Positions 1-64,000 of a DNA stretch of 64,000 nucleotides are shown piece after piece (position 1 is the stretch's first letter; each line of letters starts with the position of its first letter). Source of the stretch: Paraspadella gotoi (Eukaryota > Animalia > Chaetognatha); assembly GCA_051294375.1 (NCBI GenBank), contig CM119271.1, positions 8,918,120 through 8,982,119 on the forward strand. Direction: 5' to 3'. Under the pieces are notes generated by a model. That model made no database searches. It was not told the DNA's origin and worked only from the letters and a program-made list of their open reading frames with translations. The position numbers and the translations under genes are program-made.

Positions 1-1346
1 CAATCATATCTCTGTACTGGCTATTTTTTATTTAAATTTCGTTTTAAATTGACGGTAAAACAAAATATGGGTAACGATAACTTAAAATTTTTGTATATAC
101 GTATTCAGAACAGTATTTTTGGGGGGGATTTACGTATGCATTAAAATGAATCTCTCAACAGTCAACACCGTTTGTATTGGGGTCGTTGTCGTTATTAATT
201 TATTATGTAACACTGTTTTTTATGCCGTCTTTAGAATCATATTCAGTCGCTCATTATCACAAATACCGCAGGAACCCGTCGTTCCGCTTCTATTGTTCTT
301 AACTTATTGACAATTTTTTTTGTTTTCTTTTCTTGATCTGTTTTCATTTTTTTGATAAATTAAGATGAAAAATCGAAAAAAAGGTATTCCATAGTCGCAA
401 TTTCGATTAAAAAGCCATGATTTAAAAAAAAATAATGATATATGTTTATGATTTATTACAATATTGAAATATCCTTCAATATTTTTCTATTCAATAATAA
501 GTAATTGAAATGAAGTTTTCATTTACGTATTTAAATGTAATAGAAGACCAGAGAGTGTCCCATTAAGTGGCGGTTAGCCGCTGGTAGAAACGAATACTTA
601 ATATACTCCTCATGCATCATACCGTATTTATTCTGTCAATCATCGGCGTGTATTCGAAGAAAAAAAAAATTAAATCTTTTATTCCCATCAGGCAACGAAA
701 GAATTTCCCCCCTTATGGGTTCGGCCCTCTCCCTTTGAGACAGCGACGAGCGCCTGCATGGCCCCTGGAGTGTGTGCTCTGCGTCGGTAGAGAGAGATCG
801 TCGAGAGAGCGAGAGAGAGCGTGCGAGAGAGAAAGACCAGGCGTGGTTCGCATCAAGGGAGTGTTCCCGGTTAACGCCGCGCGGTGAAGCGTAGCGTGTT
901 CCGGAAAGAAAGCGAGAGAGAGAGAGACAAGAGACGAGCAGAAAAAAGGGAAAGACTTTCCACGGTCTCTCGGCTGCCACGGGATTCTCATTCCTTCATT
1001 CAGCCGGCGAGGGATCTTCCTTTCCTCTCTCTCTCTCTCGGTTCGAGCCTCTTCGTGGGAGGAGATTCCCGATTTCCCTTTGGGAGGAGCTTTTCGTCTT
1101 CGCGATCTCGCGATCGTTTAGCGTCGAATTTTAAAAAAAATATATATATAATAACAAAAAAACAATCTTTTGTTTTCCTCTTTGAGAGGAAAACAAATAA
1201 TCTGATGACTCAAAATTAAAAACGGAGAAAGTAGGGAAAATCTTTTGACAACAAAAAAAATAAATTTAAAAAAAATCGCATTTTAAACAAAGAAAAGCGA
1301 TGGAGCCGGAAAAAAGGTTTTCCCGCGGCGGCATCGCAGAGCACCC

Positions 1347-4300
1347 ATGGATGAAGTAAAACCGGAGAAGGGAATCCAACCTGAAGTAACGTCTCCTGCT
1401 GTCGTCGTTCGTCCCCCGCTTGAGCCGACGGCCGAACACCCCCTAGTAGACCCCGTTCAGTCTCAAGTGTCCGCTGGATCGGTCGACACCGGAGCCGTAC
1501 GGGCTAGCAGTCCGGGTCAGTTTTGAATTGTTGCAGGGATGGAAAGAAATTCGTCCACAAAAGCTTTGATTTTATTTAACCTTCAACTATTTCGATTTTA
1601 GGCATAGGTCAGCACTCTCCTCATTCGGGAACGAGCCACTATACTGGATATCTACCTCAATTGCACAACGAAAATAGCATTTCACCAGCAAATCCTCAAG
1701 CAACTCCTCAAAACGGTCAACACGGAAACTTGCCGCAAATCACGTTCGGCCCACAAACCGAAAGTCACACAAATAACACGGGATCAGGTCACAACCCAGG
1801 ACCAGTCGACTCAGAATCAGGTCTTTGGTTAGGAGATTGAGGATGTGTTTATTTATGTTTGTTATTGTCATAATTGTTATTTTTAATAATATGAAACATT
1901 TATAATAACATTGATTTGCAGGAATCGTTGTTCAAGGTCACGACCAGGTTCGTCAAATGGAGACTAGGCTGGTGGTGGCTGAACAATCTAATAGGGCGCT
2001 TCTGGACGAAGTCCTTCGACTTCAAGGACAACTCCAGAGCGCCGTCAGAGCTTCCCAGGATGCCCTGGCAGCGGAAAGAAAGTCGAGGGATCAGCTGGAG
2101 GCTGTCCTCATCAGCATCAAAGAGAGCGTGGCCCAGCTTTCATCTCGTCTGGAGCGGGCTGAGGGTACGACCCAACTGGATCGTTCCTCGCTGGCCGCAG
2201 TCGTCAACCAGGCAAAAGCGCTGGAGCAAACCCTCATTCAGACCCATGGCGAACTGAAGGGGAATCAGAGCCAGCAAAGTGCCCAGTTACAAGAGATGCG
2301 AGCCGAGTTGAACGAAATGAACGCGACGCACAATCGCATGGAATCATTGGTTTACAATCTGGCAGACGACCTGAGGGAACTCAGAGCTGCGGCCAACATG
2401 CAGTTCATGCAATTCCAAACCACCACCGCCGAGCTCAAGCAGAAGACTGACAAGATCAGTCACGACAACAAAAAAGTGGCAGAGAAGATCCGGGCCCATC
2501 AGGACACGGCTGCCCAGAGCGAAGTCAACACGGCGAATCTACGCATACAAGTTGAAGCGCGGTTGTCCGAACTAAGCCGTGCCTTGCTGGACCTAAATGC
2601 CAAGGTGGAGAATTCCATACAGAAGCAGAACCTGCTCGAGCAGACAGTTGTTGACAGGTTGGGCGACGTTCAAGCCACACTCAAGGAGCAGCACGGCAGA
2701 GTCGAAGACACAGAGGATTACATCAAGTCTCACCTGAATAAGGAGAGGGGCAGCGTCGAAGCCGACCGGTTGGCGCTCAGATCCGAGGTCCAGCGCCTCC
2801 AGGAACACACGTCCGGTCAGTTGCAGGAGGTGGAACAAAAGCTTCAGGAGGGTCTCGATAAGCGGATGGATCTCCTCGAAAAGGAGGTCGGGAACCACAT
2901 GGGGCAATTGCAGGTGGTCGAGGCTCAGTTCCAACGCGTCCTCAAAGACCACGAAAACGATGTCGAGACAAGGATGGAGGAGGACATCGCCGCCCTCCGT
3001 ACCGAGTACCAGGAGGGCCATCAACGCCATCACACCATGCTGGCAAAGATCAACGAAGGGTTGAACCTGTTGGAAGAGCAATTTTGCGAGTCCCGGCGGC
3101 AGCTGGAACGCGTCGTGGCGGCGGAGATCAAGGAGCGCCAGCAGAGGGACGTCTGGAGCCGCCAGCAGCTGGAGGGCGTGCAGGAGCGGCTCCGCCTCAG
3201 CGTGGCCACCCTGCAGAGTTCCATCGGGACGCTGGCCTCCGATGTGGCCGAGACCAAGAAGAAACAGCACGAGGCGATGATGGACATCGTGGCCAACCAG
3301 TCGACGTCCGTCGGCCACACGCTCGTCGACCTCGATTCGCGCGTCGAGAACCTGACGATGCGGTTGCAGGAGTCCGAGTCTGTCCTGCAGAACCGCATAT
3401 CCGGGTTGTCGTCGGCGTCTTCCATGAGCGAAGTCGCCGACCTCCTCTCGAACCTCAACGCGAGGGTCGCCTCGCTCACCCAGTGGCAAGACGTCACGCA
3501 GCAAGCCATCACCAGGTCCGCGCGGCTCTCGGTTTCATTTGTTTCATTACATTCAATATATGCTTTTAAATTTAAATTTCATATTGTGAACAGCTTCCGG
3601 GAAAGAATGGCGATCATTTCCGGCGACATGTCGGACCTCCAGAGCAAATTGACCAACGCTCAAGTGGACGTAAACAACCGTTTGAGCGGCGAGGCGCTTC
3701 AAAGGGCCGAGGACTTCTCCCGCTTCCAGGCATCGTTGGAGCAAGTCCAGATGGTCGCGAATAGCAGCGTCTCGGAGCAAAAGGTTCATGACGTTTGAAA
3801 AAGTTTCGGGTTTTAAGGACCATCTTGTTGTTAGAGATGTTCGGTAATTGATTCTTTGCTGTTTTCAGGCCGCCAGAGACACGATGAAGAAGATCGCGGG
3901 ATCTCTGCACAACTTCAAGAACATCATCAACAACAAGCTTCAAACGGAGACGACGCAACGCGCGGAATGCGTCAGCGCCTTGGAGGACGACATCAAGGCG
4001 CTCGAAGAAGAGTTGAGCAAGATCAAGGCGCAGTATGACGAACAGTTTGAAACGCCTCGACTCTCCGCGCACGGCGTTGGATCGGGTAAGTCGAAGGAGA
4101 TTGCAAAGGGATGTAACGAGCTGATCTTAAAAGTTTTATTGCCACCCCAGGATATTCAGTGTTGGGCAGTTTCGCGGCGTCGACGCGAGATCCCACGAGC
4201 CTTCGCGACGACGGCGGCGTTGGCGGCGACAAGGGTCAGCAGCAGCAGCCGCCTCCGCCGCCGCCCAAACCGAGGAAAAGCTCCGCCTCGCCCAAGCGAA

Positions 4301-4967
4301 AGGAAGAGAGGAAAGAGAGAGAAGCCCGTGAGGGCAAAGGCGGTAAAAGCTCTTCCTCCAACGGCACTAGCAGCGACGAGAAGCCCTCGGGGGATCCGGG
4401 GAAGAAGACTTCACCCATTCCAACTTCGGCCAAGACCCTCCCATCGAGGTGAAGATAATGGATCGGATGAAAAATAAGACAAAACGGATACTTTTATTCT
4501 CATTTAATCAATATTTTTCCTCGGACAGCACGCCCAAGAGCCTGCCGGAAAAACCTTCGGCCAAGACGCTTCCCCTGCCGACTTCTGGTGAGGAAAAGGC
4601 GTCGAAGAAAACCCCGACGCCTCCACCATCGTCGTCCGAACCAGGATCCAAAAAGGCCCCGCCGCCCGTCGCCAAGAAACCCGTCAAGAAGATGCCGTCC
4701 GGCGACGACAAGTCAGCCCTTCCTCCCGCGGTCACCGCGGCGGAATCACAACAACAACCGCAGCAACAAACGCAACAGCAACAGCAGCAGGGCGCGACGG
4801 GGGTTGAAAAAGAGGAGGAGGAGGAGGAGAAGGAGGCCGTGGCCAAGGAGGTGGCGGGAGACGCGTCGGAAAAAGCCGGATCCAAAGTGGCGGACGTACC
4901 GACTGAAGCCAAACCCGGAGGCGGCTTGCTTCAATCCGAGAAGGATGACACGAAGGAGCAGTTTTAA
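1347..4967 (+). CDS. Multi-exon long coiled-coil protein (possibly CCDC154/FAM81-like) with Pro/Lys/Ser/Glu-rich C-terminal tail
   Basis: ATG 1347; exons 1347-1515, 1602-1820, 1922-3515, 3594-3783, then further exons to stop 4967, joined by GT-AG introns that keep frame; ~600 aa of heptad-rich sequence (METRLVVAEQSNRALLDEVLRLQGQL...). The family guess is weak. Confidence 0.7.
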
Positions 4968-6463
4968 AAAGATAAGGGGGCGTCGTTTATATGCGAGTCA
5001 AAAAAAAAAAGCTTCTTTGTTTAATTCAGTACGTCAAGTGTTAAGGTAATTTGGTCTTCCGGAGTGGAATGATATTAATTCAAAAACATTTAGGAATGGC
5101 CGTTTATGAATTACGGCTTGGAAATATATTAAAAATAAATAAAAAGTTACTTTACGAGCATGAGTAAATAATATGTAGCTAGAAGAGGAATAATATTAAA
5201 AAAATTCTCAGCATTTTACTCACCTTTTAGGATTCGAGTTAGTCTCGTCATATGTGTATTTCAATTAAACATCAGTGTTTTTCTAATCAATTCGTTTTTC
5301 GGAGAAGTGGCAATAGGTTTTTAGAATCATATATTAACGTGTTTAAATATTATTCGACATATGTATGACTTAAGTAACTCATAAATCCAATTTACAATCT
5401 CCCAACGATATCTTTATACTTTTGTCCAGTATGACCCATGGATCTCATTTTAGTCGGCGCTATCCGATTGTAAAACAATGCAATGGATGTTGCAAGATTT
5501 TTGTTCTACTTTTAGTCATCGACGGCTTTTATCGCCCTTGTTACGCTCCAAATTTGTTTTATTTATTGCCGCAATTTTTTTTTGTTCTAACCCGACAATC
5601 AGTAATTCGTTTTCAAGAAATATGTACTTGTGAAAAAAAAAAGCCGAAACCTATTTCCTTTTTCATTTTTGTTTAATTTTTCCTTCCAATATGGAAGAAT
5701 CAAAATGAATTGGAATAAAGCGTTTCGCAATTCTTTACATCCATAAAATCTAAACAATAAACATCTTTAAAAATCTGTACCCAAGCATGTCAAGATCAGG
5801 TTTAGTTATCCAACCGTGTAACTTCTATACATTTTACTCCGTAGTTTATAGCCTTTTTCGCTCAGTTGATTTATAGAAATTACTTTTGTTTCGTTATTTA
5901 TTTTATTGGCTCCCTTCTTTACAGGAGGGTTGTTTAATTCATATTCAATACTCCACATAGTTTTCAATCTCATTATTGTCTTTTTGACCGTCTTAACCAA
6001 ATTTGAAAATTACTCTTTCTCCCGTCTGAGGCAACTGGGTCCGGGAGACTCTTGAGATGAGATTTTCGTATCGTAAACTCTCCAACCAAAAAATACAAAA
6101 ATAGTCTCTTCTCCTCTGTTTCTCTCATTGGCGTCGCAATGAAATCTGCATGAATAAAGTCGACGTCAAAATCTAATGTTTTTCTTTCTTTGGTTGTTTT
6201 ATTATTTTTTTTTTGTTCCAGGCTTTTTTTCAGTTTTTTAAATTTTTATAGTTTTTATTTTAAACAAAAATACGTGCCACTATTACTACATAAAGGTATT
6301 GATAAGTGTATGTTCCACCTCTTTTTTGTTGAAAACAGATTTTTGTGTAAAGTAGAACGAGGAGATATAGAAAAAAAAACAACGGTTCGCAACTGACGAT
6401 GTATTGAGTTTTTAAACGAAAACCAGGAGAGAGAGTGATACCGTTACGTCCCTGTGGTTGAAA

Positions 6464-9400
6464 ATGACGTCGTCGAACGACATGGCGCTACCTTCGTTTC
6501 CGGTCGCCGGACTAATGCCAAAATCGGAGACGGGAGCCGCGTCGTTTCTAGTCAAGTAAGTCCTATAAAATTATTCTTAAAATCATCTTGTTTTTACGCT
6601 ACACCTTAACCGACTGCAGATATCCAGAATACGACGGTCGCGGCATCGTCATCGCCATACTCGACACAGGCGTTGACCCGGGAGCGCCCGGCCTTCAAAA
6701 AACCTCTGACGGACGACCCAAGATCGTGGACATTATCGACGCCACCGGATCAGGCGACGTCGACACCTCCCACGTGGCCGACGTCGATGCCGAAGGGTTT
6801 CTTACCACGTTGACGGGACGCAAGTTGAAGATTCCGGAGGTATTTCATATTAATTTAATCAGATGTTGATGTTGTTATATAACTGGAAAATTAGCTTGAC
6901 ATACCTCTTTTTATAGAATTGGCCGAAAAACTCGGACGGGAACCGGTACCATCTCGGCGTCAAGCCTTTGTTCGACCTTTATCCGAAATGCTTGAAGGAG
7001 CGCATCCGCAAAGAGCGCAAGGAGAAGCTGTGGGACCCGGACCACCGCAGGGCCACGGCCGAAGCCACCAGACTGCTCGACGAGTTTGAAACCGGCAAGA
7101 AGGGGGACGAAGATCTCTTCCTCCACGGCCTCCACAAGGAAGACCTTCAGGCCCGCCTGGAGATCCTCGCCACCCTAGAGAAAAAGTTTGAAGACCTGGG
7201 ACCTGTCTACGACTGCGTGGTCTTCCGTTCGGAGGAACACGACGGCGCCTGGCGCGCGGCGCTCATTTGCGAGGAGGAGAGTTTCGAAGAGGTCAAACTT
7301 TTGGCGCCATTTTCCGAGACTCACGAATGGGGCACCTTTTCATCCTCCGACCTGCTCAATTACTCGGTCCATGTGCGCAACGGCGGGAATTTGCTGGAGG
7401 TCGTCGCCAATGCCGGCTCTCACGGCACTCACGTGAGTGAAGGGGCAAACTCGAAGGAATTGTAGCAGATTAATTTGTGATTTAGCTGAAATCACTAATT
7501 GAATATCCACTGAATCTATTTTAACCGATGTCATGTATAATCAGGGTAACTATTTTCACACAGAGATATCCCTCTGTTAGACCCCAGCTCGAAAGCTAAT
7601 TCTCTATCTTTTACCTCGTATAGCACAAAGATTAAAAGACGATAATATATTTAGAAACAAATATAAGGGAAAATATGTAAACTGCTTTATCGTATTTACC
7701 CTTCATTTATGAATTAACTTGAAATCCATATTAGAGTGGAGCACTCAAGAACAAAAAATTTATTTGAATGATCGAACAATGATATTTAGATGTGGAGATA
7801 GTATGATTAACTAGTACAAAAAATATTTTGTTCATATTATCTCGGGAACAGAATAGTAAATATAATATATTTGTAGTAATATCCTTATAAAATAGTAAAT
7901 TTTAAAATAATTTTTATAAAACTTTTATTAAAGATTCAGATTCTTTCATAAAAAGTTGAATCAAAAATATAAAACATGTTATAAAAAAAATTCTGTCATC
8001 TTCAATGTTAAAATAGGAAAAAAGGTAAAAATTCCTGACTTTTTTATTCTCTGTAGTAGAACTTATATATTTTAAAACGTTTTAGTCATTTTTGTGATCT
8101 AAACATTAAAATATCATATAACATATTTTATAAAAGTTTCTTAGTTTTTTACAGCGAATCCAAATCAGTTCTTAAAAATATAAAAAAAATTATTTTGAAA
8201 TTTGATGATTTTATAAGAATATTACTACATAAATAATTGATTTGCTATACTGTTATGCTAAAAAAAATTTTAAAAAGATTTAAAATTCATTAATTATATG
8301 TCCATAAGCAGCAAAAAAATAATGTTCAATCACTCAATCTTTTCATCACTCCACCCTAATCCATATTCGTTCGTTTCCAGGTGGCGGGCATCGCGGCCGG
8401 ATACTTTCCCGACGCCCCGGAGAAGAACGGCGTCGCTCCCGGCGCTCAAATCGTCTCCATCAAAATCGGCGATACTCGCCTCGTTTCCATGGAGACGGGA
8501 AGCGCCCTGGTTCGAGCCATGATTCACGTTATCAACCTGGGTTGTCATCTCGTGAATTACAGGTTTGTAGTCCGGTTTGACTGTCGAGAATTAATTTTAA
8601 TTTTAATACGTAATATTTTAAGGAAAACGAGTAATTTTAAAAACAATTATTTTTGCCCAGTTACGGAGAGCCCTCTCACTGGCCCAACTGTGGGCGCATC
8701 TGCGACATCATAACCGAAGCCGTCAATAAACACGGCGTCATCTTCGTTTCTTCTGCGGGAAACAACGGACCCGCGCTGAGCACACTTGGAACGCCGGGCG
8801 GAACCACTACCGCCATCATCGGCGTCGGTGCCTACGTCTCTCCGTCAATGATGGTGAGAAAAGTAAAAAAGGGGGTAAAAAGTTTATCACGAAAAAAAAT
8901 TTTAAAAATCTTTTTTCTCAGTTCGCCGAGTATTCTCTTCGCGAGGGATTGCCCGGCCTCCAGTACACCTGGTCCTCCCGTGGACCCACCACCGACGGCG
9001 CTCTCGGCGTCTCGATCTCAGCCCCGGGCGGCGCTATCGCTTCCGTCCCCAATTGGACACTTCGCGGCTGTCAACTTATGAACGGGACTTCCATGTCCTC
9101 GCCCAACGCGTGCGGTGGGATCGCGTTAGTTCTTTCCGCTCTCAAAGCCGGCGGCATCGAGTGGTCGCCCGCCAGCATCCGACGATCCTTGGAGAACACT
9201 TGCGCCAAGATCCCTGGCGCGGAGCCTTTCGCTCAAGGATACGGGATGATCCAAATAGAGGATACGTGGAAGCACGCCGCCGCCGTCGAGCAAACCCTCG
9301 AGAGGTGTATCAAGTTCGACGTCACCTGCAGCGGTGGTCACGGAACGAGAGGGGTTTTGCTGAGGGAAATGCACCAGCTGGTCGCGGTGAGTGTTAGTTA

Positions 9401-12400
9401 ATGAATTGAAGAATGGACACGGACAGTTTATGAATGAATGCAAAAATTTTGTATGTTTTTTTATTGATTAATTAATTCACTAATAAACCACAGACATTGG
9501 CGTTTATAGTTTAGCTACTTAGTCTTATTATAATAAAACCGTTTCTGCCAGCCCGTCGACGTGACTGTGACGGTGGAGCCTTCGTTCCTGGAGTCTTGCA
9601 AACCGAATCCGCAGGCCAAGATTTCGCTGAGCATTCGCGCCGGTTTGACGTGCGACGCCTCTTGGGTTTCCGCGCCCACCCATCTCGTTCTCATGAACGC
9701 CTCTAGAGTGTGAGCTTAAGATGATTCATTTCCTTTTTATTGCTTCTATTATTCATCCTTCCATTCTTTAAACTCTTCTACCTAATTGTTTTGAAATCCC
9801 TCAGCATATCTCTGCGCATCGACTCCCGCGCCCTGCCGGAGGGCGTGCACTACACGGAATTGTTGGCCTTCGATCTGAGCAAGCCGGATCGCGGCCCTCT
9901 CTTTCGCGTGCCGATAACGGTGATCAAACCCATAGTCGTCAACGCCCAGACGTCGTTCTCTTTCGAGGAGAAGAGCCTCGAATTTAAGCCCGGTTGGTTG
10001 ACTCATGTTTCTGTTTTCAGATGAACATGAGGAACCATTTACCTTCTTTTCTTTGAAGGTCAAATCCATCGACGATTCTTCCACGTCCCAAAAGGCGCCT
10101 CCTGGGCGACGTTAGAGACAACATCGGAATCTCCCGACATTAACGGCCGCTTCCTCATCCACGCCATACAGATTCAAAATCAAAGAAATTACCGGCAAGT
10201 CAATTGTCTGTTTTATTTGTTTGTGTCCAATTCTTCTTAATAGACTTTATTAATTGCAATTTTTTTTTTTTTTACGGCTTAATGTTTATTGTTTATCCTT
10301 CTTTTCACTCTCCAGGGCCTACGAGTTCGAAAAATTCGTGACCATCGCCTCCAAGACGGAAACGAAAAACGTCTTCCGCGTCAAGGCCGAGTCAACCCTC
10401 GAACTGGTCGTCGCAAAGTGGTGGGCTAACCTGGGAGTCGTCTCGATCAGCTGGCGCCTGGTCTTCGGCGGATTCGAGCTCAGTACCGAAGCGCCCTGCA
10501 TGCTGCCGGCCGAGGGAGTCTTTCGTTTGGACGTCCGCAGCGTCCTCAAGCCGGAGGAATTGGCGCCGGCGGTTTCCCTCAAGCACCACTCTCAACCGCT
10601 GCGCCCGGTAGAGTCAAAGCTGAGATCCCTCAATGGTCCTCGAGATTTGCTTCCCGACGGCAGGCAGATCTACGAGATGGTGCTTGGCTATAACTTGCAC
10701 CAGCACAAGGCGGGCGAGGTGAGTGAAACAATTCCGTTGTGAGGATTTGTCGCAGATGAGTACAAGTGTAAAATCTGCTGCATGAGCGTCGCATCCGTAA
10801 CACAAGACGAGGGGGCTTTTTCTGTGTGGGGGGGGAGAAATTAATGACGACGTGCAAAATGAAATGGGCAGTCGTCCAATACTAAAGAAATAAATCAGAA
10901 AAATCTTGTGTCAGAAGTCAGATCAGATTAGATAATTTATTTGAACCCGCATCTATTTCTTGGAATTGAATTCGCGAGCAAACAAAGTCAAAGAGCGACT
11001 TTATTCCTCAATTTTTACTGAATATTTCTTTCGCGGCGAACCAAAGAATCGCTTAATCAGTTAATCCTTTTGTTTTAACTAAATTATTACTAATAATCCC
11101 CTCGTTCTTTCGTTCCAGGTCACCCCCGACTTCTCTTATCTCAGCGACACACTCTACGAGGCCGATTTCGAGTCGCAAATGTGGATGCTCTTCGACAAGG
11201 ACAAACGCCTCCTTGCCTCCGGCGACGCTTATCCTCATCAGTACGCATGCAAGTTGGAGAAGGGCGAATACGTCGTCCGCGTCCAGATCCGCCACGAGTC
11301 TCGCGAAGCTCTCGAAAAGCTCAAGGACGCCCCGCTGATCGTCCATCACAAACTCGCGTCTCCGCTGACCCTCGACTTTTACGCCCACAAAAACAACGCC
11401 GTCGTCGCGGGCGGGAAGAAGTTCGCCTCAACCGTCGTGGGCCGAGGCTGCGAGACGGCGCTCTACTGCGCCCCGCTGCCCGAAGACAAATTGCCCAAAA
11501 CCTGCGGAGCGGGCCATTTTTTGACGGGCTCGTTGACTCTGGCCAAAGACGAGGCGATTAAAAAAGTCGTCACGTTTCCCTTCAAATACGTTTTGTCCGA
11601 GTTGGCGAAGAAGTCCATCGCGAAAGCATCGAAGGCGGCTGCTAACGTGGAAGCGGTCGCCGAAGACGGAGGCCCGGACGAGAAGACGGAGCGAGAGTTT
11701 CTTAACGCCGTTAGAGATTTAAAGATTCAGGTTAGGGACTTGGGGGGGCGGGGGATGGATGGTGTCGATTTCGGTCTTCTTTTAAAGATCGTTGTCTCGT
11801 TCAGTGGATCGCTAAATTGGGCGCTGATAATCCCCTGTTGGAGAATCTCAGCGAAGAGTGCGTGGACCACCTGCAATATCAAGTGACGCTTTTGCACAAT
11901 CTCGACGCCGTCAAAGACGCGAATCGGCATCAGTTAAAAACGATAGTCGATCAGGCCGATAAGGTGATAAACCTGGTCAACCACACCGAGATTCTGAGGA
12001 CTGAGGGTGAGTAATACGCTTGGGTAGTGGTTGTGATTGTTTATTCTATCATGTTGTTCTTCCCCACCAACAAAGTGAGCATCCTGCCTCAAACGCGACA
12101 TCTCCCAAGAGAAAACGAAGAGGAAACCTCCTCTTCCCCGCCTTCTCTTCCCCCTCCCGTACGCTACTCAGTACGCCGACACGAGACAGAATCACTTCTT
12201 CTGTTCGCGCTTGCGCTCAGTCTCCCGGCTTTTTTACGAAAAATATTTTTGATTATTTTTGTTGAAATAATTTTGCATATTTTTCGCCATTTCGCCGTTC
12301 TTCGTCGGTCTTCGGTTTGTTCGCCACACTTGGAGTGCGTTCTTTTGGGGGCCTCTTCGGCGGATCGGCCTTCACGCTCCGAGCGGGTAGCTGCGCACGC

Positions 12401-14954
12401 CTTCCTCGTCGAGCCCCTTCTGCGCAAGTCGACGACGACGCCCGTTTTCCGGATCAGAGGAGGGTTCCTCCTCTGAAGAGTCTGCTGGCGGGTTTGACAA
12501 CTTCTTGTCGCGTCGTTGTCTGTACAGCCTTCGGAGTGGTCCTACAGCAGTGGAGGATTTGCGCAGTTGGCCAGGACGACGTTCTTTACCGTCGTGGGAC
12601 GTGCTTTCGCCAATACGCATTTCCGGCGCTGGTCGGATGTCTCTTCGCCGGCGGATTTTTGTCCTCCTGCTCAAGAGAGTTGCCTTGCCGCTCAGTTCGA
12701 CGCCGTTCGGAAGGACTCCAAGACGACGCGCGCTTTCAAGGCTTTTGAGCGCATCATGAGGGACGCCGGAGCGTCCGCTCATGCTGTCCTTTCTGTCGCT
12801 GACGCTCTCCGCCTCATGGTTGAGGCCCTTCGCTCGGAGGGGCCCGGTGCAGTGGACGCAGGCCACCTTGACGATCTTGCCAAGCCCCTTGGAGACGCCT
12901 CGTCGGGTTTGGCGGCGATTTTTGGTTCGGCCCTCTTGAGTCTCGGCGCTTAGTTGTCGACGCTGCCCCTTCGGATCTCAAGACAGTTCTGTCCAGTTCT
13001 CCGCCCTCACGTCGTTCTTTTCGGAGACCGCTCCACAGACGTCACTCAAGGCGTCCATTCTTCGCTTCCCGCTCGGGCGCCTCACAATTGCGCCTGTTCT
13101 GCTAGCCGCAAGCGTGGGCGTGGCAGTCCGCGTAGTCCCGCTCGCCATCCCTACCGGCCTCGCAAGTCTTCGCCGGCTCCCAAGCGTAGGGGCGGGGCTC
13201 CAGGGACGTCTAAGGACGCCGACTGATCGCCCGACAGCTCTTTTGGCCGTTGCCGATGTCCGGCCGTCAGTTTCTCCAGGCCCGGCTTTCGTCCATGGAC
13301 TGTTTTTTTGCGGTTTCTCATCCCCCCTTCTACGACGTCCGGTCAAGTGGCGTGGCACATCACCGAAGTCTTCGCGGGATTCCCCCCTCTTGGTTTGCTT
13401 GGTTACGAGTGATTCTGTCTCGTGTCGGCGTACTGAGGTAGCGTACGGGAGGGGAAGAGAAGGCGGGGAAGAGGAGGTTTCCTCTTCGTTTTTCTTTCGG
13501 GAGATGTCGAGTTTGCAGAGCAGATGCTCACTTTGTTGGTGGGGAAGAACCATGAAGAAATCCCGGTTCCATTTGGAACCATAAATTCTTCCGTGATGGA
13601 TTAATTCCTCGTTTTATAGGAGTGAGGAAGGACGTTCGACAAGATGCGTCTCACCTGAAAGCGGACATGGATAAACAAAAGGCGAATCTCATCGACGCCT
13701 TGTGTCGCAAAGGATGCGCCATGGCCGATTGGGTTTTAGCCCAATCGAGGAAGAAGAAAGAACCCATCAAAAAGGCCACTTCAGAGACTCAGACCGAAGG
13801 TGAGAATGAGAGAGGGAAAGGGAATGAGAAAGGCTGATATAAAGTGGCGCGTTATTTTTTGGGTTTTTTTGCAAATGAAAGATGTTGATGAGACAATAGT
13901 AGTAATTAGTATGACAGTTGATAAAAATAACCTAATTCATTTATTTTTTTATGAGTCTGGATTCGTTACTAATAATACTAATACTAATAATGGTCTACAC
14001 TCGAAGAGTGTTATTTTTTAGTAAAAGTCGACGAGGATGATGATAAGGAACCTTCGCCGGAAGTGGCATCCGAAGCGACGGAAGATTGCGCGACCCCGGC
14101 CGTTGAAGCAGCGCTCATCGATTTGGAAGCCACGCCCGTCGCTGAAGAAGATGCGCCCGTCGCTGAAGAAGCCAAGCCCGTAGATGAGGACGTCACGCCC
14201 GTCGCTGAGGAAGTCGCACCCATCGATACTAGAGCCAAACCTGTCATTGAGGCAGCCACGCCCATCGCTCAAGAAGCTACGATCGTCAACGGATCCGGCG
14301 ACGATGCAGGAGTTGAGACTCCGCCGTCCGCCAGAGAGAGCGCTGAGTATCTAAACGAAGGGGATGGGGACGCCGAGAATGTCAACGACGGTCATGGAGA
14401 CGCCGGGGACGACGGTGATGGGGATGCGGAGGAGGAAGATGACGAGGATGTGGACGCCCAGGAAGGAGATGCCGAGGACCTTGAGGGTGACGAGGAAGAG
14501 GCCGTCACAGAAGAGCCCGTGCCCGAGAAAGCTCCGAGAGAGGACTTCAAAGTGGAAGAAGGTTGTTTCGCCATAGTCAAATACAAAGCTTCAGACGTTG
14601 ACGAAATTTTGAAGGAACTGTTGATGTACGCTGACATCTCATCGCGCGAGTGTCATCCCTTCTTGACTAGGCACGCCTACGTGCACAGGTTGGTGTCACT
14701 TTGGGTGTTTTTGAATTCCTTTTGGTATTTTATATGTAGATTGTACAACTTCCCCCCCCCCTCTTCCTTGTAGGCATTATGCTCGAGCGATCAAGTGCCT
14801 TATGAACGAGGATCCCAAGGCGGACACGAAAGCTTCTAAGGAGAACGATAAACATTTGATCGAATGTTATCGTTACTTAGGATGGGAACACTGCGTCCGT
14901 TTCGCCGAGTCCAATTTATCCGCTAAATACCCCATTAATTACAGGCCGTTTTAA
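6464..14954 (+). CDS. TPP2: Tripeptidyl-peptidase II (subtilisin-like S8 protease), ~15 exons
   Basis: Catalytic motifs [16 protein letters not shown] (Asp), GSHGTHVAGIAA (His, split by an intron) and [13 protein letters not shown] (Ser); N-terminal [14 protein letters not shown]; C-terminal KYPINYRPF*. Confidence 0.96.
12057..13592 (+). mobile_element. Internally deleted, non-autonomous DIRS-like (tyrosine-recombinase class) retroelement in TPP2 intron 12007-13619
   Basis: Imperfect ~140-bp inverted terminal repeats (12056-12196 vs 13408-13550); extra right-end segment 13551-13585 with a GGTTCC-ATTT-GGAACC hairpin ending ATAAATT; TTCTTCC at both junctions (12057-63, 13586-92); GC-rich interior with a decayed gag-like frame (12516-13226, internal TAG, 'VVLFG' followed by a basic tail). 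Confidence 0.72.
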
Positions 14955-15824
14955 TAGCTCGATTGCGTTTTGAGCCGCCGAACGTTAACAAATTACAACT
15001 TACCGTTTAGTATAATTTTTTTTTTTGTCTTATTCTGGCAGATAATTTGTGATATTTGTTGTACGAATCGTCGTTATTTCGTAATTTTTTTTAAAAATTT
15101 TTCGTAGCTTTGTTTTATTTTTGTTTATTTTTTTTATTTTTGTTTTTGTCACACCTCGTGACAGGCTTCAATCAGACAGTTTTTGGGTACGTTTTGCTCT
15201 TCTCATTAGATGTCAGCTTTAAGAATAAAAGAATTATTGAATTTTGATATCATATTGTTAAAACGATAAAATGGCAACTGGTGATATTAAGATAAAATTT
15301 ATCATTGTCCAATTTATAATAATCTAGCTATTCAAAATTACATCGCTTTGTCAATTTTGTTTTTTACCTATTCTAAGTCAGATGTAGTTTGTAGATCGTA
15401 GGTTATATTAGATAGGCTATAGTTTGTCTCGCACAGTCCTCGAATATTGTAAACGGTGAGAGGAAAAAAATTAAAATTATCAAGTTCAATAAACTAAGTG
15501 GCCGTGATAACGAAATAACTTTTTTTTATTTTTTGAGGTGAATAAGACAAAGAAAACAGATATTTAACATGCCATCGATTTAAATTCACAATGACAAAAT
15601 AAACAAACATTAATTCTTGAAGTACATGTAAGTTTTTCTTACGGGCACTAAAATGCAAGCCAGTAGCGGTATTATTTCATACCCCGTTACTCGTCCGAGA
15701 GTCAGCAGCACATACCAGTCGTATTTTATGAGAACTTAGTTGTATTCCAGTTAAAAAAAAAAGCCATACAATGAATCCTCTTCTGGGAAATATATACTGA
15801 CGTACATTCTTTCTCGAAGATAAG

Positions 15825-17273
15825 ATGAACTCTCATCGCCATCTGGTCATCAAAGAAACCGAGGCGGGCGGTCGGTGGACGGACGGGACCCATCGCCCGC
15901 CCGATCCCTTCTCTTGCTACTGGTGCCGGATCGAGTTCTCCTCCCTCGACGAACTCCACTACCACGCCTTCTCCGCCCACAGGACTTGCAACGAAATTAT
16001 CTGCTTCATTTGCGGCACCAAATTCTCCACTCGGTACCGCGCGTCCAAGCACGTCGATCTCGTTCACAAGAAACTACGACCCTTCCGTTGCAGAGACTGC
16101 GGTAAGTGCTACTTCGCCAGCCACGACCTACTGCGGCACATCTACAGGGAACACTCGTCCGTCGAATACAAGTGCGAAGAGTGTTCGGCGACTTTTCGCG
16201 GAGACAGTGATCTGCGATCGCACTACTTCAAGGATCACCGATGCCGCATTAAATTTAAGGGGATTCTCGGCCCGGAGATCGAATACGTGCTGCCCATTTC
16301 AAAGTCGCTAACTTCACCGCTGAAGATGGTGACGAAGAAAAAGAAAGGGAATTATAACTCGTTCGCTAAATTTCGAAAAAAAAAACCTAGTCTCGCTTCC
16401 AAACCCGCGCAGAGGCGTTCCGTGGCCAAGAAGAGCACATCCCTGCGCCCGGCGACCTTATCATCCGTCGTTACCAACGAGAACGCGACGGCCCGACCGC
16501 GCTTAGCCAGAAAATGCACCGGCAAACTCCGGAAACTGGCCAATCGAAACTCTAATCTCCCGCCCTCCTCCGATGTCGATTGTGATAAAAGGAATCCGGT
16601 AGATCGCACTCGCGCTCCTTCACCGGACGAAGAGTGGTTTCCCAAAAAGAAATCTTGTCAACCTCGCCGCGGAAAGACTAACCGATTCCAGACGAAAGAA
16701 GCTTCTCACGGATCTCGAGTCAAGATTTCCGTTTTGAAACGATCCGCGACGGCGAATGATCTCGGTTTCCGCGACGACGGCTCCGCGCGCGTCCTCGATA
16801 CGGACGAAGACGTCGCCGACGTCATCGAGGTCGCCGAAGAATCTCCGGACAACGAGGTGGCCATTCTCAAAGTCCTACCTTGCCAAGTCTCGCCCGCGAA
16901 ACCGATTCCTTCTGACAGTCTTCCCGGGATTAAGATAATGACGCCGACGGTGTTCATCGAAGAGCCTCAAGTCGAAACGAAGAAAGAACTCGTGGACCAG
17001 GTGGAGCGTAAACTGAGGCTTTACGAATGCACGCATTGTCAGCGAAAGTGTGCCAACGTCCGTCTCATGGAGTCGCACCTAAAAAGCAAACACGGCATCC
17101 CGATGATAAACAGATACTGGAGCGAACATTTTAAAATATCTTATCTATGTACGATGTGTGATAAAAAATTTTTCGCGAAATCTAATATCGAAGCTCACGT
17201 CGCCAAGTACGAAGATTGCCGGTTTCACGACGCGGATACTGACGACGCTAGCGACTGCGTCATCTTGGATTAG
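15825..17273 (+). CDS. C2H2 zinc-finger protein (4 N-terminal and 2 C-terminal fingers), single coding exon
   Basis: 482-aa ORF with repeated CxxC...HxxxH motifs (e.g. FRCRDCGKCYFASHDLLRHIYREH) and a basic central linker. Confidence 0.88.
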   Translation: MNSHRHLVIKETEAGGRWTDGTHRPPDPFSCYWCRIEFSSLDELHYHAFSAHRTCNEIICFICGTKFSTRYRASKHVDLVHKKLRPFRCRDCGKCYFASHDLLRHIYREHSSVEYKCEECSATFRGDSDLRSHYFKDHRCRIKFKGILGPEIEYVLPISKSLTSPLKMVTKKKKGNYNSFAKFRKKKPSLASKPAQRRSVAKKSTSLRPATLSSVVTNENATARPRLARKCTGKLRKLANRNSNLPPSSDVDCDKRNPVDRTRAPSPDEEWFPKKKSCQPRRGKTNRFQTKEASHGSRVKISVLKRSATANDLGFRDDGSARVLDTDEDVADVIEVAEESPDNEVAILKVLPCQVSPAKPIPSDSLPGIKIMTPTVFIEEPQVETKKELVDQVERKLRLYECTHCQRKCANVRLMESHLKSKHGIPMINRYWSEHFKISYLCTMCDKKFFAKSNIEAHVAKYEDCRFHDADTDDASDCVILD

Positions 17274-17464
17274 TTGATATTTTCCAGTACAATTTCCCTC
17301 TGATGCCAAATTATTATTGATTTAGTTCTCGTCTCTAGTTTAGCCATTCGTTTCGTTTCTTAGTATTTAACTTTATTTTTCGTCATTTAGGCTCATACCC
17401 GAGGGTTTTTCTGTTTCTTTAATTCATTATTACTTTATTTATAGCTCAAACCAAAGCCTTGGAC

Positions 17465-20318
17465 ATGGCGGTGAAATCTGAATTTTTCGAAATGGGTCCT
17501 TGGACGCATCACGCGTCAAATCCTATGTTCGGCCCGATGGTAGACCCGCCGGCGCCGCCGCCGGCGCCTCCGTTTCCTTTTCCCGCCACCGTCAAGTCAG
17601 AATTCGCGGGTCACGAAAATTGGAAACCACCGACTTTCTTTCCACCTTTTCCAAGGTTTCCTCATCCGCCGCATCAATCACTTCCTCCTCCAGTTCCGCG
17701 TCATCATCAGCCACAAAATAATTCCTCCTTCCCTCCTTGTCCATCCGAAACGCCCTTCTTTCCCCCCGGTCCGCCTTTCGTCCCTTCTTCCCCTTCTCTT
17801 TCCTGCCCGGGTTCTTCCCTTCACTCCACAGTTGCCCCTCCTCTTCCGCCTCTTCCTCATCATCATCCTCCGCCTAATCTTCACCAGCCTTCATTTTCTC
17901 ATCCCTTCCCGCACCCACCCCATCAATCTGCTATTTCTCTTCCTCCGTCTGCCTTTCCCTATCAACACGCTCCCCCACCCCACTCTTCGATCCCTCGGCC
18001 ACAAATTAACGGTTGCCTATCCCACCCTATATCCGCGCCTAATCATCCTCTACCCAACGTTTCCCTCAGTCATCCCCCTTCGACACCATTATCACCTCCT
18101 AATGTTTCATTAAACCATACTACCCCTCACCACATTTCCTCCCCCGACGTTTCCCTCTCCCACCCTCCACCTCTCTCCATTCCCCCCACCGACGTTTCGC
18201 TTTCTCATCCGATGACTCCTCTTTCTTCCAACTCTTCACTCCCCCATCTTCCCGCCGCTTCGATGTGTCAACCATCACCCGACCCACTTACCCAAAATCA
18301 TTCCTTACCCAACTCTTTCGACGTCGCTTTTTCCGCGCCGCATCTTGACGCTTATCGCGGCAACTTTATCAAACGCGAATTGAACGAGATGGAATCAATG
18401 TCTCTTCCCACCAATCATCTTTCTTCATCAGCGACGCCTCCGTCTGCTTTTGCTCCGCCTTCGTCTCAAGAGTCTCGATCGATCGGAGAAAATGTCACGC
18501 CGCTTATCCCTGAACTGCCCCTCAACGCGTTAACGTCTGTCACTCTCACCACGTCCTCTGCCGCTCCCGCTCCCGCCCTTTCATCGTCCACTAATGGTCC
18601 CACAATTCTTTCGTCTTCCGACTCCATTCCGATCGCTGACGTTTCGGTGTTCCCACCAACCGCTTCTTCAACGAACTCCACTTCTCGAGAACCCGAGAGT
18701 TCTGAAATCTCAATAACTTCTATTCAGTCTTTAGCCCCGCCCGAGGCCGAAGCCTTCCGGGCCTCGGAGCCGGCAGCCGTCGGCTTGGTGGAGGATCCCG
18801 TCCACGACCTTCACAACGACATGTTTATCGATATTAAATACGCCCCGCCGGTCGAGGATACCGCCAGTCTCGGACTCTGCGCCGACGAGCCAGATGGAAC
18901 GCAGACTCCGGGTTCGACCGGCTCGGACCTTTTTAAAGACATCAAACCCTTCGTCCCTGGTGACGAAATGATGGTGACGGACATCAAACCCATCGACGTA
19001 GCGGGGACGACGACGATCAGTGAGGAGACGTTTCTCCCTGGCGGCGTCATCCCCGAAGGCAACGCCTTTTCCGACGTTTTAGAAACGAATCCAGCTAATT
19101 ACGCTCAGACGACTCACACTCTGTTGCGGGCGGATCCCTTAAAGATCGGGCGCTACTTCGACGGGCGGCCCCGGCCGCACGATCCCTTCACGTGTTATTT
19201 GTGTCACTTGGAGTTTCCCTCGTCCGAAGAACTTTTCGATCACATGCGTCGACATCACGGCGGAACGTGGAGTGAAAACGTCTGTCCCGTATGCGGAAAG
19301 CAGTTGTTGGACAAGCCTGGGGTGTCCACGCATTTCGATTTGGGTAAGAATTTTTGTTTTTTTTTGTTTTTTACAATTTATTTACTTAAATTTTTTTTCC
19401 CTAAAAGTCCATAAAAAACTTCGACCGTATAAGTGCGACATCTGCCATTCCTGGTGGGGCTTCGCGAAGCACGACGTGATGCGCCACAAAAACGCCGCTC
19501 ATCTAAAGGCCAAGTACGAGTGCACCCTCTGTCAGGGTATCTACCACAACGACCTCAACTTGCGTAACCACTACAAATCCCGTCACGACTGCCGCATCCG
19601 GTTCCGCGGTCACTTCGGTCCCGAGGTCGATCACGTCATCCCCCTGTCACCGACTGGCGCCAAGAACGTCGAGGGAAATCCCCGCCTCAGCCCTCGCCTT
19701 CTGGACTACGACGAAACGGCCGTCGTGGCGCGGAAGCGTAAGAGGGCGTCCGAGCTGCTCTCTGCCGGTGGAAGCACGAACTTTGTAGCGGGCTCCGCGC
19801 CTCCTTATCTCCATCCGCCCAACTTTCCCTTTCCCTCGTTTCCTACGGTCAAGACCGAGGCCTTCGCCGCCGCACAACCTGCTCCGCTCAAAGAGCTCGT
19901 ACTTTACGAGTGCGCCGAGTGCGGAAACCGCTACGGCCACAAGGACCTCATCAAGTTCCATCTCAATAAGAAGCACGGCGTGGAGAACGTGGACGACGAG
20001 CGGGCGCGTAAAGTTCTCTCGCCCTACAACCGGTTCTGCAAAGGAATCTACGAGTCGGTACGCGAGAGGCACCCGGATTTGCCCAACACCGAGATTTCCA
20101 AGATCGTGGGCCAAATGTGGCGGGAGGCGGCGGAGGAGGAGAAGAAGAAGTTTCGCGACGAGTACGAAAAGGATTTGATCGAAGCCAAAGAGATCGTCGA
20201 GAGGTACGAGCGACTCTGGGTCAAGAGATTTATGTGCATGAGGTGCGATCGACTATTCGACGACGAGGCGGAACTGTCGGGTCATTCGGCCGAGTGCGCG
20301 TCTTTGTCTTCTGGTTAG
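17465..20318 (+). CDS. Pro/His/Ser-rich C2H2 zinc-finger protein with an HMG box; tandem paralog of the 15825 gene
   Basis: Exons ~17465-19343 and 19408-20318 (GT-AG intron); finger array colinear with the upstream gene; HMG box RKVLSPYNRFCKGIYESVRERHPDLPNTEISKIVGQMWREAAEEEKKKFRDEYEKD. Confidence 0.88.
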
Positions 20319-20762
20319 GGCGTCGAATTAATTACGTACGAAAACGTACATAAAACACTTCATATCGCAATTTCAGCAATATTTTTAGTTTTTTTTTTTT
20401 TTTTTTTTTGCCTATTCTGATGATAAGCTCTTTGAAAATTACTTTGAAAATTGTATTCTAGTCATCATTCATTGCTTTATGTTATTGTCTGTACTGAATC
20501 AACCATGTTGAATTCGAAATAAAACGCATAATTATAGCACTTTTACGATACATTTTTAGCCTCGATATAGAAATAGACATACAATGTCAGGTTAGCATTT
20601 TTGTTATTTATTCTTGCCTATTTTTTAAATTTGTGTGTTTTAGTTTTTCTATGCACCAAACGCCCGTCATTTAACAACATTTGCCATTGAGATAATGAGC
20701 CTCCCACTAAATGAGTGATAGCAAACGGCCCACTTTATATTTATATTTATATTGATTAAAGT

Positions 20763-22321
20763 ATGTTCGATTCGGAATGGGACGACGACGACCTAAACTT
20801 AGACGAAATATTTTCGAACTCTGCTCGAAAGACCTCATCGGAAAAGCCTCACGAACCTCGTCAAAGCCGATCGATAAATGAATCCGTGTCAATCCGATCG
20901 TGCTCTTCCACGGGGTCGACCCAACCACGCAGCGTCTTGGGAGATCTGATGACCAACCGCGTCGCCGCGGATTCGAAGGCAGATGGACGTTTGGACGATG
21001 CGAGTGGCGAGCTTTTCGTGGTTCCCGTTCAAGAAACGACCAAATCGTCTTCCCGTCAAAACTTAAAGCGATCCGCGCCTTCTGATCCAATCCAATTGAC
21101 GTCGACCCCAGATAACGAGCGTCGAGATTTCACGCCTCAAAAATCAACCTCGGATTTGAGCGAAGAGCGCGTTTCTCGGTCCTCGTACTTTGAAGCGATT
21201 CTCAAGCGACGTTCGTCGAGTCCCTCGAGAGAGGCGTCCAATCCGAAGCGAAGAAAGTCGCGGTTTCCCGGTCCCGCGGGCCGCATCCAAGGCGTCGGCT
21301 CTGCGACCGCTCCAAACGAATCGACGCTTAACGAATCTCATGATGTCGTTGATAAGGAAGCATCGTTGCGTGATGTCGTCGAGAACTCTCCGCGCAGCGA
21401 CGACGAAGAGGGTGACTGTCGAGCCACTTGGGCGTCGTTGATGTCGTCCCTGTCGTCGTTCTCTCCCGGAGAACGTCCTCCGTCCTCGGCCAAAGATCTT
21501 CTCAACGCCGTCAACTTGGGATGGTTGTCCCGAGATCTCCTCTTCGGAACCCAACTGCCCGACGAGAAAGCGCCCCTCCTAGCCTTCATGATCCGAGCAG
21601 CGGATGTGGGCGTGGCGCAGACGCTGCTGCGAATGACGGACGAGGAGAAGAACGAGATGACGGGGTTGACGTGGAACGCCTCCGTCGATCCGGCTTTGCT
21701 GGAAAAACTCGTGCCGGGAACGTCGGTGTTGCTAAAGGTTGTTGTTGTTTTTGATATCTACTGGTGTTATTTACTACCTAGTTAAATTTTTGTACTACTT
21801 TGAAATCTGCTTCCCGCATTCAAACAATACCTTAAAAAAAAAATTTAAAAAATTTCCCTGCTCCTTCCCAGGACGCTTCCACCGGCTCTCTGGGCCACAC
21901 CCTCGTTTCCCAATACGTCGTTGTGACGGGATCGACCATCGCTCGCGTCGCTTACGTCGACCCCGAAGAACGACGCGTTCGCCTCTTCGTCTCCGACGCG
22001 TGTGACGTCGCCGAATCAGACTTTCGGCGTCTGCGTCACGTCTACGCCAAGTCGATCTCGTCGTCGCACGATTCGACGACGACGACGACGACGACGACGA
22101 AGAAATCGAGAAGCGACGATGTCGTCCGCGACTGCAACCATTCTCGAGACCCCCATCCCCGCCTCTCAACGGACGAAGCGGGTTCCGCCTCCCAAAGAAA
22201 GTTCAATTTCGTGAAGAGCGTTTCCAAATCAAAGTCGGCGAAGGAAACGAGATCGCCCGACGATGCCGCTAGTGATATCGATCCCGTAACTCTCAGTCAA
22301 ATGCTCGACGACGATTTTTGA
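20763..22321 (+). CDS. HROB: HROB/MCM8IP (C17orf53)-like OB-fold homologous recombination factor
   Basis: RFPGPAG motif, then PDEKAPLLAFMIR...EMTGLT...LEKLVPGTSVLLK|DAS...QYVVVTGSTIARV resembling the HROB OB fold; one intron ~21738-21871. Confidence 0.72.
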
Positions 22322-22515
22322 TTTGAATAGTTTATTTCTCGTTATCGTTGCTAATCTTATACATTTAATGTTATTTTTTCGTGTTTTCTCTCTTTTTTAA
22401 ATTTTTCATCGCTCACGTTGCCATAAAGGTTTCTATATTTCGTCCATTCAGATTCAGTTAGTTTTTTTTTTCTAGACCCAACCCCCGCACGATCAATTTG
22501 AACGTTGCACCAGCC

Positions 22516-24168
22516 ATGGCCTCAGCGCAGAGCTTGTTGGGGCTGGTGAATCAGCTTCAAAACATGGAGATGTGCTTCACTTCGATTCTCATGGAAGGCG
22601 CCATGAAACTGAGCGCTTTGACCGACGCCAAAATTTTCATTCTGGTAGAGACTCCGGAGGGGCGGCGGTTTTGCGGAAGGCGCCATCTCTGCGACGCTTA
22701 CGTCGGCGGCCTCTTGACGCCAGAGGCCAACGACGTCGAGTTGGAGATCAACACCGACGTGAGCGCCGTGCAGGAGAGGCATCTAGGTGAGATCTTTGAA
22801 TCCTGATTCAAGCATGACGCGGAATATTGAAAAAAATTGCTTTTATCACTTTTTCTTATTGGATTTCACTAAAATCACTCATTGTCCAAATGATAAATGG
22901 TCCTTAATTCCAGATCAAACTGTCGAAATCACCAACGTTGTATCCGGAAACATGAATGAACTTCACCACGCCCACCACCCGCCGCGAACGCGGAATCGAA
23001 AGCGAAAGTCCGCCAGCTCCGGTGGCTCCTCAAAAAGATCCAAGGAGAACGAGTCATACGTTCTCAAGACGGAATCCGGCGTCGACGCCGGTCTGCACGC
23101 CTTTCACGCCGGTTTGGCCCACGGGGATGGCATGGACGCGGAAATTCACCTCAACGGATCCGGCGATGTGCTGCCGCCGGACGATCGATTGCATCATCCG
23201 CTCAGGTGAGTTGGAGCGAGGAAAGGTCGTCCAAAGTTTTTATATACTAGTCATGTGTACTTTGTAGTCATTTGTAGATTTTGATTAATAAATTTCAACT
23301 TAAATTGTTTTCATACTAAAGCATGATGGTCAATACATACTTTCGCACGTTCATTATTTTATATAGCATTTGATCGATTTTTTAGATCGTCGGAAATCTG
23401 CCAGGAGAATATGTTGAGCAACTTGCCAGTTGTGCCAGCCGACAAAATAATGCAAAACCTACCCGACATCCCGTCCGACAAACTGATGGCGCTTCAGTGC
23501 GTTCCACCGGAAGAGGCGCTTACCAAAGGCACCGTTGGCTTCAAGCTTTTAAACTCGATACTCTACGATTTGGGGAAGCGGATCGCCCACGTGTGCTGCC
23601 GCAAGGGATTCATCGATTCAAAAGATCCGAGGGCCAAGGCGGAGTTCTCCTCGTAAGTTTATTAATTTAGAGTCATTTATTTGTCTTGGTTCAGTTTGAA
23701 CACCATTTCGTCGTATACAAAACTAATTAGTGGTATCATTTGATCCTTGTTGTGATTGGTAGAAACAGTTTTTCTGACCTGACAGTGTAACCTGTCTCTT
23801 TCGCGAAATTTAAAGAGTTTCCTAGTTGGCCATAGAAAGGATCTTTCTAAATGATATCCACATTTGAGGAATTTGTAGTTTGATCTTAATTTAATTTAAC
23901 TTTAAGCTCTTGTAAAAAATAGAAAAAAGGTTATTTGACAAAATCAATTAGTAGTTAGCACAATAAACTGAAAGGTTTTTTTTTCCCGCCGCTATTCAGT
24001 TACTTCGACGCTTGGGTCAATGATAACCTCCGACACTTGATCGAACACGGACTCAAGATTTTCGACGGGAACCAAAACAGATCGGCGATGGGCTTTATGA
24101 AGTATATCACACGGACAAACTTTAACAGCACTATGAAGGGTTTCGTGACCGTCAAGAAAATAAACTGA
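22516..24168 (+). CDS. Uncharacterised nuclear protein with a degenerate MADS-box-like N-terminus, 4 exons
   Basis: Exons ~22516-22787, 22914-23205, 23387-23652, 24000-24168 splice in frame; ILMEGAMKLSALTDAKIFILVETPEGRRF resembles the MADS core; NLS-like RNRKRK...KRSK. Confidence 0.65.
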
Positions 24169-24568
24169 CATTTTTAAAAACTTCTTTGTATTATTTATTT
24201 CTTCTATTACCGTCGAGTCTGCCTACGAGTTTTTTTGTTTTTTTTGTCGGCGACCGATTTTTCCCCAACGTCCAATAAAAAAGATATTTCCGACGTAAAA
24301 TTTACAAATGCTCTAGAAATAAAAATCTATATGCAAAATAAAGCTGCAATATCTACAAATTCTGCAATCTGATTGCAGCAATGGAAAGCTCGGTCGTCAG
24401 ACGAACATAGTACATTTACGTTTACATTCTCCGCCTCAGCGCGGTTCGTTTTTCATGTCGTGCCCTTCTTGATCCCGATGGCCCAAGCCGCTAGCGCTAT
24501 TTTTTCTCTTTCCTAATACATTTCGTATTTTCTAAAAGCTTGCGATGAGACGAAGTGAAATTTAAACA

Positions 24569-25030
24569 ATGTTTCGCATATTCGGAAAGCGTTACCTACC
24601 ACCCCTCGGCTGGCGAGATGGCCTCGCTCCGCAGCGTCGTTTCTTCCACGCGCCTATGCCTCTCCTCCGTCGCGCCCTTCCCAAACTCTGGTCCACTCCG
24701 GCCGTTTGCCTCTCCAAAGACGGAACCTGTTTCCTCGCCTACCATCCAGAGCTGGAGACTCCTTACGAGCACACGTTACCTCTACCCGAAGAGCTGCCGG
24801 AACCCGTCTCGGCCGAGGACGAAGCTTCGCCTCTCAAGGTCCAACTCAACAAAGCCCACCGCGAGAAAATCGCCAACAAGACTCTCACCCTCGTCGAACT
24901 GGAGGAGATGTTCGGCGAGTGCCGCAACTTCTTTCGCGAGCAACCTGCGGAGCGGAGTCGGAAGGAACTGGCCGAGCATCGTCACAAACTCAAACGAAAA
25001 ACTTTGAACGAACTGCCGGACGATCTTTAA
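24569..25030 (+). CDS. MRPL42: Mitochondrial ribosomal protein mL42
   Basis: Arg-rich presequence followed by VCLSKDGTCFLAYHPELETPYEHTLPLP and a C-terminal LEEMF...F motif typical of mL42; intronless. Confidence 0.8.
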   Translation: MFRIFGKRYLPPLGWRDGLAPQRRFFHAPMPLLRRALPKLWSTPAVCLSKDGTCFLAYHPELETPYEHTLPLPEELPEPVSAEDEASPLKVQLNKAHREKIANKTLTLVELEEMFGECRNFFREQPAERSRKELAEHRHKLKRKTLNELPDDL

Positions 25031-25211
25031 AAGATATACTGTTGCTCTTGCGAAATTGATTTAGTGATTGTTTTTGTTTGTTTCTCTTACAAATTTTTTA
25101 TTTCTCTACATCACGATTTAAAAAAAAAAATCGCTTCATGAAATTCAAGTTACTAGTATGGGGATTAGACAGTTTTTCACGAAGACAGGGTTATTAACTT
25201 CGAACTCGTTT

Positions 25212-26526
25212 TTATCGCCTCGTTTTGTTGTTGGACTGATTGAGGCCGCATTTGATTACGAGTTTCGGTTTGGTACTTTTCTCACTATATCCACATTTGC
25301 TCTTCGTTGGTTCTTCGCTCGGCTTTGCTTGTTCCCCACAAGGATTTGCAGATGGTGGACATGCCTTTGGTGGTTCTCCGCATTGGTCCGACGGCTTTCC
25401 ACACGGTTTTTCAACCTTTTCACATTTTTTCTCCTGTTTCTGCGCACTTTCACATCTAGTCGCGGGTTCACCACAGGCCGTGGGAGCGTCCGCCATTTTT
25501 CCACAAGTCGTCGAATCATGTCCACATTTTTCACACGGCATTGGAGCACTGTCGCATGGGGTTATCGGACAATTACCAGCAGGTTGACACGTATTTACTT
25601 CCTCTCCACACGCCTGTTGGGTATTTTCACAGGAATCTGGAGCGCCTCCGCAGCTCACATCTGGTTCTCCACACGGCGTGCACACGTCTTGACAGGGTGA
25701 AGCTTGACATTCGTCGACTGGCTCGATCTCTGTTTGAGGTTCTTCAGGTGGCTTTGATTCTTTTCCACATTTCGCCCCTTCTGGACACGGAGTCGTAAGG
25801 GATTCTCTGTCTATTTCTACCTCCGGCTCCGAAGATTCTGGGCAAATTCTCTCTGGTTTTTCCTCTTTGCATGGAACTTTGCATGGCGGCGCCTTCCGCT
25901 TGGGCTTGCAACCATCGGTGGGCGGATTACACCTAGGCTTCCGTTCGGGACACTTAACTGGCGGCGGCTCCGGTTCCCACTTTTTGGGCGGACGCGGAGG
26001 ATCTTCGCGCCGCCGAGACCGGGGTTGACTTGGGGGTAGTGTTTCAGGGGGTCGGTAGTTTGGGGGGCGACGGGGAGGAGGCGGCAGTGGTGGCGCCGGA
26101 GCCGATTGTGGCGAAACGTCCTGACATCCGAGGTTCAGCTCAGCCGCATTTGGGACCCCCTCCGCATTTCTTAGGCGCATCCCCTCCGCATTTCTTGGGT
26201 TCATCTCCGCATTTCTTAGGTGCATCCCCTCCGCATTTTGGAGGTTCGTTTCCTCCGCATTTCTTTTCTGGTGGTGGTTTTGGTGGCGGGCACGTTTTTG
26301 CTGGTTTTCCACATCCACCTGCAGCATTCTTTATAAAATCAACAACGATTGAGATACTTAACTTAAAAAAGACTTCAAAGATACTGATTGTCACCTTCCA
26401 GCTGAGGATGTATCGGGTCTTTTCGTTCTTCTCGTCAACGTTCCAGCCCAGGCGCTGACTGACGTAGACCCCCGTGAAGACGCCAACGGCGATTGACGCC
26501 AGCTGGAGAATTGGTTGCACCACCAT
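25212..26526 (-). CDS. Cys/Pro/Lys/Glu-rich protein with an N-terminal membrane anchor; probable alternative 3' exons
   Basis: Exon 1 26526-26395 (MVVQPILQLASIAVGVFTGVYVSQRLGW...), 66-nt GT-AG intron, exon 26328-26140 of (K)KCGG repeats; a second compositionally similar Cys/Pro-rich frame 26120-25212 begins after a phase-0 CAG. Confidence 0.65.
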
Positions 26527-26992
26527 CGCGGGGCTTCGAATGGCAAAAACATAAAAACAAACATAAAAAAAGAAAAACAATATCGAAAACAACGATCCTA
26601 AGGGAATCGTTTCGGCTAAGCGCCGTTAATAACCGCGTGCGCTATCGCGTGTTTATTCCTGGGAGAAAGGGTATCGGGGTTGGGAAGAAAGTTTTTAGGC
26701 GTTTATAGGGTTGATTATTAATTTTTGCCCTCTCCAAAATCTCCGCTGGCATTGATTTTTCGATCGTAACGTCGCAAAGTTTTTGAATAGGTTTTATATT
26801 TCGCCCTCGAAGCTTTTTAGTCGGATCTGCTTATCAGCAGATCCCGACTCTATTAACTCACTTTTTATAACTCACTTTTTCGGTCCGTCGGTCCCGCCCC
26901 TCAATATTGTCGGGCACACACTTATATCATGTCAGAACATCGAATTATGATAAATTATGCAAAAAAAATGATGTCCTCCGTCTGTTCTGTCT

Positions 26993-27056
26993 GTCCGTCC
27001 GTCCGTCCGTCCGTCCGTCCGTCCGTCCGTCCGTCCGTCCGTCCGTCCGTCCGTCC
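26993..27056. repeat. (GTCC)n tetranucleotide microsatellite inside the HINE
   Basis: About 15 direct GTCC units. Confidence 0.95.
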
Positions 27057-27069
27057 CACCTTAGCAAAA

Positions 27070-27970
27070 ACACCAATTACTCGTGATTGGATGGATGGAT
27101 TTAAATGAAATTTTGTGTGTGGATAGGTAAGTGTGTGATTGAGCTGGATATTAAGTTTCGATGGAATCGTCCGAGTGGAAATGAGTTTAAATGGAAAAAA
27201 CAAAAAAAAATATATTCACTAGTTTGAACACCAATTGCTCATGAGTGGATGGGCTGATTGACCTGGAATTTTGTATGTGGGTAGGAAAGTGGTGTGTGAT
27301 TGAACAGGAAATCAAGTTTCGATGGGAATAGTTTGAGTGGAAATGAGTTTAAATGGGAAAAAAAACAAAAAACCTGTTTTACTAATTGATTATGCTTCTT
27401 TTTCCTTTTTATATTAAATGTATCTGCAGGATGTATTAATAAATCAAATAATTAATCAGTTAATTAATCAATTAGTAAATAAATTAATCAATAATTAATT
27501 AATTAGTCAATCAATCCGTCCATCCGTCCCATCTTAGCAAAAAGCTCCAATAACTCGTGATTGGCTGGTTGGATTGGAATTAAATTTTGTCTGTGGGTAG
27601 GAAAGTGTGGTGATAAAGCTGGATATAAAATTTCGATGGAATCGTGTGAGTGGAAATTAGTTTAAATGGAAAAAACATAAGTCGAATTTACTAAAATCTT
27701 TTTACTTATTTTAACCAATAAATACTCCAATTAATCATAATTGGATGGATAGATTGAGTTGAAATTTTGTGTGTGGGTAGGAAAACGTATGACGAAGCTT
27801 GATAATAAAGTTTCAGTGGAAACGTACCAGTGGAAATGAGTTTAAATGAAAAAAATATGAGTCACATTTACTTGAATCTTTTTATTTATTTTAACCATGA
27901 TATAATTGAGATGAAATTTTGTGAGCCGGTAGGAAAGTGAGTGAAGAAGCTAGATATAAAGTTTTGACGG
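27070..27970. repeat. About five diverged ~160-180-bp internal repeats of the HINE
   Basis: Recurrent CCAATT...GATTGGATGG...AAATTTTGTGTGTGGGTAGGAAA...AAGTTTCGATGGAAT...GAGTGGAAATGAGTTTAAATG at ~27072, 27231, 27547, 27727, and a partial copy ~27910. Confidence 0.85.
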
Positions 27971-28523
27971 AATGCAAGTTGAAAAAAATTATGCAAGTTG
28001 AAAAAATGATGCAAGTTAAAAAAATCTTAAAAGCATAAGGATCGTCGCTATTGCATAAAAAGAAGAGAGAGAGAGAGAGAGAGAGAAAAGAGAGAGTGAG
28101 AGAGAGAGAGAGAGTGAGAGAGAGAGAGAGAGAGAGAGACATAAAATAAAAAAATCTTAAAAGACTCAAGATCGAGCCAGAGCCCACTATCATAGAAAAT
28201 TAATGAAAAAAACGGGAAAAAAACGAATGAATCATGCGATAACGAATTGTTGATGTACTAGTAATTGATTGAGGTAATACTAATTGATTGATGTAATAGT
28301 AATTATTGATGTAATAGGAATTGATTATTGATTCGATGATAATCAATTATTGATGCGATGATAGTCATTCACTGCTGTGATGATAGTCATTCAGTGATGC
28401 GATGATTGTCATTCATTGATTCGATGATTGTCATTCATTGATGCGATGATAGTCAATAAACAAACAAATGCGTGTATGAGTGAAAGAGAAGAGAGAGAGA
28501 GAGAGAAAAGAAAGAGAGGAGAG

Positions 28524-28560
<37 letters not shown>

Positions 28561-28995
28561 AAGAGAATAAATCCACGAAAATCTCGGATGAAAATATGGG
28601 ATTTTGTATTGAAAAAAAGCGCGGAATAAATGGCAATAATAAAAAGTTTTTAGAAGGAAAAAATAATCAGAATTTTTCAAAAACAAACGATCACGCAAAA
28701 GATCGGACAGATAGGGACAGACACACACAGAGAGACAGAGAGACAGAGAGAGAAGAGAGAAAAGAGAGAGAGAGAGAGACAGCCGCTGCAGAGAAAAAAA
28801 GAAAGAGCGATATATAATAATTAAAAGAGAGAGAGAGAAGCTCTACAGCCCCTTTACTCGTTAAAGAATCAGCAGTACTTATGGCGCCCGCACGTAGCGT
28901 GAGCTATTCTCTACCCAAAGGACCCGGGTTCGCGCCCTGTTCGCGGCATCGTTTTTTACATTAGTGAACCCACATTATATCTAAAAAATTTTTTG

Positions 28996-29037
<42 letters not shown>

Positions 29038-29975
29038 AGCTGGACAGACGCTGCAGAGCCGGAACTCGTTTTTAGAAGAAGCAGTGATGGAGAAAAAGAG
29101 AGAGAGAGAGAGCGACATATAATTAAAACGTTTTTTGTTTTGTGAATAAAACATAAACAAATACCAATATTGATTGAAACATGAGAATTTTAAAGATCTT
29201 GATGATTAGAAGCCATATATGAAAATTCAACTCCCTATGATATCACACTTTCAGAAGCCATGATTGCAAAAAAGCGAGACCGAAAGCTGAACCGAAAAAA
29301 AATCTAGACAGGACGGGCTTTGCCGCCTGGCTCGATAATAGAGGATATTGGTTTGTTTTGATAAAATGTAAACAAAACATTTAATAACTGTCCTGACTCA
29401 ATTTTAAGGACATCGATGATGACAAGCTGAATATAAATTATAATTAATCTATTAATTAATTAATTAATTAATCAATCTATTAATTAATTAATTAATCTAT
29501 TAATTAAATTAATTAATCAATTAATTAATTAATTATCTTAGGCAGATCCGACATTGTTTGCTCAAACTTGTTTTTTTCTCTGTTTATTTACGTTTTCGTC
29601 GTATTCATCGCCATTCGAACGGACGCTACCGCGTCCATTCATTGGCGCGACCGTCGTTCCTCGTCAATCTTCCGGAAAGAATGAGAATAAACGTCTAATA
29701 AATAAACAAGTAAAAGTCGCCTCGGGAGCGAATTCCGTTGTTTCTCGCTGACTCGACACTTTTCCTTTTCTCCCCCAATTTTTTTTTTTTCTCGCGTCCG
29801 TCGATGGTTGTTTAGTTTGCGGATTATTTATTTCCATTCCCCCCTTCACTTCCGTGTGATGTATTAATTGCGCTTATATAGTCAGGACCCGCGTCGTTTG
29901 ACGGAACATTTTTTTTTTCCGACGGGAAATACGTGATTTAGATAGCCGTTAACGCTGAAAAACTAGATACATAAG

Positions 29976-31452
29976 ATGGCGCTTTTAGCTCGAAAGGCTC
30001 CGTGGATTGGTGCGCGCATGGGAGCCTCGACGCGGGTGATAACGACGGCTCCGCGAAGACGATTTGTTGCAGCAGCGTTTGCGGCGAGATCGACGTTGAG
30101 GGGGCGCTTCGTGGCATCGGCAGCCGGGATCGTCGTTGCGTCGGCGGCGGTCGGTTACGGACTCGCGCCTGAAGTTTTGGCCAAATCGGAAGACGCTTCC
30201 GAGGAGAACAAGGAAGATCCGCTCGTCATGGAGGTGAATAACTGCATTTCAATCATTAATGATTAATGTTTAGTAGTTAGGAATTTAAATTTAACGGATA
30301 TCAAATCATGAAATTTGCAAAATCTTAATTTTTTTTAGATCTAAAAATAACTTATTGTTATCCACCTTTCTCAATTCTTCGAACCAGGTGAAAAAGGCTA
30401 AACTTAACGAGGTTCGCGAAAAGTACTCGGCAGCAGAGGAGCACTACCACGCCGCCCTTCGCATCAACGACGACCAACTCAAAGACGGCGTCGTCGATAC
30501 TCCCAAGTTCATGGCCCATCGAGCTTGGATCCTCGATGCTATGGCCAACATGGCCGTCGCCGAAAAGAAGCCTTACAAGGTAAGTTGCACTGTTGTTGCT
30601 GTTGTCCGCTTTTGTTGTGGTTTTGATGTGACTTTTGACCCTGTCAATGTTAATTATGCGTTCTTTACAATTTACAGTTTACATAGCACCTCCTTTACAT
30701 AGTCCCTCCAAATGTATTCATGTTTTTTCGGTCCACAGGCGGAGCGACTCTTCAAAGAAGTCATTAACCTATTGCTCCAACTCGGCTCTCCGCCCGAGGC
30801 CCCCGCCGTGCTGGAGATCTCTATAAAATTGGCCAACATTTACACACTCATGGAAGACGATGAAGAGAAGCAGAAGGCTGCAGAGTCGGGCTACGTCTTC
30901 GTCGTCGACAATCAGACTACGACGGTGGAACAGATCGTCAAACGGCGGGCAGAGGGTAAAGCCGGCCTCACCGACGCCGACGTCAAAGAAGCTCAGGCTC
31001 TTCTCGGCTGGGGCCTCGAATGTTACGCCAAGTACTTGCTCCACCGGAAGCGGCTGGACGAAGCGGTGGAACAGTACAACCTCTGCTTCTCCATCGCCGG
31101 CGAAGTCTACGGCCGCGACTCGGAGACTTACGCCAACATGCTCAACGACGCTGCCACCGCCCTCGCTGAGCGCAACCTTTTCGAGGCGGCGACGGGCATG
31201 CTCGAGGAGGCCTTGACCATCGGCGCCGGCAAGGATTGGGAGTCCGAGGGCGGCGTCCTCGTCAACCTGGGCATCGTTCACCTCCAGCGGAAGATGTTCG
31301 ACAAGGCGAAAGAGTTTTGCACGCGCGGCAGGGAACTCGGGAGAAAGTTCAATTCCTTGGAGACGTTGGAAGAGGCCGCCTACTGTTTGGGAGAGTGGAA
31401 GAAGAGGGCGGAGGAAGGGGTCAGGGTGGAGGGGAAAGCGGCGACGGAGTAA
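29976..31452 (+). CDS. TTC19: Mitochondrial tetratricopeptide repeat protein 19-like, 3 exons
   Basis: Arg/Ala-rich presequence; VKKAKL...AEEHYHAAL, DAMANMA, AERLFKEVINLLL...AVLEISIKLANIY...AESGY, LLGWGLECYAKYL and VLVNLG TPR motifs; exons ~29976-30233, 30388-30579, 30740-31452. Confidence 0.85.
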
Positions 31453-31914
31453 TAAAATAGTGAAGGGGATATATCAAGAGATATTATTTATTCGATTCGT
31501 TGTTTTCATTAATTTTTTTTTACAGCCAAATAAAACAAGCCGCTTAAAAGCCATCGTTTTTTTGTTCGTGTTGACGATCGTCAGCGTCGGACTTTTTTTT
31601 TTTTTAAAAATGACCCGTGACGGTTCGTCGCTCGATCGAACGGAGATTATTTGAGGAAGAAGACTCCTATAAAAAAATCCTCTTCATGGATCCGCTCCCG
31701 ACGGACGAAAAAAAAACAAACTTGCAATGCAATATTCTAGTCATCATGTCTGATCTGCTGAAAGGAGTAAATTAAAAGCGTCTTCCAACTTTTTTTTTTT
31801 TAAATTCTCGTCGGGGGGCGGGGACTTTCCCCCTTTTTGGGCGCGCTTTCATCGGCGCCATTTTTATCGGCGCCCTAAAAACATATAGCTGCAACGACAA
31901 CAACGAGGGAGAGA

Positions 31915-34102
31915 ATGAGTTCGGAAAACCACTGCGATCCCGACGAATGGGAAGAGTACGAGTTGGCCAAAGCCGAGGGGCGCGTCGTTGTCCCTTCCGC
32001 CCGTAGGACTATGATTCCGGAAAAGCCTAACGTCTCACTCAATCTCTGGAACCTCATCAAGAATAGCATAGGTGCGTTAATTTAGTGGATTGTATCAGAG
32101 TTATGAAATTATATGCTGAAGAAGTTTATGCTTATTACGCAGTACTGCACAATTTTTTTTTTTTTTTTTTTTCTGCTCAATTACTGAACACTGAACTGAA
32201 TTACTGAATTACAATTACTGAACACTGTACCATAAATCATTATCATCATCATCATCATCCTAATAATCCTCCAGGCAAAGAATTATCCCGTATCCCGATG
32301 CCGGTCAACTTCAACGAACCTCTCTCCATGCTGCAACGGCTCACCGAGGATCTTGAGTACTCATCGATTCTAGACTTGGCCGCTTCGATGACGGACAGCC
32401 GGGAGCAGTTGGCCGCCGTCGCTGCCTTCACTGGTAATTTTTAACTCATATAACTTAATTACTAATTAACTAATAATCGCCTTTCCCTAATTCCGTCTTT
32501 TATTACCGAAAAGTTTGTCTCAACCCTTCTTTAAAAATCTCAGTGTCGTCATACGCGTCCACAGTCGTTCGAACGACTAAGCCGTTCAATCCTTTGTTGG
32601 GAGAAACCTTTGAAGCCGATCGGATGCACGATCGAGGCTGGAGGTGCATCGCGGAACAGGCGAGTTTGAGAAAAAAACGCGCGGGTGTCTGTCCTTGGCT
32701 TTCCCGGTTTCTGATCGTCAATTTTAGTTTTACATTCCTTATATTTATCAGGTCAGTCATCATCCACCTGCCGTCGCTCAGCATTGTGAATCCGCAGAAT
32801 GGGTGAGTCGCCTTGGATTTTTGCGATAATCTGTTGTTTTTCTCTATGCTATAACTCTTTGTGTCTCTTGCGCAGGTCTTGTGGCAGGAATTCACGATGA
32901 GCTGCAAGTTCCGCGGAAAATACATCTCTGTCGTTCCTCAGGTAAGTTAATCTCGTTGAACAAAAAAGTGACAATCTATTAATCTAGTAATAAATTATTT
33001 ATTCATTTCCCTTTCCAAAAACCCAGGGCATCGCTCACCTCCGCTTCAAGCGAACCGGCAACCACTATACGTGGCGCAAAGTAACGACGACGGTGCACAA
33101 CGTCGTCATCGGGCGCCTCTGGCTGGACCAGTCGGGCGAGATGGACATCTTCAATCACACGACGCGGGACAATTGTCATCTCAAATACGCTCAATACTCT
33201 TACTTTAGTCGCGACACGCCCCACAAGGTGACGGGGGCGGTGACGGACGAGGACGGGCGACGCCACTTCCTCGTCCAAGGCACCTGGGACGATCACATCG
33301 AGACGGCGAGGGTGTTGGACGACGCGGAGGGAGACCCGACCATCGACGAGTGGAGGAGGTTGTGGCGAAAGGAAAACGAGGCGGAGGGAAACGACGCCGA
33401 TGGTGAGACTTGGCGTTGGGGGACAGAACGGGAGTTTTTTTTTTTCGCGTATTTAATATTTGTTGGCGTTAGTTTTTATTTCGCACCCTGCTTTTTTATT
33501 TTTCGCAGACAAATGGAACTCGAAAATGTTCCATTTCAGCCGATTCGCAATCGAAATGAACGATGAGGAAGTGGGCGTGGCGCCGACGGACTCGCGCTTG
33601 CGTCCCGATCAACGCCTAATGGAAAACGGCTTTTGGGACGAAGCCAACGAAGAGAAGATACGGTTGGAGGTGAGCGATACGTGTTATTCTTCTTTGCTAC
33701 CTAAATTAATTATGACGCTGCAGTGATCATTTGTTTTTCATCGCTTAAACACGATTTTTCATTTTTTGTCGATTTATTTATTTATTTATTTATTTATAGT
33801 CACTAAAAATCGCTTCCTTTTTTACCCAATTTGTTTTCTCATTTCTAATCTTTTCTTTTCCCCCTTCACCTTAGGAAAAGCAACGCGCGGCTCGAAAAAA
33901 GCGGATCGAGACGACAGAGGCGACGCCGGAAGCTGCCGCCGGGAGCAACTGCGCTTCGGGATCCGGAGACCACGGATGGACTCCCGTCTGGTTTCGCAAA
34001 GAGGAGGATCCGCTCACCGGAATCCCGGTCCACGTCTATAAGGGCGAATATTGGAGAAGCAAGGCCAGGCAGGACTGGGATCGATGCCCGGATATTTTCT
34101 AG
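31915..34102 (+). CDS. OSBP: Oxysterol-binding protein (OSBP1/2-type ORD) lacking a PH domain
   Basis: [52 protein letters not shown]|VSHHPP fingerprint, [16 protein letters not shown] and C-terminal WDRCPDIF*. Confidence 0.92.
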
Positions 34103-34632
34103 CCCGTAGACTTTATCTATTATCTAGACGTTAATATTATTAATATTATTGGGCCTAGGGTTTAGCGTCGCTGTTGCATGTTCGATTCAATATTGATTAT
34201 TGAATTAGCGTCTTGCTATACGCAAAAATACTAAACAATAAATGCGACATCACAGTCCCATTTAAGCAAAAAAATTCATGTACTAATTCTTATATTTTTA
34301 TAAAAACAAAATTTAATTAGTATTTAAGAAAATATTATCTATTGAGAGACGTCGTATATTAGGAATCAAATTAAGATAATCAAATAAAGATATCATTGCT
34401 CTACAGTATTCAGTTTTATAATTAAAATGGTTGGGGACATCTCCTGTTTTCATTCAAGAATCAAGATCCTTAAAAGGAAATCCTTTGCCCAATATTATTG
34501 ACTACGCAACATCTGCGACCATGTTGTTCGGAACTAAGTTTTCTATTTCTGTTAAGTTTTTAACGTTTCCGCCAAACCTTTTTTTGAGTTTGTTTTGTCT
34601 AAAAAACTGTTTTACTTTTTACCCTTTTTTTT

Positions 34633-34830
34633 CCTTTCCTCCCTTTCTCTTTCCCTTTTTCCTTTCCTCCCTTTCTCTTTCCCTTTTTCCTTTCCTCCCT
34701 TTCTCTTTCCCTTTTTCCTTTCCTCCCTTTCTCTTTCCCTTTTTCCTTTCCTCCCTTTCTCTTTCCCTTTTTCCTTTCCTCCCTTTCTCTTTCCCTTTTT
34801 CCTTTCCTCCCTTTCTCTTTCCCTTTTTCC
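34633..34830. repeat. 28-bp pure-pyrimidine minisatellite, ~7 copies
   Basis: Unit CCTTTCCTCCCTTTCTCTTTCCCTTTTT repeated with period 28; a (CT)n tract follows at ~34944-34996. Confidence 0.93.
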
Positions 34831-34944
34831 CTCCTTCCAACTCCATATTTCCATGCTTCTCTTTTCGTACAACCACAAGCGTCGCCAGGGTTTCTAGAGA
34901 ATGATGCTTTTCTTCCCCATGCTTTGCGCTTGAGATTAAACACC

Positions 34945-35000
<56 letters not shown>

Positions 35001-36528
35001 CTATTTATATATATTTTAGTGTGACGAAAATTTTTTTTTTCCTTCTCAATAAGTGACCATAACATCCCTAATAGCTACAGTGCCATAACTTATAACTTTA
35101 GTTCAATCGTGACCATGAATTTGTCAACGACTCACCAGTAACTATTATTACCAAGTTTGTACTATGCCACCTTTCTTTTTATTATCATCTTCGTGTGAAA
35201 GTTCATTTTTGTTTATGATTACAAATTCTTTAGTGGGAATTTTTAACCATTCTCGCCTCTTACAATGCCTTACTCCTTACGCACTTTCCCACCCAGTTAC
35301 CGCCGTGGTATTTTGACGTAAGACTTAATGTCACCAGGTTAACAAAAAAATAGTTATTGGTTAATCCTTTATTATTTTTTATTACCGAGTATATTCGTTC
35401 TTTGTTTCGGGTTATTAGTTCCTTAAAACACATACAAGTTATTTTTATAAGTAGTAATTAATTATTCTCCGGGGAGAACCTGACGTTTTGACGGTGAGTT
35501 GCCGTCAGTCCCAGCTTTTCGCGTTTCATATTTGGCTTCGTTATTTCCGGTTTCCTGTTATCGCCTGCTTACCAATTTAGGATAATTGTTATTCTACTTC
35601 CTGTCAGCGCTTTGATTTATCGGTCTGAAACTTTTTCAGTTGTTGTTGAATAGTTATAAAGTTATGCAGGTAATTAAATTTGTCAAGTTTTGAAATAATG
35701 CTCCTAAAATGAAAAAAAATATTTATATAACAACGTTAACTATCGACCCACTTTTGTTATTTTGTTGTATCTATGAGAAAAAGCTTAATTCTCAATCAAA
35801 TGTTACTACGGATCAAAAAAAAGGGATTATAAATTCTTCAACAAACCTCTTGTTCTTTGGAAGAGCATGCATTGTTATCCTTGGTTAAGTTTTGTCGTTT
35901 GGTTATTGCAAAAGATTTACGATTCAAGAATTTATGAATACACCTAACGTGGTTGCTACATCTCCAATTAGGCCTTGAATCACCTTTTGAATTTATGCAT
36001 GAAATGTAAAAAAAATTTTGGACTCTAAACCGAACGAGACAATTGAGAAATATTACTATATGTATTTTGAAAGTTGGTCATATTTTATTTATTTCTTCAT
36101 CACGCCAATGCATTAGCCATAGTAATAATCTCCCTTAATTTTAATTCGACGATTATTAAATAAATTTTAACCAAGCAAATTATTCTCCACAATCGCCTAT
36201 AAAAACAATTTTATCAAGTTTTATGAATTTCATCGAAGAAAAAGTTTCTTATAATTTATAACCGCCTCTAAGGCCGAAAAAGCATGTTTAATTTTTTACT
36301 GGCTTTCTCTCATCCAGGCTGATTTTAGGATGCATTGAGTTTTATTCCTCGGACAGGTTCTCTTCCCCCACCTCGTTATTGTCATTTGATCTTGTGTTCC
36401 AGTTCCAGCGGTTTTCAAAATGGTCGCCCTAAACTTGATAGTGCTAGAGGCTAAAAATACATAAAGGATAAAAAAAACGTCTAATTAAAGCTTCGAAAAC
36501 GGCGATTTCCAACGCGTCCAGGGAAATT

Positions 36529-37148
36529 ATGAACGGGCCGAGATACAGGGCGGGTGGCGGGGACTTGCCCACGGTTTCGGGCTCCGTTCCCCGGCCCATG
36601 GGAGGTAAGGAAAAATGACGATGTAAACTAATTTCCAAATTTTTTCGTCTTATACGACGATTAATCGCCCCATTGTATGCTCAAGGGCAACGTCCCATCA
36701 TCAATCATACAAAGTCAACCTCGTCGATTCCCATGAATTATCGGGCCAATTACAAGCCGCACGGGTTCAGACCCGGTGAGTACCGAGTCGAGAGAGACGG
36801 CGCGAATCGAAAACGAGATGGCTCACCATTTGCCTTTCCTCGACGCAGGTCTGCATGTTCGCACGCGACAGACGTGTCAGTATCGCGGCTCCTGCGCGCG
36901 TTCGCTCATGGTCACTCTTTATCTCGTGACTGTTGGCGTCGTCGCCGGGTTACTCGCTTTCTGGTACATGAGTCTTTGGGTCCCGAACTTGTCCAAAATC
37001 TTCGTTAACGGAACCTACGGGTTGGAGGTAAGGGCCTTCTCGACGTCGCTGCATTAACCTAAGAAGATAAATAATTTAAATTAAGAAAAAAATCTTTCAG
37101 GATGACGAAGAGATGTTTCGATCGCCAAAAATCATTCAACTTGAATGA
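36529..37148 (+). CDS. Small (~130 aa) single-pass InaF-motif protein, 4 exons
   Basis: Exons ~36529-36604, 36686-36775, 36849-37027, 37101-37148 splice in frame; ARSLMVTLYLVTVGVVAGLLAFWYMSLWVP resembles the InaF motif (R..TV..Y..SV...A..LA.YY...W.P). Confidence 0.68.
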
Positions 37149-37810
37149 ATTTAAACTTCTTGGATCATGACGCCTATCCCTCCACAGGAAGGGGGTGATA
37201 GATTTCAGAGGGAAAAAAATCGCTGCATTTTCTTTGTTTGGTTTCTTCTGATTTTATGATTACACACCAAAAATAAATATTTTCGCCCTTTTTTCGCGCA
37301 CTTCATTGGATCTCGTCAAACGATGCCTCGTCCTTTTTGCTTCATCATTCCCAACGTGCCTTGTTGCGTTTCACGAAAAAAAAAATGTCTGTGATGTCGT
37401 GACGAATTTCATATTTATTTTGTTTGTTTGCGTTATTATTTTTTATTATTATTCTAGCGACGACGACATTGTCATGTGAGTCAACTACATTTCAAAAAAT
37501 TTTCTTTTTATTTTTTAGTTTCGTTTTATAAGAAAAAAGTATACCTCCCTTATCTAAGGTAGATCTCACTTTTTTCCTATTTCTCACTTTTTATTTTATA
37601 CTTTAAACCAGTTTACATTGCTCCGTTTAATTTTTTCTTTCACCAGCCGAGGTTCTTGCTTTTCTTTAAAAAAAAAAGTAATGGGAGAATTAGCTAACTG
37701 TGCCTCAGTGCCTTTGTCTTCTCGCCGCTTTACTCCTTGACTCTCGCTCGACCCCATCGGTTTTTTGGATGGGATTGTTTCCGTGAAGATTAAAACGGCC
37801 GACGCTCGCG

Positions 37811-40800
37811 ATGGCTTCCGCGGATCAGGTCGACGACGGCGAGGTAAGGAGAATGGTGGTGGGAGGGAAAAAGGGTGGGGGAGAAGGAAGAGGGGGAAGA
37901 TTAGGAAAAAACTTTTATCCTTTTAGTTTCCATCTTTCCCTCTTTCTCCCTTTCTCCGCCCCCTTCCATAAAAAAGGTCAAAAATTGCGGGCGCCTGTGT
38001 CTCGGCGTCTTTTCGGCCTTTGGCAAACACCTCGCCGTCATCGTCCTCATCGTCGTATACTCATGCGCCGGAGGGAAACTCTTTCAGTTCTTGGAGGAAG
38101 GATCAGAGGAGGAAGCGTGTTGGGCGGGGAAGTACGACGAGACCAAGATACGGATCACCGCGCTCAAGGAAATCTGGCGAGTCTTTTATCTTGCTCGTTT
38201 CAAAATCCACCGATTGATTGGGGATTGCTTGGGATCTGAACGGGCACTTGCTTTTTTTGCAGGACAGCTTGGATCGAAGAAGAAGAAAACATGACGGCGC
38301 TCGTGCTTCGAATGGACAGCGCCATCAAAACCTACAGAGACCAAGTCGTCGACATCGGCGTTGATTTTAACAACGAAGAATGCTCGGACTCTTCTTGGAA
38401 CTGGGCCAGTGAGTTTCTGCCTTTTTCAGGTTGAAAGAAATTGGAAGTTGTTAATGGGTAGGCAGTCACGAATTCTTGGATTCAAATTGAAGGAATAAAA
38501 ATTACAAAAGCGTCAGATATAAAAAAAATTGCAATGTACAATGTGTAGGCTATGGGGTATGGATATAAGGTAACGTCGATGTCGCCTTCCGCTTTTCGTT
38601 TCAAAATTTCCACCTAAACTACTTTTCGAAAAACTTCTATTATCCACTATTCGTATGGTTAAATTTTCATTTACTACAAAAGAAAAAAAAGGGGGGAAAA
38701 TGCCTACGTCGACCTACCCGAACGCGTCGGAGAAGCTGGACAAGGGGTTGTCGGACGAGATCGCCAAAACCCAAGCCGCTTTGAGCTTCATCCGTCGTCC
38801 ACCGTTGACCGTCAAGCTGCTTTCTAAGCCCCCTTTCAAGTTCATCCACGACATCGTCTCGGAGGCGATGAAGACGCTCGAGGCCGTCGCCCGCCGCCTC
38901 TTCACGCCCACCGAGCTCGACCGTAACGCTTTCGACAGTCGAGAGCAGAAGACAGAGTATTTGGATAAGCTGATCAAGTGGATAAGGCGAGGCGGTTGGG
39001 TGAAAGAGAGGGGGTGGGGAATTGATTTGTGTCATGGTGTTGCGTGATATTCGATGAAATTTGCTCTAATCCAGCTATTTGACTGGTTCCGAACTACATG
39101 TCAGCATCCGAAGTATCTTGATGGGCAAAGAGCCCGAGTGCACCAATCAAATGTTGCAGGCCCTCGCCGCGGCCGTCAAGATTGCCGAGGGAGATCCTGA
39201 GAGGTTCTTTATCGACTCGAGTTTATGGAAGTACGATTGAAATGCATTTTAATTGTTGTAACGAATCTCCTCCAAAAGGGGATTAACAGCGGCGGGCTGG
39301 GTTAACGGAAAGGCTCCTCCGCCATCAACAAACGCTGCCAAGTGAGATCACACCGTCGTGACTCGTGTCTCTCTATTTCCCGTTTTATCTCCTCACCCTT
39401 CCCGGTATTTCCCTCATTCGAAAAAGGGAACCGGAAAAGCTTCGCCCATCTCCGAGTCCGCGTCGCAAGCAAGCTTTGTTCGACGTCGACGACGAGGACG
39501 AATCCCCCGATCGGGGCCCGCCCAACATTATCGAGGACAAGCCGGAGGCGGACGCGCCTACCGAGGACTTTCACGTGATCGAAGTGGCCGACGGTAGAGT
39601 CAAGACCAAGCAGCTCAAGTCGGCCATGAGAGCCCCCATATTGGAGGAGGAGGAAGAAGAGCAGGGTCTGGAATATGAAATTGGGAGCGTTGGAAGGGGT
39701 AGTTGGAATTCTCAACTCCGTCTCTCGCCTTTTCGCAGAAACCCACGGCGTTCTCGTCCGGAAGATCCTGGAGATGCGGAAAGGGATCGAAGAGATGGAG
39801 AGGAAGGCTCAGGTTTCGATCTTTGCTTTGACGTCTCGAGCTTTTCTCCCCAAACCTCTGGCTCGATTTTCAGCAAGACTCGCCCTCTGACGAGGGGCCC
39901 GGGGAGAACGTGGCGGCCATGGAACGCCAGCAGAAGGAACGAGAGTTGGTTAGATTGCGTCGGGAAGTCGCGGGCACCAGGAGGAACATACAAACGTTGT
40001 CGGCTTGCGTGACGCCGATGAGCAAGGAAATGGACGAAGTTCAGATCGCCGTCGACATCATGGTGCAGGTGTCCGATGATACCGTTCGTCCGTATCGTAA
40101 TTCCGTTACCGTTTCATTTTTTTTTGCGATTCCGTCACGATCGCATGACGAATTCCGCATTCACTCTTCCCCTAATCGTTATTGTAGCAGATTAATTTGT
40201 AAATTATCTGAAATGAGATTGAGTTCCTCAATCTCTCAGGAACACGCCCAATCTCGCCACCAGAACTCTTTCCTTCGGGATCGCCTCCTGCAAGAGCGGA
40301 TGGCCTCCGAGGAATATTTTTCGCCAATGAAGATGAAGTTGAAGATTCTCCAGGGCGAGATCGACGACCGAATGGAGCAGATCCGGTCGCAGAAGAGAAG
40401 CATCAAGTACAACAACGACAAAATTAACAGGATCATTGAGAAGAGCCTGCAAATCGGCCACGAGTCCAAGTCATAAATGTTTTTCGTCTCCTAAATTTTG
40501 GTCTCACAAACTGCGTCGTATTGTTTTCTAATGTAATTTAAATAAACTCGTAAACAGAATGAGTCGTGACTAACATTATTTTCCCCGTTTGTGAGGTTTA
40601 GCTATTTAGTGATTTGTTAAGTCGTGATAGACTTTAGATAAACATAAGTAGGTAAATATCGCGATGTAACACAAAATTTCTAGTAACTGAAGACCTTTTG
40701 GGTAAAACTAAAATTAAAAAAACATTTCAGCATTTGGGAAATATATATCTATACATATTTATACATACATACATAGTAAGGATAATTTAAAGCCACGAAA

Positions 40801-42663
40801 AATTGCATCTCCCTTCCCAGACGCGGTCCTCTTTTCCGTGACCATTATCAGCACCATTGGTTACGGCCACATTTCGCCGGTCACGTGGGAAGGTCAGATC
40901 GTCTGCATCTGCTACGCCGTCGTCGGCCTTCCTATTTTCGGCGTCTTCCTCTCGTTGCTTGGCGACGCCTTAGCGCATTACTTCCTCAGGGGTTACAAAG
41001 TGGTGCAGGATTTTGTGTGCAGGTGAGTTGATATTGGATGTTGATGTTGGATCTTTCATTGACATTGATCCCCTTTTCTTGGGCGTCAGGCTTTTCCGCA
41101 GCGAATGTTGTCGGTCGAAAAAGCAACAACGAAACGGTTCGATTCGCCGAGATCTCGAACTCGCCTCCCCCAATGCCAAATATCCATTGTCTCCGAGCGA
41201 ACGCCATTACGTGAGAGAATTTAAAAAAAATTATACATATAATTGAACATAAGGTTTTAACTATTTTATCGGATAAACCGAATTCTCTTTCTCCACCATC
41301 GTGTAAGGACTCGACCTCGCCCGACGTCATCTCTCAAAAAATCGGCTGTGATTCGGACGTCACCTCCATAACCCTTCACCAGATTTGGCCAAAGGTCGAC
41401 CCCGTCCCCGGAGATGAGGAGAAGTCGGCGCGGCAAAGTCACGTCAGCCCCGACGCCGCCAGGTAAGTTCAAGGGTTGATTGATTGATTGATTGATTGCT
41501 TTTCTCTCTCTTTTAATTTTTGTGCAGTTCATTTTACGAGCGGTACGGTTCGAGGGAAAGAGACGTTGGGAGAACTAGTTTCGCCGACGAGGTGGCGGAA
41601 AATGAAGAAGAGGAAGAGGAAGTGATCACCGTTCCTCTCACCGTGAGCGTCATCGTGATCGGAGGGTATCTCGGTGGGTGATTTGGCTGTGAGACTTTTA
41701 TGTAATTTGCGTGTTTTTTTTTTGTGTTTTTTTTTTAATCTTACTAGTTACTAGTTACTACCAGTCGCCGCGAATCGACACCGAGTTTTTTTTTCAGACT
41801 GCAATCTTCTCATTCCCTTCACCCAGGCCTCGGCGGGTTAATGTTCGGAGTTTTTGAGGGATGGAGTCCGATGGAAGCCGCGTATTTCAGCTTCATCACC
41901 TTGTCGACGATCGGTTTCGGCGACTTCGTCCCGGGAACCGAAACCGAAGCCCTCGCGGTGAGTGTTGGCCCGACGCCTTTCTCAATGTTCTCGCACCTTT
42001 TTTTTGGTTTTATCGGGACTCTCGTTTCTCGGGAGGTGTGTGTGAACAGATCGGTTTTTAATTCTTTCAACTATTCTTTTAACGATCACTCTAATTATTT
42101 TCATTTTCGTTGGTAAGTGTCCTTTTTTTTTTTTTCTTGGAGATTTAATTTTTTTGACGTTTTATTGATTGGCTGACGTCTTGACGTCGCCTGTCATTAT
42201 CTCATTTTAGTTTGTGAACGTATCTAATTGTACCTAATATATGTCACACGTGTACGTCCCTAGTTTTTCTTTTGTTTCACCGTGAATCGTATACGCAGTG
42301 TTTGTGATGTATTTATGTTCGTGGTGTTACATTCGTTTCGGCCCCCCAGTTAACCAAACTCAAACTCACTGTCACCTTTGGGAACACAATTCTTTTTTTT
42401 TTTTTTTTTGCGAGTTTATATCGTTCATATTGAAATTTCAATTTCAGGGCGAACTAAAGATGTTATGCGCCGCCATTTATATTATGTTCGGAATGGCGCT
42501 TTTGGCCATGTGTTTTAATTTGATGCAGGTAATTTGCTCGGTAATCAATTTGTCATCTTTTTAACTTTAAATTAATTTCTCGTCTAACCGGTTTTATTTT
42601 CAGGACAAAATCGTTCAAAAAGTGCAGTGGATCATCAAGCGATGCAAGCGAAAAAAAGAATAA
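37811..42663 (+). CDS. Two-pore-domain (K2P, TWIK/TWK family) potassium channel
   Basis: TM1 (HLAVIVLIVVYSCAGGKLFQFLE), pore 1 WNWA|NAVLFSVTIISTIGYGHISPVTWEGQ, pore 2 AAYFSFITLSTIGFGDFVP, TM4 YIMFGMALLAMCFNLMQ; a large intron 38409-40820 hosts another gene. Confidence 0.92.
38700..40476 (+). CDS. TRAF3IP1: IFT54/TRAF3IP1 (MIP-T3)-like protein nested in the K2P intron
   Basis: CH-domain signature KTQAALSFIRRPPLTVKLLSKPPFKFIHDIV...MGKEPECTNQMLQAL; C-terminal HGVLVRKILE and coiled coil ending NNDKINRII; own AATAAA at 40541. Confidence 0.85.
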
Positions 42664-43974
42664 CTAACTTGTTGTTGTCTTCAACTCAATTTTTTTTACC
42701 AATATTCCAGCTTTGGTTACAGTGTTTTATAATTGCTTGAGGTGCTATTTCAAACTATTACTTGGTCTTGAATCACATATGCCTTACGACTAATGCTACT
42801 TGGTATTATCTACTAACATAACTTCGGTGGGATTGAAGTGCTAAAATGTTTATTTTTTTTTGGTAGCTAGTTTTGTTTTGTAGTGGCTAAGGAAGTAACG
42901 GGTTCGCACTTTGAAAATGTTACATTTTTTATGCTATTTAATGAGTCCTTTAGATTAATTGTGAATACTCATAATTTTTTTTTCCTCAATTTTTCATCGA
43001 AGACTACGTATTGGCTGAAAAGAGGCTTGTAATTGCCGCAAATACAGTTTAATCCAAAAATTTGGCCGGACACGCTTTGCTCGTTAAAATTTCGGCAAGT
43101 TACAACTTGGCTTTAAAAATAATTCTTCATAATGAATTAACTTGAAACGTGTATCCGTTACATCCTTAGTGATAAATTTACGTCACCCTTTGTGCGGGTC
43201 ACTCAATTCCGATTTTCAGAAACCGAAAAGGGTTGAAGTGCATTTTTTGATATTTTATTTACAAGAAAAGACAGATTTATGGAAATACCAATATGCACTT
43301 GGATCGAACATTTATTCAGAGGGTTTTTTGTTGTCGAGCGCAAATCGCTCAACTTTTTTCGTCTTTGTAATTTGTCTACGTATTTTTTGTGCCTTTGCGA
43401 AATTCGATGGCACAGTTTTTTTTATGATTTTAGTAAGTAGTTTGTGCCATTCGGTGGCTTGTGTTTTTTTTTTTTCTAAATCCAGTTTAAATTTATTATG
43501 TGAAGAAGGTCCGGTATATAGCCTTCTTCTGCTTGCATTTTTTCATAGAGATACTTTGCATGACAGGTTTCAATAAATTTATACAATTTAAAAAACCAAA
43601 CAAAAAAAACCACTTTTACTCTTTCCGATGGCCAAATTTTCTCAATGTGTATTATTTATTATTTAAATCGAATCTCTTCGCGTCTTTTGTCGTTTTATCC
43701 TCCGGTTTTTCGTGGACGCGACCAAAAGTTGTTTTTTTTTTTTTGGCCCCATCCCCCCGTTTTTCTTTTCTCCTCCAAAGTATTGCGATGACAATATTTA
43801 TATACATATTTACTTTACAATACACCAAAACCGCTTTATGGGCGTCTCGGATGAACTCAATATTTATCTTTTCAGATATGAAATCATTCGGCGGGATGTG
43901 TCAGGTTTCAGTGACGCTTAACTAAAAAACAAAGAAAAAAGAAAAAAAAACTGAACAAAAATCGAAGGTCGATC

Positions 43975-46900
43975 ATGAGATCCCACGGCGGCTGGACTCA
44001 GGTGGAGGAATTTTCCCGCTTCGGCGTCGCCCTCCACAACTTCTCGGAGAACGGGTTTTCCCGCCTCTCCCTCGACGTCGGCGACACGTTGCACCTTCTC
44101 CAGGAGACGGAGGAGTGGTACTACGGCTTCAAGACGAAGAACCGCGGCCTCGTCGGCATCTTCCCCAAGTCCTACGTCCACGTCAAGGAATGCGAGGTCG
44201 ATCAGAGCGGCATCTATCCCTCTGCATCGCCCAAGGAGCCGCCAATCGCTCAGGAGATCACCTCTACCCTCCGCGAATGGCTCGTCCTCTGGAAAGGCCT
44301 CTACGTGGCCAAAGGCGACCACTTCAACCTCGTCAAACTCTACATGCAGCGTCTCATCGAATGGCGGAAGTTGCTCATGTGCGGCAAGCTGACGCAAGAG
44401 GAGACGCGGGACCACCATCAGAAAGTGGTCAACGCCATCGACACTGGCAACTCGGTGCTGGGATTGGACATGGTGGTCCGGGACGAGGACGGGAACGTGC
44501 TCAATCCCGAGCGCTCCGGCGCCGTCAAACTTTTTCGCGCTCACGAGCGCTCGGCGGAGATCATTCACGCGCAGCGCGAGACTATCTCCGGGAAGTTCAC
44601 GCAGAAGGCGCCCTCTATTCCGAAGCACACTTACTCGCTCATGTTGACTGTTGGGCAGCCTTTTAATTGCAACGTCGGGGAAGAGGTTGATCTACAGTTC
44701 GGCCTCTATGACTCGCACGCCTGTCGCTTTTTCACCGACTTCTATACCATCAGGTAGATGTTTTTTTGTTTTCATTATAGTTTCAGTTGAAAGTCTATTG
44801 AGTTGTGTGTTCTTACGTATTATCATCTTCCTCATTCTAGGCTGGCCAAAAACGGGAAAGCCAAGGAGATTCAGAATCACTCCACCAACTTCAAAGCCGT
44901 CTACACTGATTTAGGCAAGGAGGATTTACTTCACAAGTACCTAGTCTGTCAGATCGTGCGCTACGGCAAGATGGACCTCAAAGACCAGGACAAAAAGGGC
45001 CTCACTCTCGACCTCCGGCGCCCCTTCGGCGTCGCCGTCAAGGAAATTTCCTCCATCTTGATGCACAAACAGAACGAGGGCGACGAGGACAAATTCGAGG
45101 ACATCCCCGTCCACCCCTGCGGCGACCGAGAAAACTTCGACGCCGTCGTCAAAAAGGTCGTCTCCCAAAAGGACCTCTCCAGCCGGGCGCCCAGGGATTC
45201 GGTCAAGATTTCCCTCCGCAGACTTGAAGGCGACTACAAGCAGCTGATGGACGACTATCCCCACTTGGTTGTCGGCAACACGGCCGTTGCACGTAAAATG
45301 GGCTTCCCCGAAGTGATCTACCCGAAAGACTTTCGAAACGACATCTACGTGACCATCGTCGAGGGAGAGTTCTCTCCCAACTTCAAAAACGTCGAGGTCA
45401 CGATGACCGTTCACAACAGGGACGGAAAAAAACTGCCCGACGTCATCTGCGACGGACGTGGGGGATTCTCCGCCGACTTCCGAACCGTCACTTATTGGCA
45501 CGAAGTCCGACCCAAGTGGAACGAAACGATCAAGATTCAAATCCCGCAGGAGGTCTTCCGCGACTCTCATCTCCGCTTCGTCTTCAAGCACCGCTCGTCG
45601 ACGGAGACGCGCGATCGGGCGGAGAAGCCCTTCGCCCTCGCCTACATGAGGCTGATGAAGGACAAGGATCAGACGACGATTCACGACGGAGACCACGACC
45701 TCATTCTCTACGCCCTCAACCAGAGAAAGGCCGACGCCATCGAGGGATATCTCGACGTGCCCTCGCTCAAGAGCCAACTCGACTCGAGCCTCTACAACAA
45801 CCGGGTTAAGATGACGGCCGATTTGACGGTGACCAACAAGGACAATCTCAAGATTTCCACGTTGCTTTGTTCGACGAAATTGACGCAAAACGTGGACATA
45901 TTGAACGTCTTCAACTGGCGGGAGAACTCCAAGGGATTGCAGGACGTCCTTAAGGCGCTGATGGAAGTTCAGGGAGAAGAGATCGTCAAATTTTTGCAGG
46001 ACATTTTCGACATTCTGTTTTTGATTTTGATCGAGAATCAAGACTGCGATCTTTACGACAATCTCGTCTTCGAATGTTTGGTCTACATCATCACGCTCAT
46101 GTCCGACCGGAAGTATTCTCATTTCAAATCCGTTTTGGACGTGTACATTCACGAAAACTTTTGCGCCACCCTTGCCTACAACAAGTTGATCGTCGTGTTG
46201 AAGTATTACATTGACCACTGCTTGACCGACCCGGACGAGGAGCACAACCGCGCCGTCCTGCAAAAGGCGCTCAAGTCGATCAAGTACATTTTCAAGTTCA
46301 TCATTCGATCCTGGAAGATGTTCTCGGAGCTGCGGGAAGGTCAGGGACGTAAGTCCTTCATCGATTCTCTCGAAAGCCTTTTCGAGTCGCTGGCGAAGTT
46401 GATGTCTTTCGTCTCTGAAACTTCCCTCCCCGTTCAGGGCAGCGCCCTCAAGTATTTGCCTTGCATAGTTGACGACGTCATCCAAGAATTCGAACCTTTA
46501 GACTTAACGCGCTTGTTGGTTAGTTTCCCCGATAATCTGTCGCCGAAGCGGTTGACGCGTCAAAAGACCCAGTTTCTGGATGACCTCATCAAAACCAACC
46601 TGTTTCACATCGAAGCTTGTCGAGAAGAATTGATTTCGGCCATCTGCAAGCACCTGGCCGAACCGCTCGGAAGTCAGACGGAAACGGAGTTGGAATCCGT
46701 TTCTGACGTCCTCATGGATATGATGGACGCGCTTCATCGCAACGATATCGGTTCCAACACGAAAGATCTTATGACCATTTTTCTCAAATTGATGAGACCT
46801 GTCATTCAAAACGGCGTCATCGCGCAACAACGCGTATCGAGTTTGAGGCCCAAATTTGTGTCGGTCATGATAGCGATGCTCGCGTCCATGAGCGAGTGGC

Positions 46901-49812
46901 ATTATCAAAATTATCTCTGCGGTTTTGCGACGTCCATCGACGTCCAAGATTTTTTGACGGAAATTCTGATGGTTTTCTGCGATCTAGTCAGCAAAGACAA
47001 CAGCGTATTTCAAAAGGATTGGAGTCAAATGCTGCTGTTTCAAAACGCGGTTATTTTAAAATCATTGCGGCTATTCTCCGGAACCATAACTCAACTTTTT
47101 ATTCACCCCAATGATTTTAAGATACAATTGCTGCGGAATTTTTTTTACTGCTCAGTGAAATTTCTCACCCACGAATCCATGCAATTGGAGACTTTTTCGC
47201 AAAACAAGAGGAAAAAGATAATATCCAGGTACAAGGACATGCGACGCGAAATGGCCTATGAGATCAAGCTGATGTGGCGAAGTTTGGGCGGGAATAAGCG
47301 ACATTTCGTCCCGGATTTAGTAGGACTCTTTCTGGAGATGAACCTGATTCCACAACCTGACATTCGTCGCCTCACCATCCCCATATTCTACGAAATGATG
47401 GAGTGCGAGTTCAAGCAAATCATTCCCGGCTCCACTGGCCGCGGGGGCATCAAAGGGAGTTTCGACGAGTTCGAGAGCGAAATGATCGAACAGCTGGACG
47501 TCCTCGTCGAAGGAGGCCAAGGCGACGAGGCCTACAACGACCTCTTCAAAAAGATCATGACGGAATTGTGCAACCTGTGCGACGTGCCGCAATTGAAGGC
47601 GCAAGGGAAGGATTTCGTCAAGACGGTCTGCAATCTTTTTCAAAGGCTTCTCCAGTACAGAGCCATGATCAATGACGAGAGCACCGACAACAGAATGAAA
47701 TGCACCGTCAACTTACTAGAATTTTACAACGAGCTAGAACGACAAGAGATGTACATTCGTTATTTGTATAAACTGAGCGACCTTCACATGGACTGCGACA
47801 ACTTTACCGAGGCCGCTTACACGCTCATGCATCACGCTCGTCTTCTAAGTTGGTCCAAGGAGGAACTTCACAAAAAACTGGAAACGGAGAAATATCCCGA
47901 CTGCCACACTCACCTCGATCTGAAAGTTCGTCTCTACATCGACATCATAGACTTGTTCGACAAGGGCAAACTCTGGGAAAAAGGGATCGAGCTCTGCAAA
48001 GAGCTGGCTCAGTTGTACGAGAACGAACTTTACGACTATAATCAACTGAGCTTTATTCATCGAAAATTAGCCAACTTTTTCGACAACATCTCCCTCACGG
48101 ATTTTCGCCCAGAACCCGAGTATTATCGCGTGGGTTTCTACGGAAAGGGTTACCCCTCCTTCCTTTGCAACAAAGAGTACGTGTACAGGGGGGAAGAGTT
48201 GGAACGACTGGCCGATTTCACGGCGCGGATACAGAATCAGTACCCGCAGGCGAAGCTGATGGACAAATTGCTCCCGCCCAAGAAAATCCCAGGAGAATAT
48301 CTGGAATCCAAGGAGCAGTACCTTCAGATCAATCGGGTGGCCCCCGTCATGGACCCCGGCATGAAGCGCAAATTCAAGGGGAAAAATGTCGCCGTTCAAA
48401 TCTCGCGTTATTACAAAGTCAACGAAGTTCGAGAGTTCACTTTCGACAAGCGACTCAAAAAAGCTTCTCCGGGAGTCGACGAATCTAGCGATATCGGAAC
48501 GTTATGGGTAGAAAGAACCACTTTGGAAACGACCTATTCCTTCCCGGGAATTTTAAGGTGGTTCCCCGTCTCGTTTCACAAAACCTTTGAGATCTCTCCG
48601 CTCCAGTTCGCCGTGGAGACGATGGAAGATAAAAGCAAAGACCTAAGGTCCAAGATCGAAAGGGCCTGCCACCCGAACTTCAATATCGACATGCTCTCAA
48701 TGAACCTCAACGGGATCATCGACGCCGCAGTCATGGGCGGCACCAAAGAGTACGAGAAAGCCTTTTTCACCCCAGCCTACCTGCAGGCGAACTCGCATCA
48801 CAAGCACCTCGTCGAACAGTTAAAGGATCAGATCGCCATGCAAATCCCCATCCTCGCTGAGGGAATCGAAATTCACCGGCAGCTCGCCCCCGTCTCGCTC
48901 AGACCTTTCCATCAAAAGCTCGAGGAGTGCTTCAAGATTCACCGGGAACACGTCATTCAAAACTACGGAAAGGCGGAGGCTTACGAAGTCGCTTATCGCC
49001 GTCGCCCCTTGCCGCGAGCTCAACCCGCTCCAGTGTCGTACGTAAAGCAGACGGAGGAGTCCGCGGAGCAGCAGCGCAGCAGCGAGACTGATTCCGAGGA
49101 GAGCATCAGCCTCAAGTCCTCCTCGAAGCTGGCATCGATGGGGAGCAAGATCGCCAGCGTTTCCAAGGGTTTGTCGAGCAGCAGCGCGCGGGCTCTGACG
49201 TCGCCCAACAAAATGTTCAGCATAACCGGGAACGCCGCCAAGCATTTAAGCAATAATGGGTTGATCGCGAGCGGCGGCGGCGGATCCAACCAACAGCCTG
49301 ATCTCATTACCAACGGCGTCGTTTCGCCGTCTTCGCAGCAGCAGCAGCATCAAATCGAATTGTCGCAAGAGTTGACCCCGCAAAGGCCGCCCCGCCCCTC
49401 GGTGGATGCGAGGAACGCCTCTCGTCCTCCGAGTGACGGCAGCAACAACAGTCAGCCTCAGATCAACTCCCTGCATCCGTCGAGCAGCTTCGCCGCTTCC
49501 AGCGGCATCGGCAGCCCGGACTCGGACGGTCCGCCCCCGCTGCCGAGCAAGGGTGAACACGCCTCTGTCTGTAGCGCCACTTCCGGATTGGGACTCTCGC
49601 GAGATTCCTCCGGCGGCAGCGGAGACCTGCTGCGGGGTATTCAGTCCTCCCTGTCGACCATGGCTCTTGGAAGCGGGGAAATTTTGTCGCCCGATTCGGC
49701 GGGCGGACCGCCTGCCATTCCCAAGAAGGAAATGGTCGACGCTCCGCCGCCGTCTCTGCCGCAAAAGGGGAGGGTCTCGATTCAGGGGTTGAGTCAATTG
49801 CAAAATCATTAA
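43975..49812 (+). CDS. Dedicator of cytokinesis, DOCK-A subfamily (DOCK1/5, myoblast city-like) Rac GEF, 2 exons
   Basis: N-terminal SH3 (LDVGDTLHLLQETEEWYYG...GIFPKSYV), DHR1 (ARKMGFPEVI...RNDIYVT), DHR2 (NGIIDAAVMGG..YEKAFF) and Pro-rich tail; single intron 44754-44840. Confidence 0.95.
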
Positions 49813-50368
49813 CATTTTTGTTGTCAATTTTTATTTTCTCTTTTTCGCATGAATCTTGTCGAGTAGGTGATACATTTTTGGCGCGTTATTTATGATTTTT
49901 CTTCTTTCTTTGGTGATGGTTCCGGTTTTAAATCATGAAATAAAAAAAATTTAGGAACGTTAAAAGTTGGCTTTTGTTATAATTTGGGTTTGGAATTTAT
50001 TACCGATCGCTGGTTTCGTTTCATAAAGGTAATACACGTAATCTTAATTGAATTCATGCTTTTTTATGGCTACGGGTCAATTACCAACTTTTATATGTAT
50101 AGTCGAATTTGTACTCCGTTCTTAATTACGACGTTGTTAGTAAAAATTATAAATAACATTCCCTTTTTTGTACGTGGTTCGTATATTTTATTTACCTGCC
50201 AAACGTTTCTTCTTTTTTATAGCTATGAAGACAGAAACATAAAAATATCACACATTGAGTTAGAGACGATATGAAAATCGGATAATGTGAAAACGTTCGA
50301 GTGAGATAGAAGGAGCGAAGAGAGGGTGAACTCACTCCTTTGTATCGAAGCTGAGTAGATCGGGAATC

Positions 50369-53300
50369 ATGGAGGCGGCCGGAGACTTTTTCGCCTCCAC
50401 CACCCAACAACTGGCGCGCTCCGCCGCGGCGTTGCCGGCTTCCGAAGTGAGTCAATCGAGTTGATCCTAATCAGTTTTGGTGATTGGAAAAAAAAAATTA
50501 AAGACGAAATGATTTGATTTGATTTGCAGATTTAAACTTAAAGTTAGTATTTGATAAATGTGATTTGGTATAAAAAAACAAAAGGTGTTTGACGAATTTT
50601 AGATTAAACAAAAGGCTATCCTCATATTTTCGTCAAAATTTTATTGTGAAAATATATTCTTACACAAAACCAAAAAAGCGTTTACTGTTATGCCTGAACG
50701 AATTAAGTAATACGTATAACCTCTGTGTAAATTATTAACTAACGTCAAATTATGTTGCACTTACCTCAAAGGCAATGCCGCACGTACAGCGGCTGCTCAG
50801 CTTCTGCCCCAACCTGCATCAAGGAACTGTTCTGCGGATGGATGGAAGGTCGAGAGACGCCGTCATTGCGCTGGGAATTTATTTTCTCGGTTCGTTTTTC
50901 TTTCTACTCTACAATCTACATCAAACATGTTCTTAAATTTTAAATTATTTTAGAGAGCGGCCTGCAGTACAAAGAAGAGATCCTTCCGTACTTGTTAAAT
51001 ATACTGCGCAGTTTGCTGAGGGCTCATTGGGTGGATTCTCCGCGGAAACCCTCGCGCACCTCCCCCGCCGGAAGTTCCGGGGCAGGAGGACGCGGCGCCG
51101 CCAGCGTTTTGCCACCCAGCGAATGTTTCAGCTTCGCGCTCAACACGTTACTCACCGACATTGCCGCTCGGGATCCCGCGTCGCAACATCAGGTAAGGTT
51201 GTTAGTTTGATTTATCTTGACTTTAGCATATGATTACCTTGCTTTTTCCAGATCATTGCGGCGCAGCTTAACGTCATGCAAGAGTTGGCCAAGGCATGCC
51301 AGAGCGGGACTCATTGCGAGCATCCGGCCCTGGCACTAAAGGCGCAAACTAATCTTTGCAAGACGCTCATCCCTACTTTTTTAGGGTTAACCAGGTAAAG
51401 GAGTCCAATGAAATATAATTAACTGAAATTTCGCTTTAAAACGCTTGCCCACTTTCACATACACTTCTCTATTGTTCGCCTAGGGCATTCGGACGCCAAC
51501 CGCCCGGCTATTTGGGTGGAGTGACGGACAAGCCTTCCGACAAGGACGACAGCACTGCGCCGTTGTTCATTCGTCTCTTTCCTGCGCCGGTCGTGCCGCC
51601 GCAACCGACCAAGGATTCGGAGAAGGATTTCGAGAAGCAGAGCAAAAAGGTAAGAGGGATGAGTAGGGATCGGAAAAAAGAGAGGACTGTGGCGAATCCT
51701 AATCCTATAGCTTGGTGAAACTCAGCTCGTCCCATTGGCTTGGACAGCTAAGTACTCGTTCACCAACCGTGAGTTCCGGGTTCAATCGCCTCACGGTCAC
51801 GCTGGTTAAAGTGTGATGGTGTCGGCATAAACACGCCAGTGACATGGGATGGTAACTGCAGGTCCAAAGCCCTGAGCGCCAGGTGTCGGGAGATGCTTCA
51901 CACCCCGGGCATCACACATGTCCCCCCGTTGCCATTGGACTCACTTTTTTGAGGCGAGGCTCGTCACCTTTTCTCCCTTTTTCCGTTCCAAATCCCCAGG
52001 TATTCTCCTTCCGCCCAATCATGCCCAAGTCCTTGTCCCAAAACGTCTTGACTCAAATGTCGGTGAATTCCAACGGAACTGGTGAGTCCCGGGTTCGCAG
52101 TCGTCTTCCGATGCATGCTCGCTCGCGAGAAGAGCTCTTCTTTCGTCTTTTGACTCGCGGGAAAAAACTTTTTTTGAGTTTCAATCGTAATGTCGTAGAA
52201 TATAGTCCTATACTATTTGAGGGAGACGAAAAGTTACGTATATTGGGAAATTTATTTATTTAGAAGTAAAATAAACACCCCAGCCCCGTGTGTATCGGTG
52301 AACCTATCAGCAAAAATATTCACTTATTCAAATAATCACATGTAAAAAGTTATTGCAGACGTAGTGTCAAACCCGCTCCCTTTATATATTTTAGTTAGTG
52401 GGAATAATATAGTTTATCACACGTTAACCAAAGTTTTAGTTAACTTTTTTCTCTCTTTGGTTTCATTTAACCTTTAACCTTTGGTTATTCGGAAATATTT
52501 ACTCGAAAATACATATTACTATGATCCGCTCTTGAGATTAAAGAGAGCGCTATAAAATATTCATAGTAAAAAAAACACTTTGTATTTAATATCGTAACTT
52601 TTATTTGGTGTCTATATACATATTTTTCCTATTTTTTGTCGTCGTCGTCGTTGTACCTCGTCTCTCTGGCCTCGTTACCTCCTCTGCATGTTCCGTTCGC
52701 TTTTCACCAGCCGATATTCACCATAACCGCAAAGGCTCCCATACGTCGCAGGCGACCCAGGCCAGTTATGGAGTCTTCCTTGATGTACCCTCTCTGGGTT
52801 CAGGTAAAACCGGGAACGGCGACACCCTTTTTCCCCCCTGTTGGGTTGCACTCTTGTCTGTGAGCGTGTGTTGTAAAGAAAGCGTGGGAGTATGGAAATG
52901 TTTTTAATTTGTTTGACCAACGTCCAATTGTCTATTGTTCAATTATGTCCTCTTTGGGTGAAAGTTCTTTTCATCAGTAGATAGTTGTGATCTCATTTCC
53001 CTCTTGCTGTTTCTAATACCAGTCCCGTCTTGCTTAATTATGGGGACTCCGAAATACGAAAATTTTTTATTACACTTAGCATGGGTTTTAATTTCTGACA
53101 GTCTCTAAAAAGAAATTATTCCCACCGCACTCTTGCACGTCCTAGCACAGGGATGTGTGGTTTTTTGTGGAGTTTTTTTTTAATTTTTTTTTTATTCTTT
53201 TTCGATCTACGTCCTTTTATTTTTATGCGTAATTTTGTCTAACCCTTATCTTCTCATCCCGCGCTACAGCGCAAGCCGCCGGTGGTCTGCACGGCAGCTC

Positions 53301-54337
53301 CACTTGCGGCAGCATCAGCCGAGCCAGTTCCGCGGGCGAAGGAGGCTCGCTCCCTCGAGGTGCCAGGGCGGGAGCCAGGGGCAGTCCCACAAAGGAAAAC
53401 CAGAATCCTGAGCTGGTCATCAATCCTATGGACGCCCCCGACTCTAGCGATTACTATTTCAATACGGTAAGACTGATATATTGAGTAATTGGAAAAGGGG
53501 CCAGGTAGTTGCTCAATTTCCGGCCATCCTCTCCTCAAGGTGGGATCTTCTTACGTCTCCCCAATGTCCAAGCATCACGGCGGGCTCTCTCCGCTGGCGA
53601 CCTCGATGCCAATTCACTACGGCGTCCAACTCAATCCTGCGCAACTCGGCGCTCTGCTCGACGTCGCCCGCCGTCTGCTCGTCAAGGACGTACTCGACCA
53701 TCTTGACGGCGTCGCCCATCAGTTGTACTACTCTTCGAACGAGGGTAGGGGTTTAAGGGGGGGGGGACAGTGGTTGGTGGTTGGGAATTCGGAAGGTTTT
53801 TTATCTTTTCCTCATTTTACTTCTCTAGCCTTGGGAAGCGCTACGACCATTCCGATCTGCTACCCTTACAAATCCTTCAGCGAGACCGTCTGCCTCTGCG
53901 TCATCTCCATGCTGAGGGACAACGTGGAAGCTCAGGCCGCCGAGCTGCCTGAGAAGTTTCTTCAGGTGAGTCACGGAGGTCCGGAATCGGTGGGATGGCG
54001 AGGTATCGACACCTTTTTTCATCTCATCTCTCAGGATATTCAAACTCTATTGTCCGATCCCAATTTCCCCGTGCAACTATGGAGCGCGCACGAAGGAGAT
54101 CCTCGATCGGCGATGGTCACCGGTAAAAACGATCGTTGTTTGTTCCTCTTAATTTCTCCTTTGATTCTAAAATTAATAGCGCCTTTTTTTTCCTGAAAGA
54201 CAAAATTGTCAACGCGGAGAAAACTGACGAAGAGCGAGAAACTCTGGGCGATCAGCAGAAGAAAGTAAGTCGAATCTCAGTTGTATGTAAACCTACTGTT
54301 CAGAATCAATGGTGGAATGATTCGGTTGGCGTACACA

Positions 54338-54396
<59 letters not shown>

Positions 54397-57300
54397 CGCG
54401 GCCGCGACTTGGACAGGGAATCCCTGCAAGTGGAGATATCGGCGGCGTCAACGGAACTACTGCTCCTCTCACTCCGCGACGACGGCGACGGCGAGCAGCT
54501 TTGCAGCCGTATCTCGGATCGTATTCACTGCAGCAGTGGACACAAGCAGCTTTTGGCGCAGGTTCGTTCGCCTCACGACGTTGCTTGTTGTTTCTTCAAT
54601 ATCTGACGTAAAGACATATAGACCTTTCTTTCTCCAAACTGTCTCTGTCCCTCCAGTTTAAACTGTTTCTCGTCAGTCTCGAAACTCTCGGTCGGTTGGC
54701 GGAAAAGTTTCCGGATCTCTCGGCGACTGTGATCTCCTCTTTAAAGAACTTCCTCGTCAATCCGGCGCCGATGTTGCTCAAACTGGGCAAGCACTACGCC
54801 AACCACCGGTTCGCCCGCATCGTCGTCGGCGCGGACATCGATGGCGCCGGCGCCTCCAGGGGCAAGAAGTCGGGCTCGCTCATGGAGAGTCTGCGCGACG
54901 CGGCCATCGAGAACCTCTGCCGCGCGCTGAAGGCGGGATACTTGATCGATCCCGATTGCGTTCAGGTAAATGAGATGGAGAGGGAAATTGAGCGAGTTAT
55001 TGCCCGATTTATGAAGTGGGTGATGGGCGTGCCTTTTGCTCGGGAAGATAGAAAACCTTACTGATCCTTTGTAGGCGTTCCTGGCTTCTTTGTCAAATCG
55101 GCTCTACACGGCGGAGACCTCCGATCACGCGTCGACGCTCATCTCGGAGAACACCATCCTCACCCTGGGTCACGTGGGCGTCTCGTTGAAGGACTATCCG
55201 AAGACAACGGAATCGGTCACGCAGGTTAGTGCTAAACAAGTTTTATTACGATCATTTTTATGATGACTTGGCTGTATAAAAATTAAACTAAAATTAATTA
55301 AATATAGTTAGTTTAAAAGTTAAACTATATTAATGATGTCCAGATTTTCCAACAACGCTTCTGCGTTCCCCCGTCTCCGCTCGACGTTCTCATCGTAGAC
55401 CAACTCGGGTGCATCTCCATTGCCGCCAGTCAGACGAGCATCTACAAAGAGATCATGGGCATGTTCGTTGAGATCAACATGCAGGCCGCCTCCGCCACTT
55501 ACACCAGAGGTGATTAGTGATGCCGACGATTTCCGCCTTTGGGCGATTCTTTAATGTGATGGTGGGCTTTAAAAAGTTTATTTCGAACATAACAAGGATA
55601 TAAAAAGGATTAATGACTCGGAAAGAATTTAAATCAATTTGAAATATTTGAGAGACTGACGTCTTCGATGTCAATTTGAATCTTTAATTGATAATTTTAA
55701 GAGCGAGATAAAGTTTATCTCGATGTTTTGGCGATGAGTAACTCGAAACATGAAAATACGAATGGAGATATAAGTTGCGAATTTTACCTCCTACGAAAGT
55801 CATTAACTTAAAAACCGCATTTTATTTGTCATTGATAACTTTCTTGGTCAAGATCATTGATTGTCTAAAAAGAATAATATCACCCAGGCCCCAGCACGAG
55901 CAGCAGCGGCAGCAGCATTGCCTCCTGCCAGCTGGTGGAAAAGAACGTGGCGTTCGTGGAGCCGGTGATAGTCTATCACTATCAGAAAAAGTATCCCAGA
56001 AAGTTTAGCTTCCGCAGCCGCAGCCCTTCCGGCCGCTTGCCCCGAGTCGTCCGGCAGAGTCTCGGAGGGCTTGGTCCGTAGAATATTTTATTTCGTTCTA
56101 TTTCCAAATAGATGACTTGGCGGCGTCCTTTCGATGTTACGTGTTCTCTGTTTTTTGATCGCTCGACTTTTTAACATCCTTTACAATCGTCATCGTCGTC
56201 CTCTGATTCGCAGGTGATCCTTCTGCGGGCAGTCCCATGTCAGTCTCGGCCGTGGTCATACCCGCCGCGGCCACCGCTCCTGCAGGTAATCGAGATAAAG
56301 ATAAAGATAAGCGAGCAATCGGGTAGAGATTCCAAACTCAATCATTCTGCTAATTCCTCTTTCAAGTGGCATCGGTAGCCCCGTCCCTACCGCCCCAAGA
56401 CTTCAAGCACGTCTCCCTCGCCGTCATCAACGCGTTGGCCAACGTGGCCGCCCACCTGGAGGCCGAAACGGCCATGCTCGATCTCCTCCACCGCCTGTTG
56501 GAGATGTTCGCCAAATTGGGTAAGGATTGAGAGTCGGTTGAGATTTGTAAACAAAATAAATTGATTTCTTTTCGCAATTCTAAGGGTTGGATAAGGCGTC
56601 GTCATCGTCTTCGTTTTTTAATCATTGCCCGATTTTCTCCGACTTAAAGAATTGAGTCATCGCTTTTCAGGTTTGGAGAGCAAACGAGCGTCAGAGGTGC
56701 AAATCGCCGCCAAAGCCTCGAGTTCCGCGGGAAATCTCGGCATTCTCATCCCGGTCATTCAGGTGAGATCGATGTTTGCTCTTTTCTTTTGTTTTTCGGT
56801 TTATTTTTAATTGGAATAATATTTATGACGTTAATAAATACTTTTATTATAAACCTATTCTTAGGTTAATTTTTGTCTTAGATTTACCCCGAAAAAATTG
56901 TCGGGGCTAAAGAAAGCAATCCCTGTTAACAATCAAACTAAAAGAATTGGGTCTTTTCTCCCTTCTTAGGTTTTAATCAGCCGGTTGCCGCCCATTCGGG
57001 AACCCAAGCCTCGGCTCCACAAATTCTTTCGAGATTTTTGGGCCTTTTGCGTCATCATGGGATTTTCGAACGAGGGCAGCCTTATTTGGCCGAAAGAGGT
57101 TTGGGAAGAAATTGGCGGGAAGGTGGTGGGGTGATACGGTGGGTGGAACTATTGGGTGGGATTTTTTAAGATTTTGATTCGGTTTATCTTTGCATCAGTG
57201 GTACGACGGAGTCTGCGAAATTGCCACCAAGTCTCCCATTCTTTTGTCCACGGATCCTTTGAACTCGGAACTCAGTTTTAATTTCACCATCAAGGGAGAA

Positions 57301-59402
57301 GCCGTCCAACCGTCAGGTAAATTTACCTACCCATTTTGCTACTCACCCAGAGTAAAGACTGAAAACCCACCGGTCTTTTCCCCTTTTCCATATCTTTCTC
57401 ATTTTATCATAATAATCTCACGATGAATGAGTCTTCGACATATTGGATCTCGCGGAAACATGTTGCGTCATCGAAAGGATCTTTTTCTTCGATCCTGATT
57501 TCCCGCGGATTAGGGCCGTTTGAATTCGCGAGTCTCGAGATCGAGATTTTTTTTTTCCTTCGCGAAATCGAAGTCAAATCGGGTCAAGGACGTCTCGGTC
57601 GAATAACAATAGAAATAGGAAATTGTAGTTAATGAGGGGATGAGATATTGCTGTGCATAAATCGAGTCGCTAAAACAAAGCCAAGTCCAACAGACAAAGG
57701 ATAATAAAAACTTTTTAGTTCATTCCAGCATTTTAATGATATATTTAAAAACATTGTTGTACAAACTAGGTATAATTATACCCATAAAAAATTATCTTAC
57801 TATTAATCGAATCTGACGCCACCGAGATCCTATGTAGTGACTGCTCCCTATCTTCTCAGTGAACTTCTAAAAAATTCGCTTATCAAACCCCGAACCCTTC
57901 TTTCGATGAGTCAATTTTGTTTTTAATCACTTTTTGATCCCTCAAAAACGACTTCATCTAATCCAATTAATAACGAATTAATGTAAGAAATTAATCTAAT
58001 TTCTTAAACTCGACGCAGAGGTGCAAGATCTTCGAAACCACATCTTGAACGAGTTGGATCACCCCAAGGCCATCTCCCCCTTCGTCGGCAGCCTCACCTT
58101 CGCTCAGTGCACCTGGCTCCTGGCCGTCTACCGGTTGGAGACGCTTCGGGTCAGCCACTCCCCGGACCCCACCAGGTGCGGAGCGAAACCGATAACAAAA
58201 CCCCCCTTACCCCGAGACCTTGTCTTCCCTCGTCACGAAACGATGATTTACTTTTTTTTCTTCGAAAGCGAGGCTTGTTTGAAGACATTGAAGACTTTAA
58301 AGACAGTTGAACTTCACTCGTTATGCGATTCAATTTTTTTTTTTTTTTTTGGTGTCCGAGACTAAATTGGAATTTAATAGCGACCGATAAGGATAAATTA
58401 GACAATCATGATTTAACGCCTCAATAACGACTGAGTCAAAAGTTTTATCATAGGGCCAACCAGACCTAACAAAGTTTTATTCGAAGTTTTTTTCTCTCGG
58501 CTTAAAAGAGAAAGAGAGGGCGGGATAAGAGCGAGCACCAACTATTCAGCAATGTAGGCGGGACTTCTTCTATTTGTTCTTGTTTAATTAAATTTCTCAA
58601 ATCTATTCTTTTTGTTGCAATTGTTTTCTCCCCTCAGGAAAATAATTTAAAAAGATTTATTTTCTTTGTGGCATAGTGACTGGTTTTAGTTTTGTATTTT
58701 TCTTTAGGACGCCAATGCTTGGTACTTGGTACTTAAAATATCAGTTCATTTCTCATTACGCTCCTGATTTTCGATCGCCCCATTTTCCAATCCCGCCTTA
58801 TTTTCCCCAATAACTTTCATATTTCTCGTCGAACCCCCTCCTCTCTGTGTTAAGCAAACAAAACGAATGTTTCGGTTTTTTCGTGTGGGAGGACGACTAC
58901 GACGACGACGACGATGATGATTAGGAAAAAAAAGGCCGAGGATTCGTATGTGTTCTAAAACGTGTGGGCGGCACTACCAGACCGACGGCGATCGCCCTTG
59001 ATTCAAAAAATTTAAAAATAACCTTTTTTTTTTCTCTCTTTCTCCGAAAGACCGGGCGGGCTGTAAGGGAAAATAAAAAAAAAAAAAAACCCTTGCGGTT
59101 GAAGAACAATAGTCTATTTTTAGCTAATTGTTGTTAAGCCATCTATTTTTATTTCGTTCGTCGTTAAAGAACCGCAGGAGTTTGTCTCGTTATGACTAAA
59201 GACCTATTTTTAGCTGACATTCGATAAATCGATTTTCTCTGATAGGCCCTCGGAGGATGGTCAGGAAAAAAAAAATTAAGAAAAATATGATCTAATTATC
59301 TTAGCAGAGATAAACGATTCAACAAGGCGGACCTTTTCTAATTTTGTTTTTATTTTTGGTAAATATTGGTAACGGGCGTGGGTGGATACTCTGGTCCAAC
59401 TA

Positions 59403-59442
<40 letters not shown>

Positions 59443-62400
59443 GCCTACGAATAGGATTTGAAGCAGGAAAAATCTTTTCGCGTATTGCGACACTTTTAGT
59501 CCTTTTAGCGAAAAATCATTCGCGTAAATTCTGAGAACATTCCCCCTCGAATAAAATAAAATAAAAGTGGGCGATGAGCGATTTTCTTGAGTTTTAAATG
59601 ACATTTTAAAATTGATAAAAAAGGGCAGGCTGTTGCCATAAGGTAAATGTTAAATTTTATTAACGGCTAAGAAATACTCTCCCCATTTCTTTCGCCCTCG
59701 CAGTTTTCACTGCATATTCAATTACTTGGAGGATCGGACGCTTCAGGACAAGACGGGGATGTGGCAGTGTCTCCAGGTCGTCACCAATCAGGTCTTCAAG
59801 ACTTTTCTGGAGATGATGGCACAGAGGAAACGAAACGCCGTCTGGGAAGCGGAGTTAGAAGCGCACGCTCAAGTGAGACAAAGTTGATGTTGTCTGCATT
59901 TGTTCACCCTCGATCTTTGATTTTTATGAGGGATTTATTTTACAAGTTTCTTCTCGTCAAATTCAATTCCATCACGGAACGAATCAGCAAAGTGGCCGAC
60001 CAGTTTTTAACGGAGCTCATCACGAAATTCCCCCAGGTACAGATATTGATTGAACATATCAACTCATCTGAGACAGAATTGGACCCAATTGTTTTTCATT
60101 ATAGTTGTTATGGTCTGGGGTTGTGCTGAGGACTATTCTGGACATCCTTCAGTTATTATCATTCGCTCTGCAAGAAGACCCGCGCGAAGTGACTTCTGTC
60201 CAGCAAGTTCCTGGTATGGATGGGGGCTGGGTGCGCTAGGCCTCATTCTTGGTCAGACGGCTTTTTTCTTTTCATTAAGGAACCATATTCTCCCTTCGAT
60301 TTCACGACACCATGGATGCGCGTGAAAAGGTCATAAGGAATTTCGCCGGGCGGGCGTCGCAGATCTTTCAAGTGGGTTTTTTAGGCATGACTTTGTTGCA
60401 GAGAAAAGGATGAGGGGTTTTTTCTATTCGATCGACCAATCCCACTTCGTCTTCGATCCTAGGAATCTGTGAGATGGGCGCCCGACGTCATTCGCTCACA
60501 TCTCATCCAGTACCTGATCGACGTGGAGAATTCCAAAACGGGACTGCGGCACCACACCGGTATGGGGCCGGCCTGGGTTTTAAGGAACGCATTCACCTTG
60601 ATCTTGGATGACTTCCTCCTTCCATTCTTTGACAGGTCTGGCGCTCGCCACCGAGTCCGTCCTTAACCACTGCGGGTTAAACCGGGACGCGTCTCCTCTC
60701 GGCGACATCGCCCTCTCGCGGCGCCCGAACTGCGTCAAAGTGGACTCGGCCAACATCGTCGCCGCCATCAATCTGCGGTCCCGCTACGCTGGCCAAGTCA
60801 CTGGCCTGAGGAAGGCCTTTCACCAGCTCCGTCTGGTCTCGACGGGCGAGTGCAAGGACGTGGATGCCGACGCCGCCTTCGCGCAACACCTTTGTCAGGT
60901 TTGGATAGGTTCATTATGGCTTCAGAGTTGTTATAGGTGAGAGGCCTGACCTTTACCCTCTCCCGCTTCAGCTTCTCCATTCCCAAGCCAAAGACGAGAA
61001 CCAAGAAAATTTTCGCGAGAATCTTTTCCAAATTACGGCGCTGCTCATTCAACTTCCAAACTGTCGCTCTTCTCTGCTGCACAACCTCGCATGGGCGCCG
61101 CTCCTTCTTTTCACAGGTAAGGTCGCTCCCGCAAATGGATTTCCCCCCCCCTGGTAATGATTACAAATAGATAAGTAAACAAAAATACGAAGGCCTTAAT
61201 TGTTGTATCGATCTCTCAGAACAAACCTTAGAAACGGCAGTGGCGTGCTGGGAGTGGTTTTTGGCCGCGCGGCCCGACATGGAGATTCAATTCATGCGCG
61301 AAAACTCGGCAGCTTTCCTCATGACCAAGCATAAGAAAGTCGGCCTTTTCTCACCCTCGGAGGATATGATTGGTAATATTTGGTATGGGTTTTGTTTTTC
61401 AAGTCGTTCAAATCGTCAAATTGGCGCAACCGCTCTCAGATCCCTTGATGTTCCCGACGGGCGCGATCCCTGGTCCCCTGGAACTCGCCGTCAAACCGCA
61501 CAATCTCTGGATGCGATTCCTCTTGGAACGCGTCGAAGTGGCCAAGTATTGTTCGCCGGACCAAGTGGAAATCCTCGTCAACCTCTTGTGCGAGTGTCTT
61601 TCGCTTGGGATCGGCGAGAAGGAACGGACCTGTTCAAGGTGCAAATCAGATGGTTCGACGAAACTATTCATCGAGCAAAAAGTTCTATCGATTTTTCGTA
61701 AACTTTCTCCCAGGCACGTCGACGCTTTAGGACCGCGATTTCGGCTCCTTCTCATGGGACTCAGTATTTTACAGGTTGGTCCTTCGAGGGTCCCTAGATA
61801 TATTTAACAGTATGTCTAACTTCTGAATAACGAATCACAATCAAATCAAATTATATAGGAAATAACTTAAACTTCTACAATATGCAAATGAGATCGACGC
61901 TGTTAATAATCCCTCAATCTCTTTCTCCAGTGCGACAGCTTTCAATTGTCCATGACAAAGGGGATTCTGCGCGAGCGAGTCTACGCCACGTGCTTCGACT
62001 TTTTCTGCGTCCCCGGCCAGCACCACGCGAGCAAAGCCACGGGCGACCTCAGAGACGACATTCAGCTCCTCATACGCTTTTGGCACTGCATGCATTCCGA
62101 GAAGAAATATTTGAAGAACGCGGGTGAGAGTCCCTGTGGAATGAGGGAAGGGGGGGGTATCACGATCCGAACTCTCACTACGGTTCCGGTTTCCCTCTTC
62201 AGCCCAACGAGATTCTCCCGATTACACGGCCTACAGCTTGAATGTCCTCAAGTCTCCCTCCGAAACGGGCGGCAACGCCGGGGATTTGGAGACCAGGTCG
62301 ATGGTAAGTCATTATTTGACTTTTTCGACGCGATCGAAATACCGCCAGGCACAGTCCGCACAGTCCGCACACTTCTCTCTCCTCTCTATCAGATGAGCGA

Positions 62401-64000
62401 GAGTCATCCTCCTCCGTCCCAATCCCGCGCCTCCCACACTCAAGGCGCTTGGATCAACACCATCTCCCACGGAACCTCCATGTCCGGGATCAGCAAACGG
62501 TCCGTCTCTTCGGCCCGCGGGAAAGGGGTCAGTATTTTTTTTTTTTAGCTTTTATTTCTTTTTCACTTTTTTTTTTATCAAGCAATTTCATATTCGTGCA
62601 TCTATTCCTTCGCTGCTCAGGGCGGAAAGGCCGGCGACTTTTTCTACAAAGACTACGTGAAACGGCGCAACCTGATCCTGGCTTTGGTGTCCCACGAGGT
62701 GGAACGCCTGATGGCGTGGCACGATCCACTCAACGCGCCCGACCAACGCATCATGGGCGAGGACATTCTGGCTAGGTTCGCGTCTAATCGCCTTCACCGT
62801 TTTTCCCACATGTTCTTGAGTTTAATATAAATATTTTCCGACGATTTTCTATAGATGGCGCACCCAGGGTGACATCTCAGAACGCCTCTGGCGGGACTAC
62901 GCGCGCTTAGCGTGGGATATTTCTCCGGCGCTGGCCGTGCATCTTCCTGCTCGGTTCTCCAGTTCGGCCGCGTTGCACAAAGAGGTCGGCTACTTTTGGT
63001 TAATCTCTGCCTGAATTACTTAATATCCACGGTCCTCTTTCCGACAGGTGACGCGTCTGGTTCGCGTTCACCCGGACGCCGTCTGTCACATTCCGCTCGC
63101 GCTCAAGTTCCTCGCGACGCCGTCGGTGGTGAAGGCGGACGCGCCGGAACTCGCTCACATGCTTACGTGGGCGCCGGTCTCGCCAGTTACCGCGCTCTCA
63201 TTCTTTTCGAGGTAGGGCAGGGTAGGGCTATTTGGTTTGGTGACGATTTAAAAAAAAAATCGTAGCAAATTCAGAAAGACAAACGAGAAATACAAGCAAT
63301 TTCATAGACAGTTTATTTTTTTGTTGTCTCAGACAATACCCGCCCCACCCGATCACGGGCCAATATGCCGTCCGCGTCCTTCGTCGCTATCCGCCCGATA
63401 TCTTGATCACTTACGTCCCTCAACTCGTCCAAGCCCTACGCTTCGACGACATGGGATACATGCAAGAGTTTCTCATGTGGACAGCGAAGAAGTCTTCGTT
63501 GATCGCGCATCAGGTTTTAGTTTAAAAAAAAAAAAGAAAACCATAATATTTTTATGGCATGTCAATATCATGTTTAACTATTTTTTAATATCGCAGTTAA
63601 TCTGGAACATGAAAACGAACATCTTCACGGACGAAGATGGAAAATGCGTGGATCCGGCGATCGGGGAACTCCTCGATCGCCTCGTCGACTCGATCGTCTC
63701 CTCCTTCACGCCCACTGCCAAGGTTCCCCCCCCCCGAACTTGTTAATTTGTAGAAATTGTTTTAATGTTCGTTTGTTTAGATTGTTTTATCGTTTTAGTA
63801 CCATAGTTCTAATTTACCATTTCTGTATTTTCGATTGACCCAGGAATTCTACACCCGCGAGTTCGAGTTTTTCGGCGAAGTGACGGGTATCTCTGGCAAG
63901 ATCAAACCATTTCCCAAAGGCCCTGAGCGCAAGGCCGCCTGTCTCGATTGCTTGCGCGGCATAGAGGTAAGGTCGCCCAAAAAAAAAAGGAGAGAGAAAC
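50369..64000 (+). CDS. PI4KA: Phosphatidylinositol 4-kinase III alpha, many exons, 3'-truncated by the window end
   Basis: [12 protein letters not shown]|[103 protein letters not shown]; the kinase domain lies beyond 64000. Confidence 0.95.
51725..51965 (+). mobile_element. ~240-bp SINE/retrozyme-like structured insert in PI4KA intron 51650-51999
   Basis: Candidate 7-bp target-site duplication GCTCGTC (51725-31, 51959-65); weak A-box-like (TGGCTTGGACAG) and B-box-like (GGTTCAATC) motifs; T6 run at 51945-50; several stems; carries a ribozyme-like core. Confidence 0.55.
51802..51882 (+). ncRNA. Twister self-cleaving ribozyme, type-P5 permutation
   Basis: P5 CTGGT/GCCAG; P2 GTGT(51811-14)/ACAC(51831-34); conserved GA at 51815-16; T1 pseudoknot TGG(51817-19)/CCA(51864-66); short P1 hairpin; cleavage motif U^AA (51828/29); T2 GC(51835-36)/GC(51869-70); P3 CAGTGAC/GTAACTG; P4 CAGG/CCTG closing loop TCCAAAGC (twister GGUCCNAAGCCC signature). 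Confidence 0.8.
54342..54391. repeat. (CT)n microsatellite forming the polypyrimidine tract of a PI4KA acceptor
   Basis: About 24 CT units ending directly at CAG 54391-93; further (GA)n tracts at ~28065-28140, 28480-28560, 29005-29032 and 59405-59440. Confidence 0.9.

Follow-up and report, generated by a model that had tools for sequence, protein, structure and literature searches.

The twister class of self-cleaving ribozymes reportedly goes back to Roth et al. 2014, and its members have few assigned functions in animals. Those of type P5 form Rfam family RF02684, which belongs to clan CL00120. The general-base role in these ribozymes is taken from G45 of the rice twister (PMC5408937), for which a mutational scan reported four intolerant positions, G13, G30, A46 and G48 (PMC5113685). 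Stem P1 is described as dispensable (PMC5408937), and in a collection of 1948 scored natural twisters, for which the previously reported set was of type P1, P1 imperfections came without lower cleavage (PMC11662667). The twister lists in the supplements of that study could include the host organism considered here.

A connection between twisters and retroelements in animals has been reported for the 5' ends of RTE-type LINEs (PMC8501958, PMC7761336). In plants, LTR retrozymes are described as elements with LTRs of 300-400 bp that carry an internal ribozyme, generate 4-bp duplications and also occur as solo LTRs (Cervera, Urbina and de la Pena 2016, PMC4918200), with the hammerhead of the LTRs reportedly held in a blocked conformation (PMC4918200). 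Within the accessible literature, no report was found of a twister residing in an LTR-like animal repeat.

The locus described here lies in a stretch of animal DNA of 64,000 nucleotides (the window), in an intron of PI4KA where a first-pass annotation had noticed a twister (Table 1). The fold is real and no artefact. It probably belongs to a ribozyme-bearing mobile repeat and probably does not work as a PI4KA switch.

Table 1. Features of the PI4KA intron and of the repeat inserted in it (positions in the window).
Feature	Position	Strand	Basis
GT..AG intron of PI4KA, 350 nt, holding the repeat	51650..51999	+	Skipped by a contig of run X9; exon chain open
Upstream PI4KA exon	51484..51649	+	Splice junction, open frame; identity through neighbouring exons, same contig
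Downstream PI4KA exon	52000..52081	+	Splice junction, open frame
Dispersed repeat copy carrying the twister, 249 bp, starting TGT	51688..51936	+	Depth jump and diverse loose flanks
Left 4-bp direct repeat GGAC, putative target-site duplication	51684..51687		Sequence, one copy only
Right 4-bp direct repeat GGAC	51937..51940		Sequence
Two stable hairpins within the repeat's 5' half	51713..51797	+	z -3.47, 0/200 shuffles as stable (51706-51800)
B-box/T-loop-like motif	51779..51788	+	Expectation about 0.016 per 249 nt; consensus taken from PMC8969392
Competing hairpin, 51796-51802 with 51811-51817, predicted off-state	51796..51817	+	Folding prediction
Type-P5 twister fold with full P3 stem and 2-bp P1 hairpin	51802..51882	+	Rfam alignment, descriptor, pairing check
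G at the general-base position and following conserved A	51815..51816	+	Aligned to Rfam twister-P5 model positions
Predicted U^A cleavage site	51828..51829	+	UAA aligned in Rfam twister-P1 and twister-P5

A type-P5 twister fold

The observation of a sense-strand twister in P5 order at 51802-51882 was confirmed at the level of sequence, every pairing or element that the annotation had listed (P5, P2, G-A, T1, P1, UAA, T2, P3 and P4) being found. Stems P5 (51802-05/51879-82), P2 (51811-14/51831-34) and P4 (51859-62/51871-74) each form 4/4 pairs, and the conserved L4 loop aligns to the Rfam model. The pseudoknots consist of Watson-Crick pairs throughout, three of three in T1 (51817-19/51864-66, including U51817-A51866) and two of two in T2 (51835-36/51869-70). 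P3 (51837-43/51852-58) has 6/7 pairs, with one G-A mismatch in the copy that sits in PI4KA, and P1 (51820-21/51826-27) has two plus a possible U-G. The UAA motif corresponds to U51828, A51829 and A51830. The P5 permutation follows from the strand order and from the termini in P5, with P1 closed as a hairpin; a type-P1 reading was rejected, the 3' strand then having neither the G-A nor a T1 partner for the loop. The counterparts of the four intolerant rice positions, which are taken to be G51835 (G13), G51869 (G30), A51816 (A46) and G51818 (G48) from the Rfam alignments and the rice numbering, are all present. As for P1, the doubt about activity that its length of 2-3 bp had raised weighs less than the annotation supposed, because P1 is reported to be dispensable (PMC5408937, PMC11662667).

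The proposed covariance-model check, in turn, gave no match at the gathering score anywhere in the 64-kb window. The twister-P5 model scored 19.6 bits against a gathering score of 37.6 (E 0.022 on 111 bases) and twister-P1 scored 20.3 bits against a cut-off of 67.2, and no twister appeared among the 11 whole-window Rfam matches at E<=10. Much of the P5 shortfall arises because the model penalises the long P3, which is aligned as inserts, and the short P1, which is aligned as deletions. A full type-P5 descriptor, which was composed with the candidate already known and required P1, P2 and P4 as well as the loop and both pseudoknots, matched once on the two strands of the window and never in 2.04e9 random bases (composition-matched, third-order Markov), in which its relaxed levels matched 484 times and once. 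Folding stability of the region showed no gain over shuffles (z 0.17 to 0.81 in three of four spans, -0.27 in the fourth). Taken on its sequence, the fold is not a chance match. It has every structural feature of type P5 that was tested and falls short of the Rfam cut-off, and self-cleavage is its predicted role.

The annotation had also seen a compensated pair in T1, and this reading holds. Viral and prokaryotic collections were scanned with both T1 letters left free in the pattern, which gave 13 and 23 loci; identical cores, the window itself and six metagenome matches (L001-L006) were dropped from the tally. The variable T1 position was paired in all six distinct well-formed public P5-like matches (five G-C, one U-A), as against only 12/25 poorly formed ones, so that the U-A variant occurs naturally. 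A narrow twister pattern had no match in the viral collection. Among the metagenome matches, whose similarity to the element is confined to the twister core with none outside, L005 holds two P5 twisters above the cut-off, one of them of the U-A type at 45.6 bits, and L001 and L003 hold P1-like twisters below it. Several public matches carry P3 inserts of 16-22 nt, which provides a precedent for a P5 twister with a long P3.

The twister belongs to a dispersed repeat

Contigs of six among 11 runs were mapped, namely five DNA runs (X1, X4, X5, X7 and X8) and one, X9, guessed to be RNA-like. In the flanks the summed contig depth is 13-99; between about 51688 and 51935 it climbs to tens or hundreds of thousands, and this jump, with varied flanks at both ends, is seen in all five DNA runs. 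Ahead of 51688, X4, X7 and X9 have 25, 24 and 5 contigs with loose flanks (agreement 0.42-0.55). Behind 51935 the numbers are 105, 82 and 17 (agreement 0.45-0.49), the 105 contigs of X4 leaving the element at 51935 into unrelated sequence with an agreement of 0.45. Since these loose ends are mutually unrelated on both sides, the element is a dispersed repeat, sharply bounded at each end, and the 3' boundary of the family falls at 51935/51936. DNA depth is roughly level over 51721-51876, with no slope of the kind left by 5' truncation. The family numbers at least about 100 copies, for which the element-to-flank ratio of depth, about 3,100, serves as a ceiling only and not as a count, because overlapping contigs were summed. 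No second copy was found in the 64-kb window.

At five positions, 94-99% of the summed depth, contributed by the other copies, differs from the PI4KA copy, which is moreover about 9 nt shorter near 51700-05. Two of the five majority letters pair where the PI4KA copy mismatches (in P3, and as one further P5 pair). A third completes the B-box, its last base being off the Pol III consensus in the PI4KA copy and on it in most copies. The better-paired majority letters indicate that the family as such carries an intact twister, from which the PI4KA copy has drifted slightly.

The folding model, which leaves pseudoknots unscored, predicts a competing hairpin of -13.1 kcal/mol at 25 C that occupies the P2 strand, G51815 and A51816, with a mean pair probability of 0.79-0.96 in four contexts. 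Forcing the nested twister costs between 7.3 kcal/mol (core) and 17.8 kcal/mol (whole intron) relative to the free ensemble, pseudoknots uncounted. None of the five majority differences falls within this hairpin, which is therefore a family feature; with the blocking bases common to most copies, much of the repeat family could be inactive. In the 5' half of the repeat, for which Rfam gave no credible RNA-family match, the second hairpin is capped by the T-loop/B-box-like motif. Neither a hammerhead core nor a SECIS element was recognised in the repeat by eye or with Rfam, whose hammerhead models had no match in the PI4KA intron at E<=10.

Solo LTRs are expected to have a target-site duplication of 4-6 bp that is constant in length (PMC8969392). 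The 4-bp flanking duplication is known from the PI4KA copy alone, the flanks of other copies being visible only as pooled loose ends, and would arise by chance about once in 128 cases. Removal of the element and one GGAC leaves a 97-nt intron, comparable to the 64, 59 and 89 nt of neighbouring introns. Around the 4-mer the flanks form a 9-of-10 inverted match. This match is equalled at 15 of 63,976 window positions and is less surprising because the intron ends are purine/pyrimidine-skewed. The predicted cut lies in the middle of the element, 141 nt after its start and 108 before its end. The 3' end departs from the canonical CA, the last CA being followed by one or two more bases; TG..TA is an accepted non-canonical terminus pair. 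The TGT start and the blunt ends (51688 and 51935) agree with the end rule reported for solo LTRs (PMC8969392), of which the CA end fails, and the repeat is for this reason called LTR-like only. With no hammerhead, it is not an LTR retrozyme as defined.

Origin of the repeat

In the reading favoured as likely, the twister is carried by a non-autonomous retroelement that most resembles the solo LTR of the plant LTR-retrozyme design. That the PI4KA twister is a passenger of a mobile repeat can be held with considerable confidence. It forms the middle of a 249-bp unit present in at least about 100 copies, and it likely serves the unit's own retrotransposition and is likely a near-neutral guest of PI4KA. 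Given a passenger, assignment to an LTR-like class falls somewhat below an even chance. The fuller scheme is offered more tentatively: an animal LTR-type retrozyme whose terminal repeat bears a P5 twister, a blocking hairpin and a B-box, whose RNA is cut by the twister and circularised, and which has left at least 100 solo repeats, one of them tolerated in sense orientation in an intron of an essential gene.

In source elements the 249-bp unit would likely be an LTR-like terminal repeat. Transcription through two repeats and a U^A cut in each would release an RNA of unit length, its termini a 5'-OH and a cyclic phosphate, to be circularised by ligation, reverse-transcribed and integrated with a 4-bp duplication by the enzymes of an autonomous element, a route modelled on the plant LTR retrozymes. 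Lone copies such as the one in PI4KA would be solo repeats. Among the best-supported 18 of 514 loose-end groups there was neither a two-repeat element nor a primer-binding site nor an autonomous partner. The sub-cut-off Rfam scores and the B-box-like motif, with its hint of a SINE-like origin, are points against an LTR-like passenger, as are the folding cost of the nested twister, a duplication seen in one copy and a 3' end other than the canonical CA.

Other classes of element deserve consideration, beginning with the one to which the B-box points. A Pol III-transcribed, tRNA-derived, SINE-like element, in which the twister would cut monomers out of multimeric transcripts, fits the size of the repeat, the motif at 51779-88 that most copies match to the full Pol III consensus within a T-loop-like hairpin, and the order of promoter and ribozyme reported for schistosome hammerhead repeats (PMC6765202). 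It is nevertheless unlikely. ARAGORN found no tRNA gene (0 genes), nor did Rfam find a tRNA; the A-box pattern matches only at 51713 and 51803, neither of them 30-35 nt before the B-box, and the B-box itself lies 91 nt from the 5' end. The PI4KA copy has no poly(A) or simple-repeat tail and a duplication of only 4 bp, pooled 3' flanks agree at just 0.44-0.49, and a single tandem-like joint occurs among the 15 of 47 joints listed. The sharp ends and level depth bear in turn on a Penelope-like (Naiad-type) pseudo-LTR or a non-autonomous derivative of one, with a P5 twister in place of the hammerhead, since such an element would be expected to show marked 5' truncation and units in tandem or inverted arrangement. 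Penelope pLTRs are the reported source of animal retrozymes (10.64898/2026.07.22.740005) and the flanks are AT-rich, but the loose-end groups listed show no conserved body beyond either end, the joints listed include one that goes back, and the 36 window frames scanned, a chosen subset, contain no reverse transcriptase family or GIY-YIG/RT frame. A Penelope origin thus appears rather improbable.

The same sharp ends, together with the short duplication and short imperfect inverted termini, would suit a non-autonomous, MITE-like DNA transposon (PMC8969392) or some other element that picked up a twister with no present ribozyme role, and the twister is indeed predicted to be folded off. This account is very improbable: there is no real terminal inverted repeat, the arms at the ends being mostly flanking intron, and most copies pair P3 and P5 better than the PI4KA copy does, so that the source fold was intact. 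Movement through RNA is the easier explanation because of that intact fold. Adoption by the host, in which an intronic twister would tune PI4KA through competition between pre-mRNA cutting and splicing in the manner of CPEB3, could appeal to the sense orientation, to the intact twister core and to the presence of both insertion junctions in three samples (X1, X5 and X8), with no empty-site joint among the joints listed (15 of 58 and 15 of 47). Fast intronic ribozymes, furthermore, are reported to be able to lower splicing (Fong et al. 2009, cited in PMC10274809). The chance of adoption is nonetheless slim. The twister has at least about 100 copies in all, the PI4KA copy has drifted (five substitutions, a length about 9 nt shorter near 51700-05 and, among the changes, the P3 mismatch), a spliced contig exists, and the cut lies 170 nt from the exon as against the 9931 nt reported for CPEB3 (PMC10274809).

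Consequences for PI4KA

The placement of the twister, in sense orientation within a 350-nt intron of PI4KA, was upheld by the exon matches and by the GT..AG skip. The flanking exons match human PI4KA (E 4.5e-07, 0.0039 and 5.9e-15) and Pfam PI4K_N, the five exons around the intron share one open frame, and one contig of the RNA-like run X9 has the intron spliced out. The best relatives of DOCK came from cockroach (50% identity), scorpion (49%) and priapulid (49%). Ribozyme control of PI4KA, which the annotation had put forward, found no support, because the sequence is a multi-copy dispersed repeat in an intron once 97 nt long, the spliced junction is present, P3 has a mismatch and a hairpin is predicted to bury the catalytic G51815. 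Regulation of PI4KA by the twister is therefore unlikely.

Cutting of the PI4KA copy would probably be slow or rare, because the hairpin over the catalytic G forms earlier and P3 is mismatched. The blocking hairpin would be complete before the 3' half of the ribozyme is transcribed, and the two ends of the intron are predicted to base-pair, so that a cut intron would be held together. The copy is likely to be tolerated on account of this early hairpin, of the paired halves and of a 3' splice site that follows P4 by 125 nt. The duplex between the two cut products is predicted at -28.5 kcal/mol; for its flank part 74/300 shuffles are as good, so that base composition gives as much; a special intron tether, strong yet composition-driven, was accordingly dropped as a candidate.

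In X9 the summed depth drops to 2986-3265 over 51812-51850, with 7535 to the left of it and 5768 to the right, and there is no trough in the DNA runs. As cleavage evidence this dip straddling the predicted cut was rejected: the RNA/DNA ratio is equally low at 51903-51928, a few deep contigs dominate, a single run is involved, and a dip in contig depth is in itself no finding.

As a regulator of PI4KA the twister is thus unlikely to matter. With its intact and decayed twisters in varied gene contexts, the repeat family is a natural series on which the tolerance of genomes for sense-strand self-cleaving RNAs in short introns can be tested. A twister placed mid-element in a short, blunt-ended unit with a 4-bp duplication would bring a second ribozyme class into the retrozyme design and, if the LTR reading is true, would carry that design to animals.

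Comparison with known systems

With the type-P5 twister family the locus shares the strand order P2'-GA-T1-P1-UAA-P2-T2-P3-P4 and intact L4, T1 and T2, and with public P5 matches the U-A variant of T1 and the long P3. It differs in a P1 of 2-3 bp, compared with 8 in the Rfam P5 model and 9-12 in five of the six well-formed public matches, in a score below the gathering threshold and in its location in an animal repeat; cleavage is here predicted.

Like the plant LTR retrozymes, the repeat is a short non-coding unit with a mid-element ribozyme predicted to be blocked, a 4-bp duplication and lone copies. Unlike them it carries a twister and not a type III hammerhead, comes from an animal, measures about 250-260 bp and contains a B-box-like motif. 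The likeness concerns single units, the two-LTR form, primer-binding site, polypurine tract and circular RNA being features of the plant elements. Animal non-LTR retrozymes and the hammerheads of Penelope pLTRs have in common with it an animal host, the 150-450 bp class, a non-coding, ribozyme-bearing nature and the many intronic copies described (PMC7229834; 10.64898/2026.07.22.740005; PMC8557442). In contrast to the dispersed twister monomer with 4 bp in PI4KA, these animal elements are reported as mostly tandem type I hammerheads with duplications longer than 4 bp.

The twisters of RTE-clade LINE 5' ends (Perere-3, PMC8501958; RTE, PMC7761336) likewise associate a twister with an animal retroelement. 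There the cut is said to define the 5' end of the element and the target duplication to help form P1 (PMC8501958), whereas the cut predicted in the PI4KA copy is mid-element and no coding body follows. The SINE-like hammerhead repeats of Schistosoma are also short and are described with a Pol III-type motif upstream of the ribozyme (PMC6765202); they have a hammerhead, tandem arrays and a tRNA-related part, in contrast to a monomeric twister and a B-box without a clear A-box. Finally, the HDV-like ribozyme of CPEB3 is, as predicted here, a sense-strand self-cleaving motif in an intron (PMC10274809). That ribozyme is reported to be conserved in mammals, to lie 9931 nt from the next exon and to affect the mRNA (PMC10274809), unlike the PI4KA twister, which sits 170 nt from the next exon in a drifted member of a multi-copy family.

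RNA-like Contigs and Structures Around the Twister

Among the contigs of X9, a sequencing run taken as RNA-like, the deepest of those spanning the twister of the dispersed repeat seem to bear changes in the ribozyme core, as judged from equal depths across tables. By the same depth matching, the contig of depth 339 is apparently altered in T2 and P3 and that of depth 216 in T1. One contig is devoid of the stretch holding the predicted cut site. Depletion of intact twister copies from stable RNA is nevertheless only a lead, because long contigs are biased towards diverged copies of the repeat.

A predicted hairpin that would block the twister is common to most copies of the family; it may for this reason not be damage but an off-state that is built into the element's RNA. 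Just upstream, a 7-bp stem is followed, after a 5-nt bulge, by a 3-bp stem capped by a T-loop-like heptamer. The arrangement resembles the upper half of a tRNA whose remaining arms are absent, and it could correspond to a Pol III B-box or else to a processing signal.

Features of the window and of the metagenome contigs
Feature	Position	Remark
Histone3 match	13560-13605	24.5 bits (cut-off 34)
Tandem repeat cluster	26850-29540	
Fold-back, intron-like stretch	37844-37990	
DOCK1/myoblast-city gene	43915-49812	same strand as PI4KA; ends at 49812
DOCK-PI4KA stretch discussed with the 7195-nt X9 contig	43915-52081	
Twister-spanning X9 contigs	51688-51935	
tRNA-like half	51766-51797	
Twister-blocking hairpin	51796-51817	
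L005 twisters	597-656, 768-819	type P5
L001 twister	267-323	P1-type
L003 twister	282-338	P1-type

Other Features of the Window

The 7195-nt X9 contig includes the PI4KA 5' exons and runs about 6.4 kb further upstream, long enough to span the adjoining DOCK gene; a single contig over two genes does not demonstrate one transcript, and DOCK-PI4KA read-through or overlap is possible. The DOCK gene, encoded essentially by a pair of long frames of 280 and 1673 codons, is unusually intron-poor beside the intron-rich PI4KA.

The intron-like stretch, purine-rich in its 5' half and pyrimidine-rich in its 3' half, is predicted to form a long hairpin with a folding energy of -65 kcal/mol at 25 C; it also gives weak Rfam matches to plant miRNA families. 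Since the flanks of the PI4KA intron share this skew, fold-back introns may be common here. The tandem repeats comprise GTCC x21, units of 158 and 180 bp, and runs of ATTA and of AG; they look like nested non-autonomous elements and may resemble Helentron-like ones. The weak Histone3 stem-loop match does not have the appearance of a histone 3' end and is probably due to chance.

Twisters in Metagenome Contigs

In the metagenome contig L005, both twisters exceed the Rfam cut-off and are separated by about 110 nt, with a short open frame between them. The near-identical contigs L001 and L003 carry a twister with the U-A variant of T1 that the twister at PI4KA also has; the P1 of this metagenome twister is only about 2 bp long.
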